A stretch of 62,630 nucleotides of DNA, counting the filler. It is 12 parts of 12 records of this genome, joined end to end, with 100 filler letters (N's around TTAATTAATTAA, not from the genome) between each part and the next. Parts side by side here need not be neighbours in the genome. Positions count along the whole stretch, not along the records: positions 8,002 to 12,155 come from SRR7504441_9989; 11 more parts are not named here. The stretch is one strand, 5' to 3'. Under the pieces are notes generated by a model. The model was not told the origin of the DNA, did no database searches, and worked only from the letters and a program-made list of their open reading frames with translations. Positions 1-62,630 of the stretch are shown piece after piece; positions within the stretch are counted from its first letter, which is position 1, and each line of letters opens with the position of its first letter. Position numbers and translations under genes: made by a program.

Positions 1-2
1 TG

Positions 3-1877
3 AATGCCGAGAGCGCGCACTTCCAGCGGCAGACAGACCTGGTGCACTCGAAGCTGATCAATGCCCAAGACAAGATCCGGACAGCCAAGGCAGTGATGAA
101 GTTTTCTGAATTCAAGCAGCAGCATGCTAAACTGGCCAAGGAGCAGGCCGAGATCGATGTGAACAAAGTAAAAACGATGGATCAGAAGCGGCTGAATCAG
201 TTGAGGCAGCGTGTGGCAGATGAGTCGCTCTCGCAGGCTGAGCTGGCCAATCAACATAGGTTCTCGTGGAAGGCTCAGAAGGAAGAGTGGGCTGCTCAGT
301 CCGCCCGGAAGAAAATGTCTCGTGCTAAGGTGGTGCTGACTGCAGCAAAGCTTGCAAAGGACGATGCTGCTCAAAGATTTGGTAAGGACTCAAAGGAGTA
401 CAGGGATGCGGACGATAACTTCAGCAAGGCAGCGGAAGCTAGCGAGCGAGTGAAGCGTGCATACGCCGAATATGCTCTCAGGGTCACCGGGAAGGCAAAC
501 AGCGGTGGGGTGACGGTGGAAACAAAGGGGGACAAAGTATTGGTTACAATGCCCAAAAACGCGACCAGCGGCGGAGCGGCGAGCCTAAAGGCTCCAGCAG
601 CAAAAGCTGCTGCTCAGGCAGCAAGTGCCGCTGTTGCCCAAAAGGCAAAGGACGAGAAAAGCATGAAGAAGGAAGACAAGGCCGTGAAAAAAGAGAAAAA
701 GAAAGCAGCTGCACTGAAAAAGAAGCTCAAGAAAGTAATGAAGAAGGACAAAAAGGATAAGAAGAAGCGCGAGCAGAAGAAGGTAGCCAAATTGGAAGCA
801 AAAGCAGAGAAGGCCAAACAAAAGGAGAAACTGGACGTGCAGAAAAAGAAAATAGAGAAGAAATCCCAGGCCAAAGCCAAGAAGAAGGAGAAGAAGGAGC
901 TGAAGAAGGCCGAGAAGAAAGACCAGAAGAAGTTTGCGGAGAAGAAGAAGATTCTGAAGGCCAAGGCAAAGGAACAAGTCAAGAAGGCCAAAGCAGATGC
1001 TAAGGCAGTCAAGAAGGAACTCAAGGCAGAGACCAAGAAGGAAGTGAAGAGGGAAAAGAAATTGGAAAAGCAGGAACAGAAAAGCATCAAGAAAGCTGAA
1101 AAAATGGCCAAGGACAGCGTCAGCAATTCAAAGAAGGCCGAAGCTCAGGCCTTGAATGATAAAGCCAAGAGGAAGCTGAAGCGTGCTGATAAGACAGCAG
1201 CTAAGGAGAAGAGGCGGACAAAAAGGAAGAAGGAGCGCAGCGAAGAGCGTGTAAAAAACCGAAAGATGCGAAAGGAGCAACGCAAGACAGCCAAGGCAGC
1301 AAAGAAGGCTGAACAGAAGGACAAGAAGAAGATGGCCAAGAAGGCCTCTGATGAAAAGGTGAAAGCACTTGAGAAAGAAATAAAGAAGCAAAAGTCAGTG
1401 GAGAAGGCTCTCAAGAACACAGTCAACACCACTTCCGAGCTTGTGAAAGAACGTACCAAAGCTCAGGTGGAGGCGCAGGCAGCATCTAATTTGAAGGCAG
1501 AGCATGTCAAACGCGCGCAGACGGAGGACGAGAAAGCGCACAAAGAAGCCTCACTAGCAGCCACAAAGGCCCTTAAAGCCGCCAAAGCGGTGAAGGCACA
1601 CCAAGCAAAGTTTGATAAAGAAATTGCCAAGGCTAAAGCAGCCATGGGCAAAGCACAAAGTGCCGGAGATTGGGAGGCTTACAAAGCAGCTGTAGTTGAC
1701 GTTGAGAAAGCGAAGCATAAGCGCAACGAAGTCAGTGAAAACTCGAAGCTGATGAACAAACAGGCAAACAAAGCAGACGCCACCGCAAAGGAGGCAAAAC
1801 GGAAATTAGTAAAATTGCAAGGTACCGGCGGAGCGCCAGCCAGCAACCAGACATTGCTTTTACTAGATCTGCATTAG
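3..1877 (+). CDS. Lys/Ala/Glu-rich low-complexity coiled-coil protein, 5' partial
   Basis: Frame is open from base 3 to TAG at 1875-1877, with strong purine bias and KEKK/AKAK-rich helical sequence, followed by an AT-rich spacer. Confidence 0.85.
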   Translation, partial: NAESAHFQRQTDLVHSKLINAQDKIRTAKAVMKFSEFKQQHAKLAKEQAEIDVNKVKTMDQKRLNQLRQRVADESLSQAELANQHRFSWKAQKEEWAAQSARKKMSRAKVVLTAAKLAKDDAAQRFGKDSKEYRDADDNFSKAAEASERVKRAYAEYALRVTGKANSGGVTVETKGDKVLVTMPKNATSGGAASLKAPAAKAAAQAASAAVAQKAKDEKSMKKEDKAVKKEKKKAAALKKKLKKVMKKDKKDKKKREQKKVAKLEAKAEKAKQKEKLDVQKKKIEKKSQAKAKKKEKKELKKAEKKDQKKFAEKKKILKAKAKEQVKKAKADAKAVKKELKAETKKEVKREKKLEKQEQKSIKKAEKMAKDSVSNSKKAEAQALNDKAKRKLKRADKTAAKEKRRTKRKKERSEERVKNRKMRKEQRKTAKAAKKAEQKDKKKMAKKASDEKVKALEKEIKKQKSVEKALKNTVNTTSELVKERTKAQVEAQAASNLKAEHVKRAQTEDEKAHKEASLAATKALKAAKAVKAHQAKFDKEIAKAKAAMGKAQSAGDWEAYKAAVVDVEKAKHKRNEVSENSKLMNKQANKADATAKEAKRKLVKLQGTGGAPASNQTLLLLDLH

Positions 1878-2088
1878 CTAGACTTTGAATTACTTTGGAT
1901 GGAATTGTTTCATATAAATACAGACCATAGATAAACAAAGATGGGAGCCTTAGTGCACTACTCGATGTTGGCATTGCATACGAGATCCACATTTTATACA
2001 CGTTTTAGAGAATTGATTTAATAGGTGATTAGTGATCTACTAACTTAGTTAGAGACCTAGTTGTTTAGGATGAGAGTGCACCGGGGCT

Positions 2089-3946
2089 TTATCTAGGGGT
2101 TAGAGCTGAGACTACAAACACTGCGGAGACCAGTACTGAAACAACGCCGGCAGCAATGTCTATTGTTGACATCTTATCTGCAGTAGATCTTTGAGGTTGC
2201 AGCTTGAGCCAATCCTTCTCACGATCTTGCATCCCCGGATCCCACCCAATCACCTCCAAGGATTGCAGCGCTCGTGGCACCTCGACACCCGCCTGCTTGA
2301 GCTCGTCGACCAAAACATCGCGGGCAACTGGCCCGCTCGGAGCGCCACGCTCCAACCGCCACACCTCACGCAACCTTGATCCCTACAGGAGGGCGAGATC
2401 AGAGGCCAGCAAGCCCAGGCAAACAAAAAGACTGTACAGAGGCAGATAGGGAGCTAGAAACAGGACAATCAGAGAGAGGCACCTGCAGACTCAGTTCCGA
2501 GCAGAGCGCAGCGGCAGCTATGCTCGGATCCTTGCGATTCGTAGCCTGAGCCCATGAGGTCTGCTCTTCGAACAGCCACCCGCTCTTCGATCTACAGATC
2601 CGCGTCACCAGAGCTGAGTCGCTCAGCGGACCCATCAGCAGTTCAAGGGAGCGCTCCACAGTCCCAGGCGGCACACGGCCGGCCACAAGAAGAACTAAAG
2701 CATCAGTCACAACTGATTCACCCACTGGCAGCTTGTTGCACAAACTCATGATCTCAGATTGTGAGCGTGCGTTCGGATCGTGCCCGCGGAGATCGTCCGC
2801 AAACCATCGAAACAACGACAAGCCATCGAAATAAGCACTGCGGCGCGAGGTGAACACGCTGCCATCGCCCACTGCCGCCGCCCTAGTTCGCAGTATACGC
2901 GCATCTCCGGCTCTATCCAGCCCATGCTCTTGACGGCTGGGATCAGCAAACTCGCCAAACGACTCGAACTCGCCTTTCGCGCTGACGATTCGCTCTGGCT
3001 CTCGGCATTTGCTCACCACAGCACCGGTCTTGTGATCGAGCCCAGGTAGCCAGCACAGCTCACTGTCGCCACGCACAAAGCAAGACTGGTGTGGCTGCCA
3101 AGAGAAGATCCAGAACGACTCGCTCTCCCGTATTTCGAGGTCGCGGAGGTGATCAACCCCGGTCCGTAACGCAGTCGAATAGAGTGCTGTCAGCCCCAAC
3201 AAACTAGCGGCGAGCACGGCACCGGCTAGCTTAGGCCAAGGATGACCAGGGATCCCAAGAACGAGAGGTTTGACTGCGGTCTGGATGAGCAGCCCGCTCG
3301 CGAACCCGGTAACTGCAAGGGCTGGGAACATGAGTTCGTTGAAACATACGTGCCAGATGAAGCGATACAGTTCGCCATCAAAATACGCCGAGGTTGCTGC
3401 AACGTGTGATTCGGGCCACACAAGGGCCCAGCTCGCAGGGTAACTGAACGGGGCCACAATCGCGGTCAGAGTGCCGATAAGAGGCCCGATCAGCGGGACC
3501 GGTCCAGCCCGGAGCTCAGTCAGCGGGACCGGTCCGCCAGCGCCCAGGTCAGCTGCAGCGTACACAGCAGCGGCAGTCATCCCGTTGCCCACTGCGAAGG
3601 GTAGGAGAAGCGGGGCGTAGTAGAAGGCATTCGGCATCAGAGTCATGGCGCTGAAATACAGCATCGAGGAGCCGCCGGTGATGGCAAGCCGTGTCGCCGG
3701 GTCGGTCCACGAGAACACGATCTGGTTGAGCGCTATGACCGGAAATGCGGGAGTCATCAGCGCTGTCGCCGACCCCACCAGGCTTGCGCGGACTGCGAGC
3801 GGTGGCTGGGTCACTGGAGCGGCAGTTGATGAGCGGCCAGCAGCAGTGCTCATCATGCGGAGTCGGCCGAATGCGATTTGGCGCCCCGCAGCTGTCAGCA
3901 AACGGTGCCCCACGGCAGTCCTGCCGACTGCTGCGCAAGGCAGCAT
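2089..3946 (-). CDS. Multi-pass membrane protein, probably mitochondrion-targeted
   Basis: Arg/Ala/Ser-rich N-terminus lacking acidic residues and several Gly-rich hydrophobic segments. GT-AG intron 2383-2482 joins LSLQ|GSRLREVW in frame to the 2089-2373 ORF, which ends in a hydrophobic tail. Confidence 0.7.
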
Positions 3947-4121
3947 TTCCCTCCACAGAGCCGGAGCCGTCCTGCCGGCCTGGCAGCTGGCAGTCGAAGG
4001 CGCAACTCTGCGCGGTAGGCTTGTCTGTATTCTGCCGTTGGACCGTTGGACGGCAATGTGTTTTACGTTTAATTTTCTATACCAAGTACGCTCTATCCGG
4101 GGCTCCTGGATTCTACCGTGG

Positions 4122-4221
4122 NNNNNNNNNNNNNNNNNNNNNNNNNNNNNNNNNNNNNNNNNNNNTTAATTAATTAANNNNNNNNNNNNNNNNNNNNNNN
4201 NNNNNNNNNNNNNNNNNNNNN
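4122..4221. other. Artificial contig spacer (first of 11)
   Basis: 44 N + TTAATTAATTAA (stops in all six frames) + 44 N. Identical spacers at 7902-8001, 12156-12255, 17934-18033, 22293-22392, 27362-27461, 31349-31448, 35533-35632, 45544-45643, 53493-53592 and 56747-56846. Confidence 0.99.
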
Positions 4222-4224
4222 CCG

Positions 4225-7200
4225 ATGCGCCCGGACGTTGACTCCAAGATGGTGGCCTGGCTAAACAACACTGATGTACACGTGCAGCCTGATAGCGAGA
4301 AACCGCCGCCTGCTGTGAGCTCTGAGGAACTAGCTGGGCTGGTCTCAAAGCTCAAGCACGTGCTCGAACGGGAGGAAATGACCCAGACCCAGCTGGCCAA
4401 CGAGCTGCGGGTGTGGCCAGCCTCGATCTCGGTCTGGCTCAAGGGCAAGTCGACCAATGTACACCTGACGCACGACATTGCCACCTGGCTCAAGCACTGC
4501 GATGACCCAGTCGCCCGCAAAGCGTGCTTTGCGCGCAAGACAGGCAATGCGCAGCTTCGTAAGGCTCTGAAGCGGCCGGCCAAGACTGCGGTGGTCGGTG
4601 TGCGGTTCATGAACGCAAGTTGGAGGGAAGTGGCCCGTGCGTGTGAGGCGCTGAACAGTGATGCGACCAACATGGAGCGGCTCGAGACGATTCTTGGGCT
4701 AATTAGTCCACTCAAGGGCATGGAGCGCAAATTGGATGCGGTCAGCCAGCAGGATCTCGGCGAGATGTCCAAAGTTTTGCATAGCTTCCAGAGTAGCTTT
4801 GACGACACCACAGTGCTGGACGAGCAGCTGTCACTGAGGCTCGGGCTGCGGGGCACGTGGTCAATGGATGCAGCCTGCGCCTTGGCCATGGGTCGAATGC
4901 TGCTGCTTGGGGGGTCGCGGCTATACAGGGCAATGCTAGACAAGGAGCAGCCGAGCTACTGGCAGACCTTTGCCAGTGTGCTGGCAGGGCTGTCCAAAAT
5001 GCTCGATTATCCAGAGCAAGATATGAGCAGTCACGACACAGGCCAGCTCGTGATGTCTCGCGTGTTTGCCGCGACCACAGCATTGCGAGGCTTGTGCCAG
5101 GGTGCACAGGAATGCAAACGTGTGGCTAAGCAGGTGGTCAGCAGAGGAGTGCGCTTTGTGGACCATTGGCAGCGTATCCGCCTAGCAGAGACCCCGGCAG
5201 CGGATTCCACTCTGACTTTATTTCTCACCCTGCTGAACGAAAATAGCGACGGCAGTGCAGACAGTGTGGCCGCGACCAAGACGCTGATGCAGAAAGCAGG
5301 AGCTCTTCGCGTGCTACAAGAGCTGCAGAGTTCACTTGGGAAAATAGTGCCCAAGAAACGGTCGCAACTATACGACAGCTATACCAAGGTAATCAAACGC
5401 GCCACAGAGATCTGCGACATGCTCAGTATGACGTGCCTCGAAGAAGATTCGGAGGAAGCAGGAAACGATGAGTGGGATATGTGCAAAGAGGGCGACTCAA
5501 TGAGGCAGTGGTGCCAGGACGTCAGGGAATACATTGAGAAGGTGTCACGAGGTTTGAGCAGCGAAGATGGGAGTGAAAGCCTCGTGACTTCTGACCCAGA
5601 GGGTAAGCTGGCTGAGTGCTGTTCCCAGCTGAACAGCAGCATCAACGCTGTGATGGAGGCTCTGCCAGAAATGGGTGGCTCCTGCGATGACACACAGGAC
5701 GCCATGCTTGCGATGGGCTTCTTGCAGGTGAAAATAAAGCACACAGAATTGTACGCCGGCTCACTTGGTTGTTGCTTTAGGTGCATCGACAAATGCGCAA
5801 CTTTCGTGCCAGTCTAGCCGCACAAGCAGCTTCTCCAGTAGCTGCATTGGCCCAGGGCCTGGATATTGCCCAGCAGCTGATGTCGTTGAGGGACTCCTGT
5901 CGTACAATCAAGCAGCATCACCACGACAACATGAGCATCCTTTCACGGGACAAACAGCATGCGAATGCGGTACACCAACTTACTTTGGACAGGAAGGATG
6001 AGGACCAAGGCCGTGACAAGCGATCTGCAGATGCCAAAAGTCGACTGGAAAAGATGAAGATACGTGAGGCCGAGCTGGAGGAGGAGTTAGAAAAGCTGCG
6101 CGACGAGATTGAGACAGAGGAGACGATTATGGAAGATCTGATTCAGCTCAAGACTGCAACGCAGCAGGTGGCAGAGGAATCTGAGCAGGAGAGGAGCACA
6201 ATGGTCTCCCGACTGGAAAAAATGGAGCACACTGCTCAGATGGTCGGCCATCTATCGACATACATTGACATGACCAGCGAGCAAGTGGAAAACCAGTACC
6301 TAGAACAGACTCAGAAGGGCCTGCAGAAGTATCACGCGTGGGCACGCTCTGTGCTCGATTGCATGGGTGGGAAGAGGCCAGCAGGTTCCGGTCGTAGTAG
6401 TGTGTATAAGCGGCAATGCGTGCCAACAATGGATGAGAGAGATCAAGATAAGGTCAGGTGCCAAGCAGTCAAGCTGCTTGAGCAGCTCAAGATGTTCCGC
6501 AGCAGCTGTGCTCCGGCTGTGATGAATCAGCTGCAGGAGCAATTACACGAGCTTGAAGGTCTGTGCAGGCAGATTCGTGGCAACAAAAGCCTGTGCAAGG
6601 AGTACAAAGGCGCACAGACTGCAAATGCAATCTTTGCTGGCAGCTGTGTCGAAAAGCATGCCGTGCCGGCCTGGCATGTAGAGCAGCCACAACGGACTCA
6701 GACCATTGAGGCGCGGGTGAGGGAGATTGCTGAGCTGAAAGGCAACAAAATTGGACTTTGTGAGGCTAGCGTGGCGCCTGATGTTGCCCAATACCTGAGC
6801 CTAGTCCACCAGCCAGGGTACCTTCACTTCCTCATGGCACGAACCAAAGAGGCTCAGAAGAGTGAGCAAGAGTTCATGGAGCTGCACACCGATGGCAGCG
6901 ATTTCGACACATTCATCTCACCAGACACCTACGATGCGGCGCTAGCTTCAGCAAGTGTTGTGTGCAAAGGCATTGAGCAAGTGCTCAATGGGGAGACCCC
7001 GAACGTGTTCTGCTGCATTAGGCCACCCGGGCATCATGCAGGCCGCAGCGGTGGGGCTCTGGGCGAGTGTTCGCAGGGTGGGTAGCTTGATTGGCTGGTC
7101 TCTGATTGCGGGCAGGTTTCTGCCTGATCAACAATGTATGTGTCGGTGCAGCTTATGCTCGGGTGCATCATCAAGTGCAGCGGATCTGTATCATTGACAT

Positions 7201-7901
7201 TGACGTACACCATGGAAACGGAACCGAGGAGATTGTGCAAGGGGATGCTGAGACTCTTTTCCTGTCAGTGCACCAGTATGGCAAAGACTTTTTCCCAAAA
7301 TACTGTGGTTGCAGCACACATGGACTCGAAGGAAATGTGCCTGCCCCTGATCTGCAACCATTCTGATTGAGGGCCAGGTGATGAATGTCGGCCTGCCTGA
7401 GGACTTCGGCTCCGTCGAATTCAGGGCTGCAATTGAGCAATTCAGTGAACAGATCGACATTTTTAAGCCACAGCTGCTGATGATCTCAGCTGGGTTTGAT
7501 GGGCACGTCCAGGACCCGATTGGGGGGGCCAACCTCAAGGAAGAAGACTACTTCTGGGCAACTCAAAAGCTGCAGGTGTCGACCACTTGCGCCTGGGTTG
7601 TCTGAGTCGCGGCAGGCTGCGGCCAAACGGAGCTGTGCCGGCCGGATCGTGAGTGTGCTCGAAGGAGGCTATGACATCCCCGCACTCGGCAACTGTGCTG
7701 TATCACACGTGTGTGCGCTGGCTGGTCGGGCGTTCCCAGACAACTTGGAAGAGTACAACAAGGTTGTTCGACAGGGCGGGCAGGCAACTGGCCTGGATTA
7801 AGGCTGGCAATTTAGACGAGTGGCAGGCCAATCAAGGCAAGCTTATAGAGTCGGTGCGGTCGTTTATGCTGTCGAACGGGCTGACTCAATCCAAGCTGGC
7901 C
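4225..7901 (+). CDS. Class II-type histone deacetylase with HTH-like domains and coiled coil, 3' partial
   Basis: RPPGHHA, GFCLINNV, DIDVHHGNGT, ISAGFDGH and VLEGGY are all present after removing introns 5728-5780, 7078-7115, 7337-7377, 7576-7615 and probably 7763-7802. Confidence 0.9.
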
Positions 7902-8003
7902 NNNNNNNNNNNNNNNNNNNNNNNNNNNNNNNNNNNNNNNNNNNNTTAATTAATTAANNNNNNNNNNNNNNNNNNNNNNNNNNNNNNNNNNNNNNNNNNN
8001 NGG

Positions 8004-8746
8004 CCTGAGGCGAGGTTCAGAGACAAAAACACCGGCCGACGGCAGACGCTCCAGGAATACATGGCCGCCGAGCCCCCGGGCTATCTGTTTGAATTCCTGG
8101 GCCACCGCGGCGACGCAAAGGACCGGCACCAGGCGCTCCGACAGCGGGTGCGGCAAGGGCTCGGGCCGGCGCCCGAGTTCGGGGCGCCCGAGCGGGACCT
8201 GTTCGAGAGACCTAGGTACACCCAGCGCGACTTTGAGCTGGAGCAAAAGCCGGAGAACCATTGGCTGCTGGTCGGGCGAGAAGGGTGGGACCGCCGCCCC
8301 ACGGGTCTGACGGGCGTGGCAGGACCGGCAGCACCCTGCATGTGGACCCCAACGGCACGAGCGCCTGGAACACGCTGCTGTGCGGGCACAAGCTGTGGAC
8401 GCTCGTCCCACCCTGCCAGGCCACCGCAGGGCTATGGGACGCACCGGAGAACCTGGTCAGCCCGAGCATGTGCGGCAAGGCCCAGCTCGAAGTGGTTGCT
8501 CGGGCGCGGCTCGGGCCGGATGGGCCGTCGGAGAGCATCGAAGTGATCCAATTCGAGCAGAAGCCTGGCGAGACTGTGTTCCTGCCGAGGGGCTGGGCAC
8601 ATGCGGTGACTAATTTGGACACAACGATAGCGGTCACGGGAAATTACGCCCCGGCTGAGGACATCGAGCATGTGCTGGGTGTGATGGAGCTGTACGGAGG
8701 CGAGCCGTATAGAGATTACTGGCGCGTGCGTTTCAGTGAAACATGA
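8004..8746 (+). CDS. JmjC-domain oxygenase (JMJD6/JMJD4-like), 5' partial
   Basis: GSTLHVDPNGTSAWNTLLCGHKLW and QKPGETVFLPRGWAHAVTNLD give the HxD...H facial triad. Intron 8285-8322. Confidence 0.9.
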
Positions 8747-8803
8747 TACATTTTAATGTTGGTAATGTCAGTACGAGTAGATCTATTGTAAATGGTCACA
8801 CGT

Positions 8804-11800
8804 CTATAATTGTTCTGTGGCAATATGTAAGCTGCTAAGTTTAGGATCCGAAGCAATGCTCTCGACCCTGGGGAGGTTGGCTGTATTGTGGTTTGCATGG
8901 CCAAACCACGCACGGTCTTTGTGCGCTCGGGCGCACTCCTTGCTGAGCTTGACCATTAGTCTAGCCATAAAGATTGCTTTTCGCCACAGCCAAAGCCTTC
9001 GCGCGCGCAGGTATTGTTCCAGATTGGCTTCATACAACATCATAGAGTGCGCAGTAGGGTCGGTCCGTCCGGTAAGTTCCATTGCCGACGGCCGCCCAAT
9101 CACGTGCCCACCCGACTTCACAGCAACGTGGTTACCAGCGTGGTGGTAAATGGCCTGGCCACAGTAACAGCGTGGCGTGCAGCTCGCAAGGTCGCACGCC
9201 AGGAAGCCCGGCACTGAAGGCACCTAACCCATACCGATCAGTAAGAACCGCAGGCCGCCAGCTCACCGGGTCTCCTTCGTTAACTACTCTCCAGTAGTGC
9301 GGCAATAAGTGGTTCACCAGGCGAGAGAAGGCGAGGTTGCCGACCCGTGGCTGCCCGAATGTAATTAATTTGATGGGTGGTGCGTCCTCGAGCTCCGCTC
9401 GATCCAACAGGGCTAAGCTCAACCCGAAAGCGGCCAGCACAGCTAAAGCCCCGCCAAGCGAGTGCCCGCTGAGCATCACATGCGCCGACTCCGAGAGCAT
9501 CTGCATGAGCACAGGCATATCTGACAGCTTCGCACGCAGCGCATCGTTTATGACTAAGAAACCTCGGTGCACCAGCAGCTCGGTGGACCGGTCGATCGCT
9601 CCAGCTCGCTCCAGCTTCCGGGCAGCGTTTGGGTAGCGATCCCACAACGGAAAAACCTCCTGTGCTGAGTCGAGATCGGACATCGCATTTTTAAAGCTGT
9701 TGGTCCCTCGGTAGCACAGATGCATGCACTTGCGCCGGCTCCCCGAGTCGAACCTGGAAGCCACGGTTTGCTCGATCACACTGCACACCCGGCCGGTCAA
9801 GAGCCCGCATCCAGGCTCTTCACCCCAAGTGAGCATCGCTCTCGTCGTCGTTGACGAAGTGCTTGAGACCAGCCCCCTTGAGCCAGTTGACTTTGGTTGA
9901 CAGATCTCTCTGCTCAAGCAGTCGCATCTTGCCCTCGGCGTGCCACCGCTCTCGGAGCCTCAAACTGTTGGTTGCACCGTGTTCCATTAGTTGGTGGTAC
10001 TCATCGTCGCATATGAAGTCATTGTATACCTCGGAGCAGGCTCGCGCCGCCCCTCTGACCTCGACTGGATCGAATTGTATCTCACGAGCCTGATGCTCGG
10101 GCTCGTCGTCCGAGATCGCGCATAACTGCAAGTGCCGCCTCAGCAAAAAAGCACAGGCGTCTGACCTTGTAGCCAGCATCTGCCTCAGGATTTCTCTCCC
10201 TCCGGGCCCTGAGCCCAGACCGTATGGGAAAGTACTGTGAATACGAGCTGTAGTGTATGTCCTTGATCCTAAGAGCGGTGAACAAGAGCCAGCGCTTGTG
10301 TAGGCACCTGACAGTGGGCACCTCTTCGTGATGTCCAGGCAGGTTTCGGTTGATAATGCTCCTTGCACTTGGCAACGCTCCCTCCATGTCCGGGACAGGA
10401 ATCATCACGATGACAACTGCAGCAGCAGTAACAAACGTCATCGTGATGCACCAAGCAACGAAGGTCCTACCTGTCCATGAAAAGAACTGCAGCAGCAACG
10501 AAGGTCCTACCTGCAGGCTGGAATTAGCACGACTGTTACTGTGTATCAGATTGCCTGGTACACGACGTTGCCAGAGTTGATCCAGCTCATCACAGGGAAC
10601 CACTCGTCATTGGCAATAGTGCACCTAACCCAAACCAATCAACAAGCGCCACAGGCCGCCAGCTCACAAGTGAACGACTTCGATGATGATAAATTGAACA
10701 TAGAACCCTAGCACTGCTTTCCAGTAAAACCTTTGCAGGATCAACCAGTCGCGGTAGAAGATATATTCGGTGCTGTGAGCATTTAGCACAGAGTCTTGAT
10801 CCTCCAAGTTCATTCGCACCACGAGCGCATAACCAATGAGGACCCAGAGTATCATAACCAACCAGAGCTGCACAGGGCACAGTTTAATGGCTGGCTGGGC
10901 AGCCCGGTACCGGCCACTGGCCTGCCTCAAGCAGGGACGTGTCAGATCGGTACATGGCTGGGAAAAAGATATCGTCCCACATGCTATCGGCAAACATAAA
11001 CAAGATGGTGACCCGTAGGGCAAACAGCACTGCGGGCGCCCCAATACTGAACAGCGCAAGCTTGACGCTCTGCAGGAATGAAGTTGAATCTGCCCCACAC
11101 CGTCAGGTCCAGATCAACTCTGGCGAGGCACAGCTTCGTGGTATGTTGAGCATGTACGCAACGGATCCTAAGAAGGTGCCCGCGACTAAGATCACGAAGG
11201 TGGCGTAGATCTCCCAAGTACCTGCGAACGGAAGGACTATTGTAGAGACTCCATTCAAGATCGCCACAAACATCAGCACCGAGATGTGGGTATCGGCAGA
11301 TGTTTTCTTCCCAGTGGTGAGCCTTGAGAACTTCCTATCATGGTGCTGCCCGAGGCACATTCGGAAGAATACCATCAGTCCGACTTTGGTCACAAACAGC
11401 GTGAATGTGACAAATACTGCCGCCCCCAGCGTAGCGATGGTGGCCAACGCTACGTGTGAGTTCATCTGCGTACATTCCATCGTTAGCCCGGCCTTGCCAT
11501 TGATCGCGACTTGGTTGTACAAGGTGATCTTCAGCCTAAGCTCGTCGGCATCGTAGCGGCGCAGCACGTAAAATAAACGCCGACCGTAGAAATAGCCGAT
11601 TCCGGTATCAAACTCCCGGAGCGCTATGCCCTGGCGATACACCGTCGCCTCAACCTTGCGGAGCACTTTGGTCCCCGAGGGTGGCCCTTCTGAGCACTGC
11701 GACGAATGGCATGCGGTCACGCATCGCGCGTTGCCCCGGAGTGAAAAGGAGCCGCCGGTTATGCTGGTGCTGTCCGAGAACTCGACCCAGGTGGACTGGT

Positions 11801-12149
11801 ATTCGTCGCCCGGCGCGCCGCACATGTAGCTGCTGCTTCCAGGCACGCAGTACTTGTCTCCGGCCTGCAGTTGCACCAGGTTCTGATCGAGCCCACCGAC
11901 CTGACTGCTGTTAAAGCTGAACTGGCTGCTGGTGTTCAGGTCTATCAGCACAATCGCGGTGACCAGTCCCGCCGCGAGCAGCACGTTCGCTGCCACCATG
12001 GCCCGGGCCTCCCACTTAGTCATCCGCGTGAGCCACAGGCTGTGCGGTCTGTAGCCTCGGATGTAGTCCCCCAGCTTCGACCCCGGGTGCTCCTGCCGAA
12101 GCCGCCAGGCCTGCCGGAGCGTGCCCATCCACGAGCAGCACCCCGGCAT
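8804..12149 (-). CDS. Multi-pass membrane protein with C-terminal class 3 lipase domain
   Basis: YRGT, VHRGF, GHSLGGALA, TFGQPRVGN, EGDP|VPSVP and AHSM motifs, preceded by many TM segments. Introns include 11090-11131, 10868-10910, 10625-10667, about 10511-10554 and 9224-9266. Confidence 0.88.
9224..9266 (-). repeat. 43-nt intron, copy A of a duplicated intron
   Basis: GTGAGCTGGCGGCCTGCGGTTCTTACTGATCGGTATGGGTTAG. Removal restores the lipase DPVP motif. 36/43 identical to 10625-10667. Confidence 0.9.
10625..10667 (-). repeat. 43-nt intron, copy B of a duplicated intron
   Basis: GTGAGCTGGCGGCCTGTGGCGCTTGTTGATTGGTTTGGGTTAG. Removal gives the open frame VVHL|CTIANDEWFPV. Confidence 0.85.
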
Positions 12150-12256
12150 ATCTGANNNNNNNNNNNNNNNNNNNNNNNNNNNNNNNNNNNNNNNNNNNNT
12201 TAATTAATTAANNNNNNNNNNNNNNNNNNNNNNNNNNNNNNNNNNNNNNNNNNNNG

Positions 12257-15200
12257 CAGGGCGCGCTGGAGCTCGCCTCTGCGGCTGCAGAGGTGGCCTC
12301 CCGAGAGGCCGCTATAGCCGAGCGCGAGGCTCGGTTCGAGGCCCAGGCCCGGGAGCTGACCGACGAGGCGGAGGCCGGCCGGCATGCGATCGAGCGGGCT
12401 GAGGCTATTGACCGCGGGATCTCCGAGCGTGAGCGGGCGATCCAGGAAAGCAAGGAGCAGGTGGCAGGGCGGTGCGGACCGGCCGAGCTCGGGGGCAGGT
12501 CTCGCGGCAGCAGTCCAAGCTGATAGACAGGGAGGCCGAGCTGGAGGCGGCCCGGGAGCGTCTGGAGCTCAGGCACCAGGCGATGACTGCAGGTGAGGCA
12601 CAGCTGGCGGAGCGGATAGTCAAGGTGGCCGGGGCCGAGGCTATGCTCGCCCGGGCCCAGCAGCTGGAGGCCGAGGTAGCAGACAGAGAGCGCTCGCTCG
12701 CGCGCGACCGGGCCGTGCAAGCTGAGGCGGCGGCCACAGTGGGCCGGCGGGCGGAGGCGCTGTCTGCAGGCGAGGGCAAGCTGCGGGGTGAGCAGGATCA
12801 GCTGAGCCAGCTGGTGGGGCTGCAGCAGGCGCGCGAGGCCAAGCTGGTCGGGCTGGAGCAGCGGGCGGCCGGGGTGGCTCAGGCCGAGCAACGTGTGGCT
12901 CAGGCCGAGCAGCGGGTGAGTGTGGCCACGCAAGAGGTGCGCGAGCTCGACCAGCGTGTCAGGGAGAGGGCGGCCGCGCTCGAGGTGCACGAGGAACGGA
13001 TCAAGGTGGCCGAGCTGACCGCCGAGCGCGATCAGCAGCAGGCGATGCAGCAGCGCGAGCAGCAGGCGCTCGAGCGAGAGGCCGAGCTTACTGCGAGGGA
13101 GAGGCAGCTAGAGGTTTCGGACAGGCGGCTCGCGGAGCAGCAAGCCGAGCTCAGACAGCTGGACGGAGCCCGGAGGGAGGCCGGCGAGCGGGCGGCGGTG
13201 CTGGGCGAGTGGGAAGGCACGCTCCGGCAGAAGGAGGCTCAGCTCGATGCGCTCGAGGAGGCCTTCGTAAAGAGGGAGTCGGTGCTCCAGGGCACAGCCG
13301 AGCAGGTCAACGCCCAGATAGCGAGCATCAACCAGCAGGAGGCTGGGATCAAGGGCAAGGCGGCCGGCGCCGAGCAGGCGGCCGAGCAGGCGGCCCGGGC
13401 CGAGCGGGTGGCGGCCGAGCAGGCGGCGGTGCTCGAGGTGCAGAAGGCGGCGATGGAGCAGAGGGAACGGCAGCTGGCTGAGCAAGCGGGCAAGGCCAAG
13501 GAGGCGCAGGCGGGGCTCGAGGCCAGGGAGCGGGCGGTGGCGGCGGGCGAGCGGCGGGCGGAGCAGCTGGAGCAGCAGGCGGAGGCTGTGGCAAACGGGT
13601 TTGCAAAGCTCGAGGAGGCGAGGCATCAGCTCAGGCTCGATGGGGCCAGCATCCAGGAGGAGAGGCTGGCCGCTGACAGGGCTCTGCAGCAGGCCGACCA
13701 GAGAGCGGCTCAGCTAGAGCAGCAGCAGGCCGCGGTCAGGGAGGAGAAGGGTCGGCTGGAGCAGACTCAGGAGCAGCTCGGGCAGGCGGGTCAGCAGCAC
13801 AGGCACCTGCAGGCGGCCAACGAGACCAGCGCGGCCGAGCTGGCCCGGAGGGAGCTCCAGCTGGAGCAGGGCGAGGCCGCGCTGGAGCAGGCGGTGGAGG
13901 CGGCCGCTAAACTGCTCCGCCACAGAGGTGGGGCTGCGCACAAGACGGCGGTGGCAGTTGCTGAGGGGCTGCGCAGCTGGGCCGATCAACTGGACAAGTC
14001 GGAGCATGCCGGGATGCAGACAGCGGCGGTCTCCGCGGAGTTCGAGCTGTTGGATCGAGGACAGGAGGAGCTGAGGGCCCGGCTTGCCCGGCTGGAGTCA
14101 GGAGGGCTGGAGGCGGAGCTGGCTGTCTTAGTTCAGAGCAGCACCAAACATGCGGCCGCCGTGGTGCAGCTGCAGCAGGCGGCCGAGCAGCTGCAGGCGA
14201 TGGGATGGCAACGGGCCAAGCAGACCGACGGCAGCGAGGAGCGGCTGGCAGAGCTGAGGGACGAGGCCAACAAGCTGCGCAAGGCTCTCGCTCTCAACCA
14301 GGTCGCCACTGGTGAGCTGGAGACGACTGGAGCCCAGCAACAGGCGGCGCTATCTCAAGCTGAGGGCCGGCACGCGGAGGCCGAGCAGCGGGCCGACCGG
14401 CTGGCGGGCCAGCTGGAGGCGGCGGAGCAGCGGGTGCGCGTGTTGGAGCAGCAGGCAGCGGACATGAGCCGCGAGCTGACCGAGCAGACGGCCGGGCGGT
14501 CGGACGCTGGCAGGCGGGCGGACGAGGCCGAGCGGCTGCTGCAGGAGCAGATCTCGGCGCTGGGCCTGATAGTCAAGCCCAGGCCGGGAGCTGCTTCTGT
14601 GGCTGCCAGCTCGGGCGGTCCGGGCGAGCCGACCAGCGTGAGGGCGCAGCTGGAGCAACTGAGGTCAGAGCTCGAGCAGAGGGATTCTCAGATTGACCAG
14701 AGGGCGAGCGCGGTGGGGTTGCAGGCGGAGGCGATCGCGCTGCGTGAGCAGGAGCTGGCGGAGGCGGAAGCCCGGCTGGAGGCCGGAGAGAGCCAGCTGG
14801 AGCACGACAGACGGGCGGTGCAGGCGGAGGGCGAGCAATGGAGGGCGCAGGTGGGTTGCTTGAATAGGAAAGTTTGACGGGCTGCAGGTGGCCGATCTGA
14901 GGGCCAAGGAGGAAGCCTTCAAGGAGCGGTCGGACCGGCTGGCGGCGGTGCCCGCAGGCAGTGGGCTGCTCCAGGCCGAGCTCGCGCAGCTCAAGCAGCA
15001 GCTAGTCCAGGCTCAGGCCGAGCTGGCCGAGGAGCGGAGCGTGCACCAGGCGCTGCAGGCCGAGCGTGAACAGGTCGGGCGGATGATGGGAGACCTGATG
15101 GCCGAGTTCGAGCGGCTCCGCAACGGCGCGCTGGACGGCTCGTCGCTGCTGCACTCGTCCAAGTATTGCCAGAGCCACGAGCCGATCGGGGCGAGCCGTG

Positions 15201-16187
15201 TGCGCCCGGCCGAGCTGTGGGGAGCGCTAGAGCAGCTTGGCGGGGCGATCCAGGCCAGCCCGCAGCCCAAGCCGCACAGGTGGCTGAAGGTTGATAGTGG
15301 GGCGAGTCGGGACAGGCCGGAGGATCTGGAGCGATGGGAGAAGAGCATCGTGGACCGGCAGCAGGCTGTGGAGCGTCTGGAACGAGCCTCGCTCACCGAC
15401 CGGACCGGAAGGCTGGCCCGGTGCAGCCAGCTGCTGGACACACTGCGAGGGCTGGCGCCTGCGGGTGGGCCTAGCTCGGGCGAGCTGTCGGAGCTGGCCG
15501 GCCGAAAGGAGGAGCTCGAGGGCTGGGTGCCGTCCGAGCCTGAGCAGATGGCCCGGTGGGAAGCGGCGTTCGAGCAGCTCATCCAGCGGATGCTCGCACT
15601 GCAGGCCGAGCTGCTGCAGGTGGATCCGGCTCGTACGGGCAGGGCGTGATCTTGGAGGCTCAGGTGTCGGCGCTGGACCTGTCGCAAGGCTCCAAGCTGC
15701 AGGACAGGTCATCCGCTATAATATCATAACTAGGAATCCGGCTGTTATCTGATCCGGAAGGTGCAGCGCCGAGCCCAGGCTGGACATCACCGAGCTGAGC
15801 AGTGGAGCAGACGCCGTGTTTGATGCGATCGACGTCAACCACGACGGCGTGATCGACAGGCAAGAGTGGGCCGAGGCTACCAGCGGCCGGCTCCCGAGGG
15901 CGGCCAGCAGCGAGCTCACTCAGTCACAGTTCGCTGCCTACCTGACCGCCAGCCGACCGGCCAGCAGTCCTATCCAGCTGGGGATGAGCAAGCTGACCAG
16001 CGAGCTCGAGGCTTTGCTCGATCAGCGGGCCGAGCTGCTGGGCGACATCCAACGGTTCACGCAGCAGCTCGGGACGAGCGGGCTGGACGGTTCCAAGGCC
16101 CAGCTGCATGAGAGCTGGGGCAAGCTCAAGCAAGTCGACTCGCAGATCGCCGCCATGTCCCGGCAGAGCCTAGACGAACCGCTCTAG
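12257..16187 (+). CDS. Large coiled-coil protein with C-terminal EF-hand, 5' partial
   Basis: More than 1000 aa of E/Q/A/R/L heptads joined across introns 12461-12498, 14851-14887 and two more near 15620-15770. FDAIDVNHDGVIDRQEW is an EF-hand loop. Confidence 0.8.
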
Positions 16188-16420
16188 AAAGCTCAAGCTT
16201 GCTCCATAGCTTTACATAGCTTTGGTCTCATTACCGGCTGATTACCGTTATAAGTTTGTATTGAATCATAATTGTTGTACACACGTGTACGTACTCGTAC
16301 AGAGTTTCGACGTACCAGGTGGACCCGATAGGACATCGTGACAGCTGCAGGGGGGCAACACACCCTTTGCCGTTGCCGAACGCATCCGCAAGAGCACACT
16401 GCGCCTGGAAGGAGGACGCC

Positions 16421-17902
16421 ATGGAGGTGGATCAGGGGGAACGGCCTCGCAATCAGCCCGGCGTGTGGTGCCCTCCCCCACCGCCTCGCCGCGCCGGGCC
16501 GACCGCGGGGCAGGACCGAGCTGCGCAAGCCGGGCAACCTGGCCGGGGTGCTGATCATCGGGTCCCTCGGGCTGATCGCGCTGGCCTCCGCGATCGCCTA
16601 CCTGCACAAGGACACCACCAGCGAGGCGGCCAGCTTCATCCTGATCGCCGACTACGGCACCGGCACCCACACCCAGGCCGCGGTGCCCCCTCCCCCTGGC
16701 CAGGCCGAGCCAGGCTACAGGTGGCGAGTCAGCTAGTCGAGACCGCCAAGAACCAGCACGTAGCCCGCTGGCCGAGCCGGCCGACCGGGCGGGCAGGCGC
16801 GGTTCGTGCTGGGGCTGGGCGGCAACTTTCACCCGAACGGGGTTTCCAATTCTAGCGACCCGTGCGCGGCCCGGCGGGAGCCGCTAGCCGGGGCAGGCGG
16901 TGGCGGACCGACTGGTGGCAGCCCTACTACGGCGACAAGCGGCTGGAGGTGCGCTGGTACGCGGCGCTCGGTCAGAGCGACTACCGGGGGAACGTGTCTG
17001 TCCAGCTTGCGTATGAGAAGCCTGCGGAGCTCCAGCCGGGCCAGACAGACGAGGATACCTGGCTGCTCCCTGCAAAGAACTACGCTATCGAGCTGGAGCT
17101 GGCCGGTGAATGCTGGCCGGTGCAGCCCGGGACCGCGGGTGCAGGCGGGGATCCGACCTACCTGCTGGTGCTGGACACCACCCCGATGGCCATTCCCAAC
17201 GGGGCCGGGGCTTCCAACTCTCAGCAGCAGCAGCAGCTTGCCGGGCAGACTGGGTGCGCCGCTCGCAGGTCGGGGGGAGCTGGGGCAGGGCCGAGACGGT
17301 CAGCTGGCTCCGGTCGATGCTGCACGAGCTGAGGGGTAAGAACGTGCTTGTGCTCGGAAACCACCCGGTGATCGACTGGCTCCCACAGCCGACTGGGGAC
17401 AGATCCGGGTGCCGTCCAAGCCGGAGCAGACCGGGGGGCGGTACAAGCCAGGGGAGCCTAGCCTGTGCGTGCAGAGTTGCCCGAGCTGAGAGTGTCACAG
17501 GGGCATGGAGCCGGTGGACGGATTGCTCCAGGAGTACGAGGCGCCCGACAGCCCGACGGCTGGCTGATCAGCGGGCAGGTGCAGGCGTACCTGAGCGGGC
17601 AGCTCGAGCTGATGGGATACCTCCGGCAAGGCCAGACCGACTATTGGACCGCTGGTGCACTAAGGCAGGAGTGGGCGGAGTCTCAGCCTTTGGCAGGAGT
17701 AGGCGGGTGCCCCAAGAACAAGTGCTCGCTCGATGGGCCGGTGCTGCTCGACTCGGCGGGCGAGTTCTCGGCGGAGCGGGCGGGGTTCATGCTGGTGTCG
17801 GTGAGCGACAGCTGGATAGACTTCTCGTTCATCGATGCACACGGCAACACTCTGTTCAGCAGGAGCGTCCAGCGCAAGAAAATCCCCAAGGAGGAGTTGT
17901 GA
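16421..17902 (+). CDS. Membrane-anchored purple-acid-phosphatase (ACP5-like) homologue with degenerate active site
   Basis: N-terminal TM, then FILIADYG, FVLGLGGNFH, WYAALGQSDY, LLVLDTTP, VLGNHP, QAYLSGQ and GFMLVSV in ACP5 order. About 9 short introns, e.g. 16468-16513, 16683-16720, 16760-16796, 16862-16896, 17541-17578. Confidence 0.82.
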
Positions 17903-18033
17903 CTGGTGAGGAGGTCTGCTGATCGGGTGATGGNNNNNNNNNNNNNNNNNNNNNNNNNNNNNNNNNNNNNNNNNNNNTTAATTAATTAANNNNNNNNNNN
18001 NNNNNNNNNNNNNNNNNNNNNNNNNNNNNNNNN

Positions 18034-21000
18034 GTCCTTGCTCCTCCTCAGCCAGCTCAGATATCTCTGCGATGATCTTTTCCAGCATGGCATTATCCTC
18101 AGGTGTGGGCTCCCTCTGCACTGCAGGGGCCTCCTGTTGTTTGCTCTTTTTCATCATACTTTCTTTGATCCCGGTGACCCGATTAGGATCTAACCGGCTC
18201 GGCACTATCCTCCGCTTCCTTTTGGCTGGCCTTCTCTCCCTACAAAAGTGTTCCTTGGCTTGGGCAAAGCCAACAAACTTGGAGGCCAAGTATTCAAGTA
18301 GCAGCAGCACTGTCTGCCCAGTGAACAGCTTGCCTTGGAAACTTCCTGTCACTCCTGCACGCTTGATCTCTTGCGCAGCCCGCTTCCGCCACTTTGCTGG
18401 GTCGGGCTCTGAGCTGCATGCTACACTGAAGCTCAAACCCGCCTGGTCGGGTTCTTGCCCAGGGTTCAGTAGCTTGCCTTCACCCCAGTGCCGCTGCATC
18501 GAGTCAAGCAGCAGCTCAAATATGGCCTCCTGGTCAGCTGCCAACTGCCTGAGGACGTCTTCTATCGCGCTGCTGCTCGCTGCACTCTGGCCTGGGACTG
18601 GTTCAGCCAGCGGGTTCTGGTAGTGTCGGGCCGCTGCGGCAAGATCCGGCATCACCTGCCGCAAGATCCCGATCTGCCCCCATAGCGACTTGACACTTCG
18701 TGGCCTGCGCGTGCGCCCAGGCTCCAATAGGCTGCGAGCGTCGGCCATCCGCTCGGCGACGCGCCGGAGAAGATTATCAGTCGTGATCAACTCATCCTTC
18801 TGGGTAGGTTTGGACGGAAACGCAACCAGGCCCTCCTGTTGCAACCCAAGCACCATTGCCTTCATTTCGACGTGCTGCCAGCCATTGCCCCTCTTCTTGA
18901 ACTGCTCTGCAAGTTCGCTGACCGTCTGCTCATGCACGGTTTTGTGCTCAGCTAGTGTCGCCATCTGCGCTTCAAGCGTGGCATTTCCCACCACACAGCC
19001 CCGCAGAGCGGTGATAATGTCCTGCATGCTCCACGCCGCCTGGCCATAGTCTTGCACTGCTTGCGAGAGCAGGGCGTTGTTCTGATTTAGGAAGTTCTTG
19101 AGTTTGCTCATGTGGTACAAATCTAGTCTGGCCTTGAAGTTGCTGGCGGAGCTTAGAGTCACAGTGTCAAGCTTTTCCGCCTGCACCCCTTAGCGCTCAG
19201 TAATTTGCCTGCAGCGCGTCACACCATTTCCTTCATCTTCTGCATGCAGTCGGCCTTGAACTTGGAGGCAAGGCTCTCAGCTATGGATATGCTCGCTGCT
19301 GCCAAGCATTCCTCGCGCTCATCCTCATTGGTGTTCTCACGTGCTTTCTGGACAGCTGCCTGGACCATCTTCTGGGCCTTTAATTCAAGCTCCTGCGACA
19401 GCTTTGCCTTTGGACAGAGCAAAGTTATGTCAAACAGGCTGCGTGCTTCAGTCATCACACTGGTGGCAAACATTTTTCGCTCAAACTCGCGCAGCGCTTC
19501 AAACCACACCATCTGCTGTTCACCATTTCCGATCTCGCCAGCTGACCAGTGATCTTTCCCTACTGCCTCCAACTTATCTCTGAAGTCCTGAAGAGCCCCG
19601 TTCTCTGCGAAAAGGTTCTGAAGCACTGCCTCAAATGCAGTCACAGTCCCCTTGAGCACTGCACCAACCATTACCTCGACCAACTCTATGCCCTTGTACC
19701 TGCCGCCCAATTCAGCTGCAGCCTATTGGGTCGGCTACCTTGCTGGCATCACTTTGACGCCTTTGGAAAGCCGAAACGCGCAAAACCCAGCAAGAATAGC
19801 CTTTTTGGAATGATTCAGTTCGACTGTGAGCTCGGCCAGCGCTTGCTTGAACCTATCAGCGCTACAACAGTCGCGCAGTTGGTCCACCTGACCTCAGGAT
19901 AGGCACATCAAACCAATCGGCACCGACCTTGGCCTCGAAATTCAGCTCACAGATCAGATTGAAACTCTCCTTCCAGCCGCGTACGAGCGCTCGGAAACCG
20001 CGCTCGTCGCGTGGCAGCGCCCTTGCAAGCTCCTGCATGCTCTCACATACCTGCAGTACATATGGCTGTCAGCCTGGCATGGCAGAAAGCTAGCTCACTT
20101 GCGCCAGCTTCTGCTCATTGCTGATTTGAGCTAGTTGCAGAAGCTGACGCACCTGTCACCTGCGTCACACTGCACCAAGCGGGCGCAATGCCTGGCCTAA
20201 AAAAGGCTGGAATATGTTGTTGATTACGTGTTGGCCAGTGTCAGCCAGCACTTGCGTGGTTGCCTGGCCCAGCATCTGTTGGATGCCCAGCTCCAGTCGG
20301 CCACAGTTGGATCGGTTCTGCTCAAGCCCCTTCTTTGACTCCCAGTATGGATACACCGGCATGACAATCACCGTCCCCATGGGCTCATCAGCCAGCTCCT
20401 CAGTGCCAATCTCCTCTGGCAGCTGCCACCCCTGCCTGGCAGCCGCCATGTAGGGTTTGACTGTCGTTTCTGCCATCTTGTTCCGCTCCTGCCGCGCTCT
20501 CAGCACCCTGCAAGCCCTTCCTGGTCACTTGGATGTCTTGGACGTTGCACAGCTCAGCAGCAGCCTTGACGAGCACACTTTGCACCTCGCCCAGCTTCTT
20601 GCTGCATAAGCTGGCCTCCTTCTCGGCCCATTCCTCACGGTCGGCGTTGAACCTCTCCCAGTTGGGGTAATACTCCTTGTCAGCTGGCACCACTGCAATG
20701 AGCCTATGTAGCGGCTGGCCACCCAGCAGCCTAGCCAGGAAGCTCGAGCGCGAGAGCACTTGCTTGACCCCCGCTGAGAGCGCTTCAGGTTTGAGCACCA
20801 GCAGCACCACTGTGGCCTCATCCATCGCGCGCTTCAGGTACGCCATTCTCAGCGTGTCCATGTCGGCGCATCCAGGAGCGTCAATGAACCGGCCGCCCTT
20901 AAGCACAGCACAGGGCACTTGGACTGTGACCTGTCGCACGGCTCAGCACTGGACCGGCCTGAGCAACCTTTTCTATCAGGCCCCAGCAGGCTGAGGCTGC

Positions 21001-22292
21001 GTTGTGCGCGTCTCTGTTGAGAGTGGTCCGCATAGCTGCCAGGGCGTCCTGCAAGCTCGGGTTGTTGTACGTGACCACCTTGGCCCGGTCCAGCAGCGGC
21101 CGGAACCTGACAGGCAGAGCGCAGTCATCCCTGGAGATGCCCTTCAGTATGTGTGTGAGCGACTTGGTCCCGAGGTCGGCGCCCTGTCCGACCATTGCCA
21201 GCGCCCGCTCGAGCAGCATCCGCTCGTCCTCGAGCAGCGCATCCTCCTCAAAAATGTCAGCGTTTGCCTCGGCGTGCCGCTGGAGCAGCTCCGCCTGTGC
21301 CTTTGCCACCACTGACACGCTCGTGTAGCTCACTATCACGCGGACTCGCCCGGTTCCAAAGCCTACCTCCCACGGGATCGAAGTGGTGCTCCCTCCTCCG
21401 CCGCTTGCTTCAGGCAGTAAGAACCCCTCATAGTTGCGAGAAGCCGCAGCAGCTGTGCCGGATCTGACCAGCTCGTCCTGCCGCCACTCCACCTGCAGCG
21501 CCCGTAAGCACCAGCCCTGCACAGCCTAACGCCTGCTCCGGGCCGACTGGGCTCTGGCCAGGCTGGTCGACCAGCTCTAGAGTCTGGAGCTCCTCCTCGA
21601 GCTGCTCCCGGCTGAAGGTCTCGACTGAGTCTCGCTTGCCCATTGGATCTTGCGCCAGCACGCGCTCATATTCTTGCTGCCCGAGCAGCGTGCGCTGCCC
21701 CCCGGGTGGCGGTCGGGAGGGGTAGGGGGGGACACCTGGAGCAGGTGGTTCATCAAGGTGCTCTTGCCTGCATGCGACTCGCCGAGCGCCACCACCTGCC
21801 CGCTGCTCGCACCCAATCTGGCCAGCGGGCACCGTGCTCAGCCGGATCTCGTGGAGCTTGTTGAGGCATCCATCGGCCTCGCTGGCCAGCCGGGCCATCT
21901 TATCCTGATGCAAGTGCAGCTGGGCCGCCTGATCCGCCTGCGACCGCTGGTTCAGGATCTGGCTGAGTGTGCCCACTCCTTCGAGCAGCCGGTCCCGACA
22001 AGCCTCGGCCGAGCAGCGGACCACCGGCTGGCTGCGCGCCACCACTCGCTCTCGGAACTGAGCCAGCTTGCCTGCCGGCCTGTGCTGGGCCGATGTGTTG
22101 CCATCCAGCTGTGGTGCCGCAGTCGGGTTCGGAACTCTAGATTTGAGTAGCTTATCGCGGAATCTGTCTAGTCCGCCCCGACGCACCGTCGGAGACTCTG
22201 CCTGTGGTCGCGTCAACACCGCCGCTGGTTGCGTCAGCACCGCCGCCGGTTGGGACGGCCGCACCGCCGGGCCGCTGCTGATCAGCGCCGGC
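18034..22292 (-). CDS. Dynamin-like GTPase (SLIP-GC/NUGGC-like), truncated by contig ends
   Basis: G1 VVALGESHAGKSTLMNHLL, G2-like STTSIPWEV and G3 FIDAPG followed by ATVVLLV, then a long helical C-terminal region. Multiple 37-48 nt introns. Confidence 0.75.
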
Positions 22293-22498
22293 NNNNNNNN
22301 NNNNNNNNNNNNNNNNNNNNNNNNNNNNNNNNNNNNTTAATTAATTAANNNNNNNNNNNNNNNNNNNNNNNNNNNNNNNNNNNNNNNNNNNNTAAACAAA
22401 ATGTCAAGAGAGAAAGTATAGACTACTTTGTCCTTTCGTGAGATTGTAAAGACGCTGGTCTAATAACTTTATAACTATTGGACACCCCGGAGCGTGTG

Positions 22499-23761
22499 AT
22501 GGGGGACAACCGAGGGCTGGTACCGGTGAACGGTCCGCCGGGAAAATTCGACGAGTCAGCCCTGCCGGTCGAGTCCCAGCGGCTGCTTCAGATGGCGAAG
22601 AAGGAGGTCCAGACGAAGCACTCGGAGATGGACGCTGGGGTGCACAGCGGGGACGAGGAGGGCGGGTATGTTCGGCGTCGCGGGCGGCCAAAGGGGAGCA
22701 AGACGCTGAGCGCCTTCATCCAAAACGACGCCGAGAGGCGCAAGTACTTTGTCAAGCGGATCAAGGCCATCCGGTCCCAGGCGGGTGCCCCGTGAGAAGT
22801 AGAAGTCTGACGCTGGCGGGGGCGCGCAGGTGGCGGACACGTTCTCGCGGTGTTCGGGAGGCAACATCCTGGTAATCGCCATCCAGAGCGAGACCGGTCC
22901 CGCCCCTTCCCGCCTGGCCGGCCGCTGAGCTTGCGGGAGGCAGGCGGGGTGCACCACTGCGGGACCGGACCGTTCGAGCGGTTCATCCGAGACGAGGAGG
23001 TCACCGAGATTATGTATGCGCACCTGAACGATCAGAATCCCCCGCGCCGGCCCAAGGAGACCAAGGAGGTCAGAGACCCGCCCGCGAGGTCAGAAGAGGA
23101 GCTACTGGTTCGGTTGATGATTTCACGGATGGACACTCCTCTTGTGTGTCGCTGTGCGCAAGTGTGCAAGATCTGGCGGAGCTCATGCATAATGCCCACC
23201 CGCTGGCGGCAGGCCTTCATCCGCGACAACGGCGCGCAGGCCGTGAAAGACATTGAGACTGCGTTTGCGTCCACCAACAATGTGGCACTGCGCAATATAG
23301 ACTGGCATGCTCTGTACCGTGACCACGCCACCGTCCGGCGGTTGTGCCCCGACTGCCAGCTATTGGTCGAATTCAGGCCCCGGGTCCCCGGTTTTGATGG
23401 GCTGCTGATGGCAGTCATCACGATCCTCTCAGATCCAACAGAGAGAATCGAAATGATCCGTTGGACAATTGCTGAGCATTTCAGCCAATTCGGCGTGAAT
23501 GAGTCGTGGGAGATCGCCGATCAGATGATCAATTCGCTCTGGGCCGACCAGCGCGACTTGTTTAAGTTTCTACCGCTGAATACGTCGACTTTTGAGCGGC
23601 TTGAGCAGTACACATACACACACCACAACTGGCACGTATATGATCTACTGTTGAGTAAGATGGCCAAGCTGGCGCCCTTCTACCGGACCGCCGCGCTGCT
23701 CTCCCGGGCGCGGGTGATTTTTCCTGAAGAGTACATTCCTGTCGGCTGGCTAGTCGCTTGA
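22499..23761 (+). CDS. Divergent MADS-box (SRF-type) + F-box protein
   Basis: After removing introns 22781-22829 (GC-AG) and 22897-22943: RGRPKGSKTLSAFIQNDAERRKYFVKRIKAIRSQVADTFSRCSGGNILVIAIQSETGGVHHCGT, then EELLVRLMISRMDTPLVCRCAQVCKIWRSSC...W. Confidence 0.72.
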
Positions 23762-24305
23762 GTCCGAGCGATTCTCAAGCTTTGTGCCAGTGACGTATTC
23801 CTTTTGTTCACTTTGCCCAAGATCTGAAAAGGATCTTGTATCCCAAAGCCTTCTCTCGTGGTGAGGTCGTAGCTAGGTCGTAGCTGCCTAAGACGCGAGC
23901 GTTGGTACGTTTTGAGCTTGCATGCTCTTGGAATCTTGGATAATCACGGATAATTACGTGATTACGTGTTGTACAACGTGAAATTTAGATTTATTAAAAA
24001 GTCGGGGCCCTAGCGCTCACATCAAGACACGGCGAAAAAATGGTACAAGTCTAACGGCGAGAAAACTTATTTCAAGAGCCCCCCCGCCCACCCAACGTCT
24101 AAGTCACCGTACGGCGCGTACGCGACAAGCCCTGAATCGCTGAATGCCCCGACGATCTTTTAATATTGATCGGCCTTGAGTGTACTATCAGAATTAATTA
24201 CTTCGTATCACATAAGTATCAAACTGATTGCTCCTAGATGGGTACCCGGGCTGCCCCCTCTGCCTCTCCATTCAAACCCTCTATTCAATTCATTATGGAT
24301 CATAT

Positions 24306-26886
24306 TCAATTGAGACCAAAGGCCCAAATCAATGAAAGCGTCCCCCAAAACATCAAAATGACACAGAGAGAAACCAGCATTGCTGAGCATTTGAAGTGAC
24401 TCAGATCATCGATAAGCCGGCTCGTGTTAGCCAGCGCGCCCGCTGCCACAGGCAGCACCAACAACAGTGAACTGACGACCACTAGAAGGATCCAGCACAA
24501 GGTGCGCCCTACACCATCTAAAGTGTCGCTCTTTGTGGGACAGGCAGTGTCAGGGTGAAGCAGCAGCTCACTCGGACCAAGAGCAGTGAGAGTGATACCA
24601 ACAGCAAGCATGGTGGTTGACAGGAGCACCCAAAGGCCAAGGCAGACACCGTTCCACCAACTGTAAGGGAACGCTTTGAAGCCACTAACAAGCCAACAAA
24701 CATGGCACATCACAGTTCTGACGTCGTGCAACAGAACGATAGGAGAAATGAGCACCTGCACGTGCACGCAAAGTGAGAAACCAGCCAGCAAGGGCGGCCA
24801 CCAGAAGCGTCCCCCAGCAGAACCAGGCACAGACCCCCAAGGTGAGACCACCACCGCACCCTCGAGCAGCTCGGATTAGCATCACTTCAGCCAGCCAAAT
24901 CGCGGGCCCGGCGAGCGGCGCCAGCATGCGCAGCAGGATCTCGTCACTCAGGTTGATGTCAAGCCGTAACGCAGGCACGTGAGAGAGGTCGGGAAGGGTG
25001 TACAGGCTATAACAGCCTCTCCGACGCAGCTTTTTAAGGCTGCTGGGCAGCGGGGGTAGAACTTCCAGGAGAGGGCAGCTCTGAACGTCAAGCTCGGTGA
25101 GGCTTGTCAGATGGATCAGGCTCTCGGGCAGTGCCTCGAGCTTCGAACAGTTATGCAAACTTAAAGACTCGAGTGCCGTGAACAGACTGATTCGATCGGG
25201 CAACATGGCAAAGGCACTAGAGGAAAGACAAATCCGCCTGCATCGATCAAGGTCCAGCGCCGCAAGCACCGCCTCCACGTTCTCCTCTGAGTCTCCCTTC
25301 GACCCTTTCAAATCCAGTTCGATGTCGGGCAGCTTGGCGGCTCCTAGGGCGAATAGGAACTTGTCCCGCTGTGTCTTCGTCTGTTCGAGAGCCCTGCGCA
25401 GTGCCGAAGCAGCCACAATGCCGTGGACGGTGACATTGAGCTGGCTGCTGTCATCTCCGATCGATTCAAGAATCCGCTGCCTATCCGAATCGACGGAAGC
25501 CTTGCCATCCTCACAGCGAAAGGTCACTCCGACCTCAAACAGCTGGAAAGGGAAGGTCTGTTCCCTCAAAATCTTCTCTTGAGGCAAACCACGATCGGCC
25601 GCCACCAGACTCGTGGTTACCCCAGAAGCTTCACGCACGACAACGCGCGACTCTGACATAGGCCCGAACATCCTGTGGGCCCCAACTGAGAAAGCAGCAA
25701 GCAATCGCAGCCACCATCCCAGATGCCTCCCGAGGAAACGCCCAACACGCCTCGCCCCGAAGCATGCCACAAAGGGCGTGTACCACACAGTCTCAAACGT
25801 CCTGATTCTACATGGATTGGTGCCCAGCGCCTCGAAGCAGCTCTCGACCTTGAGCGCCCACCGGCCTGGCAGCTCAATTTCTTGAGGCTCTCGCTCCGGG
25901 ACATACATATCATAGTAAGCCTTACGCCCAGGCTTCCGGTTGACCAGGCTCTCGTACAATTCATACACACCTGGCACAGGCTCGGCCAGCTTGCCGTGTG
26001 GTTTACTTACACCAAATCCGGCTCCACGAGACCCCATTGTGGTCGAGCACTGATAGCGTCCCATCAGCCAGCTGCATGGCCCTGTGAAACGGGGTGAACT
26101 GGAGCTCTTGCCCAATCGGCAGCTCCTTGGCCAGCTCCGCCGGGTGCTGCCGGTTAGCTACCCCCTCCGTCAGCCATACTCCAACCATCACCCCGACCGT
26201 ATGCGCATTGTAGTTAGACATAGATTCTATGTAGTTAGTGTAAAGATACCGTATGCGCAGACCCAGTATGCCGTGTCCCGGTGGAGCCCTCGGTCTATCA
26301 CGTGCTGCCTCACACAGCTCACAAACCCGAGCACTGCGCTGGCCCAGGTGTGCGAGACAAACCAATCCGGCGGCTGCTCGGCGCTCGCCATCAGTTCGAC
26401 CATCGAACAGAGCCGGGCCAGAGTGGCCGGCAGAATCACCCATTCGAGCAAATCATACAGGTTAACCTCGCCCGGATCGGACAGCTCCACCCCCCCGGTC
26501 CCCGGCCGGCTCACAGCCCAGCGCTCGCCGGCCCCGATTCGTCGGTGGATGTGTCTGGCCACCCTTTCCAGTTGGGGGACCGAGATAGCCCTCCTGGCCG
26601 TGTCCGGGATCACGCACCCGCTCCCATCGGCTGAATGCAGGTCGTTAAACCCATCGGACGCCTCGTTCTCCACCGGACCGGAGAGAGGGGGCTCGTCGTC
26701 TGGCTCAATCGTGCTCACTGTGACCGCCCGCGGGCTGCAGCCCCATCGAGCAGTGAGCAGCTCATCCTCACTTGGAAAACTGCTCAACCCTTGAATCGGT
26801 TGGGCAGCCTGGTCTGTCTCGTTCTCGGCTGCCAGCCACCCATCGTCGCCGCCCTCCGCACCCATCGTCGCCAGCCCATCGTCCAT
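24306..26886 (-). CDS. HET/TIR-like domain + LRR + C-terminal multi-TM protein
   Basis: FVSHTW, YWVCAY|ANRQH, PFHRAM and SRIWC|VYE motifs, then LPDRISLFTALESLSLHNCSKLEALPESL-type LRRs and 5-6 hydrophobic segments. Introns at 26158-26249 and elsewhere. The start could instead be the ATG at 26865. Confidence 0.75.
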
Positions 26887-26922
26887 TGCGTTCGGTTGAG
26901 ACTTTCTTATCCTCAGCAGCAA

Positions 26923-27361
26923 ATGGCCTCTGTTTTGCTGAAAGCGGCACTGCTCGTGCTCTTTGCGGCTACCCTGACCTCCTCGTCTATCGAGACCGAC
27001 GACGTCGAGAACCTGCACGGTTTGCATGCCTTGCCTGGTGCGCGCTGATAGTGCGAGCAGATATGGACGCCGATGAGTACGATCCTGATGTCGCGCGTGC
27101 ACTGAAGCTTGGCAACACGGAAGACCTGCTCGAGGTGGGCGAAAACGAGGAAGAGGGGTTCGCCGGTGCTTCGTTGTTGACCACTGGTGATCCTCCCCCC
27201 TCTCTTGTGCCCTCTCATTCGCCGTAACACGTTTAGTCGTGGTTGCTCAACCCTGCCGTCCGGTGCTCTCCTTCCGGCACTGGTAGTATATTGCCTTGGG
27301 ATGTCGGGCTGTGTCGAACGAGGTATCGGGTGACAGGTTCATTCATCATGATGTCGCTGAC
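26923..27361 (+). CDS. Secreted acidic protein, 3' partial
   Basis: Signal peptide MASVLLKAALLVLFAATLTSS. Introns 27020-27060 and about 27187-27336 give LLEVGENEEEGFAGASLLTTG|SFIMMS. Confidence 0.65.
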
Positions 27362-27526
27362 NNNNNNNNNNNNNNNNNNNNNNNNNNNNNNNNNNNNNNN
27401 NNNNNTTAATTAATTAANNNNNNNNNNNNNNNNNNNNNNNNNNNNNNNNNNNNNNNNNNNNAATACCGTACAGAGCAGCAGTACCCTCGCGGGATTTGCC
27501 GTTAGAACAACGGCACGAGCACGTCG

Positions 27527-28762
27527 ATGAATCAGGGGCGTGAGGGCGCCAGCTTTGCGCTGTCGTCTCGGATTGTGGGGCACAAGGGCCGAGTGTTCGA
27601 TCTGCACCATTCACCGGCCGAGCCGGACGTGTTGGTGTCCGCGGGCGAGGACACGACCTGTCGGGTCTGGCATCTGACCGAGCAGGGCCACCGATGCCAC
27701 GTGCTCAGGGCGCACCGAGAGGAATGTCTCGTGTGTGGCTTCTCTCCCGGGGGCGACCTCATCGCGTCCGGCGGCAACGACAATCTAGTGTACGTGTGGG
27801 ACAACGGCAGGCTGCGGAGCCTCGAGCTCGACCAGGCAGAGGATGCGGCAGAGTCAGGGGACGGGGCAGGCGAGGCGTGCGGGCACGGGCCAGGCGAGGC
27901 ATGCGGTAGCGCGCAGTGCGAACACCATGCGGGGACGGATAGGCCGAGCCAATCACGCCAGTTAGAGGGGGCGCAGCTAGCGCGGCTGGACCTGCCAGAC
28001 CAGGTCTATGGATGCAACTTTGTGGGCGACAACGCCTTGATGACGTCGGCAGGCAGCTGCGTGACTCTTTGGGACCTCACAATCGGCGAGGAGTCCGCCG
28101 GGATATCTATACAAGACGACACACAGGGCGGCTTCGTGTATGGAGGGGTGCGCAACGAAGCCAGCGAAGTCTGGATCTTTCAAGCCAGCCTGAGCGGCTG
28201 TTCAGGCATGCTGGCAGCCGCGTGCAGCGATGGCTTTGTGCGGCTGTATGACGCTCACCTCCGATCGCCAAAGCCACTGTGTCGTGTGCGGAGCAGTTCT
28301 GCTCGATCGTGCGCTGCGACGTGCTGCTCGTTCGGAGCTAGTGGCACTGAGCTGGCGTGTGGTTGGGGCGACGGTTGGGTGTCGGCATGGGAGCTCCGAG
28401 CCTGCCGGGCAATGCTAGACTTTGGTGCCCATCAGCAGACAGTGTACAAGTGCGGCTGGTATGAGCATAGACCGGACGGCGTGGGGCTGGTGGTGACCGC
28501 CTCGAGAGATCACACTGTGCGGCTTTGGGACACAGCCAAGAGTGGTCAGCAGCATGGGCGCAGCTTGCGGCACAACGATACTGTGCTGAGCCTGGCAGTC
28601 TCACCCCTTCGGCCCTATATCGCATTCAGTGGCGGTAATGGCGGCTACATCCAAAATAACCAGATCATTCTCTACGAAGAGGTCGATGCAGCCGCCGATC
28701 CCGAAAAGATAGATAAGAACGACGACGTACCACTCGTTTGTACTTTGTGTACGCGAACTTAA
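27527..28762 (+). CDS. WD40-repeat protein
   Basis: GH...SAGEDTTCRVWH, AH...SGGNDNLVYVWD and AH...TASRDHTVRLWD repeats. Confidence 0.92.
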   Translation: MNQGREGASFALSSRIVGHKGRVFDLHHSPAEPDVLVSAGEDTTCRVWHLTEQGHRCHVLRAHREECLVCGFSPGGDLIASGGNDNLVYVWDNGRLRSLELDQAEDAAESGDGAGEACGHGPGEACGSAQCEHHAGTDRPSQSRQLEGAQLARLDLPDQVYGCNFVGDNALMTSAGSCVTLWDLTIGEESAGISIQDDTQGGFVYGGVRNEASEVWIFQASLSGCSGMLAAACSDGFVRLYDAHLRSPKPLCRVRSSSARSCAATCCSFGASGTELACGWGDGWVSAWELRACRAMLDFGAHQQTVYKCGWYEHRPDGVGLVVTASRDHTVRLWDTAKSGQQHGRSLRHNDTVLSLAVSPLRPYIAFSGGNGGYIQNNQIILYEEVDAAADPEKIDKNDDVPLVCTLCTRT

Positions 28763-28862
28763 TTAATGCTTGCAAAGTTGTATATTCACAAGCCTACTCG
28801 AACTATCCTGCCGTTTCTATTCAAGATCCATTGCGCACGTCATATGAGCTCATTCAGTTACT

Positions 28863-29534
28863 ATGGCCGAAGCCGGAGGCCAGAAGCGGGCGAGGGAGCA
28901 GGAAGCGCTGGAGTTCACTTATTTCAAGGTGATGGCCAAGGGGCTCGGGCCGGTGCTCTGCCTGGAGGCGAGCGGGCTCGAGTGGTCCGGTGGGCCGGTC
29001 AAGGACTGGAAGACGCTCAAGCCAACCACCATCTTCGGGCAGCTTCCGATGCTCCAGGACGGCGGTCGGCAGATCAACCAGACGGTGGCCATCTGCAACT
29101 ACATCGGCCGGAAGGGCCAGGGCGACGGCGCGGACGACGACGAGTTTGCGACGTCTCAGATGCTGCTGAGCGAGGCTGAGGACATTTACTCAGCTATGCA
29201 GAAGTTTGTGCCGACGGTCTTTGTGCCGCTGGACAAGAAGCAGGGCCAGCAGGGCTACGACCAGTTCTGGTCGACCGAGCTGCCGCGCCACCTGGGCTTC
29301 CTAGAGAAACTGCTAGCCGGCAAGCCGAGCTTCACAGGCTCGGGCCGCACGGTCGGTGAGCTGTATCTGTTCTCGATGCTGCATCAGGCCAAGCTGGTCA
29401 GCCCGGCCGCGCTGGACCAGACCGAGGGGGTGCGCGGCTTCTACAATGCGACCAGTGCGCTCGAGCCGGTCGCGCGGGTGCTCAGCGGCAGCAGCGCGTA
29501 TGGAGATTTTTCACAGTACTTCATCGGCGCGTGA
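28863..29534 (+). CDS. Glutathione S-transferase (sigma-like)
   Basis: 223 aa. FTYF, KPTTIFGQLPML, NQTVAICNYIGR and a C-terminal GRTVGELYLF segment. Confidence 0.92.
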   Translation: MAEAGGQKRAREQEALEFTYFKVMAKGLGPVLCLEASGLEWSGGPVKDWKTLKPTTIFGQLPMLQDGGRQINQTVAICNYIGRKGQGDGADDDEFATSQMLLSEAEDIYSAMQKFVPTVFVPLDKKQGQQGYDQFWSTELPRHLGFLEKLLAGKPSFTGSGRTVGELYLFSMLHQAKLVSPAALDQTEGVRGFYNATSALEPVARVLSGSSAYGDFSQYFIGA

Positions 29535-29741
29535 GAGCCGCATGAGAGCTCACACATAAATGCCCGTATTAAAAAAGCTGAGCTTACATGTAATTTCAAT
29601 GTACATGCTTGCGTTATCCGTACTCGAAGTACTTAGCTTTATACGCACATGCCGGCACCAATATAAATCGCAATTGGGACCGGTGAGTGCAACCGCCATT
29701 TGTGCGTGACTGGCATCTTCGCTCAACAAACTTCTGGCCCA

Positions 29742-30473
29742 TCAGCTCCCCGCCTTCGCGGCAACCTGCTGTCTCAATACCTCGGCCAGTCGATTTGTGG
29801 CAAGCAGCGCCCGGTTGAGCCTGTGGTCTCCGCCCGGCAGCACCTGCACCTGCATGCCACACCCGGCCTCCCCGAGCAGCTTCACTACTTCGCTGCACGG
29901 ACAGGTCTCGTCCAACTCCCCGTGCAGCACAAGACACCGCTCCGCCACCGCACGTGCCACTGTCGGCTGCCAGCACGGCCACAGCACCCTTGGCCAGCCG
30001 CTCGCACAGCACGCTGGCGCCAGGAGTACAGTCGGCCCGGCCCAGTCGCCGGTCTCCAATGCGCGCAGGGCCACAGCGCCTCCCCAGCTGCTCCCAAGCA
30101 CCACGTCCGGTTCAAACTGGGCAACAGCGGCCCGCTGGATCTCCCCGCACGCCGCCAGGGACCGGCGCAACCGCCATCGCAGCAACGGCACCACTAGAAG
30201 CAGCGCCACCAACCATACCCCGCCGCTGCCAGCCACAGCCCAGTCGGCCGCAGCGGCACACAGCAGGAAGCCCAGCAGCCACCGTGCCGGACTGTTGGCT
30301 TTCCGCGGGTCCCAGGCCGACATTTGCATGTCCGGGACGTGCACCTGGCTGAATCTGTCCTGCAGGTACCGGGCCTTGCTCCCGCCCGGCCCGCTCTCGA
30401 GGCCGTGCATGAAGAGCACGCGCAGAGACCCGTCCGCAGCGCACCGCCGGCCACCACCGGCTCGAAGAGCCAT
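29742..30473 (-). CDS. Alpha/beta hydrolase (YqiA/UPF0227-like)
   Basis: FMHGLESGPGGSK, nucleophile elbow GSSWGG, LHGELDE and GGDHRL, with a hydrophobic hairpin insert. Confidence 0.88.
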   Translation of the reverse strand: MALRAGGGRRCAADGSLRVLFMHGLESGPGGSKARYLQDRFSQVHVPDMQMSAWDPRKANSPARWLLGFLLCAAAADWAVAGSGGVWLVALLLVVPLLRWRLRRSLAACGEIQRAAVAQFEPDVVLGSSWGGAVALRALETGDWAGPTVLLAPACCASGWPRVLWPCWQPTVARAVAERCLVLHGELDETCPCSEVVKLLGEAGCGMQVQVLPGGDHRLNRALLATNRLAEVLRQQVAAKAGS

Positions 30474-30517
30474 TTCACACTGCAGCGTGCAGTCCTTCAA
30501 CCGGCTTTTCCCCCAGC

Positions 30518-31348
30518 ATGGCCGGGGCGCCCGGCGCTATCGGAGCAGTGGAAGCTGAGAAGAGCAGGTGTACGATTGCACAGGTGGAGAGCAGTGCGAC
30601 GTCGAACACGCACAATGCCGATCCGGAGTCATCCCGGCTGCTCTTGGACCTGCAGGCGGTGCTGCGCTCGGAACACTTCCTTTGCGCCTCGGGACACATC
30701 CTGTGCGCCGGTTCGCCCAGCCGAGCAACCGAAGCTGAGTATTGCCGGACAGCCGTGGCCGAACTGCGAGCCGCCCGCCCGGGCTCCGACCTCCAACGCG
30801 AAGCCGCCAGCTTCCTGGACCGAGCGATCTGCCTGCTGACCGGCTGCATGCGCAACCCAGGTGCTGCAGGCCACGATGGGCCGGAGCGCAGGACAGGGGT
30901 GGCTGCGTCGGCCATGGCCACCGACGTGATCTCAGCTCTGGCCCAGGCGGCGGTCCAGTGCCCGCAGCTGATCCCGCAGGTGCTCGCGGCCCTGACTGCC
31001 CTCTGCCGCAGCGCGATCGGCCGGATCGGGCTCCCCGGCAACTGGGTTGGCGCTTTTGGAGAGCTTTTTGCTGCTGTGCAGGCTTGGACGCAATGGCAGG
31101 ATGGCTGCACCGTAGCCACAGGGGTGGAGCTGCTAGCGGCGCTGGACTGTGAAGGGGGCTTACAGCTGCTTGTGATCCACGCCCGACCAGTGCTGGCCAT
31201 CCTAGCAGCAGCAGCAAGGCCAGAACTTTTGCCGAGCTCAGAGCTGGTGAGGCAAGTGGTGAATACGGTGGTGCAGATGGCAGGGCACGGTGGAGCTGAG
31301 CTGCTGCTGCGCGAGAATGTCCTATCAGTGACTGAGCTGCTGCTTGAC
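30518..31348 (+). CDS. Hypothetical helical-repeat protein, 3' partial
   Basis: Open to the contig end. Amphipathic Leu/Ala-rich helices. Confidence 0.6.
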
Positions 31349-31448
31349 NNNNNNNNNNNNNNNNNNNNNNNNNNNNNNNNNNNNNNNNNNNNTTAATTAA
31401 TTAANNNNNNNNNNNNNNNNNNNNNNNNNNNNNNNNNNNNNNNNNNNN

Positions 31449-33366
31449 AAAACATGGGTCCGAGCGCAAAACACAGGTGGGCGACTTCAGGCCAGCTGTA
31501 CTAGCCATGGCTATATGCCCAGACCCTGGAAGGCACCCTTTCGGCAACTGTTCCCAAACGCCCCACCTGGAACAAAACCTTTTGGAGAGGCGCTCCCGTT
31601 CGCCAATAAGGCCACCTGTTTGGAGGACAGTTACAACGCCGAGGCTCGGGCTTTCCTCACCCCGCTCATGGGTGGTCAGTACTTCCCTCCTTGGATTTCA
31701 AAAGAACCAAACAGCTCTCACACTATATCGATGAGCTGTGGCGGACCCAAGCTAGAGTTGTATATGTACAATCCCGGGCCCAAAAGCACGTTTGGGGGGA
31801 TGGAATGGGAGGGACAGCGGGACACCCCGGGGCAGAAAAATCGCTGCGCAAGAAAGTCTCTACTAAAGAAGGATTTGTGACATCCGCAAAGCGAATGAAG
31901 CTAGATCCGCATCAAGCTCCATGCCGCACAGATCCCAAGCTTCACTGGCAGATGCGAACTGTGTTTAAGTGGGGCGCCAACAAGACCTGTAAGCAGCCAG
32001 CGTTGGTCAAGATTCCGCGTTAGCACATAACCGTTTATGACATACAGTCCAACTTGGGAATCTTTTGGTCCGATTCTTCCTCCCCCGCGCTTTTACGCTA
32101 TGAATTGTTCGCTTTCGTGAACGCCCGACGCCGCCATGGTCAGTTCGATGCACGCTTGCCGGTGGTGGTGGTGGGCTATAGCCGGGGCAGTGGCGGCCTG
32201 GGCGGCCCCAAAGAGGTCGGCGTGAAGGAGTTGTGTCCTTCATGGACAAGACAGCTGTTACCATCAGATATGCCAGTGGCACCACTGGAGTTTGGCCGAT
32301 GGATGACCGCAAGAAGATACACAAATCTGACTGGCGAACGTATGTAGGGCGTAAATGTGCGCAACCAGCCGCTGGATTGCGTACTGTTGAGCCCAATGCA
32401 AAGAGCGAGAAGGAATGCAAAGATCTATGCATCACAACATCAGGCTGTGACGGCGTTGAGTTTGAGATCGAAGTAGAAAATTGGACCAATCCAGATGATG
32501 ATGCTCAAATATACAAAAAGATCATAAGGACCAAATGCACAAGATTTCAGGGCGTCACTACTTCTGGGAGTGAGACCTCAGTAAAGCCCGGTGAAATAGG
32601 AATTGGAGCGGTATGTCAAGTGAGAAGAAGTTCAGTGCCATCGCTGCTCCAGCTAAGCAATTCGCTTTCGTCGCGTGACGGAACTGTTCCCTGACCAAGA
32701 TCTGGTGACTATCAGTTATGACGACGAGGACGACTCCGAATCTCCAGACAACCCGCCAAGAACAAATAGGTCAGCCTTGACGGTCTACAAGGTCGAGGGT
32801 GGCGAATTTGGCGTTGAAGGTCTGAGTCCTGGAATGTATCTCACAATGCGAAAACGCAGCATCATCAAGGAAATATTCGGTTGGGCAATTGATAATATTG
32901 TAGATATTCTGAAAAACTTTGGACTCATATCACCACTCAGTGACCTCGCTTCATCGATCTTAAATTGGGTAGAGGACGTAATGAAGGAGAATCAAGTGAC
33001 GATTGGCTTTTTTGCAAACACTGATCGAGTAGGATTCATGTTGAAGGATCTTAACCCGGGCTGCAGTTTGGGGACTTGTTGAAAGGCATCTTCAGCTGGG
33101 CGGAGCTGGAGCTCGGAAATGACGAAAGTTTATACCATCCACATAAGCAAGTACAACTTTTAGTCGGCCAAGGCAGGCACAGTGAGGCGCTGGATCTTTC
33201 CGAAAGGCTTGTGAGAGCCAATCGTAACCTTCTGCAGCATCAAGGCAAGCACGCGGCAGCAAAGTTGTACTCGGACAAATTGCTGCAGATTGCAAGCTAC
33301 CACACGCAATACTCACCGTGGAATGAGGCTGCGTGGAGTCAACACACGCCATGGAGGGAGCGGTAG
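31449..33366 (+). pseudogene. Disrupted gene for a Cys-rich extracellular-type protein (PAN/apple-like segment)
   Basis: Coding-like sequence changes frame several times without usable splice sites (e.g. LNPG / LQFGDLLKG at about 33060). In-frame TAG at 32021-32023. ECKDLCITTSGCDGVEF resembles a PAN core. Confidence 0.55.
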
Positions 33367-33616
33367 GAGATCTAGGCAAGTACAAGACAATCGCTACAGC
33401 CGCAGCCGGTGCTAAGCACAATCATCTATCAGATTAGAGTACTTGTAGTACGAAACAGTTCAAATATCTTTAGATAGTCTTTAAAATTCAATCTTTCAAA
33501 TTTAATGCATATCTAGAGTAAGCGCTAAGTCTTGCAGAACTATGACTGCTACTTAACTGCTACTTCTATACAACCATGGAAGTACCATGGAAGATAATGC
33601 GTACTTGGTTCGTACG

Positions 33617-35467
33617 TCAGTCAAAACCGAGATGCAGCCAGTCTGGATGTTCAAAGAAACGCACATAGCACCTGGCCATCCCGCTACAGTCGGCTGCAAA
33701 CAGCACCTGCGATAGCGTCCAGTCCCACCCGAACGATTTTGAGTTCGCTAGCAGCTCCATCCCGGCCCGCTCGCTCAGCTCCCCTTCTTCAAGCAGCAGC
33801 TCCAGCTCGTGAGCCAGCGCCCGCTCCTTGCTCCCCTCGGGGTACCGCCCCAGGCCCTTGGGGCTCGGCAGCTCGCCCTCCGGCCGATTAAGCAGCAAGA
33901 TGTTATTCCCGTGGCAGCTCCAGCCGCCAGTCTGGCGCTCGATTTCAAACCGGGTCGGCGTGACCTCGCAGGTTACCATCCCGTGCCCCGGCTGGGCCAG
34001 TACGAACACGTTTGGGAAGGCACGCGGCGCAGCCCGGAGCAGCTCCACTGCATCAGGCAGGCAGGTCTGAGCGAGCAGCTCACGGCAGAGACAGGAGAAG
34101 GGCACCCCGCCGAGCAAGTTACGCTCTGGGTCGTGAATGGCCAGCGACATGAGCGAGAGCCCAAGCGAGTTGCATCCCATCTTGGCAACCATACCCGAAT
34201 GGGTGTATGTGAGCACAGAGGGCTCGCCCTCCAACCGGAGCAGCACGTCGGCCACTCGCCCGCCCGGTGCGTACAGCAAGCTACACTCGTCGTTGTTCTG
34301 GCCGCACACCACTCTCTCCGGCTCGACTACCCCGAATGAGGTGCAACCGCGCCCGTCTACCTTCTCCATCTCATAATAAACGGCTAGCCGACTGACGGGC
34401 TCCCACCCGAGCACGCTCGCCATCCCGGCCATCTCTTGGTACGCAGTCGGCGTCCACTGCTCAGCGAGCGCCATCCCGGCCTCGGCAACCTGCTCCCAGA
34501 GCTCTTCAGTGGCCACAGCGAGCACTTGCTCTCGCTTGAGTTGGTACAGCCCGCGGATCTGCTGCTCGAGCCGGCGGCCGATGAACGCCCCCCGCTCAAA
34601 CCCGCTCACACCCGGCACCCGCAGCTCGACGCAGCTCGGCTCAGGGCACGGCGGCTCCTGCTCAGTGCTTGGTGGCTCAAAGCCGGACAGAATCAGCCCA
34701 GCTGCAGCGTCCATGTCGCCCCCGGCAGCGACAAGCGCGGCCTCGGCCACCGCGGCAGAGCAGCCAGTCACACTTATGAGCCGCTCGGCTTGCTCGCTCT
34801 CGGGCTGCTGCTGGGCTGGGGCTGCCTGCCCTAGCAGCTTGCCAGTCTCCGCACAGATAGCCAGCCAGGCGCAGTACTGCCGGGGCACTGTCGCCCCGAA
34901 CTCGGCCCCTGCCCGCGAGACCACCCCATAGTGCGTCACCAGCACCACGGCCCGCCCCTCCTCCCCCGCCACCCGCCTCCAGTGCGCCAGCCCGGCCATG
35001 ATGCTCTGACCGCTCTGTCCCGGCGGCAGTCGCCCGCCCCCGGACCCGCCGGCGCGCTCCAACTCCTCCGTACTCAGCTCGAGCCGCTCGAGCCGGCAAC
35101 CCGCGGGCAGCATCGCCTCGAGCGCCAGGTCGCTCAGGTACACGGGCGGCTCGACCCCAACCTGACACGCCACGTCGGCGGCCACTCCGGCCTGGTCTTC
35201 GCCCACACGATCGTCCACCAGCACCCGCGACTGCCCGAGCGGCCCGGCCAGCACCGCGGCGGTCTGGACACACCGGCGGAACGGCGAGCTGACCAGCAGC
35301 GGGTCGTTTAGGCTGCCCAGCCGCTCGGTGAGCTGGTCGAGCGCCTCGAGCGGCAGTTGGGGGTCCGAGATGGGCGGGTCGTGCGGCGTGGCCTCCTGGT
35401 CGGCCCAGGCCACCGCTGAGCTGGGCGCCTTGTCCTGCCGCGCGCTGTGCCGCACCAATACGAGCAT
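33617..35467 (-). CDS. Histidine phosphatase + UBA + peptidase C45 (AAT-like Ntn hydrolase) fusion
   Basis: One uninterrupted ORF: VLVRHS, VSSPFRRCVQTA, LVTHYG; then LISVTGCSAAVAEAALVAAGGDMDAAAGLIL; then GCTSFG, GQNND, GCNSLGL, HGNNIL. Confidence 0.85.
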   Translation of the reverse strand: MLVLVRHSARQDKAPSSAVAWADQEATPHDPPISDPQLPLEALDQLTERLGSLNDPLLVSSPFRRCVQTAAVLAGPLGQSRVLVDDRVGEDQAGVAADVACQVGVEPPVYLSDLALEAMLPAGCRLERLELSTEELERAGGSGGGRLPPGQSGQSIMAGLAHWRRVAGEEGRAVVLVTHYGVVSRAGAEFGATVPRQYCAWLAICAETGKLLGQAAPAQQQPESEQAERLISVTGCSAAVAEAALVAAGGDMDAAAGLILSGFEPPSTEQEPPCPEPSCVELRVPGVSGFERGAFIGRRLEQQIRGLYQLKREQVLAVATEELWEQVAEAGMALAEQWTPTAYQEMAGMASVLGWEPVSRLAVYYEMEKVDGRGCTSFGVVEPERVVCGQNNDECSLLYAPGGRVADVLLRLEGEPSVLTYTHSGMVAKMGCNSLGLSLMSLAIHDPERNLLGGVPFSCLCRELLAQTCLPDAVELLRAAPRAFPNVFVLAQPGHGMVTCEVTPTRFEIERQTGGWSCHGNNILLLNRPEGELPSPKGLGRYPEGSKERALAHELELLLEEGELSERAGMELLANSKSFGWDWTLSQVLFAADCSGMARCYVRFFEHPDWLHLGFD

Positions 35468-35632
35468 CTCCAATACGACTGTAGCAAAGAGTCGCTCCGC
35501 GCCGGACGTCAGTTGTCAGTTGGCGGAGCAACNNNNNNNNNNNNNNNNNNNNNNNNNNNNNNNNNNNNNNNNNNNNTTAATTAATTAANNNNNNNNNNNN
35601 NNNNNNNNNNNNNNNNNNNNNNNNNNNNNNNN

Positions 35633-35659
35633 AGGAGGAGGAGGAGGAGGAGGAGGAGG
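35633..35659. repeat. (GGA)n microsatellite at contig start
   Basis: About 9 AGG/GGA units. Confidence 0.9.
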
Positions 35660-35891
35660 CTGGCATCTGGTCCTCGGTGAACGGGATAACAAGTGATGTC
35701 ATTGTCTCAGCGGCGAGGTGCCGGAGGGAGGCTGCTCGACTCGCTCAGCCAGGCAAGGCCGACCCGCCCAGGTCGTCCCAGCGGCACACCCTTGGTCATC
35801 ATCAGCCGCAAAAGTGGCCAAGTTGGGAAGTCCAACTGACGATGCACCTTGCATCCAACGTGAGCGGACGTAGGCGCTGTGGCTCCCACAA

Positions 35892-36983
35892 ATGCGCGTC
35901 CTGCTGCCTGTCCTGGCCGCTGCTGTGGCTGCCGCTGCTGCCCCAGCTGCCCCAGCCGCCACGATGCGCGCGGTGACGGCCGCGGCCCCGGGCTGCGCAG
36001 CGCCAGGCTTTGAGTGCGTGAATCTCTCACAGCTGGCCGTGCCGTCCGCGGGGCCCGGCCAGGTGCTGATCAAGGTGGCTGGGAGCGGATGCAGCGTGAC
36101 CGACACGGTGGAGGCCGGCCCAGCCCCGTGGTTCCCGCTATCCCCGGGCCGGGCGCTGGGGTACACCGTTTCTGGAACTGTCCAGCGTGTCGGGCCCGGG
36201 GTCTCGCGGCTGGCAGTGGGCGACCGAGTCTGGACGATGCTCGGCGACGTCCGGATGGGCGCCTGGGCCGAGTTTGCGGTGGCAGATGCGGAGGGAGTCT
36301 CCAAGCTCGGGCCTGGGCTGCCGCTGGTGCCGGTGGGCGCGCTGGTCGACCCGGTGCTGGTGGACTGGTGGGGACTGGTGCTCAGCGGGGCCCCGTGGCC
36401 GGCCGCCCGGAACGCCACGGTGGTGATTGTGGCCGGGAGCGGCGGGACTGGGTTCGTAGCCGTCCAGCTGGCCAAGGCAATGGGCGCCAGGACTGTGATC
36501 ACCGCAGCGCATGGCGCCGAGACAATCAGCTGGCTCAAGGCACTGGGCGCCTCCGTGGTGGTCGATTATCACCAGAGCTCGGCTTTAGAGCAAGCCGCGG
36601 ACGACAGCGTCGACTTTGTTTTTGATAACCACTCGGTGAACGGGACTGCCGACCTGGCGATGCAGAAGCTCAGGGCAGGAGGTGCTTTCATGAGCATCAC
36701 TAGCAAGAAGCTGGCCGCCCATCCCAAGCCCGGAGTCCGGCAGCGGTACTTCGGTGCGCCTAGCGCCGTGGGAGTGTTGAGCCGGGGGGCAGCCTTGCCT
36801 GATTTCCTGGCCGGGAACGAGAGCCGGAAGAGGGAGGCTCTGGACGGGGCGGCCAAGCTGCTCGAGCGAGGCCGGCTCAAGCCGTACGTGCAGGCCAGCT
36901 ACTCGCTGGAGCAGGCGCGGGAGGCCTTGGCGGTGGTGGCAGCTGGGCATGTCCAGAGCAAGATAGCCATCTCGGTCGGCTAA
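35892..36983 (+). CDS. Zn-independent MDR / NADPH:quinone oxidoreductase-like protein with signal peptide
   Basis: GQVLIKV, GTVQRVGPGV...VGDRV, AGSGGTG, LGASVVVDY and SKIAI motifs, after a hydrophobic leader. Confidence 0.9.
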   Translation: MRVLLPVLAAAVAAAAAPAAPAATMRAVTAAAPGCAAPGFECVNLSQLAVPSAGPGQVLIKVAGSGCSVTDTVEAGPAPWFPLSPGRALGYTVSGTVQRVGPGVSRLAVGDRVWTMLGDVRMGAWAEFAVADAEGVSKLGPGLPLVPVGALVDPVLVDWWGLVLSGAPWPAARNATVVIVAGSGGTGFVAVQLAKAMGARTVITAAHGAETISWLKALGASVVVDYHQSSALEQAADDSVDFVFDNHSVNGTADLAMQKLRAGGAFMSITSKKLAAHPKPGVRQRYFGAPSAVGVLSRGAALPDFLAGNESRKREALDGAAKLLERGRLKPYVQASYSLEQAREALAVVAAGHVQSKIAISVG

Positions 36984-37141
36984 CGTCAGCACGTACGCAA
37001 CACTTGGTCTGTCAGCAAGTACCAGTCTTGCAATGAAACATAACATCAATCGATTCTACTTGTAAATGCGTATGGATGCCGAGCACTCAAAAAGTGGTTA
37101 TTCTTATCTAAATATATGAGTGGCTACTTATTCTGTCACGG

Positions 37142-38011
37142 TCAGAGCATATCGTCAGCCACTTGCGGGCTCCCACTCCCACTGGGCTCCGGCTCCGCCT
37201 GCACCACCGGCCCGTACCCCTCAGCCTCCCCGGCGCTGAGCACCGCCGAGTAGGCTGTGACCACCACCGCCCCCACCACGTGCCAGCCGAAGATCCACGC
37301 GAGCACCTCCACAGTCGGATGATCGTACACACTCGCCCCAGTGACCACCGCCTGCTGCTTGCCGGTAGGCGCCGGTGTGACACTGAACACCCAGTAGGTG
37401 AGCCCCTCCTGCGCGGCGAAGAACAGCCAGCCGACCAGGATGTATGCCACCGCCGCCTCGTAGAACCGATTGAGCACCCGAGCGAGCGACCCGACCACCG
37501 CCCAGACCGCGAGCATCGTGTGCATCTGGCGCGAAAGCGGACTCTTCTGGCCGTGCAGGTAGGCAAACAGCCCCCAGGAGACCCCGATGATCATGTGCGG
37601 CGCCCGCTGCTTGCTCTCCGGGTGCCGGGCCGCCAGCCGGAGCATCAGACCCACCACGATCATCAGGCTGGCGAACGCCAGGTGTCCGCCCCAGTTGAGC
37701 ACAGTGTCCCGCCGGTGCTGTGTCATCAGCTCGCCCACAATGTACCCGGCTGACCCGAGCACGCACACCCGGCTCTCGGCCCGGAGCACCAGGCTGGCCG
37801 GTGTGTGCTGCGCGGTGAGGTAGTAGACGCCGCACACCACGAAAGCCAGCCCGATCAAGGTGTGCCCGAACATCTGGCTGCCGGCATCCGACTCGCGGTC
37901 GCACCGGGGCAGGTCGATCGCGTAGCCGAACCCGAGCACGAACCCCAGCTGGGCCAGCCCCAACACGACGTGCCCCACACGCTGTGGCCGGCACGCCTCC
38001 CTCACGAGCAT
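37142..38011 (-). CDS. His-rich multi-pass membrane protein (TMEM45/YTP1-like)
   Basis: About 8 TM segments, with FGHTLIG, GHLAF and HGQ...QMHTML histidine pattern. Confidence 0.65.
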   Translation of the reverse strand: MLVREACRPQRVGHVVLGLAQLGFVLGFGYAIDLPRCDRESDAGSQMFGHTLIGLAFVVCGVYYLTAQHTPASLVLRAESRVCVLGSAGYIVGELMTQHRRDTVLNWGGHLAFASLMIVVGLMLRLAARHPESKQRAPHMIIGVSWGLFAYLHGQKSPLSRQMHTMLAVWAVVGSLARVLNRFYEAAVAYILVGWLFFAAQEGLTYWVFSVTPAPTGKQQAVVTGASVYDHPTVEVLAWIFGWHVVGAVVVTAYSAVLSAGEAEGYGPVVQAEPEPSGSGSPQVADDML

Positions 38012-38250
38012 CGCGCGGGCCGAGCACCTTCTGTCTGTCTTGGAATTCCGGAAGCATCAAACTCCCGACGGGCTTCAGCCTGAGGCTCGGATGACCATGC
38101 GCACTCTCTCGCTCAATCTACTCATGTCTAGATACTAACATGATGAATCTAATAGTCACATGTATAGTACTGTACGCCAGTCTTGACCCTAGGCAATAGG
38201 CATTAGTATCGGACTGTATTGGTCTAGCACCGAGCGAGCAAGTTATCACG

Positions 38251-40393
38251 TTAGCCGAGGTCTAGGTTCTCTAGCTCTATCGCGACCATTTGCTGCGAGC
38301 TTATGGTTAGCGCGGGGTGCCCGGCAGGCGGCGCGACAGTGCAATCCACCACGGTCAGCCTGCGCCGATTGGCCTGGCGCAGCTCGGCTATGGCATCTGG
38401 GCTGATCCTTGTACAGTGTGATAAGTCCACCCACTCCAGGCTCTCGCAGCCCTCCAGGCAACTCAGGCAGCGGCTGGTCAGCTGCCCCCAGAATATGAGC
38501 CCGGCCCGGCCCAAGCGGCGGCACATTCCCGCACTTGGCCAGTCCAAGCCTTGTGAGCCTGAGCCGGGCGGCCAGTTGTTCAACGAGCTGGTCGTCCACG
38601 GCAGCCAGCCCCGACAGGTGCAGCTGGCTGAGCCCGGCCAGTGCCAACAGCCAGCCCAACTCCAGCCTAAAACACCCGTCCAGCCGCAGCCGCTCCAGCC
38701 CAGGCAGCCAGCCCTGCCGCCGGTCAGCCCTCGCCGGCCGGCCGCCCACCACGAGCAGCTCGCATCCGTCCGCTGGCAGCTGGGTGCATCGGCTCAGATC
38801 AAGTGCCCGCACGCTCGACTCCACGCGCCCTGGCTCGCCCGCACTCAGGCCCGGGCAGCCGCTCAGCGCCAGCTGGTCCACTTGGCCCAGAGCGACCAGC
38901 AGCTGGGGGAGCGCCGCGCGCAGCCGCCGGCAGCGGGATAGCGCGAGCTGTGTGAGGCCTGGCAGCCCGGCCAGCGCAGGCAGGCAGCGCTCGGTGAGCT
39001 GCGAGCCTCCGGACACGTCCAGCGCAGTCAGCCCCGGCGGGAGCAGCTCGGCCAGCCGGCTGTCGTCCAGACAGCCGCAGTCGGCCACTGAGAGGGTCCG
39101 GAGCCCGGCCAGTCTGGCCAGCCCAGCCAGCCCCGGCCCGGCCAGCCTCGAGCATCCATCTATCCTAAGCACGATCAGTGAATCGGCCCGGGCAGCGAGC
39201 CTCGCGAGCCCAGTGTCGTCGAGCAGCGACTGGGACAAGTCGAGCAGCTTGAGCCCGGGCAGGCAGCGCAGCTGGGACACCTCCGTCCCGCTGACCGGGC
39301 AGCCGGATAGCTCGAGCCTCTCGAGCCAGCTAGTGCTTATGGCCAAGGGAAGCGCAGACCAGTCAAACTGCTGGACGCGCGAGGCGTCGAGCCACTGCAG
39401 CTGGGGCAGCTGAGCCACCCAGTACGATATGGGCGCCCCTAGCCACTTCTGGACCGAACAAGTGATGAGCGTGAACCAGAGCGTACACACGAGCAGCATG
39501 GTGGACCGCTGGACCTCGCCAGGGGTCGGCTGGCCCCGGATGTTCCAGACGGCCATCGAGCCGCGGGTGTCCAGCAGCTGGGCTATCCGGAGCAGGCAGT
39601 CGCGCGGCAGCATGTTGAGCGGCATCCGGCCGCACGCCACCTGCCCACCATCCCAACGCCAATGGCCACCGGCACCGCGCGCTTGGCAGCCAGTGTGATC
39701 GAAGCATTGAGCGAGCGGTCCGAGTGGGCCTCGTCGGCCGGCCAGCTGGCGCACGCGAACCGGGCTTGGGACAGATCGTTGTGCTCCCTGCCCCGGCTGG
39801 CCTGGTGCCCCACTAGCGCCAGCTGCCTGATCACGAGGCTCTTGCTGCTCAGACTGAGCAGCCCCATCCCAGCCCTCCCAACCGTCGGGTGCTCGGGCGG
39901 CGCCCCGCCCATCTCGGCAAGCGAGCTCTCGGCCGCCGCGGCCAGCGACTCGGTCCGGTGTATTGAGGAGAGTCGCTGTCCCATCCGCGACTCCACCAGC
40001 CACAACCTGCCCGCCGAGTGACCCCCGGCCGGACGGGGGGGCTGCCGCGGCTTGGCGTGGACCCGCTCGTCGTCCACCTGCTGGAACGGCCGGAAGTTGG
40101 ACCTCCAACTGCCCAAAGCTGGCCGCGGCCCGGGGGTGGTCGCACCTCATGTGCTCGTGCCGCCGGCCGTCCGGGAGCGCCTCCTTGAATTTGGTGAAGA
40201 GCCGCCAGTCGTACTCGCCGTACCAGACCTGCTCTCTCGACTGGGGAAGCGGCTGGCGCTTGGCGAGGTGGTGCCGGAGCTGGAGAAACCGATTGTACAT
40301 CCCGGCGCCCGAGATGATCTGGTGCTGGCCCATCTGGACGAACGAAGTGCACTGTACGTCCGCGTCGATGTAGGGCGTGAGCAGGATCGGCAT
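38251..40393 (-). CDS. F-box/LRR-repeat protein with unknown N-terminal extension
   Basis: LNMLPRDCLLRIAQLLD...LVCTLW F-box followed by many LxxLxLSxC repeats. Several short introns. The N-terminal part could be a separate gene. Confidence 0.78.
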
Positions 40394-40867
40394 CGCCGCC
40401 CGAGCAGCCAACCGGCGCGGTGTGCTTACGCTTCGCCCAGCGTCTCCTTCTGGGACATTCGGTAAGCCAACACAAGATTTGCCGTTACCGCTAGAGGTTA
40501 ACGCACACCAGCTGGCAGCTGCAGAGACGTTTGACAACATTTGACAACATGGTCGCCGGGACCTGCGCATTTGTAAGCCGTGAGCGCGATGGCCACACCT
40601 GGGGACAATCCCCCTTTGCCCGCCCAGCGAGTCGCCCCCTTTTCTAGCAAGCCCATACCCGCACCTGTTGCGCAGTTACGCCGCGAGAGGCTCGAGAGGC
40701 TGAGGCGCTCCCATCCTCTCCAACGGCGGCAGTGCCTAGTCCGCTGCTTCGGAGGATGATTCTTGTGGATGATATGCCACTGCGTCCGCTGCATATTCCG
40801 AGCAAGTGCACGAAGCACGGAAGCACCGAATTGGAATCACAACAAAATAGAAACAAATTAATTTATA

Positions 40868-41481
40868 TTAGGTGCTGCGTAAACTGGGTGAGCCGGCTGC
40901 CGCAGCCGCGTGCAGCAGCACCACCACCTTCTGATGCCCGCAATAACTCGCATATTGCATTGGGCTGAAACTATCCTGACCCCCGGCTCGGCCCAGCTTC
41001 AGCCGGCCGCGCACCGCGTCCTTGGCCTGCGGGTCGGCCTTGCGTTCAAGCAGCAGCTCGACCACCGCGCAGTGCCCGCCCGCCGCCGCGCCGTGCAGCG
41101 CAGTCCCGCACCTCTGCCCGCCGCTGGCCGTGCAGCGCCCCTCGCCCGCACCGGGTCTCTCTCGTCCACCGGCGCCCGGCTCTCTAGCAGCATCCGGACC
41201 ACGCGGCAGCTCCCCCGACGCGCCGCACGGTGCAGCAGCGGGCTCCCCCCCGGCCCGCCAGCCCAGAGCGCCAGCGCCGCCGCTTGCGGATCGTCGGCCT
41301 CGATGGCCTGCTCTAGCCGGATCCGGTTGGCCGCCAGCCGCCAGATCCGCTCGAGCAGTTCCGGCCGGAGCCGGTGCACCGGAGAGCTCTCGTCTAGACA
41401 GCCCCGCTGCCCCCGGCTCACTCCCCCCGCCCGGCCCCCAACCAGGAAGCTCCGGAGCGACGGAGCAGCCTCCCATAACAT
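40868..41481 (-). CDS. Small ankyrin-repeat protein
   Basis: LLHRAARRG, TALHGAAAGGHCAVVELLLE and SPMQYASYCGH. Three short introns. Confidence 0.85.
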
Positions 41482-41507
41482 TCCGTTATAAATCAAGGCC
41501 CCCCTGG

Positions 41508-42444
41508 ATGCACGGGCGGGCCTCCGACCCGGGCCGTCGGCCGTCGGTACCGGGCCGGGCGGCGAGTCCGATGGCCGGTCGGATCGAGATGCTCGAGAGC
41601 GCCTTGCAGCGGGTGCAGGGCGAGGCCTTGGCCCAGCTGCGCAGGAGCGCGGCCGACGAGGAGCGACACAGCGCCCAGACCGGGCTGCTCGAGCAAGCGG
41701 TGGAGCAGCTGACCGGCGAGCGGGACCAAGCTCGGCAGCAGCTGGCGGAGGTCACAAAGCAGCTCGCCCGATGCAAGACCGCCCTCCGCGGTGCGCCGAC
41801 CACTGGGCGGCCGGCACCGGGGGGCAGAGACCACCGCCGAGCTCACCCAGACCCAAATGGAGCTGATGGGCAAAGAGGAAAGGCTGAAAAAGGCGCCCGG
41901 CCGCACAACCAGCCCGAGCCCCGCCAGGTGGCCATGCTCGAGTGCGACCTGATCACCGGCGAGCTCCACAACCCGCCGGCCCTCCCAGAAGGCCCGAGCC
42001 CGCGCCGGACCGCCCCAGGCGACTCGTGCGGCACCCCCAGCGCGGCCGTGGGCAAACGGATGCCGGCCGGGCTGCTGTCGGTGCTTGTGGAGTACTTTGA
42101 GCGCTGTGAGCACTCGGTCTGGCCCGGGCTGAGCCGGTTGTGCAGACTCGACCAACCTGCAGAGCACTGGCTACATTGAGTCCGGCCAGCTCCACCAGCT
42201 GGTGCTCGGGATATGCTTCGAGCTGCAGGTGTCGGCGCTGCCTGAAGACATCCGAGCCCGAGTTGAGGCCAACCCAAGCAGAGAGCACCTCACTTTCAGG
42301 GTGTTTTGTGACTGGGCATTCGATGCATTCCCCGAGTTGTGCAACTTTCGCGCCTTCACCAGCGAACTCAAAGCAGTCCGGTTCGGGACTGAGGCGTCGC
42401 TAGAGGTTTGCAATTCGTTAGGCGGGAAGACACCAACTTTATGA
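41508..42444 (+). CDS. Hypothetical coiled-coil protein
   Basis: N-terminal heptads (IEMLESALQRVQ...) and a spliced C-terminal segment ending at 42444. The start may be the ATG at 41570. Confidence 0.6.
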
Positions 42445-42747
42445 CTTACGCTCCGGCAATAGTAATGATTATACGGCTGTAAAAGTAAATAATGACATTT
42501 TTTTGGCAAGCGAAAGACACCGTTTATTCGAGTAAACTTAGCACAGTGACTAACCTAGGAGGATGAGATGCAATCCCTCCAATCCAAGGAAAAACGACAC
42601 TAAACAACTACCGGTATAGAGAGAGGCCAGCGACGGCATGTCGTCCTTCTTCAGGAGAAGAAGCACCAGAAATAACGAACTTTAGAACGAACTGACAGAC
42701 ATGTCCGCATGCGAGCATTAGAGTGCCGGTGCGGGTGAAGCCGGCGA

Positions 42748-45543
42748 ATGGGCGGGTTCTGCGCGACAGTGTACCCGGGGTATCGGTGCCCACCCCGGGC
42801 CGGGTTTGCTGGCCAGTGCGTGGCCGCATCCCGGGCGGCGGCGGCCTACCTGGTGAGCGTGGCTATCTTCCGGCTGTACGGCCAGGCATACGATTTCTTC
42901 CCAGTGGGGGGATTCCTCGGGATCGGCGTGGCAGTGGTGGTGGCCGGCACCGCCACCAACGTCGGCCAGGCGGCCGGGATGGTGGGCGAGCTGACAGCCC
43001 AGCTGGCCGTGGCCACCACGCTGGCCTCCCTACTCTGCTACGGGTTCAGCCGGGCCAGTGAGCTAGTGTACAAACTAGCCAACCCGCTGGTGGCGGGGGG
43101 GCTCGCCTTCGGGTTTAAACAACTCTGGGGCGGGGGGCTGCCGTACATGGTCCTCTTTATTGATTGGGTCGGGCCAATAAACCAGCCGGACGGGATGAGA
43201 GACGACTGGTGCGTCCAGCTGGGGCCGGGCTCAGGGGGGGCAGGGACCCGATGCGGACCTGGGCGGCTGTGAGCATTGGGTTTGTGGTCGGGCTGCTGTG
43301 CCAGGCCTTCCCTCTGCCGTTCGGCTGCCACCGGACCGACACGCTGTGCCCAATGCCCGCGAGTGCAGCACTCTGCTGTGGGCCGTTGGTGGAACGGGCC
43401 CGCTCGCTCACGGCCTCGCTGGTGGCCAGTCTGGCCCAGTGCAGCCTGGCCTCTGCAGATGCGCTCGATACGATGCCGGCCGAGATGACCCAGGCGCAGC
43501 TGGGCGAGGCTGTGCGTAAGCTAGAAGCTCTGATGCCGACAGCCGAGCTGGAGCTCAGGCTGTGTTGCTGCTCCAAGCAGGCGGACCAGCTTCGGGCATG
43601 GGTGAAGCTGCTCCAAGACCAGCGCCATCCGCTCCGGCTGATGAAGCTGGCCGTCGTTACTGGCCCAGCTCTCAGTGAAAACGTCCAAATCTCGAGTTTA
43701 GTCACAGAGAGTGTGCAGCTTCTTACGACGTTGATTTGTGAGATTGCTAATCCAGCCAGTCCGGTCCCGGCAGATGCGGCGATCCAGCTAACAGAGGGTG
43801 CCGCGCGGCTCTCGTCGGCATTCCAGGCAACTCAGGACTTTGTTGCGGGACTGGAAGAGGCGCCGGAAGGAGCCGAGATGCTCCGACGCTCTACCTTTGT
43901 TGCATCTCTTCTCAAGCTCGCCCAACGGATGACTGAGCACTTTAGGGAAGACAGCGACTCCACGGGAGCCCCTGCTGTGGCACAACAACCTGCCGCTCTA
44001 GAGAGAGTGGCTGCTCTGCTCAAGTTCCAGCCAGGAGCGTTATCGGACTTGAGCCTGGTGCGGAGCTCAGCGAAATTTGCTCTCACAGTAGTGATTGCCT
44101 CTCTGTGGATCTCAGTCGATGCGCTCTGGGATCGCTCTGGTGGTCACGGGAGCTGGGTTGGTATAACTTGTATCGTGGTAAACTTGACGAACACAAGCAC
44201 AAGTTTCGACAAGGCGATCCAAAGACTGGCAGCCACTTTGTTGTCTTGTACGCTTGGGGTGTTACTTTCGAATATCACACACGAAGACTCCCTTACACCC
44301 GGAGAGCTGCCGGATACCAACAAGTGGTACGTCATCTTCGTACTCGTGGTCTGGGTGTTCTTGTGCTACCTGTTGAGGCAGACAACAGCCCACGTGTATG
44401 CTGCACAGTGCTCAGCAACCACTGCTATATTGCTCGTGTATGAAGGCACTGCCTATGGCGAGACAAGTGAGTATGTGGTCTACAGGATTGCTATGGTCAT
44501 GTATGGAGTAGTCATATTCGCCTGTAAGTTCTCTCTCGTCGTATGTGTGCTTTTGTTGATTCTCTGTGTGCAGTTGTTGAGCTAGTCATTCTCCCTGAAA
44601 GCCCACGCACCTTGTTTGAGAGCGAGGTGCCTGTGCACGCTGCCTTGCATTCATTAATGCTTCGTGTGCTTGTAGGTGTGTCTCTTTATTCCACACTTGA
44701 GCCAGGTCATCAGTTCTACTGCGCAGGCTATCGGGCCAGCTGCAGACAAGTCTCTCGTCGCGCAGTTGCGAGAGCATGTCAAAGCTTGCGCTGCCTCATC
44801 ACAGCGAGCAAGCGCACTTTTGTCTGCCGCTTGTGGGGAACCAAACTTTGGGCTTCGAGTTGAGTTCCCTGCAAAGGAATATGCGGCGATAGTGTCCAGT
44901 CAGGCAAACTGTGCCGAGATTCTGACACTCATGGCGGAGTCGATCGCCGAGGTTTCAACTTTTGAGTGCCCCGTTGTAGAAGGAGAGGCGCAGCATCAGT
45001 TTCATACGCACAGTATCCGCACGTTCCTGCAAATATTGTTAAAAAGGTGTGCGGATCACCTCTCCGTCTGTGTGGACAAATTCGACCAACTTCTCATAAA
45101 CGATCTGATCCCTGACGTTCCATATCAGCCATCGTCGGAGGCACCAACTTCAGAGAGTGTGTTTGAGCTGTTGGCGCCGTTCCGGGAGTGTGCAAAGTTA
45201 CAGTCGAAGATCCACGAGCAGTGGTTGCAGTATTGGACGAGAGATTGGGTCCAACGCTCGCAAGGTGTCGACCAGAAAATCATGCTTGCCACTGCTACCT
45301 CGGTGTTCTTGCTGCGGCGGCTGTTTGTGCACTTGGACAACATTGGTTCAGTACTCCAACAACTGGCGGCTAAAACTCAGATCTTTCAACAGTCAATTGC
45401 GCTCGATCGCATGCATGCGGTGAGAGATATGGATGAAGCGGGCTCTGAGCGCCATGACATGATCCATGACAATGCTCTTGCTCTAGCTGCGAGGCGCGAA
45501 GCGCCGAGTCCGTCGACGAGGCGCGGTAGCGCCGAGCCCACCT
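42748..45543 (+). CDS. ALMT/FUSC (aromatic acid exporter)-family membrane protein, 3' partial
   Basis: Two TM clusters. AKFALTV...SWVGITCIVV...SFDKAIQRLAAT...YRIAMVMYG matches the family pattern. Short introns near 43220-43270, 44524-44572 and 44627-44675. Confidence 0.78.
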
Positions 45544-45784
45544 NNNNNNNNNNNNNNNNNNNNNNNNNNNNNNNNNNNNNNNNNNNNTTAATTAATTAAN
45601 NNNNNNNNNNNNNNNNNNNNNNNNNNNNNNNNNNNNNNNNNNNAGATCGAGCCTGTCAGCTGGACCAGCAGCGGCAGCCCCGCCCAGTGCCGCTGGTCGT
45701 ACAGGATCATCTCAGCTTGTCTGCCGGCATGGGCCCGTTTTGGGACGTGTGGGGCGTTGCGTCCGTTGAAGTCCGTTGATAGCC

Positions 45785-45847
45785 GCTTCCGAGCACTTGC
45801 CGAGCACTTGCCGAGCTTCACGCTTCCGAGCACTTGCCTTCACGCTT
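45785..45847. repeat. Short tandem repeat cluster (CCGAGCACTTG units)
   Basis: 11-bp unit in tandem plus a further copy, just upstream of the ATG at 45858. Confidence 0.85.
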
Positions 45848-45857
45848 GACCGTCGCG

Positions 45858-46768
45858 ATGGGGTGTCACGGCTCGGACGACACTTGCCGGCGGACGGTCA
45901 AGCAGGGCTGCATCGAGGCGATGGACGAGGTGGCCGAGTTCTACGACGACGACTACCGGCCGCTCCCGCGCGGGTATGGCTCGCCCCTGGCCGAGTCCCC
46001 GCCCCGGCCCGAGGAGAGCGACGCCTGCCTGGCCAACAGCCTGTACTTCGAGGGGGACCCGTTCGAGTGCACCGTGCTGGTCGGGCCGGACGCCCGGCCG
46101 GTGGTCTGCAAGGCGGCCAGTGGCCCGCTGCGCAAGTTATTCCCGCACGAGCCCACCGTCCGGCTCAAGGCCCGGCTGTACGAAAAGCAGCCGCTGCTCC
46201 CGGAGCAGGAGCTGCCTCCGCCGTGCGCCAGCGAGCTGCTGCTTGACGGCCAGCCGCTTGAGGATAAGCGGACCTTCGGCGAGTACAAGGTGGACAGCCA
46301 GTCGCGGCTGGAGCTGCGGTTCGGGCCGGGGATCGAGATAAAGCTCCAGATCCCGGCGGGCTACCCAGGGGAGGGCGAGCACCAGGTGCCGGTCTGGACC
46401 GAGGAGAAGCCGGAGGCTGTAATGGCCCGGCTGCTCAACAGGCTGGCAGACGCAGGCGAGGGCGTCACCAATGATTGCTACCAGCGGATGCTCTGCGCCC
46501 CCTGGCAGCAGCGGCCGGCCGGGGCCCAAGCAGCCACTGAGCTGGACATGGGCTTGGACCTGGGCCAAAATCAAGTGTCGGCAGGCGCCACGGTAGCACG
46601 AGCCTCTTGCAGCTGGCTGAGGCTCGGCAGGTGTTTGTGCCGACCCAGCCCGAGCCAAGCAACAGCACCGCCCCAGCGCCGGAGCAGCCGGGCCCCGAGA
46701 GCGCTGCGCCGGCCCAGCCAGACTCGAGCAAACCCGACTCGCGCCAAAACGAAGCATTCGTGCTCTAG
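45858..46768 (+). CDS. Ubiquitin-like domain protein with MGCxxS acylation motif
   Basis: Starts MGCHGS. TVRLKARL...LLLDGQPLEDKRTFGEYKVDSQSRLEL is UBL-like. Intron 46593-46630. Confidence 0.72.
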
Positions 46769-47301
46769 GCCAAAGGGCGAATGTGCCACTGCTAGATTCC
46801 TAGGCTGCATACGCCACTCAACACAAGCTGCCGACCGACCCGGCAAGCGTTGTGTAGATCAACTAATTGCATTTTAGTATGCTAATTCGCACCGAACCGA
46901 CTCAATGAGTTTAACTGAAGCTTTTATTAGTAACATTAAAAGCAACTTGATGCATACTATGAAGTAATTGGCACAAGATTGTTGAACAGTCCATGCATGC
47001 AAATTAATCGAGAGCAGTAAGTACCTAGGCACTCACAACGTTAATCCATGGGAATATCAAATATGCATTGAATTGACGCATTTTATACACGACTACTCGT
47101 ACATGACATTAATATTGTACGTGTCTCTTTGGATTCCGGGATTGGATAATGCAGGCCGGTACAATCGTATGAATTGTCCAGTACGGTGGTGGAGGCGACG
47201 AGCGTAAACCCATCGCGTTGCTGAGCCACTCAGGCCTGCTGGTTGGCCGCAAGTGCTCGAGACTCTCTAGCGGCTGGCTCGGGTTGGCAGCGGCTGAGTG
47301 C

Positions 47302-47577
47302 TCAGCCCGGGGCGGCGGCCGGCTGCTTCTTGTCCCCCGTCCGCCGGGCCTTGCGCCAAGAGCGGCTGATGTACCGGAGCAGCCCGAAGCAGAGCAGGGC
47401 CACCCAGCGCTGGTCGACCAGGTCGAGCCAGGAGAGCAGCCCGAAGAGCAGCCCCACCCCCAGCATCTTGAGCCCGTTGTCGATCCAGCTCAGGTCCGTC
47501 CGCTTCTTCTTGGGCTTGCCTTCCCCCGCCCCGCCCGCCTTCACAAGCCCTGCAGGGGGCTTCGGCCGGCTCGGCAT
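47302..47577 (-). CDS. Small membrane protein (91 aa)
   Basis: Basic N-terminus, two hydrophobic segments and a basic tail. AT-rich spacer downstream. Confidence 0.55.
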   Translation of the reverse strand: MPSRPKPPAGLVKAGGAGEGKPKKKRTDLSWIDNGLKMLGVGLLFGLLSWLDLVDQRWVALLCFGLLRYISRSWRKARRTGDKKQPAAAPG

Positions 47578-47595
47578 CTTGGACGGTCTGACACG

Positions 47596-49017
47596 ATGCT
47601 GCGGGTGGTGCAGCGGGGCGCGGGGGCGCTGGTGGTGCGGCGGTGGGTGGCAGCCGGGCCGGGCGCGAGGGAGATCGAGGGCTTTGTGGTTGGCCAGTGC
47701 GCGATCCCGGCCGATGCGCCCAGCGGCAGTGCAATCGGGCGGATCCAGGCGGCAGAGCGGGCGGTGCGCCAGCTCGAGCGGAAGGGCCCGGTGGACCGCC
47801 CCACGCTCGGGCGGCTGAGGTACGCGATCGGGGCGGCCTATCTGCACCAGCCGCCGGGCGAGCTGCTCGAGGAGCCCGGGGGGGTCGCGGTGTGGCGGGA
47901 TCCGGCGAGCGGCCGGCACCTTTACGCTCCCGGCAAGCCGGTCGATCAGCCGGCCGAGGCGGCCAAGCAAGTAGCCCGGGAGATACAGCAGCTGCGCCGG
48001 GCCAACGCCCAGGCCCGGCGGGCTGGGGGCGAGGCGAGCAGCAGGCTGATCCAGCTGCCGGCCTACCCGGAGGCGGTGGATTGGCTAGAGCGGAGCGCCC
48101 AGGTGGCCGAGGACGGCAAAGCGCAGGTGCCCCGCCCCCGCCGGACCGCTGGACTGGGGGCAGGTGCTGCTCGGCTGTCTCTGGCTGCAGGGCTGGCCGG
48201 GCGAGCCGGCTCGACCTCAGAAGGCCGAGGAATGGCTTGAGGCAGCCGCTCTGACCGAGCCGCGAGGTGCCCCGCAACTGGCGCGACTAGAGCCGGCCGG
48301 CAGCGCTGGTGGTGCTCGGACTGGCCTATGCGGCCCGGGGCGAGCACGAGCGGGCGATCGGCTGGTTTAGGCAGGCTGGCGACCACCCTGATGCGCTGTA
48401 CCAGCTGGCACTGGCCGAGCCAGCAGGCGCCGAGCAGGCACTCCAGCAGGCCGCCGAGCTGGGCCAGCCTGAGGCGCTGCTGGCGCTGGCCGAGCAGGCC
48501 CGGGCCGCCGGGCGCAGCGAGCAGTTCCAGCAGCTGGTGCACCAAAGTGCCGAGCAGGGCCACCCGGAGGCCTGCTTTGCACTGGCAGATGCTTTGTTCC
48601 ACGGAAGCGACGGTAGCGAGCAAGACCAGAGGTGCCAGCCGGCCCGACCCCGACTGAGCGCTGGGCAGCGCGGCCCGCCGCTGGTATGAGCGGAGTGCCA
48701 GCCAGGGGCATCCGGAGGCGGCGTGCACTCTTGGGGCGATCCACTTTAACGGAATAGGAGTTCAGATCGATCACGCCAAGGTGCGCGCACCAGCCGCAGG
48801 CGCCGATTAGCCCGGGGCAGGCGTTCCGGTGGTATCTGCTGGCGGCCAAGCACGGCAGCGTGGAGGCGCTGAGCAGCATAGGGAGTATGTATTGGTCCGG
48901 TGCGCCCATAGCTTATGCTAAAGCCGAGCATCCGCAGGCGAAGGAGTGGCCCAAAACAAGGAGCTCGCGCTCACAATCTTGAAACGGCTCGAGGAGTTCT
49001 CAACTGACGACAAATGA
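47596..49017 (+). CDS. Sel1-repeat protein, probably mitochondrial
   Basis: MLRVVQRG... presequence. AAELGQPEA, SAEQGHPEACFALA, GHPEAACTLGAIHFNGIGVQIDHAK and AAKHGSVEA repeats across short introns. Confidence 0.82.
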
Positions 49018-49299
49018 CCACTTATGTTCAATATTTACATCATGTTTCAGTTGTTTCGTACATGTACATGTATGACATTGTGTTTCGAATACTCGTGACT
49101 AACGAGCGTCAACACAGCCACTGCCGCTACGCCATATAGCTACATCGGTCGTCATGTACACCGTTGGTAGAATCTGATAGATCTAGGTTACCACAAAGGT
49201 GGCCAGTGAGCACTGCACGTGTACAGCGTGCCCTCGTCCAGATTAATGCCACTTTATTGTAACTTTATTGAGTTTAGATTAAGTTTAGATACTTGTACT

Positions 49300-52200
49300 C
49301 TAGTAACTTAGATATTGCAAGATTTCTTCCAAATCTTGCTCGGAGCATAGCGCCTTAGCCATGACCTCTCTTTTAGATGAGCCCTCCAGGTGAACCAGCG
49401 AGGATATCAAATCGCCATCAATCATATCACGCCCGGGGCCAGCAGACTGTGCACTCCAGAATTGCTGATGCGACGCAGCTCCGAGAGGCTCAAAACTGGG
49501 GGCCTGTGCTAGCTGCAGCTGGATCTGAGCGAGTTTCTGGTACAGTCGGGCTGGGATCGCTACGACTTGCCCAACCGCACCGGAGGCGGTGACCAACACA
49601 GCACTCTTCTGCCCAGCGTGTTTGGTATGACACAAATCAGCTCCGCCTATTGTGCCCTCGCAAAAGCAAGTGACGCGATGCCCACAGTGGCACGCACACA
49701 CAAGCTCGATGGCCGCACCGCTGAGCGTCGATATTCCAACCAGGCCCTGGTGATCTGCCCAGACCAGTGAGCCGTGGCTTAGGTACTGCATGCTCGTGAG
49801 CACTAGATTGCGCGAGTCTCGAGCCACCACAACGAGTAATTTATCTTCCGGACGATATTCGTACACTGTCACTGAACGAAATGTTTCGGCAACAGCAAAG
49901 CGATTTGTGCCCGGTTCCACTGATGCAGTGAGTGCACAGCCATGGTTCGGGGTTGCTAATTCGGCTAGCTGGCGTAGCTCGCCATCCTCAATCCCGAAGA
50001 TCGTAACATTCTGATTCACCACCGCCCCCAAGACTCCACAGTCGAGCCATCCGAGTGCGTAGCAGCCCGCCTTTGGGAGCTCGACCGACGCCTTGAGCTC
50101 GAGCCTCCAGGTGTCTGCACCGTCCAGCGGCCCGAGCTGCGCCATCTCAAACACCGACACATAGCAGCACTGCGATCCGGTCTCCAGTCCATCAGACGGC
50201 AGGACAACGGATGCGATCCCGATCCTGCCGGATTCTGAGGCGGACAGCGCGGTGAGCTGATGGCCTGGCTCGAGCGCCAGCTCGCCGCACTGCGCGAGCG
50301 AGTCAAGCTGCAGGATGCGCAGCTTAGAGCCGACGGTCTGCGAATCTTGGGTCACTAGCAGCAGCTTGGCGGCCTGGGCGCGCTTCCAGTGCAGCAGATG
50401 CTTGGGCGTCTCGCCCAGCTGGACAGACTGCCAGCGGATTGCGAGCGTGTGGTCAATTGTGCCGCCGCGGAGCATTCCATCGCTGTGCAAGTAAGCCAAA
50501 ACTTGCTCCTGGTCCGAGTTTGTTCCAACCAGAACCACACTCAGCGCCCCGTCAAGTCCCTCCAACCGGCAACAGCTCATCCCGCCGGCACCTACCGTCA
50601 CTATTGCAGAGCGATCGCTGTGCGCAACCCAACGCAGCCCAGAGCCTTGGTCACTAGCGCCAAGATCACACAGTCTGACCTCTCGGTCGCCCACCTTGGC
50701 CAAGGCCACCTGCTCGAGCGAGTGGGTCGATTGGCGGTAATTGAGCAGAACGACCGACCCCTCGGCCAGACCGGCCACCAGCTGGAGCGAGTTGGCCAGC
50801 CTGAGCGACCTCGCCGGGGCCGTCTGCGCCAGCCTCAAGCTAGCGAGCAGCTCCCACTGCTCCGAAACCGCATAAAGCTGCACTTCCGGCGGGTCGTTGC
50901 CCTGGCTCCACACCTGTTGCGCAACCGTCAGATCCGGCCAGCAAGCTATGCACCCCGAGCGCGGCCGAGTCGCTGGACGAGGCGAGTGCTGAGATCGCCA
51001 GCCCGGCTTGCAGCTTTAGGCTGCTCCGGCAGGCCACCTTGCCCGGCGCCAGCTGCAGAGCCCAGACCGTGCAGGAGGCCGCCACCAGCAGCACGGGGGC
51101 GGACCACTCGGCCGTCAGCAGCGGTTCCGGGCTGGGCCACTGCCCGCTGAGCCGCCCGCCGAGCACAAGCCGCACGCTATCGGGCAGCACTTGCACGTAG
51201 CCCGACTGGCCGGCCAGCTGCACCTCAGCCGCAGCCACTGTCCAGCCGCCGGTGTGCAGCCCGGGCAAGTCGCCCTCGGAGGCGGCACCGTCTGCGGTGA
51301 GTCGGAGCTGCTGAGTGCGGGCCGCTGTCCGGTGAGTCATCACGAGCGTGTCGGCCAGCCAGATCAGCTGCGGCCGCCCAAGCTGCTCCACCTCCAGCTC
51401 AAAGCTGATCAACAGCTCAGCCGCCATCACTCCGCGCCGGAGCGAGCCCTGCCTGCCGTGCCCGCAGCAGCAGACCAGTTGCTGCCCGCCGTCCGCGAAG
51501 CAGTCGACCAGCGCCGCCTGGTGGATCGGGGCCACGTTCATGACAAACGCAGGATCAAGAACCTCCAGCTCGGCCGGCCGCACCTCCAGTCGGGCCAGCA
51601 CCGAGTGCCCGGAGGCGCAGCCCACCAGCAGCATCCGTTGGCATAGCGGCACCAGCTGGCGCGGCTCGCCCAAGGTGGGCCCGACTGCTCTCACCAGCTC
51701 GATCCGGTCGAGGCTCACCGACCCGATCAGCGCCTGCCCGGACATCGTGAGCAGCACGCACTGGACCGGCCCGCCCGGCGCCCGCTCGAGCGCGCAGGCC
51801 CGGACCACTCGCTCCGGGCAGCTGATCTGGGCGCGGCGGCCATCGGCATCGTACAGTGCTAGCAGTTGGTCGGACACACAGAGCACAGACGAGCCGGTCG
51901 GGCCTGGGAGCAGCTGCGAGCTGGAGCGGTGCGCCTGCCTGACCCACCAGGGGCCCGGCTCTATCGCGCCGGAGCCAAACTCGAACAGCACGCACTGGAG
52001 GTGGACCAGCCCAGGCTCAGAGGCGTCCTCGTACAGCACAGCCACATGGCTCTCGCCGGTCCAAAGCAAGTCGGCCGCGCTGGCCGGGGCGGACACGAAC
52101 AGCATGTCCCGCACCAGGCAGTCCGAGCCCTGCCGGCCGCACCCGAACGGCCAGAGCATCAGCTGCTGCTCCACCTCGATCTTGCCGGCCGGGCCCCGCC

Positions 52201-52669
52201 GGAAGCTCAGCCCGTTGAACAGCCCGTCCCAAGCGCACACGAGCACCCGCCCGAACTCGTCCTCCCCACGCATCTCCACGATCCCGGCCGCCCCCTCCGC
52301 CCGCTCGGCCCGGAGCGCTGCGTCCGGGTGGGCCGCCCCGTGCGCCGGGTGCAACTCGCCGGCCGCTGCCCGCCGGAATCGGAAGCTCGGCTGGTCCCAC
52401 TGGAGCAGGGCCCAGCTGTGCTCGGCCGTGGTGAGGAAGAGCAGGTGCCGGCCGGTCAGCTGCTCCGGCACCGCCAGGCAGAGCTCGAGCTGCCCGAGCA
52501 CCGCCGACGAGTGCTTGAACCCCATCCGGTCGCCCTCCGGCTGCCAAAGCTCGACCGACGAGCTCCGGGCCAGCACCAGCTCCCCCCCGCCCGCCCCCGT
52601 GAAGCTGCCGGTCACCCCGCAGCTCACCGACGAAGCCGCGTGCAGCGTTCGCAGCACACTTGCCTCCAT
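49300..52669 (-). CDS. DDB1/SF3B3/CPSF160-family beta-propeller protein (divergent DDB1-like)
   Basis: GSFTG...ELVLARSSSVELW, NVAPI...QLVCCCGHGRQGSLR, AETFRSVTVY, VVARD and MIDGDLI. One intron near 50910-50950. Confidence 0.85.
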
Positions 52670-52799
52670 CGAACAGCGCTCCCCTAGTAGGGCCCCTGTG
52701 CTCCAATTTCGCTTCGAGCTTTCCGCACTTGCCCCGCCCGGCCGTTGCGGGGAGGGGCACCTTGGCGCCAGTGGTTGTAGCGACGGGACGGACCGTAGG

Positions 52800-53492
52800 A
52801 TGGAGCCGCTGGTGGCGCCGCGGTCGGTCTCGCTCAGCCCGAGCTGCACCCAGCTCAGTTCGATGGTGGCGGAGCTCCGACTGGCCCAGATCCAGCTGAG
52901 AGGCCAAGGCTCGCGCTCGACCAGCCCCACCGCACACCGGCTGCCCGACCCGGGCCCGATCGAGTCAACAGAGCCGCCAACCCAGCTGCAGCCGGCCCAG
53001 CTGGTGGCGGCCACCGAGGGGCTGGAGCGGGCAGCCAAGCAGCTGCTGGACTGCGGGCTGCTGGCCGAGGCCGGCGAGATGGAGCGGCTCTGGTGGCAGC
53101 TGAGCGCGATGGCCAAGGAGGGGTCGGTGTCGGCCGAGCAGCTGGCCGCGGTCGAGCTCAAGCTGGTCCGGATGGCCAAGCAGATGGACGGCCCGCCGGC
53201 CGAGCAGATCGCGGGCGAGGTGCGGGCGGTGGCCCGGCAGCTGGGCGAGCTGCTCGAGCAGACCGAGGGCCGGCTGGCCGAACAGATCCACAAGGCCGGG
53301 CTGGGCGAGCCGCAGCTCCGGCTGGTGCTTAGCTCACTCCGGCAGGTGCTGGCTGCGCTCTCAAGGGGCGAGCTCGGGCTGCGGATCCAGATCTGGCGCG
53401 ACAGCAAGCGAGAGGCCAAGCAAGCGGCCAGGGACGCCGCCAATGCGCTCGAGCTGCTGGCCAAGGACTCGCGCTCCGGGCTCCGGATGCTC
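52800..53492 (+). CDS. Hypothetical helical protein, 3' partial
   Basis: Open from the ATG at 52800 to the contig end, with coding-like codon bias. Confidence 0.55.
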
Positions 53493-53592
53493 NNNNNNNN
53501 NNNNNNNNNNNNNNNNNNNNNNNNNNNNNNNNNNNNTTAATTAATTAANNNNNNNNNNNNNNNNNNNNNNNNNNNNNNNNNNNNNNNNNNNN

Positions 53593-54491
53593 AAGAGATC
53601 AGCCAGTGCAGCAACAGCCAAGTGGATGTGGACTTGGAGCCGCAGCTTCTGCTCAAGCAGTATCAAGATCAGCTTGCCCGCGACCGCGAGATGCTGATGG
53701 TACTCAAAACGAGGCATCTGCAGCTTGAGAACGACACCCACCGGGCACGAGCAGAATGGGAGAAGTGGACAGAGAGCATCAATACAGCGGATGATGTTCT
53801 GTATTGGCATGACGAGTGCAGCGACAACAACCTTTTCTTCTCGCCGAGCAAAGTGTTTGAATATAAAGGAATCCCGTTCACAGCAGCCAAAGCCATCTCG
53901 TCAGGCCAAGGCACCGACTCATTTGTGGAAGAGCAGTCCGCCCCTGCAGAAGGTACGTACAAAGTCAAATATCAAGTGACTGATCGGGTCCGGTTTCTCA
54001 ACTTCATTCCTTACCGACCGCACGCGGCAAGCGCCCGTGTCGAGATCTGGGTGAAGGCAAAGAGCGCCCCAAGTGCTGTGAGAGATACCGAGATCAAAAA
54101 GTCAAAGCTCGCTAACGTGGAGCAGCAGCTTGCCGATATACAAAAGAAACACCAGACGCAAGTGGAGAATGTGAGACGGCTCGAGAACGCGGAGTCGAGG
54201 CAGCAGGAGCAGATTGCAACGTACCAAGCCCAGAAAGACGCCCTCAGGCAGAGCATTGTGGCCATGCAGGATCAGAAGCAGCAGCTCGGAGCGATGCTCA
54301 AAACCAACAAAGAGGAGCTGGCCAGTGTTTGCCTGAAGATCAAGCAAATAGAAGGAGACGTCCAGTTGTCTGCGCATTTGGCCGGTCTGTGTATCCGTCA
54401 AAATGACCAGGCACACAGCAACTGGCAGGAGCCAAACTCGCACTTGCAAGAGTTGTGGACTGCTTTTTCGGCAGCAGCAGCAAGTCAGTGA
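53593..54491 (+). CDS. Hypothetical coiled-coil protein with a central beta-rich insert, 5' partial
   Basis: Long ORF with heptads flanking GTYKVKY...VEIWVK, followed by an AT-rich spacer. Confidence 0.65.
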
Positions 54492-54823
54492 TCGATTCCT
54501 TGAATGAAGTCATGAGAATTCTAGTATGCATGTCTACGTATAGCTACATGTACATGTCTATTGTTAACGTCGGATTTCTTGAACTCTATACATGTAGCAA
54601 CTGTTTTTATACTCTTTTCTATATAAGTTTGCCTAATCGTTGTAGTCGTAACCTTGGTCTACATACTCGTATAATTATAGAACACTGGAGCCTTGCCGAA
54701 TCGCTTGCAAACAAAAGTTTGCCATGGCGAGGCCCAGCATCGCGCCGGCTATAATAATGGTCTAAACTCGATCTATCTACACGCCAACCCTCAGCCCAAT
54801 GCGGCTGGCCTGCAGCATCCGGA

Positions 54824-56698
54824 TCAGTCGTTCATTGTCTGGATCCTCTTGAGGCTCCGCGGAGTCGCGACATCATTTCCGTATTTGATGTTCAGTTGAT
54901 CGATTCGGATCTCACACTTGGCGGAATCCGAAGTCGCAGCGCAGATCCCGACACTCACCACCTCAGGGATCAACCCGGGCGGCAGCGGGAGCGCCGCTTG
55001 GCAGCTCTCAGTCCGGCGGAGCTCGAGGCAAGGCTGGCCGCCGATGCAGAAAAATACCTCGCCATGCGTCTGATCGGTCACATTAAAGCTAACTAAAATG
55101 TCCCGCCACTCTCCTCCGGTGAGCAGCTCAGACCGCTGCACTTGCTTGCTTTGAAACACCTGCACGCCGGTCACTCGGGTGTGCTTAATGCCGGAACCTC
55201 GCTATTTTCTCCCTTGTGGTCTCCTCCGCTTACCACGGCCACAGAGTTCGGCTCGCCTGTGATGCTACCGGCGATGTCTATGACGCAACCCACCACTGCA
55301 CCGGCCTTGCCCTGAAACCCAGCAGCGCCTTCGCCGTCAAAATCCTGTCGGTTACAGTCAGCTTCCGTTGAATTCGGCCAGCCACCTCGTCCCAGCCAGC
55401 AACCTTTGGGTCGCACAAGTATATGACAAATCCCTCACCGGGGTCTGCTGAGTCGCTGGAGCTTTTGGTCATGTACTTGAGGCTGATCTCTACCCGCTGG
55501 GCCTCAGTCGCGAACGGCACCCGGCACAGCATGTGGCCCTCCTGATCGTACGCGTTCTTGCAAAGACGGAACCCGTCGCCACCTGAGTTAACATATAAGC
55601 GCTGCCTATTTAGGAAGGTGTCTTAACCGGTCCGGTCGCCAAAAGCACAGTCGCCGCCGCACCGGAAGTGCTCGCTGACGTCGTAATAGTCAAGCAAGTT
55701 CTGCAGGTACTCGCGCATCTTGGCTGTGCCGTTATATTCCGTTAGATTCCGTTTACGACCGCGGACCGACCTGCGGTGTCCAGTTTCCCTTTGAGGCAAA
55801 AGTATCTCATCACTTCTATGAATTCATGCTTCTCGATCTTGCCGCTCTCGTTGCTGTCCACCTTGGCGTACCACTCGGCCGCCTCCTCCTCTGTCAGTCC
55901 GTAGATCTCTTCGTCATCCCCGATCTCTCGCGTCCCAGCCAGTAAGGTCACCAGCAGCCGCCGGAAATAATCGTTAAACTCCGTAAAGCTGAGCGGCGCG
56001 TCGTCCCCCCCGCTGCCCCCGCGGTCAGCCGGTCAGCCCGGCAGAATCTCGGTTACGCGTCCTTGAAGGCTTGGTCGCACTGCACTTTGAACTCGTCGGT
56101 TTCCAGAAACTTGAAAACCTTCTCCACTTGCTTTTGCCCGCGCAGCCCTGCCCCCGCACTCCCCCCCCCCTCCGGCCAGATGGGCACCCTTGGTCCCGAA
56201 CTCTTCATACATCTGCTTGTACACCAGCCGTGTCTCCGCCTCCACCCGCTCGGCCGCCGTGGCCACCTGCTCCGGCATCGCCCGCGCCGCCGCCCGCGGC
56301 CGGACCTCGTTGGCGTCCACGTTGTACGCCGGCCCGTCCTTGCTCTGGCCCTGCACCCGGCTCGGCCCAGCCAGTCGCCCGGCCCACGCACGCAGAGCGC
56401 AGCACCCATCTCTGCTGTCAGTCAGTCTCCGGCCCCCGCCCGCCGTTGCCGCCCGCAGCTTGCCAACGGCCAACGGCAGCAGACCGCTGAACGAGGCAGC
56501 GAGCATGGGGGTGCGGCGAGCACCGGGCGGCGGGCGAGGCTGCGGTGCAGGTGCGCGATCAGCCCAACCTGGTGACTGTCTCCTGGTGGAAATCCATCCG
56601 CGGCACGGTCTGTGTCTGCCCGGCCGCAGCCGCGGACTGAGGGGCCAGCTGATTCTGCTCTTCTTCAACGGCTTCAAGTTCACCTGCTCCTCCGCCAT
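54824..56698 (-). CDS. EF-hand protein with C-terminal L-lectin/ConA-like domain
   Basis: VDSNESGKIEKHEF EF loop and LSFTEF, then GFRLCKNAYDQEGHM...PF and GEGFVIYL. Many short introns. The 5' structure is uncertain. Confidence 0.62.
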
Positions 56699-56846
56699 GT
56701 ACTCGGCGCTCACCATCAGTACCCCCCCCCCCCCCCCCCCCCCCCCNNNNNNNNNNNNNNNNNNNNNNNNNNNNNNNNNNNNNNNNNNNNTTAATTAATT
56801 AANNNNNNNNNNNNNNNNNNNNNNNNNNNNNNNNNNNNNNNNNNNN

Positions 56847-58189
56847 GGGCGGCACCGAGGGCGGTACCGAGGGCGGTACCGAGGGCGGTGGGGGAGAGTG
56901 ATGGGCCGCAGCCGGTGCACATCCCGGCCTACAGCAAACCCCAGCCAGCACTCCGCCTCAGTCGTCCCCAGCCGGCCGCACCCTCCCCTCCAGTCCGACC
57001 GAATTCGATCCCGGTGCTCCCGCCCCTCCCAGCTAGCCAGCGCCACCCGGCCCGGCCTGCCCGGCCCGCTGACCGGCCCCCGCCCGAACCGGTGCACTCC
57101 GGCGGTTCGCAGGTCGAGTCGACGGTGCCGGCCGAGCTCAAGCAGCAGCTGAGGCGGGAAGCGGAGGCCAGCGCCGTCTGGCAGCGGGCGGAGCAGACGG
57201 AGAGCCGGAGCCCGGCAGCGCCCGAACCCGTGTGTGAGCCGGAGGCGCTCGTTGGCAGCCAGATTGGACTCGGGCGGGCAGCGATCGACCCGCCGGGCAC
57301 CGAGCTGGTTGAGGCCTGCATAGCCGGCCAGCTGGGCGATATCCGGCGGCTAGCAGAGCGCGGACTGGAGCTGCAGGATAGCGCTGGGCACACGGCGCTC
57401 TACTGGGCTGCGGCCTCCAACCAGCCCGCGGCGGTCAGGCTGCTGGTAGAGCTGGGGGGCGACCCTAACGGCGGCCGGGTGAGCGCGCTCGGCGCGGCGG
57501 CGGCCGGGGGCTGGTTGGAGGTGGCCGGTGTGTTGCTGCGCGCGCCGGGCATCAGGGCGAACGAGCTGGACGAGCACGGGCGAACGGCGCTGATGGCGGC
57601 GGTGGAGCGGGCAGACCTGCGGATGGTGGAGCTGCTGCTCCCGGCAAGCGACCCGAGCTGCCGCGGACCGGACGGCCGGACCGCTCTGGGGCTGGCTCGG
57701 GCTGGGGTGGCGGATGGGCAGCTGCGAGCAAAGTTTGAGCGGATGGTGCAGCTGTTCGAGGCGCTGCCGCACGACTATATGCTCAAACTGCCGGGCGCGT
57801 CGGTTGGTCTGAACACCAGCCAGCCACGGGATGCGGCCTGCGTGCAGGTGGGCAAGCCGCTGCAGGCGACTGCCGAGCCGGTGCAGCCAAGCAAGCCGGC
57901 GCCCAATCCACAGGCGCCGACCAGACTGCCCGACCAAGAGGGCCAAACCAAGGCAGGCTTCGCACCGAAGCTGAGGCGGGCGCTGATGGAAATGTTCGAC
58001 CAAGAGGATCAAGATGAGACTGGTTTTGCACCAAGGCTGGGGGTGTGCCGCCGAATAGACACGCTAGCAGCAAGATACCCCGGGCTGCGGCAGCTGTCGG
58101 AGAGTCTGCAAGCCATGGATGCAATCATCATGGACCGTGAAGACTTTGAGCAGATGGTAGCAGAATGGTTTGCCTCATTGACCCATTGA
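56847..58189 (+). CDS. Ankyrin-repeat protein, 5' partial
   Basis: GHTALYWAA, SALGAAA, GRTALMAAV and GRTALGLA repeats, a Pro-rich N-terminus and a degenerate EF-like C-terminus. Confidence 0.88.
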
Positions 58190-58577
58190 ACATTTGATTA
58201 GTCCGAGCTGAGTCAGTCCCTGAGTAAGCATGAGTAAGCCCGAGGTTACAATGTCCAAGGAACCTTGGTCGGTTAACTAGAAGTCGGTGACAATGCACTT
58301 TCACCGTACGTGTGATCCACAATAGATCTATATGCATTCGAATTCATTGTTGTTAATAATTATTGTTGTCTACTAGTACTCGTACTAAGTAGATTCACTA
58401 CCCGCCGGCACTGACCGCAATGTCCTATCGACGTAAGCTATTCATTACAGTAACATAGCACCTCACGATCACGACGACGCGATCGATCAATTGATCAACA
58501 TCAGATCAACATAGTTTGAGCAACGGAACTTGCAAGCCCGAATGACCATTCGGTGTTACGCTACACATGATCTGTCA

Positions 58578-59828
58578 CTAGTGCGCGTTTGCCGAGAGTG
58601 TGGCCGCGTGCATCAGGCCAGCCAGGTCCTTCGGCTGCCGCTCCAGCCGGTGCTCCGACCGGACCCGCTCCTCTAGCGGCCGCTTTTCCTTGTCTGAGCC
58701 GTCCAGGTTGTATTGGTCCATCATTCGCGAGAGCCCCCAGAAGTTGCCCAGTCCACACCCGGGCCTCCCGTCCTCCGGATCCTGCCCACGCTCAGCTGGT
58801 TGGTCGGCCGGGGCTGCACGCTGTACAGGATGAACTGGAGCAGGTGCTTGTGCTTGCTGAACCCGTCGAGGTCCTTGAGCTCGTCGGCTTTCTCAAAGCT
58901 GAGCAGCAAGCCGGCCCCGGGCTCCTTCTCGCCCAGCTGGTACGAGCTCACCTGCCCCCAACTCGGGCTCACCCGGCCCAACCAGTCGCCTGGTCCATCG
59001 GCGGGCAGGATAGCTCTTGGAGCAGCTCGTTACCTGCTAGTCTGATCGCCTCCACGATGCACACACTGGTCGCCCTGCCCGCCCTCCTGCCCAGCCAGGG
59101 AGCTGCCAGCCACCAAAACTCGACCAACATCACCACCGTTGCCGGCTCCTCGTGGCTCCCGGCTCCGCCCGGTGCGAACCTCGGGTCGCTCGGGTCTGCT
59201 GGCACTGCTACAAAGCACTGCACCTGCCCCCAGGGCTCGCGCCCGCCCGCTCGCCACCTGCCTTGAGCATCCCCTCGCGGGCTGACAGACTCCGGGGCGC
59301 CCCCTCCGGCGCATGCACCGGCTCGGCCGCCCCCGGCAGCTTGTTTGCCAGCTCTGGCTGCCCGTCCTCTGCCCCGGTGTAGACCAGCACAGCGTGCCGC
59401 CCGCTGCCCCCCATTCGGCCTTCCCCATCAGCGGGCTGCCTGGCGTCCACCACCCGGCCAACAGACTCGAGCGTCCGGTGCAGCCCCGGCTGCTCCGGCT
59501 CGGTCCAGCCCGCCACCGCCACCCGGATCCCCTCGTCCCCCAAGACCGCAGACTCTGGCGGCCAGTTGGCATGCCGCTGCCCGATTTCAATCGCCTGCCG
59601 CCAGTCGGGCGCCGGTTGGGCCGGGGGGCACGGTCGGGATGAAGCCGATCAGGAGCATGCTCGGGTCGCACTGACAGCGCTGAACAGTGTGGCCAGGCCC
59701 GCCGCGGATCGGCACGTACAAGTCGACCTCGATCAGCTCCTGGGGAGCGCTGAGCCGCCGACCTGCCGCACGGCCACCTGCTCCACCAGAATTGGCCCGC
59801 TGTCCTGTTGCGACTCGGCGCAGCCCAT
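58578..59828 (-). CDS. Hypothetical protein with MGCxxS acylation motif
   Basis: Starts MGCAES. Exons are joined by about 7 short introns, including GC-AG 59224-59261. Confidence 0.55.
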
Positions 59829-59977
59829 CACGCCGCCTGCCCAGCACTCAGCGCTGGGGCTGGGCCCGCCTTGCCTCTGCTGCTCTTGTCCACAGTTTGC
59901 CACACCTGCAGATTTGGCGGTTGGCTCAGCCACTGGCAGCTGACTGGAAATTTCGCTTCAAACTCGCGTGGGGCATC

Positions 59978-60644
59978 ATGATGCACAGGCAGCTCTCACA
60001 GGCTGAGGTGGCGCACACCGCCGAGTGCGCCTGCGGTCGGGCGGCTGGGGAGCGCCGGGGCAGGTTCGTTGTCTCGCAGCGCACCCCGCAAGCAGTCCGG
60101 CCGCCCCAGGCCTGGCCCGGGAACGCGTGAGCCTGCCTCTCCTCCGGCCTGAGCCCGGCCGCAGCTACATGAGCCCGTCCGACTTCAGGCTCTCCCCCAT
60201 GAGCCAAAAGTTCCTAAGGGGCAGCCGCAAGCAGCGGGTCCTGGTCAGGTCCGCACAACCGCCCTGGGGCCGCCCGGAGCCGGGGCCAGCGCTCGGGCGA
60301 TGGAGCTGCCGGCCGACCCAGGTTTCGCCCCGGAGCGGGAGGAGACGTTCATGGAGGACAAGGAGAACGGGTTTGTCCCAGTGATGCTGGTGCGGCCCCG
60401 ATCGCCGCCCGAGCTGACCCAGCGCAGGGCCCGAGGCGGCCGGAGAAATCGTTTGGGGCCAGCCTAAATAGGAACGCGGCCAAGCCGATGGGCCCTCCGA
60501 TGGCGCTCAAGCCGAGGTATGCAGGCCGGCCGGCGTGGTCTGAGCGGAGGCAGGCTGCCGCCCAAGAGCAAGGGGCTCTCGGTCTCGAGTGGGCCTGCCA
60601 ACATTGCGCTTGGCCCGAGCAACCGGATGCGGATGAGCAGGTAG
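59978..60644 (+). CDS. Small disordered protein with Spo12-like motif and KEN box
   Basis: Spliced product contains YMSPSDFRLSPMSQKFL and MEDKENGF. Four or five introns of 37-41 nt. Confidence 0.55.
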
Positions 60645-60741
60645 ATATAACAGCAGACTGTAAACTAACACAGTCGACGCTAATCACAGTCGACACCACG
60701 CCTGATGGCACCCAGATACGTAATTGCATATACAAAAACTT

Positions 60742-61715
60742 TTAGTTGTGTTGGCCGGCTTGAATCTGCGCAAGCCGCTCAGTCGTCTCTTTTTGCTCTA
60801 CGGAGATTCTTTCGGCGATCTCCTCCAGCACGCCCTCGACCGTCTGCAGGCTGTCCTGGATCGCCCGCCCGATCTCCGGCTCGGCCTGCTCGCTCAAGCA
60901 TTGGTCTGCCGCCTCGTGCAGCGTCTGCATCAGCTCGACCAAGTACGCGCCGTGCAGCCCCGCGTCCCACTCGCCCAGTCCCTCCCGCGCCGTGCCCGCC
61001 TGCCCCGCACCGTCGGCTCCCCCTCCCCAGCCCCTACCTGGGCCACCGCCAGTCGCAGCGCTTGCTGGGCCTGCGGCCTGCTCCCCCGTCAAACCGCCCA
61101 GCAGCCAACGCACAGGCTGCCCTTTCCCTTTAGCGCGGCCGCTGAGTGGCTCGCCTGCCGCTCCACCGCCTGGAGCACAAGCCCGACCTCCTCGCCTGCC
61201 GCTCCAGCCGTCCGGCCGGTCTCTCTCGCCTGCGCGATCCACCCGAGCTGCTGCTCCGCCTCGGCCAGCTCGCCGGCCAGCCGCTCGACGCATGCGGCCT
61301 CCTGCTCGGCCGCCCCCGCCCGGAACCTGTCCTCGGCCGGGTCCGTCGCCCGCAGCACCCCCGCGGCCTCGGGGCGGAGCGCCGGGTTGTCTTCCACCGC
61401 CCGCAGCACCGCCCTGGCCTTGGCGGCCCGCTCGCACAGCTCGGCCGCCGCCGCCCGCAGCTCGGCCGCCAGTCCGGTGCAGCCCGCCCGCACCGCCGCG
61501 AGCTGGCCGGCCGCGCTGAGCCGGGCGACTCGGTTGGCCATCCCCGGCAGCCCGGCCAGCTCGAGCCTCTCTCGGCTAGCTGCCAGCTGGTCGGAGACCC
61601 CGGCCAGCCGAGAGAGGGCCGCCCGGCGCAGCCCGGCCTCCCACTGCTCCCGCACCTGCCCCGGCTCGCCCCAGCCCGGCAGCCGGCCCACCTGGCCACT
61701 GGCCAGCAGTGCCAT
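60742..61715 (-). CDS. Hypothetical helical/coiled-coil protein
   Basis: Spliced frame MALLASGQ...LQTVEGVLEEIAERISVEQKE, with 36-38 nt GT-AG introns near 60995-61115. Confidence 0.55.
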
Positions 61716-61746
61716 CTGCCTGCCGGGGACCTGCACCGGAGTTTGG

Positions 61747-62630
61747 ATGGCCGATGGGTCGGTCCGGAGGCGACTGGCGGCCCGTTTGGCCCAGGGCGGG
61801 CCGAGTGCAGGGCCGCGGGCAATCGGACTGCTGCGGGCGGCCGTGTCGCTCGCGCTGCCCCGGCGGGAAGAGGGCGCGCTCCGGGCCTGGCGGGCGGGCT
61901 GCGGGCGGGCTCGGGCAGGCGGGTGCGCGCTCCGCTGGGCGCTGGCCCAGATGGCCCGGGAGGCGGGGGCGCGCTGGCTGGCCGGCTGGGGGGAGGGCCG
62001 GGCTCGGGCGGGGCTCTCGTGTGCGCTGCTCTGCTGGTGGGGCGGGATGTGCGCCGGGAGGGCCAGGGAGCAGTACGAGCTCGGCCGGCGCCGGCTGGAC
62101 CAGCAGCAGCAAAGGCTGAGCCAGCTGGCCGCCAGCGCCGCCCAGCAGGCAGCCGCGGCTGAGTCAGCCGGGCGGGCGGCCGAGACCTCGCGGGAGGCGA
62201 CCAAGCTGATCGCCGGCCGGGTGCGGGCCGACCAGAAGCAGCTCGCGGCTGACCAGCGGCTCGCGGCTGACCAGCGGGCTGAGCTTGAGCTGCGGCTGGA
62301 GCGGGCGGACAGCCTGGATCAGCGGCTGGCCGAGGAGCGGCTCAGACTAGCCGAGGAGCGGGCCGGGCTAGCCGGGCAGTTGGAGCGTGCTGCTGAGGAC
62401 AGGAGGGCGGCCGAGCGGCTATCCCAGAGCGCCCAGCAGGACAGACAGGCGGTCCAGGTCGAGCTGGCCGAGCTCCAGCAGGCGAGGGGCCAGCTGGCCG
62501 TCGAGCGGGAGGCGGCGGGCGAGGAGCGGCGGCTGCTGTTGGAGCTGAAGGCTGAGCTCGAGCCCTGGAGAGACGCGGCGGCCTGCGACCGGCGGCAGGC
62601 CTTAGTAGCCACCGTGTGTGCCTGGGGGCG
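61747..62630 (+). CDS. Coiled-coil protein, 3' partial (absent from the ORF track because it has no stop)
   Basis: Open from the ATG at 61747 (MADGSVRRRL) to the window end, with E/Q/R/A/L heptads. Confidence 0.65.
   Translation, partial: MADGSVRRRLAARLAQGGPSAGPRAIGLLRAAVSLALPRREEGALRAWRAGCGRARAGGCALRWALAQMAREAGARWLAGWGEGRARAGLSCALLCWWGGMCAGRAREQYELGRRRLDQQQQRLSQLAASAAQQAAAAESAGRAAETSREATKLIAGRVRADQKQLAADQRLAADQRAELELRLERADSLDQRLAEERLRLAEERAGLAGQLERAAEDRRAAERLSQSAQQDRQAVQVELAELQQARGQLAVEREAAGEERRLLLELKAELEPWRDAAACDRRQALVATVCAWG

Follow-up and report, generated by a model that had tools for sequence, protein, structure and literature searches.

In 24 fungi, 82 same-gene-duplicated (SGD) introns have been reported, half of them without any duplication of the surrounding exons, and these events have been interpreted either as transposition inside one transcript or as transfer between paralogs (PMC3609843). 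Duplication of an intron within its own gene without exon duplication is also on record in three C. elegans cases and, in the form of near-identical introns, in Oikopleura dioica, as related in the same source and in a second one (PMC3609843, PMC4122922).

Introners provide the other main point of comparison. In the definition published by Gozashti et al. (2022), they are sets of at least four similar introns whose host proteins are unlike, found with a blast threshold of E ≤ 1e-5, and both limits of the similarity lie no farther than 5 exonic or 10 intronic bases from the intron borders (PMC9860276).

Here, we report on two similar introns, A and B, located 1.4 kb apart and in the same orientation within one lipase gene. 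Like the fungal SGD introns described by Collemare et al. (2013), they are of regular size and occupy different positions in a single gene, and, as in half of the fungal cases, the flanking exons are not duplicated; the number of copies is likewise low, and the predicted folds are no more stable than those of other introns. Unlike the SGD introns, they reside in an uncultured marine protist with introns of 40–44 nt, and the two copies, which appear to be old, are only 84% alike. A further difference is that the homology takes in a GTG repeat and four bases of the exon; this speaks for a DNA-level mechanism or one of the target-site duplication (TSD) type no less than for reverse splicing. The best reading of the pair is a non-segmental same-gene intron duplication, i.e., a new instance of a rare, already described way of intron gain. 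The initial annotation of this DNA had regarded the pair as a candidate for an undescribed system, a claim that is not supported in view of the published same-gene duplications without exon duplication (PMC3609843). The BOC1-type short introns of Mamiellophyceae were also considered as a match and rejected, these being, by the published description, AT-rich (<43% GC) singletons that lack a conserved branch point (PMC3879977).

The host lipase gene and its introns

The whole stretch of DNA that was analyzed, hereafter the window, comprises 62,630 bases and consists of 12 contigs of 3.2–9.9 kb each, artificially joined by eleven 100-nt linkers formed by runs of N around TTAATTAATTAA. Nine sequencing runs share words with the gene-bearing contig (shares of 0.05–0.12 each), and these are marine, seawater, or aquatic metagenomes. 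Pfam matches in the window are eukaryotic in kind, including histone deacetylase, CPSF/DDB1 propellers, F-box/LRR, ankyrin, and WD40. Because of these eukaryotic-type matches and the marine and aquatic runs, we treated the source of the window as a metagenome-assembled genome (MAG) of an uncultured marine eukaryote; we infer the membership of the 12 contigs in one metagenomic bin from their similar intron sizes. The JmjC gene that neighbors the lipase gene has four protein matches, the best of them 47% identical. A CPSF-like ORF of the window has no protein match at E ≤ 1e-10, and Rfam gave no match anywhere in the window; the taxon given by the atlas is Eukaryota.

The host gene is cut at its 5′ end by the contig edge, and its stop codon occupies positions 8804–8806. 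Pfam Lipase_3 matches (E = 3.1e-21) on the exon 9267–9959, and the domain match ends exactly at the exon end. Removal of six short GT..AG segments, A included, yields one open frame of 680 codons, running from position 11102 to the stop at 8804, and a 42-nt intron connects this frame to an upstream membrane-protein ORF of 341 codons. Protein homologs of the lipase number 226 at E ≤ 0.001, and the best among the 120 that were listed is 34% identical. Coordinates of all features are collected in Table 1.

Table 1. Positions of the host gene, its introns, and the exonic bases following introns A and B, counted along the window.
Feature	Position	Strand	Description
Gene-bearing contig	8002..12155	.	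single 4,154-bp contig with artificial 100-nt linkers on both sides
Host gene	8804..12155	-	multi-pass membrane N-terminal part and class-3 lipase domain
Inferred intron, 42 nt	11090..11131	-	GT..AG with CTGAC; removes the single in-frame TGA between two long frames; unlike A and B
Inferred intron, 43 nt	10868..10910	-	open spliced frame; sequence unrelated to A and B
Intron A, 43 nt, GT..AG, phase 2	10625..10667	-	TTGAT resembles a branch point, with the A 14 nt before the 3′ end
GTGC after intron A	10621..10624	-	first four exonic bases; GTG repeats the first three bases of the intron
Inferred intron, 44 nt	10518..10561	-	open spliced frame; sequence unrelated to A and B
Inferred intron, 40 nt	10126..10165	-	open spliced frame; sequence unrelated to A and B
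Inferred intron, 43 nt	9781..9823	-	open spliced frame; sequence unrelated to A and B
Intron B, 43 nt, GT..AG, phase 0	9224..9266	-	CTGAT resembles a branch point, with the A 14 nt before the 3′ end
GTGC after intron B	9220..9223	-	first four exonic bases; identical to those after A

The predicted set, A and B included, amounts to at least seven introns of 42, 43, 43, 44, 40, 43, and 43 nt. Their starts are of the GTG type, and their branch points lie 8–16 nt away from the 3′ end. That A and B are equally long, as the initial annotation had noted, is correct but not special, given that all seven introns of the gene measure 40–44 nt. Both A and B show the features of U2-type introns, namely a GTGAGC start, a YTGAT motif, and a TAG end. 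The gene also carries a second short internal direct repeat at 10454–10513, with two exact 20-nt copies placed 40 nt apart; the 20-mer resembles a 5′ splice site (CAG/GTAGGA, the slash marking the splice position), its copies are read in two frames, and the repeat is compatible with local copying at the DNA level.

Splicing of B was assessed through the homologs: B was spliced out by script, and the product was compared with the read-through version across the 120 Lipase_3 homologs listed, of 226. The spliced product scored higher for 111 of these 120 homologs. The B junction is crossed by 48 of the 120 listed alignments, and for the best homologs the alignment continues 60–100 residues beyond it (e.g., 98.2 vs. 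77.8 bits). Since its removal restores the Lipase_3 alignment, B is, by the measure of protein homology, a true intron; it is the last (3′-most) intron of the gene and lies within the Lipase_3 domain. An independent DNA contig from another run (X1) covers positions 9039–9305 with B in place, and none of the three listed letters in which it differs from the MAG (3/267) falls inside B.

For A, the reading frame alone suggests splicing as an intron of its own: the frame upstream of A ends in a TGA formed at the first bases of the intron. The exon following A measures 63 nt, a multiple of three, and therefore a single 150-nt intron at 10518–10667 would also keep the frame. The proposal that both segments are spliced thus draws on Lipase_3 homology for B and on the frame for A. 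In the read data, four runs were aligned to the contig at 85% likeness, with a coverage that excludes positions 10365–10920 and hence A; no joints were seen. One RNA contig aligned, at 8854–9208, its end lying 16 nt short of B. At the 85% cut, no aligned contig lay on A or B alone; as A and B themselves are only 84–85% alike, this cut would have passed over typical members of a family, and we count the result as no evidence.

Homology of introns A and B

Introns A and B are identical at 36 of 43 positions without gaps. They share the start GTGAGC and the end TTAG, within stretches of complete identity that cover 16 nt at the 5′ end and 8 nt at the 3′ end. Direct reading and a repeat search bore out the initial annotation on these points, and the phases of the two introns are those it had given. 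The seven differences, five of them transitions, occur at positions 17, 20, 21, 25, 26, 31, and 35. Their confinement to a 19-nt span has a probability of 0.016 for seven randomly placed positions (span ≤ 19) and of 0.048 with the canonical signals held fixed, the test being post hoc and modest. The 5′ site, the branch-point core, and the 3′ site are conserved in both introns.

On the 3′ side, the match continues 4 nt into the exon, which makes a 47-nt repeat with 85.1% identity; on the upstream (5′) side, the likeness ends immediately. The similarity is thus bordered by intron position 1 and by a point 4 nt beyond the 3′ border, so that the copied unit corresponds to the intron boundaries plus four exonic bases. 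The exonic GTGC that the initial annotation had noted behind both introns is indeed there, and no other intron seen on the contig (n = 6) is followed by GTG or GTGC.

A simple account would be that the likeness of A and B stems from shared signals, from chance, or from an assembly artifact, or that A is no separate intron at all. Among introns of 40–44 nt, length and about 13 signal positions are shared for free, and the case for A relies on a frame that skipping of the 63-nt exon would preserve as well. We nevertheless consider this account very improbable. With 13 potentially signal-determined positions set aside, A and B still agree at 23 of 29 positions. Identity of 84% might have been common among random pairs, a possibility raised at the outset; among the 66,430 pairs formed by the window's 365 GT..AG 43-mers, however, the best pair after A–B reaches 27/43 identities. 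Compared with the other five introns of the gene, A and B have 22–27 identities each, even with gaps allowed. Nor is 84% identity what an assembler duplication looks like, and B together with its flanks is present in the independent run.

Other comparisons agree. In a self-blastn of the whole window, the A–B match tops the 31 non-self matches (E = 2.9e-7). A profile built from A and B retrieves from the window A and B alone (E = 2.6e-12 and 9.3e-11), the next match having E = 5.4, and it is matched by none of the other plausible introns of the window (37–44 nt). Among six introns of the gene (15 pairs), A–B is the single pair that stands above shuffled sequences (local score of 34, reached by 0 of 300 shuffles); the scores of the other 14 pairs are reached by 31–298 of 300 shuffles, with 22–28 identities when gaps are allowed. 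Since A–B is the only pair alike and the other introns of the window miss the profile, high identity is not typical of the introns of this organism. A and B are homologous, and chance is excluded.

The flanking exons, by comparison, behave as unrelated sequences. Aligned in register, the flanks of A and B are identical at 23 of 100 positions upstream and at 32 of 100 downstream. In local alignments of the 300-nt flanks, shuffles equal or exceed the observed scores in 101 and 98 of 200 trials, and for the protein segments of ±100 aa around the two junctions this happens in 205 of 300. As the flanks are unrelated in both DNA and protein, segmental duplication is excluded; the earlier statement that the exons are non-homologous stands.

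Further copies and comparison with introners

In the other ~58 kb of the window, no third copy of A/B was found by mismatch search, blastn, or the profile. The 16-nt start of the introns, with up to three mismatches allowed, occurs three times in the window, i.e., in A, in B, and at position 50252. The last match (two mismatches) was dismissed as a chance occurrence, since it lies in coding sequence of the opposite strand and shows no further likeness. A pattern consisting of the first 14 and the last 7 bases, separated by a free gap, had no matches in viral_contigs and none in metagenome_contigs. A looser version of the end pattern matched twice in metagenome_contigs and twice in the genome_contigs of prokaryotes; these four matches were likewise attributed to chance, the likeness being limited to the fixed letters and two of the matches lying in bacterial MAGs. 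The source locus itself was not found in the scanned collections, so the organism is probably missing there, and the negative result weighs little.

Terminal inverted repeats (TIRs) were not detected in A or B, in accordance with the initial annotation: the best 10-mers pair at 6/10 positions in A and at 5/10 in B, no better than in shuffles. The predicted folds are no better than those of shuffles either (z = +0.36 for A and −0.47 for B), and a conserved RNA structure was rejected (z-scores from +1.24 to −0.47).

An alternative to copying inside the gene, also proposed in the initial annotation, is that a dispersed mobile intron, i.e., an introner, of ~40 nt was inserted twice, as A and as B, each time with a 3-nt GTG target-site duplication. 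The upstream GTG and the AGC of the element would together make the GTGAGC 5′ site, and the element would bring the branch point and the 3′ AG. This is possible, although we hold it to be rather unlikely. The borders speak for it, as the GTG that starts each intron and the GTG(C) that follows it, a combination peculiar to A and B on the contig, resemble a 3-nt TSD, and the identical 16-nt and 8-nt ends with differences in the center fit functional termini better than a one-off copy. At the same time, the sample is two, and with the same triplet at both sites a TSD is indistinguishable from element sequence or from a site preference.

The published introners supply both parallels and contrasts. 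As with the introners of Micromonas pusilla and others of the transposon type, similar introns of a marine protist occupy non-homologous sites and are alike only up to the intron borders (PMC3879977, PMC11282704, PMC9860276). In M. pusilla, according to the published description, a 3-nt TSD supplies one splice site, as the border repeat of A and B could do (PMC11282704). The A–B similarity stops no more than 4 nt from the exon boundary, which lies within the border distances of the filter of Gozashti et al. (2022); in that study, introners are commoner in aquatic species (17.0% vs. 2.6%), and the pipeline as published would drop pairs of 43-nt introns from the same gene (PMC9860276).

On the other hand, families of transposon-type introners range from four to thousands of members, spread over unrelated genes, and TIRs are usually present, whereas A and B are two, in one gene, with no TIR and no stable fold, and no copies in the other 11 contigs of the window. 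Their length equals that of the neighboring introns, unlike that of transposon-type introners. The introner elements of Micromonas are well over 100 nt long, and to our knowledge an element of ~40 nt would be smaller than any transposon-type introner described. The absence of copies from the viral, metagenome, and prokaryote-genome collections also counts against an introner, if only slightly for the reason given above.

In its most specific form, the introner alternative would make A/B the smallest introner so far, a TIR-less element of ~40 nt whose insertion at GTG duplicates these 3 nt and builds a GTGAG 5′ site from target plus element; we regard this as doubtful. The conserved 16-nt and 8-nt ends would then be mobilization signals, and the small size would fit a spliceosome that handles only introns of 40–44 nt. 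The border features keep a miniature introner within the range of possible explanations.

Probable copying within the gene and its implications

We favor, on balance, an origin of the pair by copying inside this gene and without exon duplication, in which one intron served as the template of the other or a single source gave rise to both. Within the 62.6-kb window, similar introns are confined to one gene. This argument is a modest one: a census by codon-score and ORF-joining scripts, which is noisy, places 7 of the roughly 15–30 introns of the window in the host gene, so two dispersed members would share it by chance in ~5–20% of cases. The duplication is probably old, since A and B differ by 16%, compared with about 1% between the MAG and the independent population contig.

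Copying within the gene could have proceeded through RNA or through DNA. In the RNA route, the excised intron would reverse-splice into a second site of the same transcript, and reverse transcription followed by recombination would return the product to the gene. B would then be the likelier new copy, as it is the 3′-most intron. This route would explain why the unit is exactly an intron; the GTG...GTG(C) pattern would have to be a coincidence or reflect a preference for certain sites. Fungal introner-like elements (ILEs), for which spread by reverse splicing has been proposed, similarly require neither TSD nor TIR; as characterized in the same source, they are longer than regular introns, have a stable predicted structure, and occur in hundreds of copies, none of which applies to A and B (PMC3609843).

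The DNA route would be a templated repair event. A broken end finishing in GTG could prime on the GTG at the start of the donor intron, after which ~43 nt would be copied and the strand rejoined at the following GTG(C). Selection would have to retain only an insertion that happens to be spliceable. Intron gain through double-strand-break repair, as in Daphnia, leaves short direct repeats at the borders, and the filler is usually of unknown origin. Gains in Daphnia are mentioned among the reported cases (PMC3609843). The present pair resembles such events in that a short GTG repeat brackets the unit and the insertion is precise and small; it differs from them in that the donor would be an intron of the same gene, 1.4 kb away.

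The two routes carry similar weight in our judgment, and we lean slightly to DNA, because that route would account for the GTG...GTG(C) repeat around both copies. Of the earlier proposal that the intron was copied by reverse splicing within its transcript, copying inside the gene is retained as the best reading, and the slight lean on the route goes the other way.

A newly gained spliceosomal intron can seldom be traced cleanly to its donor, and how such gains come about is still debated. Here, donor and copy would lie close together in a single gene, in an unsampled marine lineage whose introns are very short, and the GTG...GTG(C) borders help to discriminate between reverse splicing, templated DNA repair, and transposon-like insertion. 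If the genome holds no more copies, the pair is one further example of a known, rare event. If it holds more, introners extend down to ~40 nt and are overlooked by current screens; such families would then be missed systematically, because these screens demand a blast E-value of ≤ 1e-5 and remove pairs from the same protein.

Composition of the window and sampling of the lineage

The window is composed of 12 contigs joined by 100-nt linkers, within which TTAATTAATTAA forms a six-frame stop spacer; features running across these linkers are artificial. Joined contigs are not necessarily adjacent in the genome and may even derive from more than one organism. The window's own proteins are absent from a collection of 5.8 billion clustered proteins, and no relative above 47% identity was found there for the lipase exon, the CPSF/DDB1-like ORF, or the JmjC exon. 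The host lineage appears to be very poorly sampled. The JmjC/cupin-8 protein, whose gene ends with its stop codon 58 nt from that of the lipase gene, had four matches in the protein search (the top one 47% identical), with one named match from Arcella (40%).

Coordinates of the features (whole-stretch positions)
Feature	Position	Strand	Remark
Linkers	4122–4221, 7902–8001, 12156–12255, and eight more		N runs around the spacer
JmjC/cupin-8 protein gene	8002–8746	plus	convergent neighbor of the lipase gene
Intron, 38 nt	8285–8322	plus	JmjC/cupin-8 gene, immediately before the conserved HxD motif region
Single in-frame TGA	11103–11105	minus	between the 341-codon membrane ORF and the remaining lipase gene
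Exact 20-nt direct repeat	10454–10473, 10494–10513	minus	copies 40 nt apart
Second repeat	10406–10427, 10476–10497	minus	
Candidate introns, other contigs (examples)	7078–7115, 14851–14887, 19181–19224, 42106–42145		

Intron size and the in-frame TGA

The lipase gene (8804–12155, minus strand) contains at least seven introns within the very narrow range of 40–44 nt, with branch-point-like motifs 8–16 nt upstream of their 3′ ends. Candidate introns on other contigs of the window span 36–50 nt. In the organism's GC-rich DNA, introns appear to be uniformly tiny. The in-frame TGA of the lipase gene is explained by an inferred 42-nt intron (11090–11131); it is retained in a DNA contig from an independent sequencing run, X1 (11001–11291), which carries a different base at 11102.

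Short repeats within the lipase gene

The 20-nt repeat resembles a 5′ splice site (CAG|GTAGGA...), and its spacing places the copies in two different reading frames of our spliced gene model. Together with the second repeat, it makes a 24-nt GT..AG unit (10487–10510) that resembles a 54-nt GT..AG unit (10417–10470) without 30 internal bases. Since both lengths are multiples of three, exon and intron are indistinguishable by frame. The repeats at 10406–10513 may represent a second instance, within the lipase gene, of local copying of intron-like sequence.

Follow-up and report, generated by a model that had tools for sequence, protein, structure and literature searches.

We identified, in a window of 62,630 nucleotides (the whole stretch of DNA analysed herein), a real nuclear gene with three exons, expressed in a marine protist of high GC content, the product of which combines a MADS-like domain with an F-box C-terminal to it in one and the same polypeptide. 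Homology of both domains was detected at the level of the protein family, and the architecture recurs in several species. The order of the conserved parts points to a candidate for a substrate receptor of the SCF ubiquitin ligase that would be tethered to DNA. The gene is organized as follows.

22499..22780, plus strand: exon 1, amino acids 1-94, with the start codon, the N-terminal helix, an acidic stretch, the RGRP arm and the first part of alpha-I
22781..22829, plus strand: intron 1, 49 nt, GC..AG, phase 0, placed by homologues
22830..22896, plus strand: exon 2, amino acids 95-117, completing alpha-I of the MADS-like domain and adding its beta-1 and SETG turn, from translation and alignment
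22897..22943, plus strand: intron 2, 47 nt, GT..AG, phase 1, spliced in an RNA contig
22944..23761, plus strand: exon 3, amino acids 117-388 and stop codon (23759-23761), a single open frame running through beta-2, alpha-II, linker, F-box and C-terminal domain

After joining of the three exons by script, a coding sequence of 1167 nt was obtained for a protein of 388 amino acids with a single terminal stop, and translation at these coordinates reproduced the peptide quoted in the first-pass annotation of this DNA. Exon 1, with an in-frame stop at 22472-22474 located 5' of the ATG, ends with ...FVKRIKAIRSQ and is colinear with the N-termini of the homologues P0004, P0005 and P0052; exon 2 is translated into VADTFSRCSGGNILVIAIQSET, followed by a split codon for Gly, and GVHHCGT opens exon 3. 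The first-pass annotation had proposed two introns, one of the GC-AG type, and both are supported, intron 2 by RNA and intron 1 by colinear homologues. A single 151-nt oligo-dT RNA contig (run X3) joins 22895/6 to 22943/4 with skipping of the 47 nt of intron 2. For intron 1 and exon 1, no RNA contig covering 22400-22860 was found among those compared with the window. The 388-residue homologue P0004, identical at 265 of the 388 positions, is colinear across both junctions, and P0004/P0007 run unbroken through ...RSQVSDTF... and ...SETGGVHH...; furthermore, P0012 enters an intron directly after RSQ, as at intron 1, and P0008 and P0053 carry an intron directly after SETG, in the same place as intron 2. 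The use of a GT donor 4 nt downstream, which the first-pass annotation had named as the finding that would overturn its model, shifts the frame; the shifted frame meets a stop at codon 222 of 390, and no similarity is left downstream. All five RNA contigs (5/5, from 4 runs of 4 studies) are at least 99% identical to the window, and within exon 3 contigs of this identity cover 22943-23222 and 23493-23750. Since the shares of sampled words in the RNA runs are small (0.05-0.15), the conclusion on expression is limited to the representation of the gene in poly(A)/oligo-dT RNA libraries of marine origin and does not extend to habitat or abundance.

Along the encoded protein the following parts were recognized.

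22562..22630, plus strand: conserved N-terminal helix, amino acids 22-44, conserved in P0004, P0005, P0013, P0052 and P0053
22673..22702, plus strand: basic arm RRRGRPKGSK, amino acids 59-68, with an RGRP core, AT-hook-like
22673..23029, plus strand: putative MADS-like DNA-binding/dimerisation region with a SAM-like alpha-II, amino acids 59-145, both introns lying inside
23090..23224, plus strand: F-box, about amino acids 166-210, from a Pfam F-box-like match and the subfamily profile
23225..23344, plus strand: helical linker between F-box and C-terminal domain, with conservation within the F-box subfamily and with helices predicted by AF2 for the exon-3 product
23345..23758, plus strand: all-helical C-terminal domain, about 140-175 amino acids, putatively substrate-binding, AF2 pLDDT about 85-95

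The evidence for a MADS domain in the window protein was collected through family profiles, the stand-ins P0004 and P0005, single exon products and residues 55-150 of the protein. When aligned by hhalign with the canonical SRF-type proteins P0046 and P0050, for which Pfam SRF-TF gives 70.6 and 73.9 bits, the family of 22 sequences matched with a probability of 96.6% and an E-value of 4.9e-10 over 104 columns, which begin at the basic arm and end at the LN motif that follows alpha-II. A phmmer search of 177,635 PDB sequences with P0004 gave Mcm1 (E 0.005) and SRF (E 0.01) on the top. The two best PDB matches of a three-sequence profile (A2) were again Mcm1 (E 0.001) and SRF (E 0.0022 and 0.0068), and in a search of 1.84 billion proteins the same profile recovered the canonical P0046 and P0050, with E-values of 3.3e-4 and 7.6e-4, respectively. 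Residues 55-150 of the window protein were aligned with P0046 at a Smith-Waterman score of 97, as compared with 27.3 +/- 4.7 for shuffled sequences, none of 2000 reaching 97, and with P0050 at a score of 49, reached by 1 of 2000 shuffles.

The Pfam profile SRF-TF (PF00319), with a curated cut-off of 26 bits, gave matches at E<=0.04 for five of the 12 scanned members holding the region (P0025, 26.0 bits; P0052, 25.2; P0024, 20.5; P0016, 16.4; P0026, 14.0), of which only P0025 is at the cut-off. For P0052, a full-length MADS-F-box protein, the match (E 1.1e-5) extends over profile positions 1-46 of 48 and is accompanied by an F-box-like match. SRF-TF found no match at E<=10 in P0004 and P0005, the closest full-length stand-ins, and none in the three exon products of the window, each scanned alone. 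The arm and alpha-I were read on the basis of the known DNA-contacting residues of SRF. The F-box subfamily keeps in alpha-I the K-R pair (FVKRIK, and FSKRIRG in P0052) that is aligned with KR of the canonical FSKRK, and in most F-box-less members the position of K is occupied by N, E or S. Several canonical positions of alpha-I differ, S being replaced by V and the third basic residue by I within the FSKRK block, for instance, and at the end of alpha-I the window clade (window, P0004 and P0053) carries one residue more than all other members and the canonical MADS proteins. Judged from these alignments and profiles, the MADS-like domain is a real homologue of SRF/Mcm1 in a divergent, lineage-specific form; the likeness to the SRF/Mcm1 core that had been noticed by eye is upheld by family-level profiles and the shuffle test, but the form is divergent enough to escape SRF-TF in the closest stand-ins. 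In the window, CArG-type CC(W6)GG sequences occur twice against 1.29 expected, a number reached by 35 of 100 shuffles, and are not enriched; the count is uninformative as to the binding of CArG-type DNA.

The modelled structure was consistent with this assignment. An AF2 model of P0004, built from a family-only alignment, shows over the MADS region the topology helix-strand-strand-helix (helices 79-105, 127-134 and 136-146; strands 112-115 and 121-124) at a pLDDT of only 50-74. The six best PDB rows of a Foldseek search with this model were all SRF/Mcm1 (E 0.12-0.21, probability 0.90-0.95), MEF2 entries being lower in the list; in absolute terms these matches are weak, with E around 0.1 and rmsd of about 9 A. 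For two copies of P0004 amino acids 58-150, employed as the stand-in for the window protein and without the alignment, the dimer prediction gave a score of 0.64, against 0.00 for the best of three controls, with at least 83% contact agreement between runs and a partner pLDDT of at least 74, and the predicted interface comprises residues 103-116, with beta-1 at 108-114, alpha-I and alpha-II. Among microbial proteins, this mark is reached by 21 of 30 whose solved structure is a pair of one chain and by none of 23 solved as single chains; among eukaryotic proteins, it is reached by 17 of 29 pairs, but by only 1 of the 7 pairs that are without an older solved relative, and by 0 of 30 single chains. 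Since dimers of SRF, Mcm1 and MEF2 have already been solved, the pass may stem from the memory of the model for them; a symmetric homodimer of the MADS-like region is predicted, and the pass may reflect likeness only.

Upstream of the MADS core, the AF2 model of P0004 contains the N-terminal helix at 26-45, with block pLDDT of 82 and 79. The stretch RRGRPKGSK had been described in the first-pass annotation as AT-hook-like, and RRRGRPKGSK indeed agrees with the definition of the AT-hook, an R-G-R-P core in a basic context. It is, however, aligned with the N-terminal basic extension of the SRF/Mcm1 chains and of P0046/P0050, and is therefore read as the basic arm of the MADS domain and not as a module of its own. 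Conservation of the RGRP arm extends over the F-box subfamily and P0015-P0017.

With respect to the F-box, the exon 3 product of the window gave 20.3 bits (E 4.9e-4) against the cut-off of 24.3 bits for Pfam F-box-like (PF12937) and 17.8 bits against the cut-off of 20.5 bits for F-box (PF00646), the match covering profile positions 14-47 only. Three of the seven subfamily members scanned exceed 24.3 bits for PF12937 (P0005, 35.9; P0006, 33.7; P0009, 30.9), and P0052 (21.0), P0004 (18.8) and P0011 (18.7) remain below it. When the subfamily profile was compared with PDB, F-box proteins accounted for 15 of the 18 matches at E<=1, with FBXL3 as the best (E 9.6e-4); for exon 3 of the window alone, the best match was FBXL2 (E 0.11). 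The Pro of the L-P start of F-box helix 1, which is among the most conserved F-box positions, is absent from the aligned sequences of the window (SEEELLV), P0004 (TQEEVLV) and P0011, and the sister clade (P0005, P0006, P0009, P0052 and P0054) keeps the start P-E-E-L/V/I-L-V; functional F-boxes without the start Pro are known. The AF2 model of the exon-3 product (P0003) has helices at 50-61, 67-70 and 75-81, the places expected for H1-H3 of an F-box, at a pLDDT of only 41-49, the confidence over the F-box being low across the models (34-49). Among the structural matches of this model no F-box chain was found, the lists being filled by the C-terminal domain. When the ESM Atlas was searched with whole P0004, all rows obtained were below the threshold (0.79-0.80), with F-box families in two of the four listed. 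The F-box claimed to follow the MADS domain is thus supported in its order and by profiles of the family, but the copy in the window is below the cut-off and is devoid of the start Pro. The first-pass annotation was ready to be abandoned if neither domain gained profile support; at the level of the family, profiles support both.

The two-domain architecture described beforehand holds true for the MADS-like domain and the F-box, in this order and in one protein, but had overlooked the conserved C-terminal helical domain. Since a conserved domain follows the F-box, the protein has the usual layout of F-box proteins, in which the F-box is followed by a substrate-binding domain. Pfam gave no match to this domain in exon 3 of the window, P0004, P0005 and the other members scanned, Foldseek found nothing at E<=0.001 for it with both models, and the ESM Atlas gave no usable match for the C-terminal part of P0004. 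The best hits by VIA-align (Z 5.9 and 7.0) were generic pieces of helical repeats (TPR/HAT), CID and 14-3-3, and such generic matches, with Z not exceeding 7.0, are too little for naming a fold. Stand-alone relatives of the domain, P0042 and P0043, were detected at a library-wide E of about 1e-4 (1e-6 and 7e-6 by tblastn against the window), and such stand-alone relatives occur in bacteria. A viral origin of the stand-alone domain was considered and dropped after no match was found among viral contigs. We consider the C-terminal domain as an additional family without name and the putative substrate-binding part of the protein.

At least four distinct full-length MADS-F-box proteins were identified (window, P0004/P0007, P0005 and P0052), and the fragments P0008 and P0011 span the MADS/F-box junction. 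Besides these, an F-box-less sister subfamily (P0016-P0029 and P0051), contributing 18 of the 43 matches of the A2 profile, carries the same MADS-like domain with a different C-terminus, for which weak matches to Pfam PF11001 (YDR124W-like helical bundle; E 0.0013-0.23) were obtained below the cut-off. These paralogues are 30-40% identical to P0004 overall, some of them with the RGRP arm. By tblastn with 11 queries (MADS-like members, two canonical MADS proteins and two stand-alone C-domain proteins), no second copy was found in the window.

Taking the conserved parts in their order, i.e., an N-terminal helix, a divergent MADS domain with basic arm and SAM-like second helix, an F-box and a helical C-terminal domain, we propose that the protein acts as a homodimeric, DNA-tethered SCF substrate receptor, a model to which we give an even chance and for which we infer DNA binding, Skp1 binding, substrate and outcome alike. 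The MADS-like homodimer would sit on DNA in the manner of SRF/Mcm1, its helix alpha-I and basic arm lying in the grooves, Skp1-Cul1 would be recruited by the F-box, and a substrate would be bound by the C-terminal helical domain. The dimeric receptor, placed at specific DNA sites, would then ubiquitylate a co-bound regulator or chromatin protein and, in common with many F-box proteins, would also have a stability linked to SCF. The two functions put forward in the first-pass annotation, a DNA-bound SCF adaptor or a self-destabilising transcription factor, are likewise hypotheses. A more specific version, which we hold only tentatively and rather doubt as a whole, is that the DNA binding is sequence-specific and that the MADS dimer anchors Skp1-Cul1 at promoters, the target being a regulator, a histone or the MADS paralogues; the protein would then represent a lineage-specific device of marine protists, assembled from an unnamed MADS branch and a new helical substrate domain.

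The same domains might, however, be put together for other functions. The MADS-like domain could be a protein-protein module, either for heterodimerisation with the F-box-less paralogues leading to their SCF-dependent degradation, by which the protein would antagonise this family of transcription factors from within, or only for dimerisation of the SCF receptor in the manner of the D domain, which precedes the F-box in Fbw7, Cdc4 and beta-TrCP and dimerises the receptor. The location of the MADS-like domain on the N-terminal side of the F-box is that of the D domain, the F-box-less sister subfamily shares the domain, and both subfamilies have in common the residues of beta-1 and alpha-II that form the predicted interface. 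We nevertheless regard this function as unlikely, as both the basic arm and the K-R pair are better preserved in the F-box subfamily than in the majority of F-box-less members, an argument for retained DNA contact, and as the conserved C-terminal domain would be left without a role. Improbable to a similar extent is that the protein is primarily a transcription factor, in which the F-box serves as a degron-like handle giving a short SCF-dependent half-life, or as a dock for Skp1 in a non-ligase complex. The evidence for the MADS-like domain and the F-box fits this function equally, autoubiquitylation of F-box proteins is established, Skp1 is docked in such complexes as Ctf13-Skp1 of the centromere-binding CBF3 of yeast and KDM2B-Skp1 of PRC1.1, and the F-box of the window clade, without the start Pro and below the Pfam cut-off, would agree with a relaxed or altered function toward Skp1 or cullin. 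Yet clades with an identity of only 45-50% have conserved the F-box along with the C-terminal domain, a joint conservation for which a working receptor with a substrate domain is a better fit than a mere degron.

An artefact, whether through chance likeness to MADS, through mis-splicing of the model or through the joining of two genes in a chimeric assembly, is largely refuted and retains only a very slight probability. It could be suspected from the construction of the window, 12 short contigs joined by N44-TTAATTAATTAA-N44 linkers with the gene starting 106 nt past one of them, from the non-canonical GC donor of intron 1 outside the RNA cover, and from the failure of SRF-TF on P0004 and P0005. 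The entire gene, however, is located within one contig piece (22393-27361), and the last MADS elements (beta-2 and alpha-II) and the F-box lie in one open frame of exon 3, so that MADS and F-box halves on separate transcripts are unlikely. Moreover, independent homologues with the same architecture are found on their own contigs of 1.3-1.7 kb, the E-values of the profile searches already account for database size, and no shuffled sequence out of 2000 reached the score of the window protein with P0046. The DNA-tethered SCF receptor remains our preferred reading.

Among the known systems, the type I MADS proteins SRF/Mcm1 (PDB 1SRS, 1HBX, 1K6O and 1MNM) are the best matches of the family in both sequence and fold, with the same order of elements (basic arm, alpha-I, beta hairpin and alpha-II), a dimer being predicted herein, and with the aromatic-I start, R of KR, TG, the SETG turn and LN after alpha-II in common. 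The present family differs from them in the low identity (about 26-28%, below the SRF-TF cut-off or missed by SRF-TF), in the longer arm with its RGRP core, in the extra residue of the window clade at the end of alpha-I, and in the F-box and helical domain that replace the activation and partner-binding regions, and its DNA binding is putative. The F-box-less paralogues share the divergent MADS-like domain, but have the PF11001-like C-terminus in place of the F-box. The combination of a DNA-reading domain with an F-box is found in KDM2A/KDM2B (FBXL11/FBXL10), which carry CxxC and F-box-LRR and bring Skp1-containing complexes to defined DNA, and the F-boxes of which are among the PDB matches of the F-box subfamily profile (E 0.029-0.75). 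The DNA reader of KDM2A/B is, however, a CxxC zinc finger for unmethylated CpG instead of the predicted MADS dimer, and is accompanied by JmjC and PHD domains and an LRR tail instead of the unnamed helical tail. Ctf13, the F-box protein of yeast CBF3, also works on DNA together with Skp1, but contains no MADS domain and reaches DNA via partner proteins.

The F-box DNA helicase Fbh1 (PMC2294136) likewise works on DNA. It has no MADS domain and reaches DNA through its helicase domain. In the F-box A2 family of Caenorhabditis, as described in the available text of PMC12062965, an HTH of Tc1/Mariner was acquired by F-box genes and conserved as a gene family, thus resembling the present case in the fusion of a fold of the DNA-binding type to an F-box; the HTH of transposon origin was proposed by the authors for protein binding and not for transcription, unlike the cellular MADS relative found herein, which keeps basic residues at putative DNA-contact positions. 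As to the distribution of MADS proteins, M-type factors were reported in haptophytes and none in stramenopiles in the available text of PMC4827209, in which the term "F-box" does not appear. No description of a MADS-F-box protein was found by full-text literature searches, as judged from titles and the beginnings of abstracts; one could be contained in the supplementary tables of PMC4827209 (transcription-factor lists) and of PMC12062965 (co-occurrence of domains in 10 million eukaryotic proteins). In the literature searched, the combination of MADS and F-box is thus apparently undescribed.

This finding bears on two well-known groups of proteins. If the proposed reading is true, the conserved and expressed fusion would bring the adaptor of a ubiquitin ligase directly to DNA, and would represent a natural case of locus-targeted ubiquitylation by means of a sequence-specific DNA-binding domain. 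MADS-box factors are among the best-studied transcription factors of eukaryotes, and SCF ligases have their main substrate receptors in the F-box proteins; to our knowledge, the principle of locus-targeted ubiquitylation is known mainly from the CxxC-F-box proteins KDM2A/B. Apart from the mechanism, the analysis uncovered in marine protists a divergent MADS-like family with at least two architectures, and since Pfam SRF-TF mostly misses this family, surveys based on the Pfam cut-off under-count the MADS proteins in these lineages. The C-terminal domain adds a further unnamed family, with stand-alone relatives in bacteria, to the parts from which this putative DNA-bound receptor would have been built.

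The MADS-F-box gene, contained whole in one contig piece (22393-27361), is real and expressed. The first-pass annotation had proposed that it is interrupted by two introns, one of the GC-AG type, and the peptide quoted there was located in the following exons.

22499-22780, + strand: exon 1, C-terminal peptide FVKRIKAIRSQ
22781-22829, + strand: intron 1, 49 nt, GC..AG, 71% GC
22830-22896, + strand: exon 2, VADTFSRCSGGNILVIAIQSET and base 1 of a split Gly codon
22897-22943, + strand: intron 2, 47 nt, GT..AG, 79% GC
22944-23761, + strand: exon 3, GVHHCGTGPFERF onward, open to the stop at 23759-23761

Joined by these coordinates, the exons give 1167 nt coding for 388 aa with a single terminal stop, and an in-frame stop lies directly 5' of the ATG. 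All five RNA contigs detected (4 RNA runs, 4 studies) are at least 99% identical to the window and together cover 22861-23222 and 23493-23750, exon 1 and intron 1 lying outside. In a 151-nt contig of the oligo-dT run X3, position 22895/6 is joined to 22943/4 with 47 nt skipped (GT..AG), indicating that intron 2 is spliced out. Since exon 1 and intron 1 have no RNA contig cover, the GC donor of intron 1 was judged by comparison with homologous database proteins. In P0004 (388 aa) and P0007 of the same cluster, RSQVSDTF and SETGGVHH are uninterrupted, and the three exon products of the window align end to end with P0004 (265 of 388 residues identical). The two intron sites are also marked in three partial gene calls of relatives: P0012 departs from the family sequence directly after RSQ, and after SETG, P0008 carries an in-frame insertion and P0053 departs from the family sequence. 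The GT donor located 4 nt downstream was rejected for intron 1. Because intron 2 is spliced in RNA, the homologues are colinear and the downstream GT shifts the frame, the splice model with the GC-AG intron was retained. The intron 2 of the orthologue is apparently 48 nt long, and the gene caller reads through it in frame (P0008); short in-frame introns in this lineage may often be mis-annotated as coding.

Four distinct proteins combine both domains in a single chain (the window protein, P0004/P0007, P0005 and P0052), the database members being 45-68% identical to the window protein, and the MADS/F-box junction is spanned by the fragments P0008 and P0011. The Pfam F-box-like model matched further fragments of the F-box/C-terminal half (P0006, P0009, P0054 and P0064). 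Most of these homologues are encoded on contigs of 1.1-1.9 kb with an uninterrupted frame, as fits transcripts. That the MADS-F-box finding is an artefact thus seems highly improbable to us, even though the window is not one chromosome stretch: it consists of 12 contig pieces (about 3.2-9.9 kb each) joined by 11 identical linkers, N44-TTAATTAATTAA-N44, and the gene neighbourhood across a linker is therefore meaningless. The linkers and other long frames are as follows.

4122-4221, 7902-8001, 12156-12255, 17934-18033, 22293-22392, 27362-27461: linkers 1-6
31349-31448, 35533-35632, 45544-45643, 53493-53592, 56747-56846: linkers 7-11
24306-26157, - strand: long leucine-rich-repeat open frame, plant NLR-type LRR models PF25019 (E 6.7e-7) and PF23286
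33617-35515, - strand: 632-aa open frame, weak matches (E 3e-5 to 4e-4)
49300-53536, - strand: DDB1/CPSF160/RSE1-type beta-propeller frames, PF10433 (E 8.3e-13), PF23726 and PF03178 (E 7.4e-21)

The leucine-rich-repeat frame shares its contig piece with the MADS-F-box gene, to which it is convergent, and the adjoining hydrophobic frame (24306-24875) may belong to the same leucine-rich-repeat gene. The weak matches of the 632-aa frame are to an unusual mix: the AAT acyltransferase family, histidine phosphatase branch 1 and a UBA-like domain. The beta-propeller frame extends to the linker at 53493.

For the MADS-like domain, Pfam SRF-TF gave no match from the exon products of the window scanned singly, the pieces being too short, nor at E<=10 from the full-length stand-ins P0004 and P0005. 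The misses with the stand-ins count against a textbook MADS domain; the remaining evidence agrees on a divergent one. In a phmmer search of PDB sequences with P0004, Mcm1 came first (E 0.005) and then SRF (E 0.01) over about 90 residues, and a 3-member family profile gave Mcm1 at E 0.001 and SRF at E 0.0022 and 0.0068. Against 1.84 billion representative proteins this profile identified 43 at E<=1e-3, classed by inspection of the sequences: 12 belong to the F-box subfamily as members or fragments, 18 share the MADS-like domain but lack an F-box, 9 are ordinary F-box proteins, 2 are related to the C-terminal domain and stand alone, and 2 are canonical MADS proteins (P0046, E 3.3e-4; P0050, E 7.6e-4) with SRF-TF scores of 70.6 and 73.9 bits. 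Profile-profile comparison of the 22-sequence family with these two gave a probability of 96.6% (E 4.9e-10) over 104 columns, beginning at the basic arm and ending with the LN motif beyond the second helix. Residues 55-150 of the window protein aligned locally to P0046 with a score of 97 (shuffles 27.3 +/- 4.7, reached by none of 2000) and to P0050 with 49 (reached by 1 of 2000), the two targets having been chosen by the family profile and thus not being an independent draw. SRF-TF matched 5 of the 12 scanned members holding the region, P0025 alone reaching the 26-bit cut-off; the full-length P0052 scored 25.2 bits over profile positions 1-46 of 48 (E 1.1e-5), together with an F-box-like match in the same chain. 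The protein is related to the SRF-type MADS family but divergent, and mostly fails the operational cut-off of Pfam. The same divergent domain is carried without F-box by a sister subfamily (P0016-P0029 and P0051), whose own conserved C-terminal region gave weak matches below cut-off to PF11001, a YDR124W-like helical bundle (E 0.0013-0.23).

The AT-hook-like stretch was noted before as an element preceding the MADS core. The motif, RRRGRPKGSK at aa 59-68, is present, but not as a separate module: all alignments with Mcm1, SRF and the canonical proteins place it on their basic N-terminal extension, and in the F-box-less P0016 and P0017, RGRP lies at the SRF distance from the aromatic-I start, as judged from the printed alignment. 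From this position and spacing we therefore read it as a MADS arm with an AT-hook-like core, which would be coherent with minor-groove contact. In alpha-I, the K-R pair is kept in the F-box subfamily, and N, E or S occupies the K position in most F-box-less members. Where alpha-I ends, precisely at the junction of intron 1 (aa 94/95, 22780/22830), the window protein, P0004 and P0053 have one residue more than all other family members and the canonical MADS proteins; it is probably genuine and not a splice-site error, because P0053 reads through the intron-1 point and diverges from the family at the site of intron 2.

For P0004, an AlphaFold2 model built on an alignment of family members alone, free of canonical MADS rows, showed at modest pLDDT (50-74) a helix of 27 residues, then two short strands and a further two helices (79-105, 112-115, 121-124 and 127-146). 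By Foldseek its top six PDB rows were all SRF/Mcm1, though only at E 0.12-0.21 and an rmsd of about 9 A, with MEF2 entries lower in the list. Dimer prediction for two copies of P0004 residues 58-150 scored 0.64 against 0.00 for the best of three controls, with agreement between the runs in at least 83% of contacts and partner pLDDT of at least 74. The mark is reached in microbes by 21 of 30 solved one-chain pairs and 0 of 23 single chains, and in eukaryotes by 17 of 29 pairs (only 1 of 7 without an older solved relative) and 0 of 30 single chains. The predicted interface, formed by alpha-I, alpha-II and residues 108-114 of beta-1, has the MADS dimer layout. The pass shows likeness, and its source may be model memory, because the SRF, Mcm1 and MEF2 dimers are already solved.

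The proposed F-box gained profile support at the level of the family, but the copy in the window itself stays under the Pfam cut-off. The exon-3 product scored 20.3 bits with F-box-like (cut-off 24.3; E 4.9e-4) and 17.8 bits with F-box (cut-off 20.5), both matches spanning the second two-thirds of the profile only. At the orthologous position, P0005 (35.9 bits), P0006 (33.7) and P0009 (30.9) exceed the F-box-like cut-off, and P0004 (18.8), P0052 (21.0) and P0011 (18.7) fall below, so that 3 of 7 copies pass, that of the window included in the count. Among the 18 PDB matches of the subfamily profile at E<=1, 15 were F-box chains, FBXL3 being best (E 9.6e-4), followed by FBXO31, FBXL5, KDM2B, FBXL2 and GID2; the best match of the window protein alone was at E 0.11. 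The Pro that opens the motif is lost in the window clade and present in the sister clade, and AlphaFold2 placed three helices at the F-box helix places, but at low pLDDT (34-49). For the family the F-box assignment is sound; the window copy is somewhat eroded. With profile support for both domains at the family level, the fusion of MADS and F-box in one chain is supported.

The first-pass annotation had overlooked what follows the F-box: a helical, conserved linker and then, at the C-terminus, a further domain (about 23345-23758; AlphaFold2 pLDDT about 85-95). SCF substrate receptors usually have this layout, an F-box and then a folded domain. No Pfam family matched the domain and Foldseek gave no specific structural match at E<=0.001; VIA-align gave generic TPR/HAT-like pieces with Z at most 7.0. 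Stand-alone relatives of 128-176 aa (P0042, P0043 and P0057-P0063) were identified, none of them found in viral_contigs and two lying on bacterial MAG contigs.

L001:2911-3360: stand-alone relative, MAG contig
L002:5001-5384: stand-alone relative, MAG contig

The MAG labels of such relatives are Nitrospira, Binatia and, by source name, a Methanomethylicaceae archaeon, and the neighbours on L002 are ordinary bacterial genes (LysR, acyl-CoA dehydrogenase and AMP-binding enzyme).

The tripartite layout is conserved, with family-level homology of both domains, and we consider the architecture of MADS-like domain, F-box and C-terminal domain very probable. In a full-text literature search, viewed as titles and abstract openings, no description of a MADS-F-box protein was found, and supplementary lists could contain one. 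M-type MADS factors are reported in haptophytes and none in stramenopiles (PMC4827209), a source that makes no mention of F-box.

How the protein works may be read in several ways. The MADS-like domain might serve for partner capture or as a D-domain-like dimeriser, for instance in targeting the F-box-less paralogues; a precedent is the Caenorhabditis HTH-F-box family (PMC12062965), in which a DNA-binding fold is proposed to be re-used for protein binding. We take this to be rather unlikely, and give about the same small weight to a transcription factor whose F-box provides turnover or a non-ligase Skp1 complex. The reading in which the protein is an SCF receptor, dimeric and anchored on specific DNA, has, in our estimate, about an even chance of being correct: the MADS-like region would dimerise and bind DNA, the F-box would dock Skp1-Cul1, and the C-terminal domain would hold the substrate. 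KDM2A/B are DNA-tethered F-box proteins, and the window protein would be, in its working, a cross between SRF/Mcm1 and an F-box protein of that kind.
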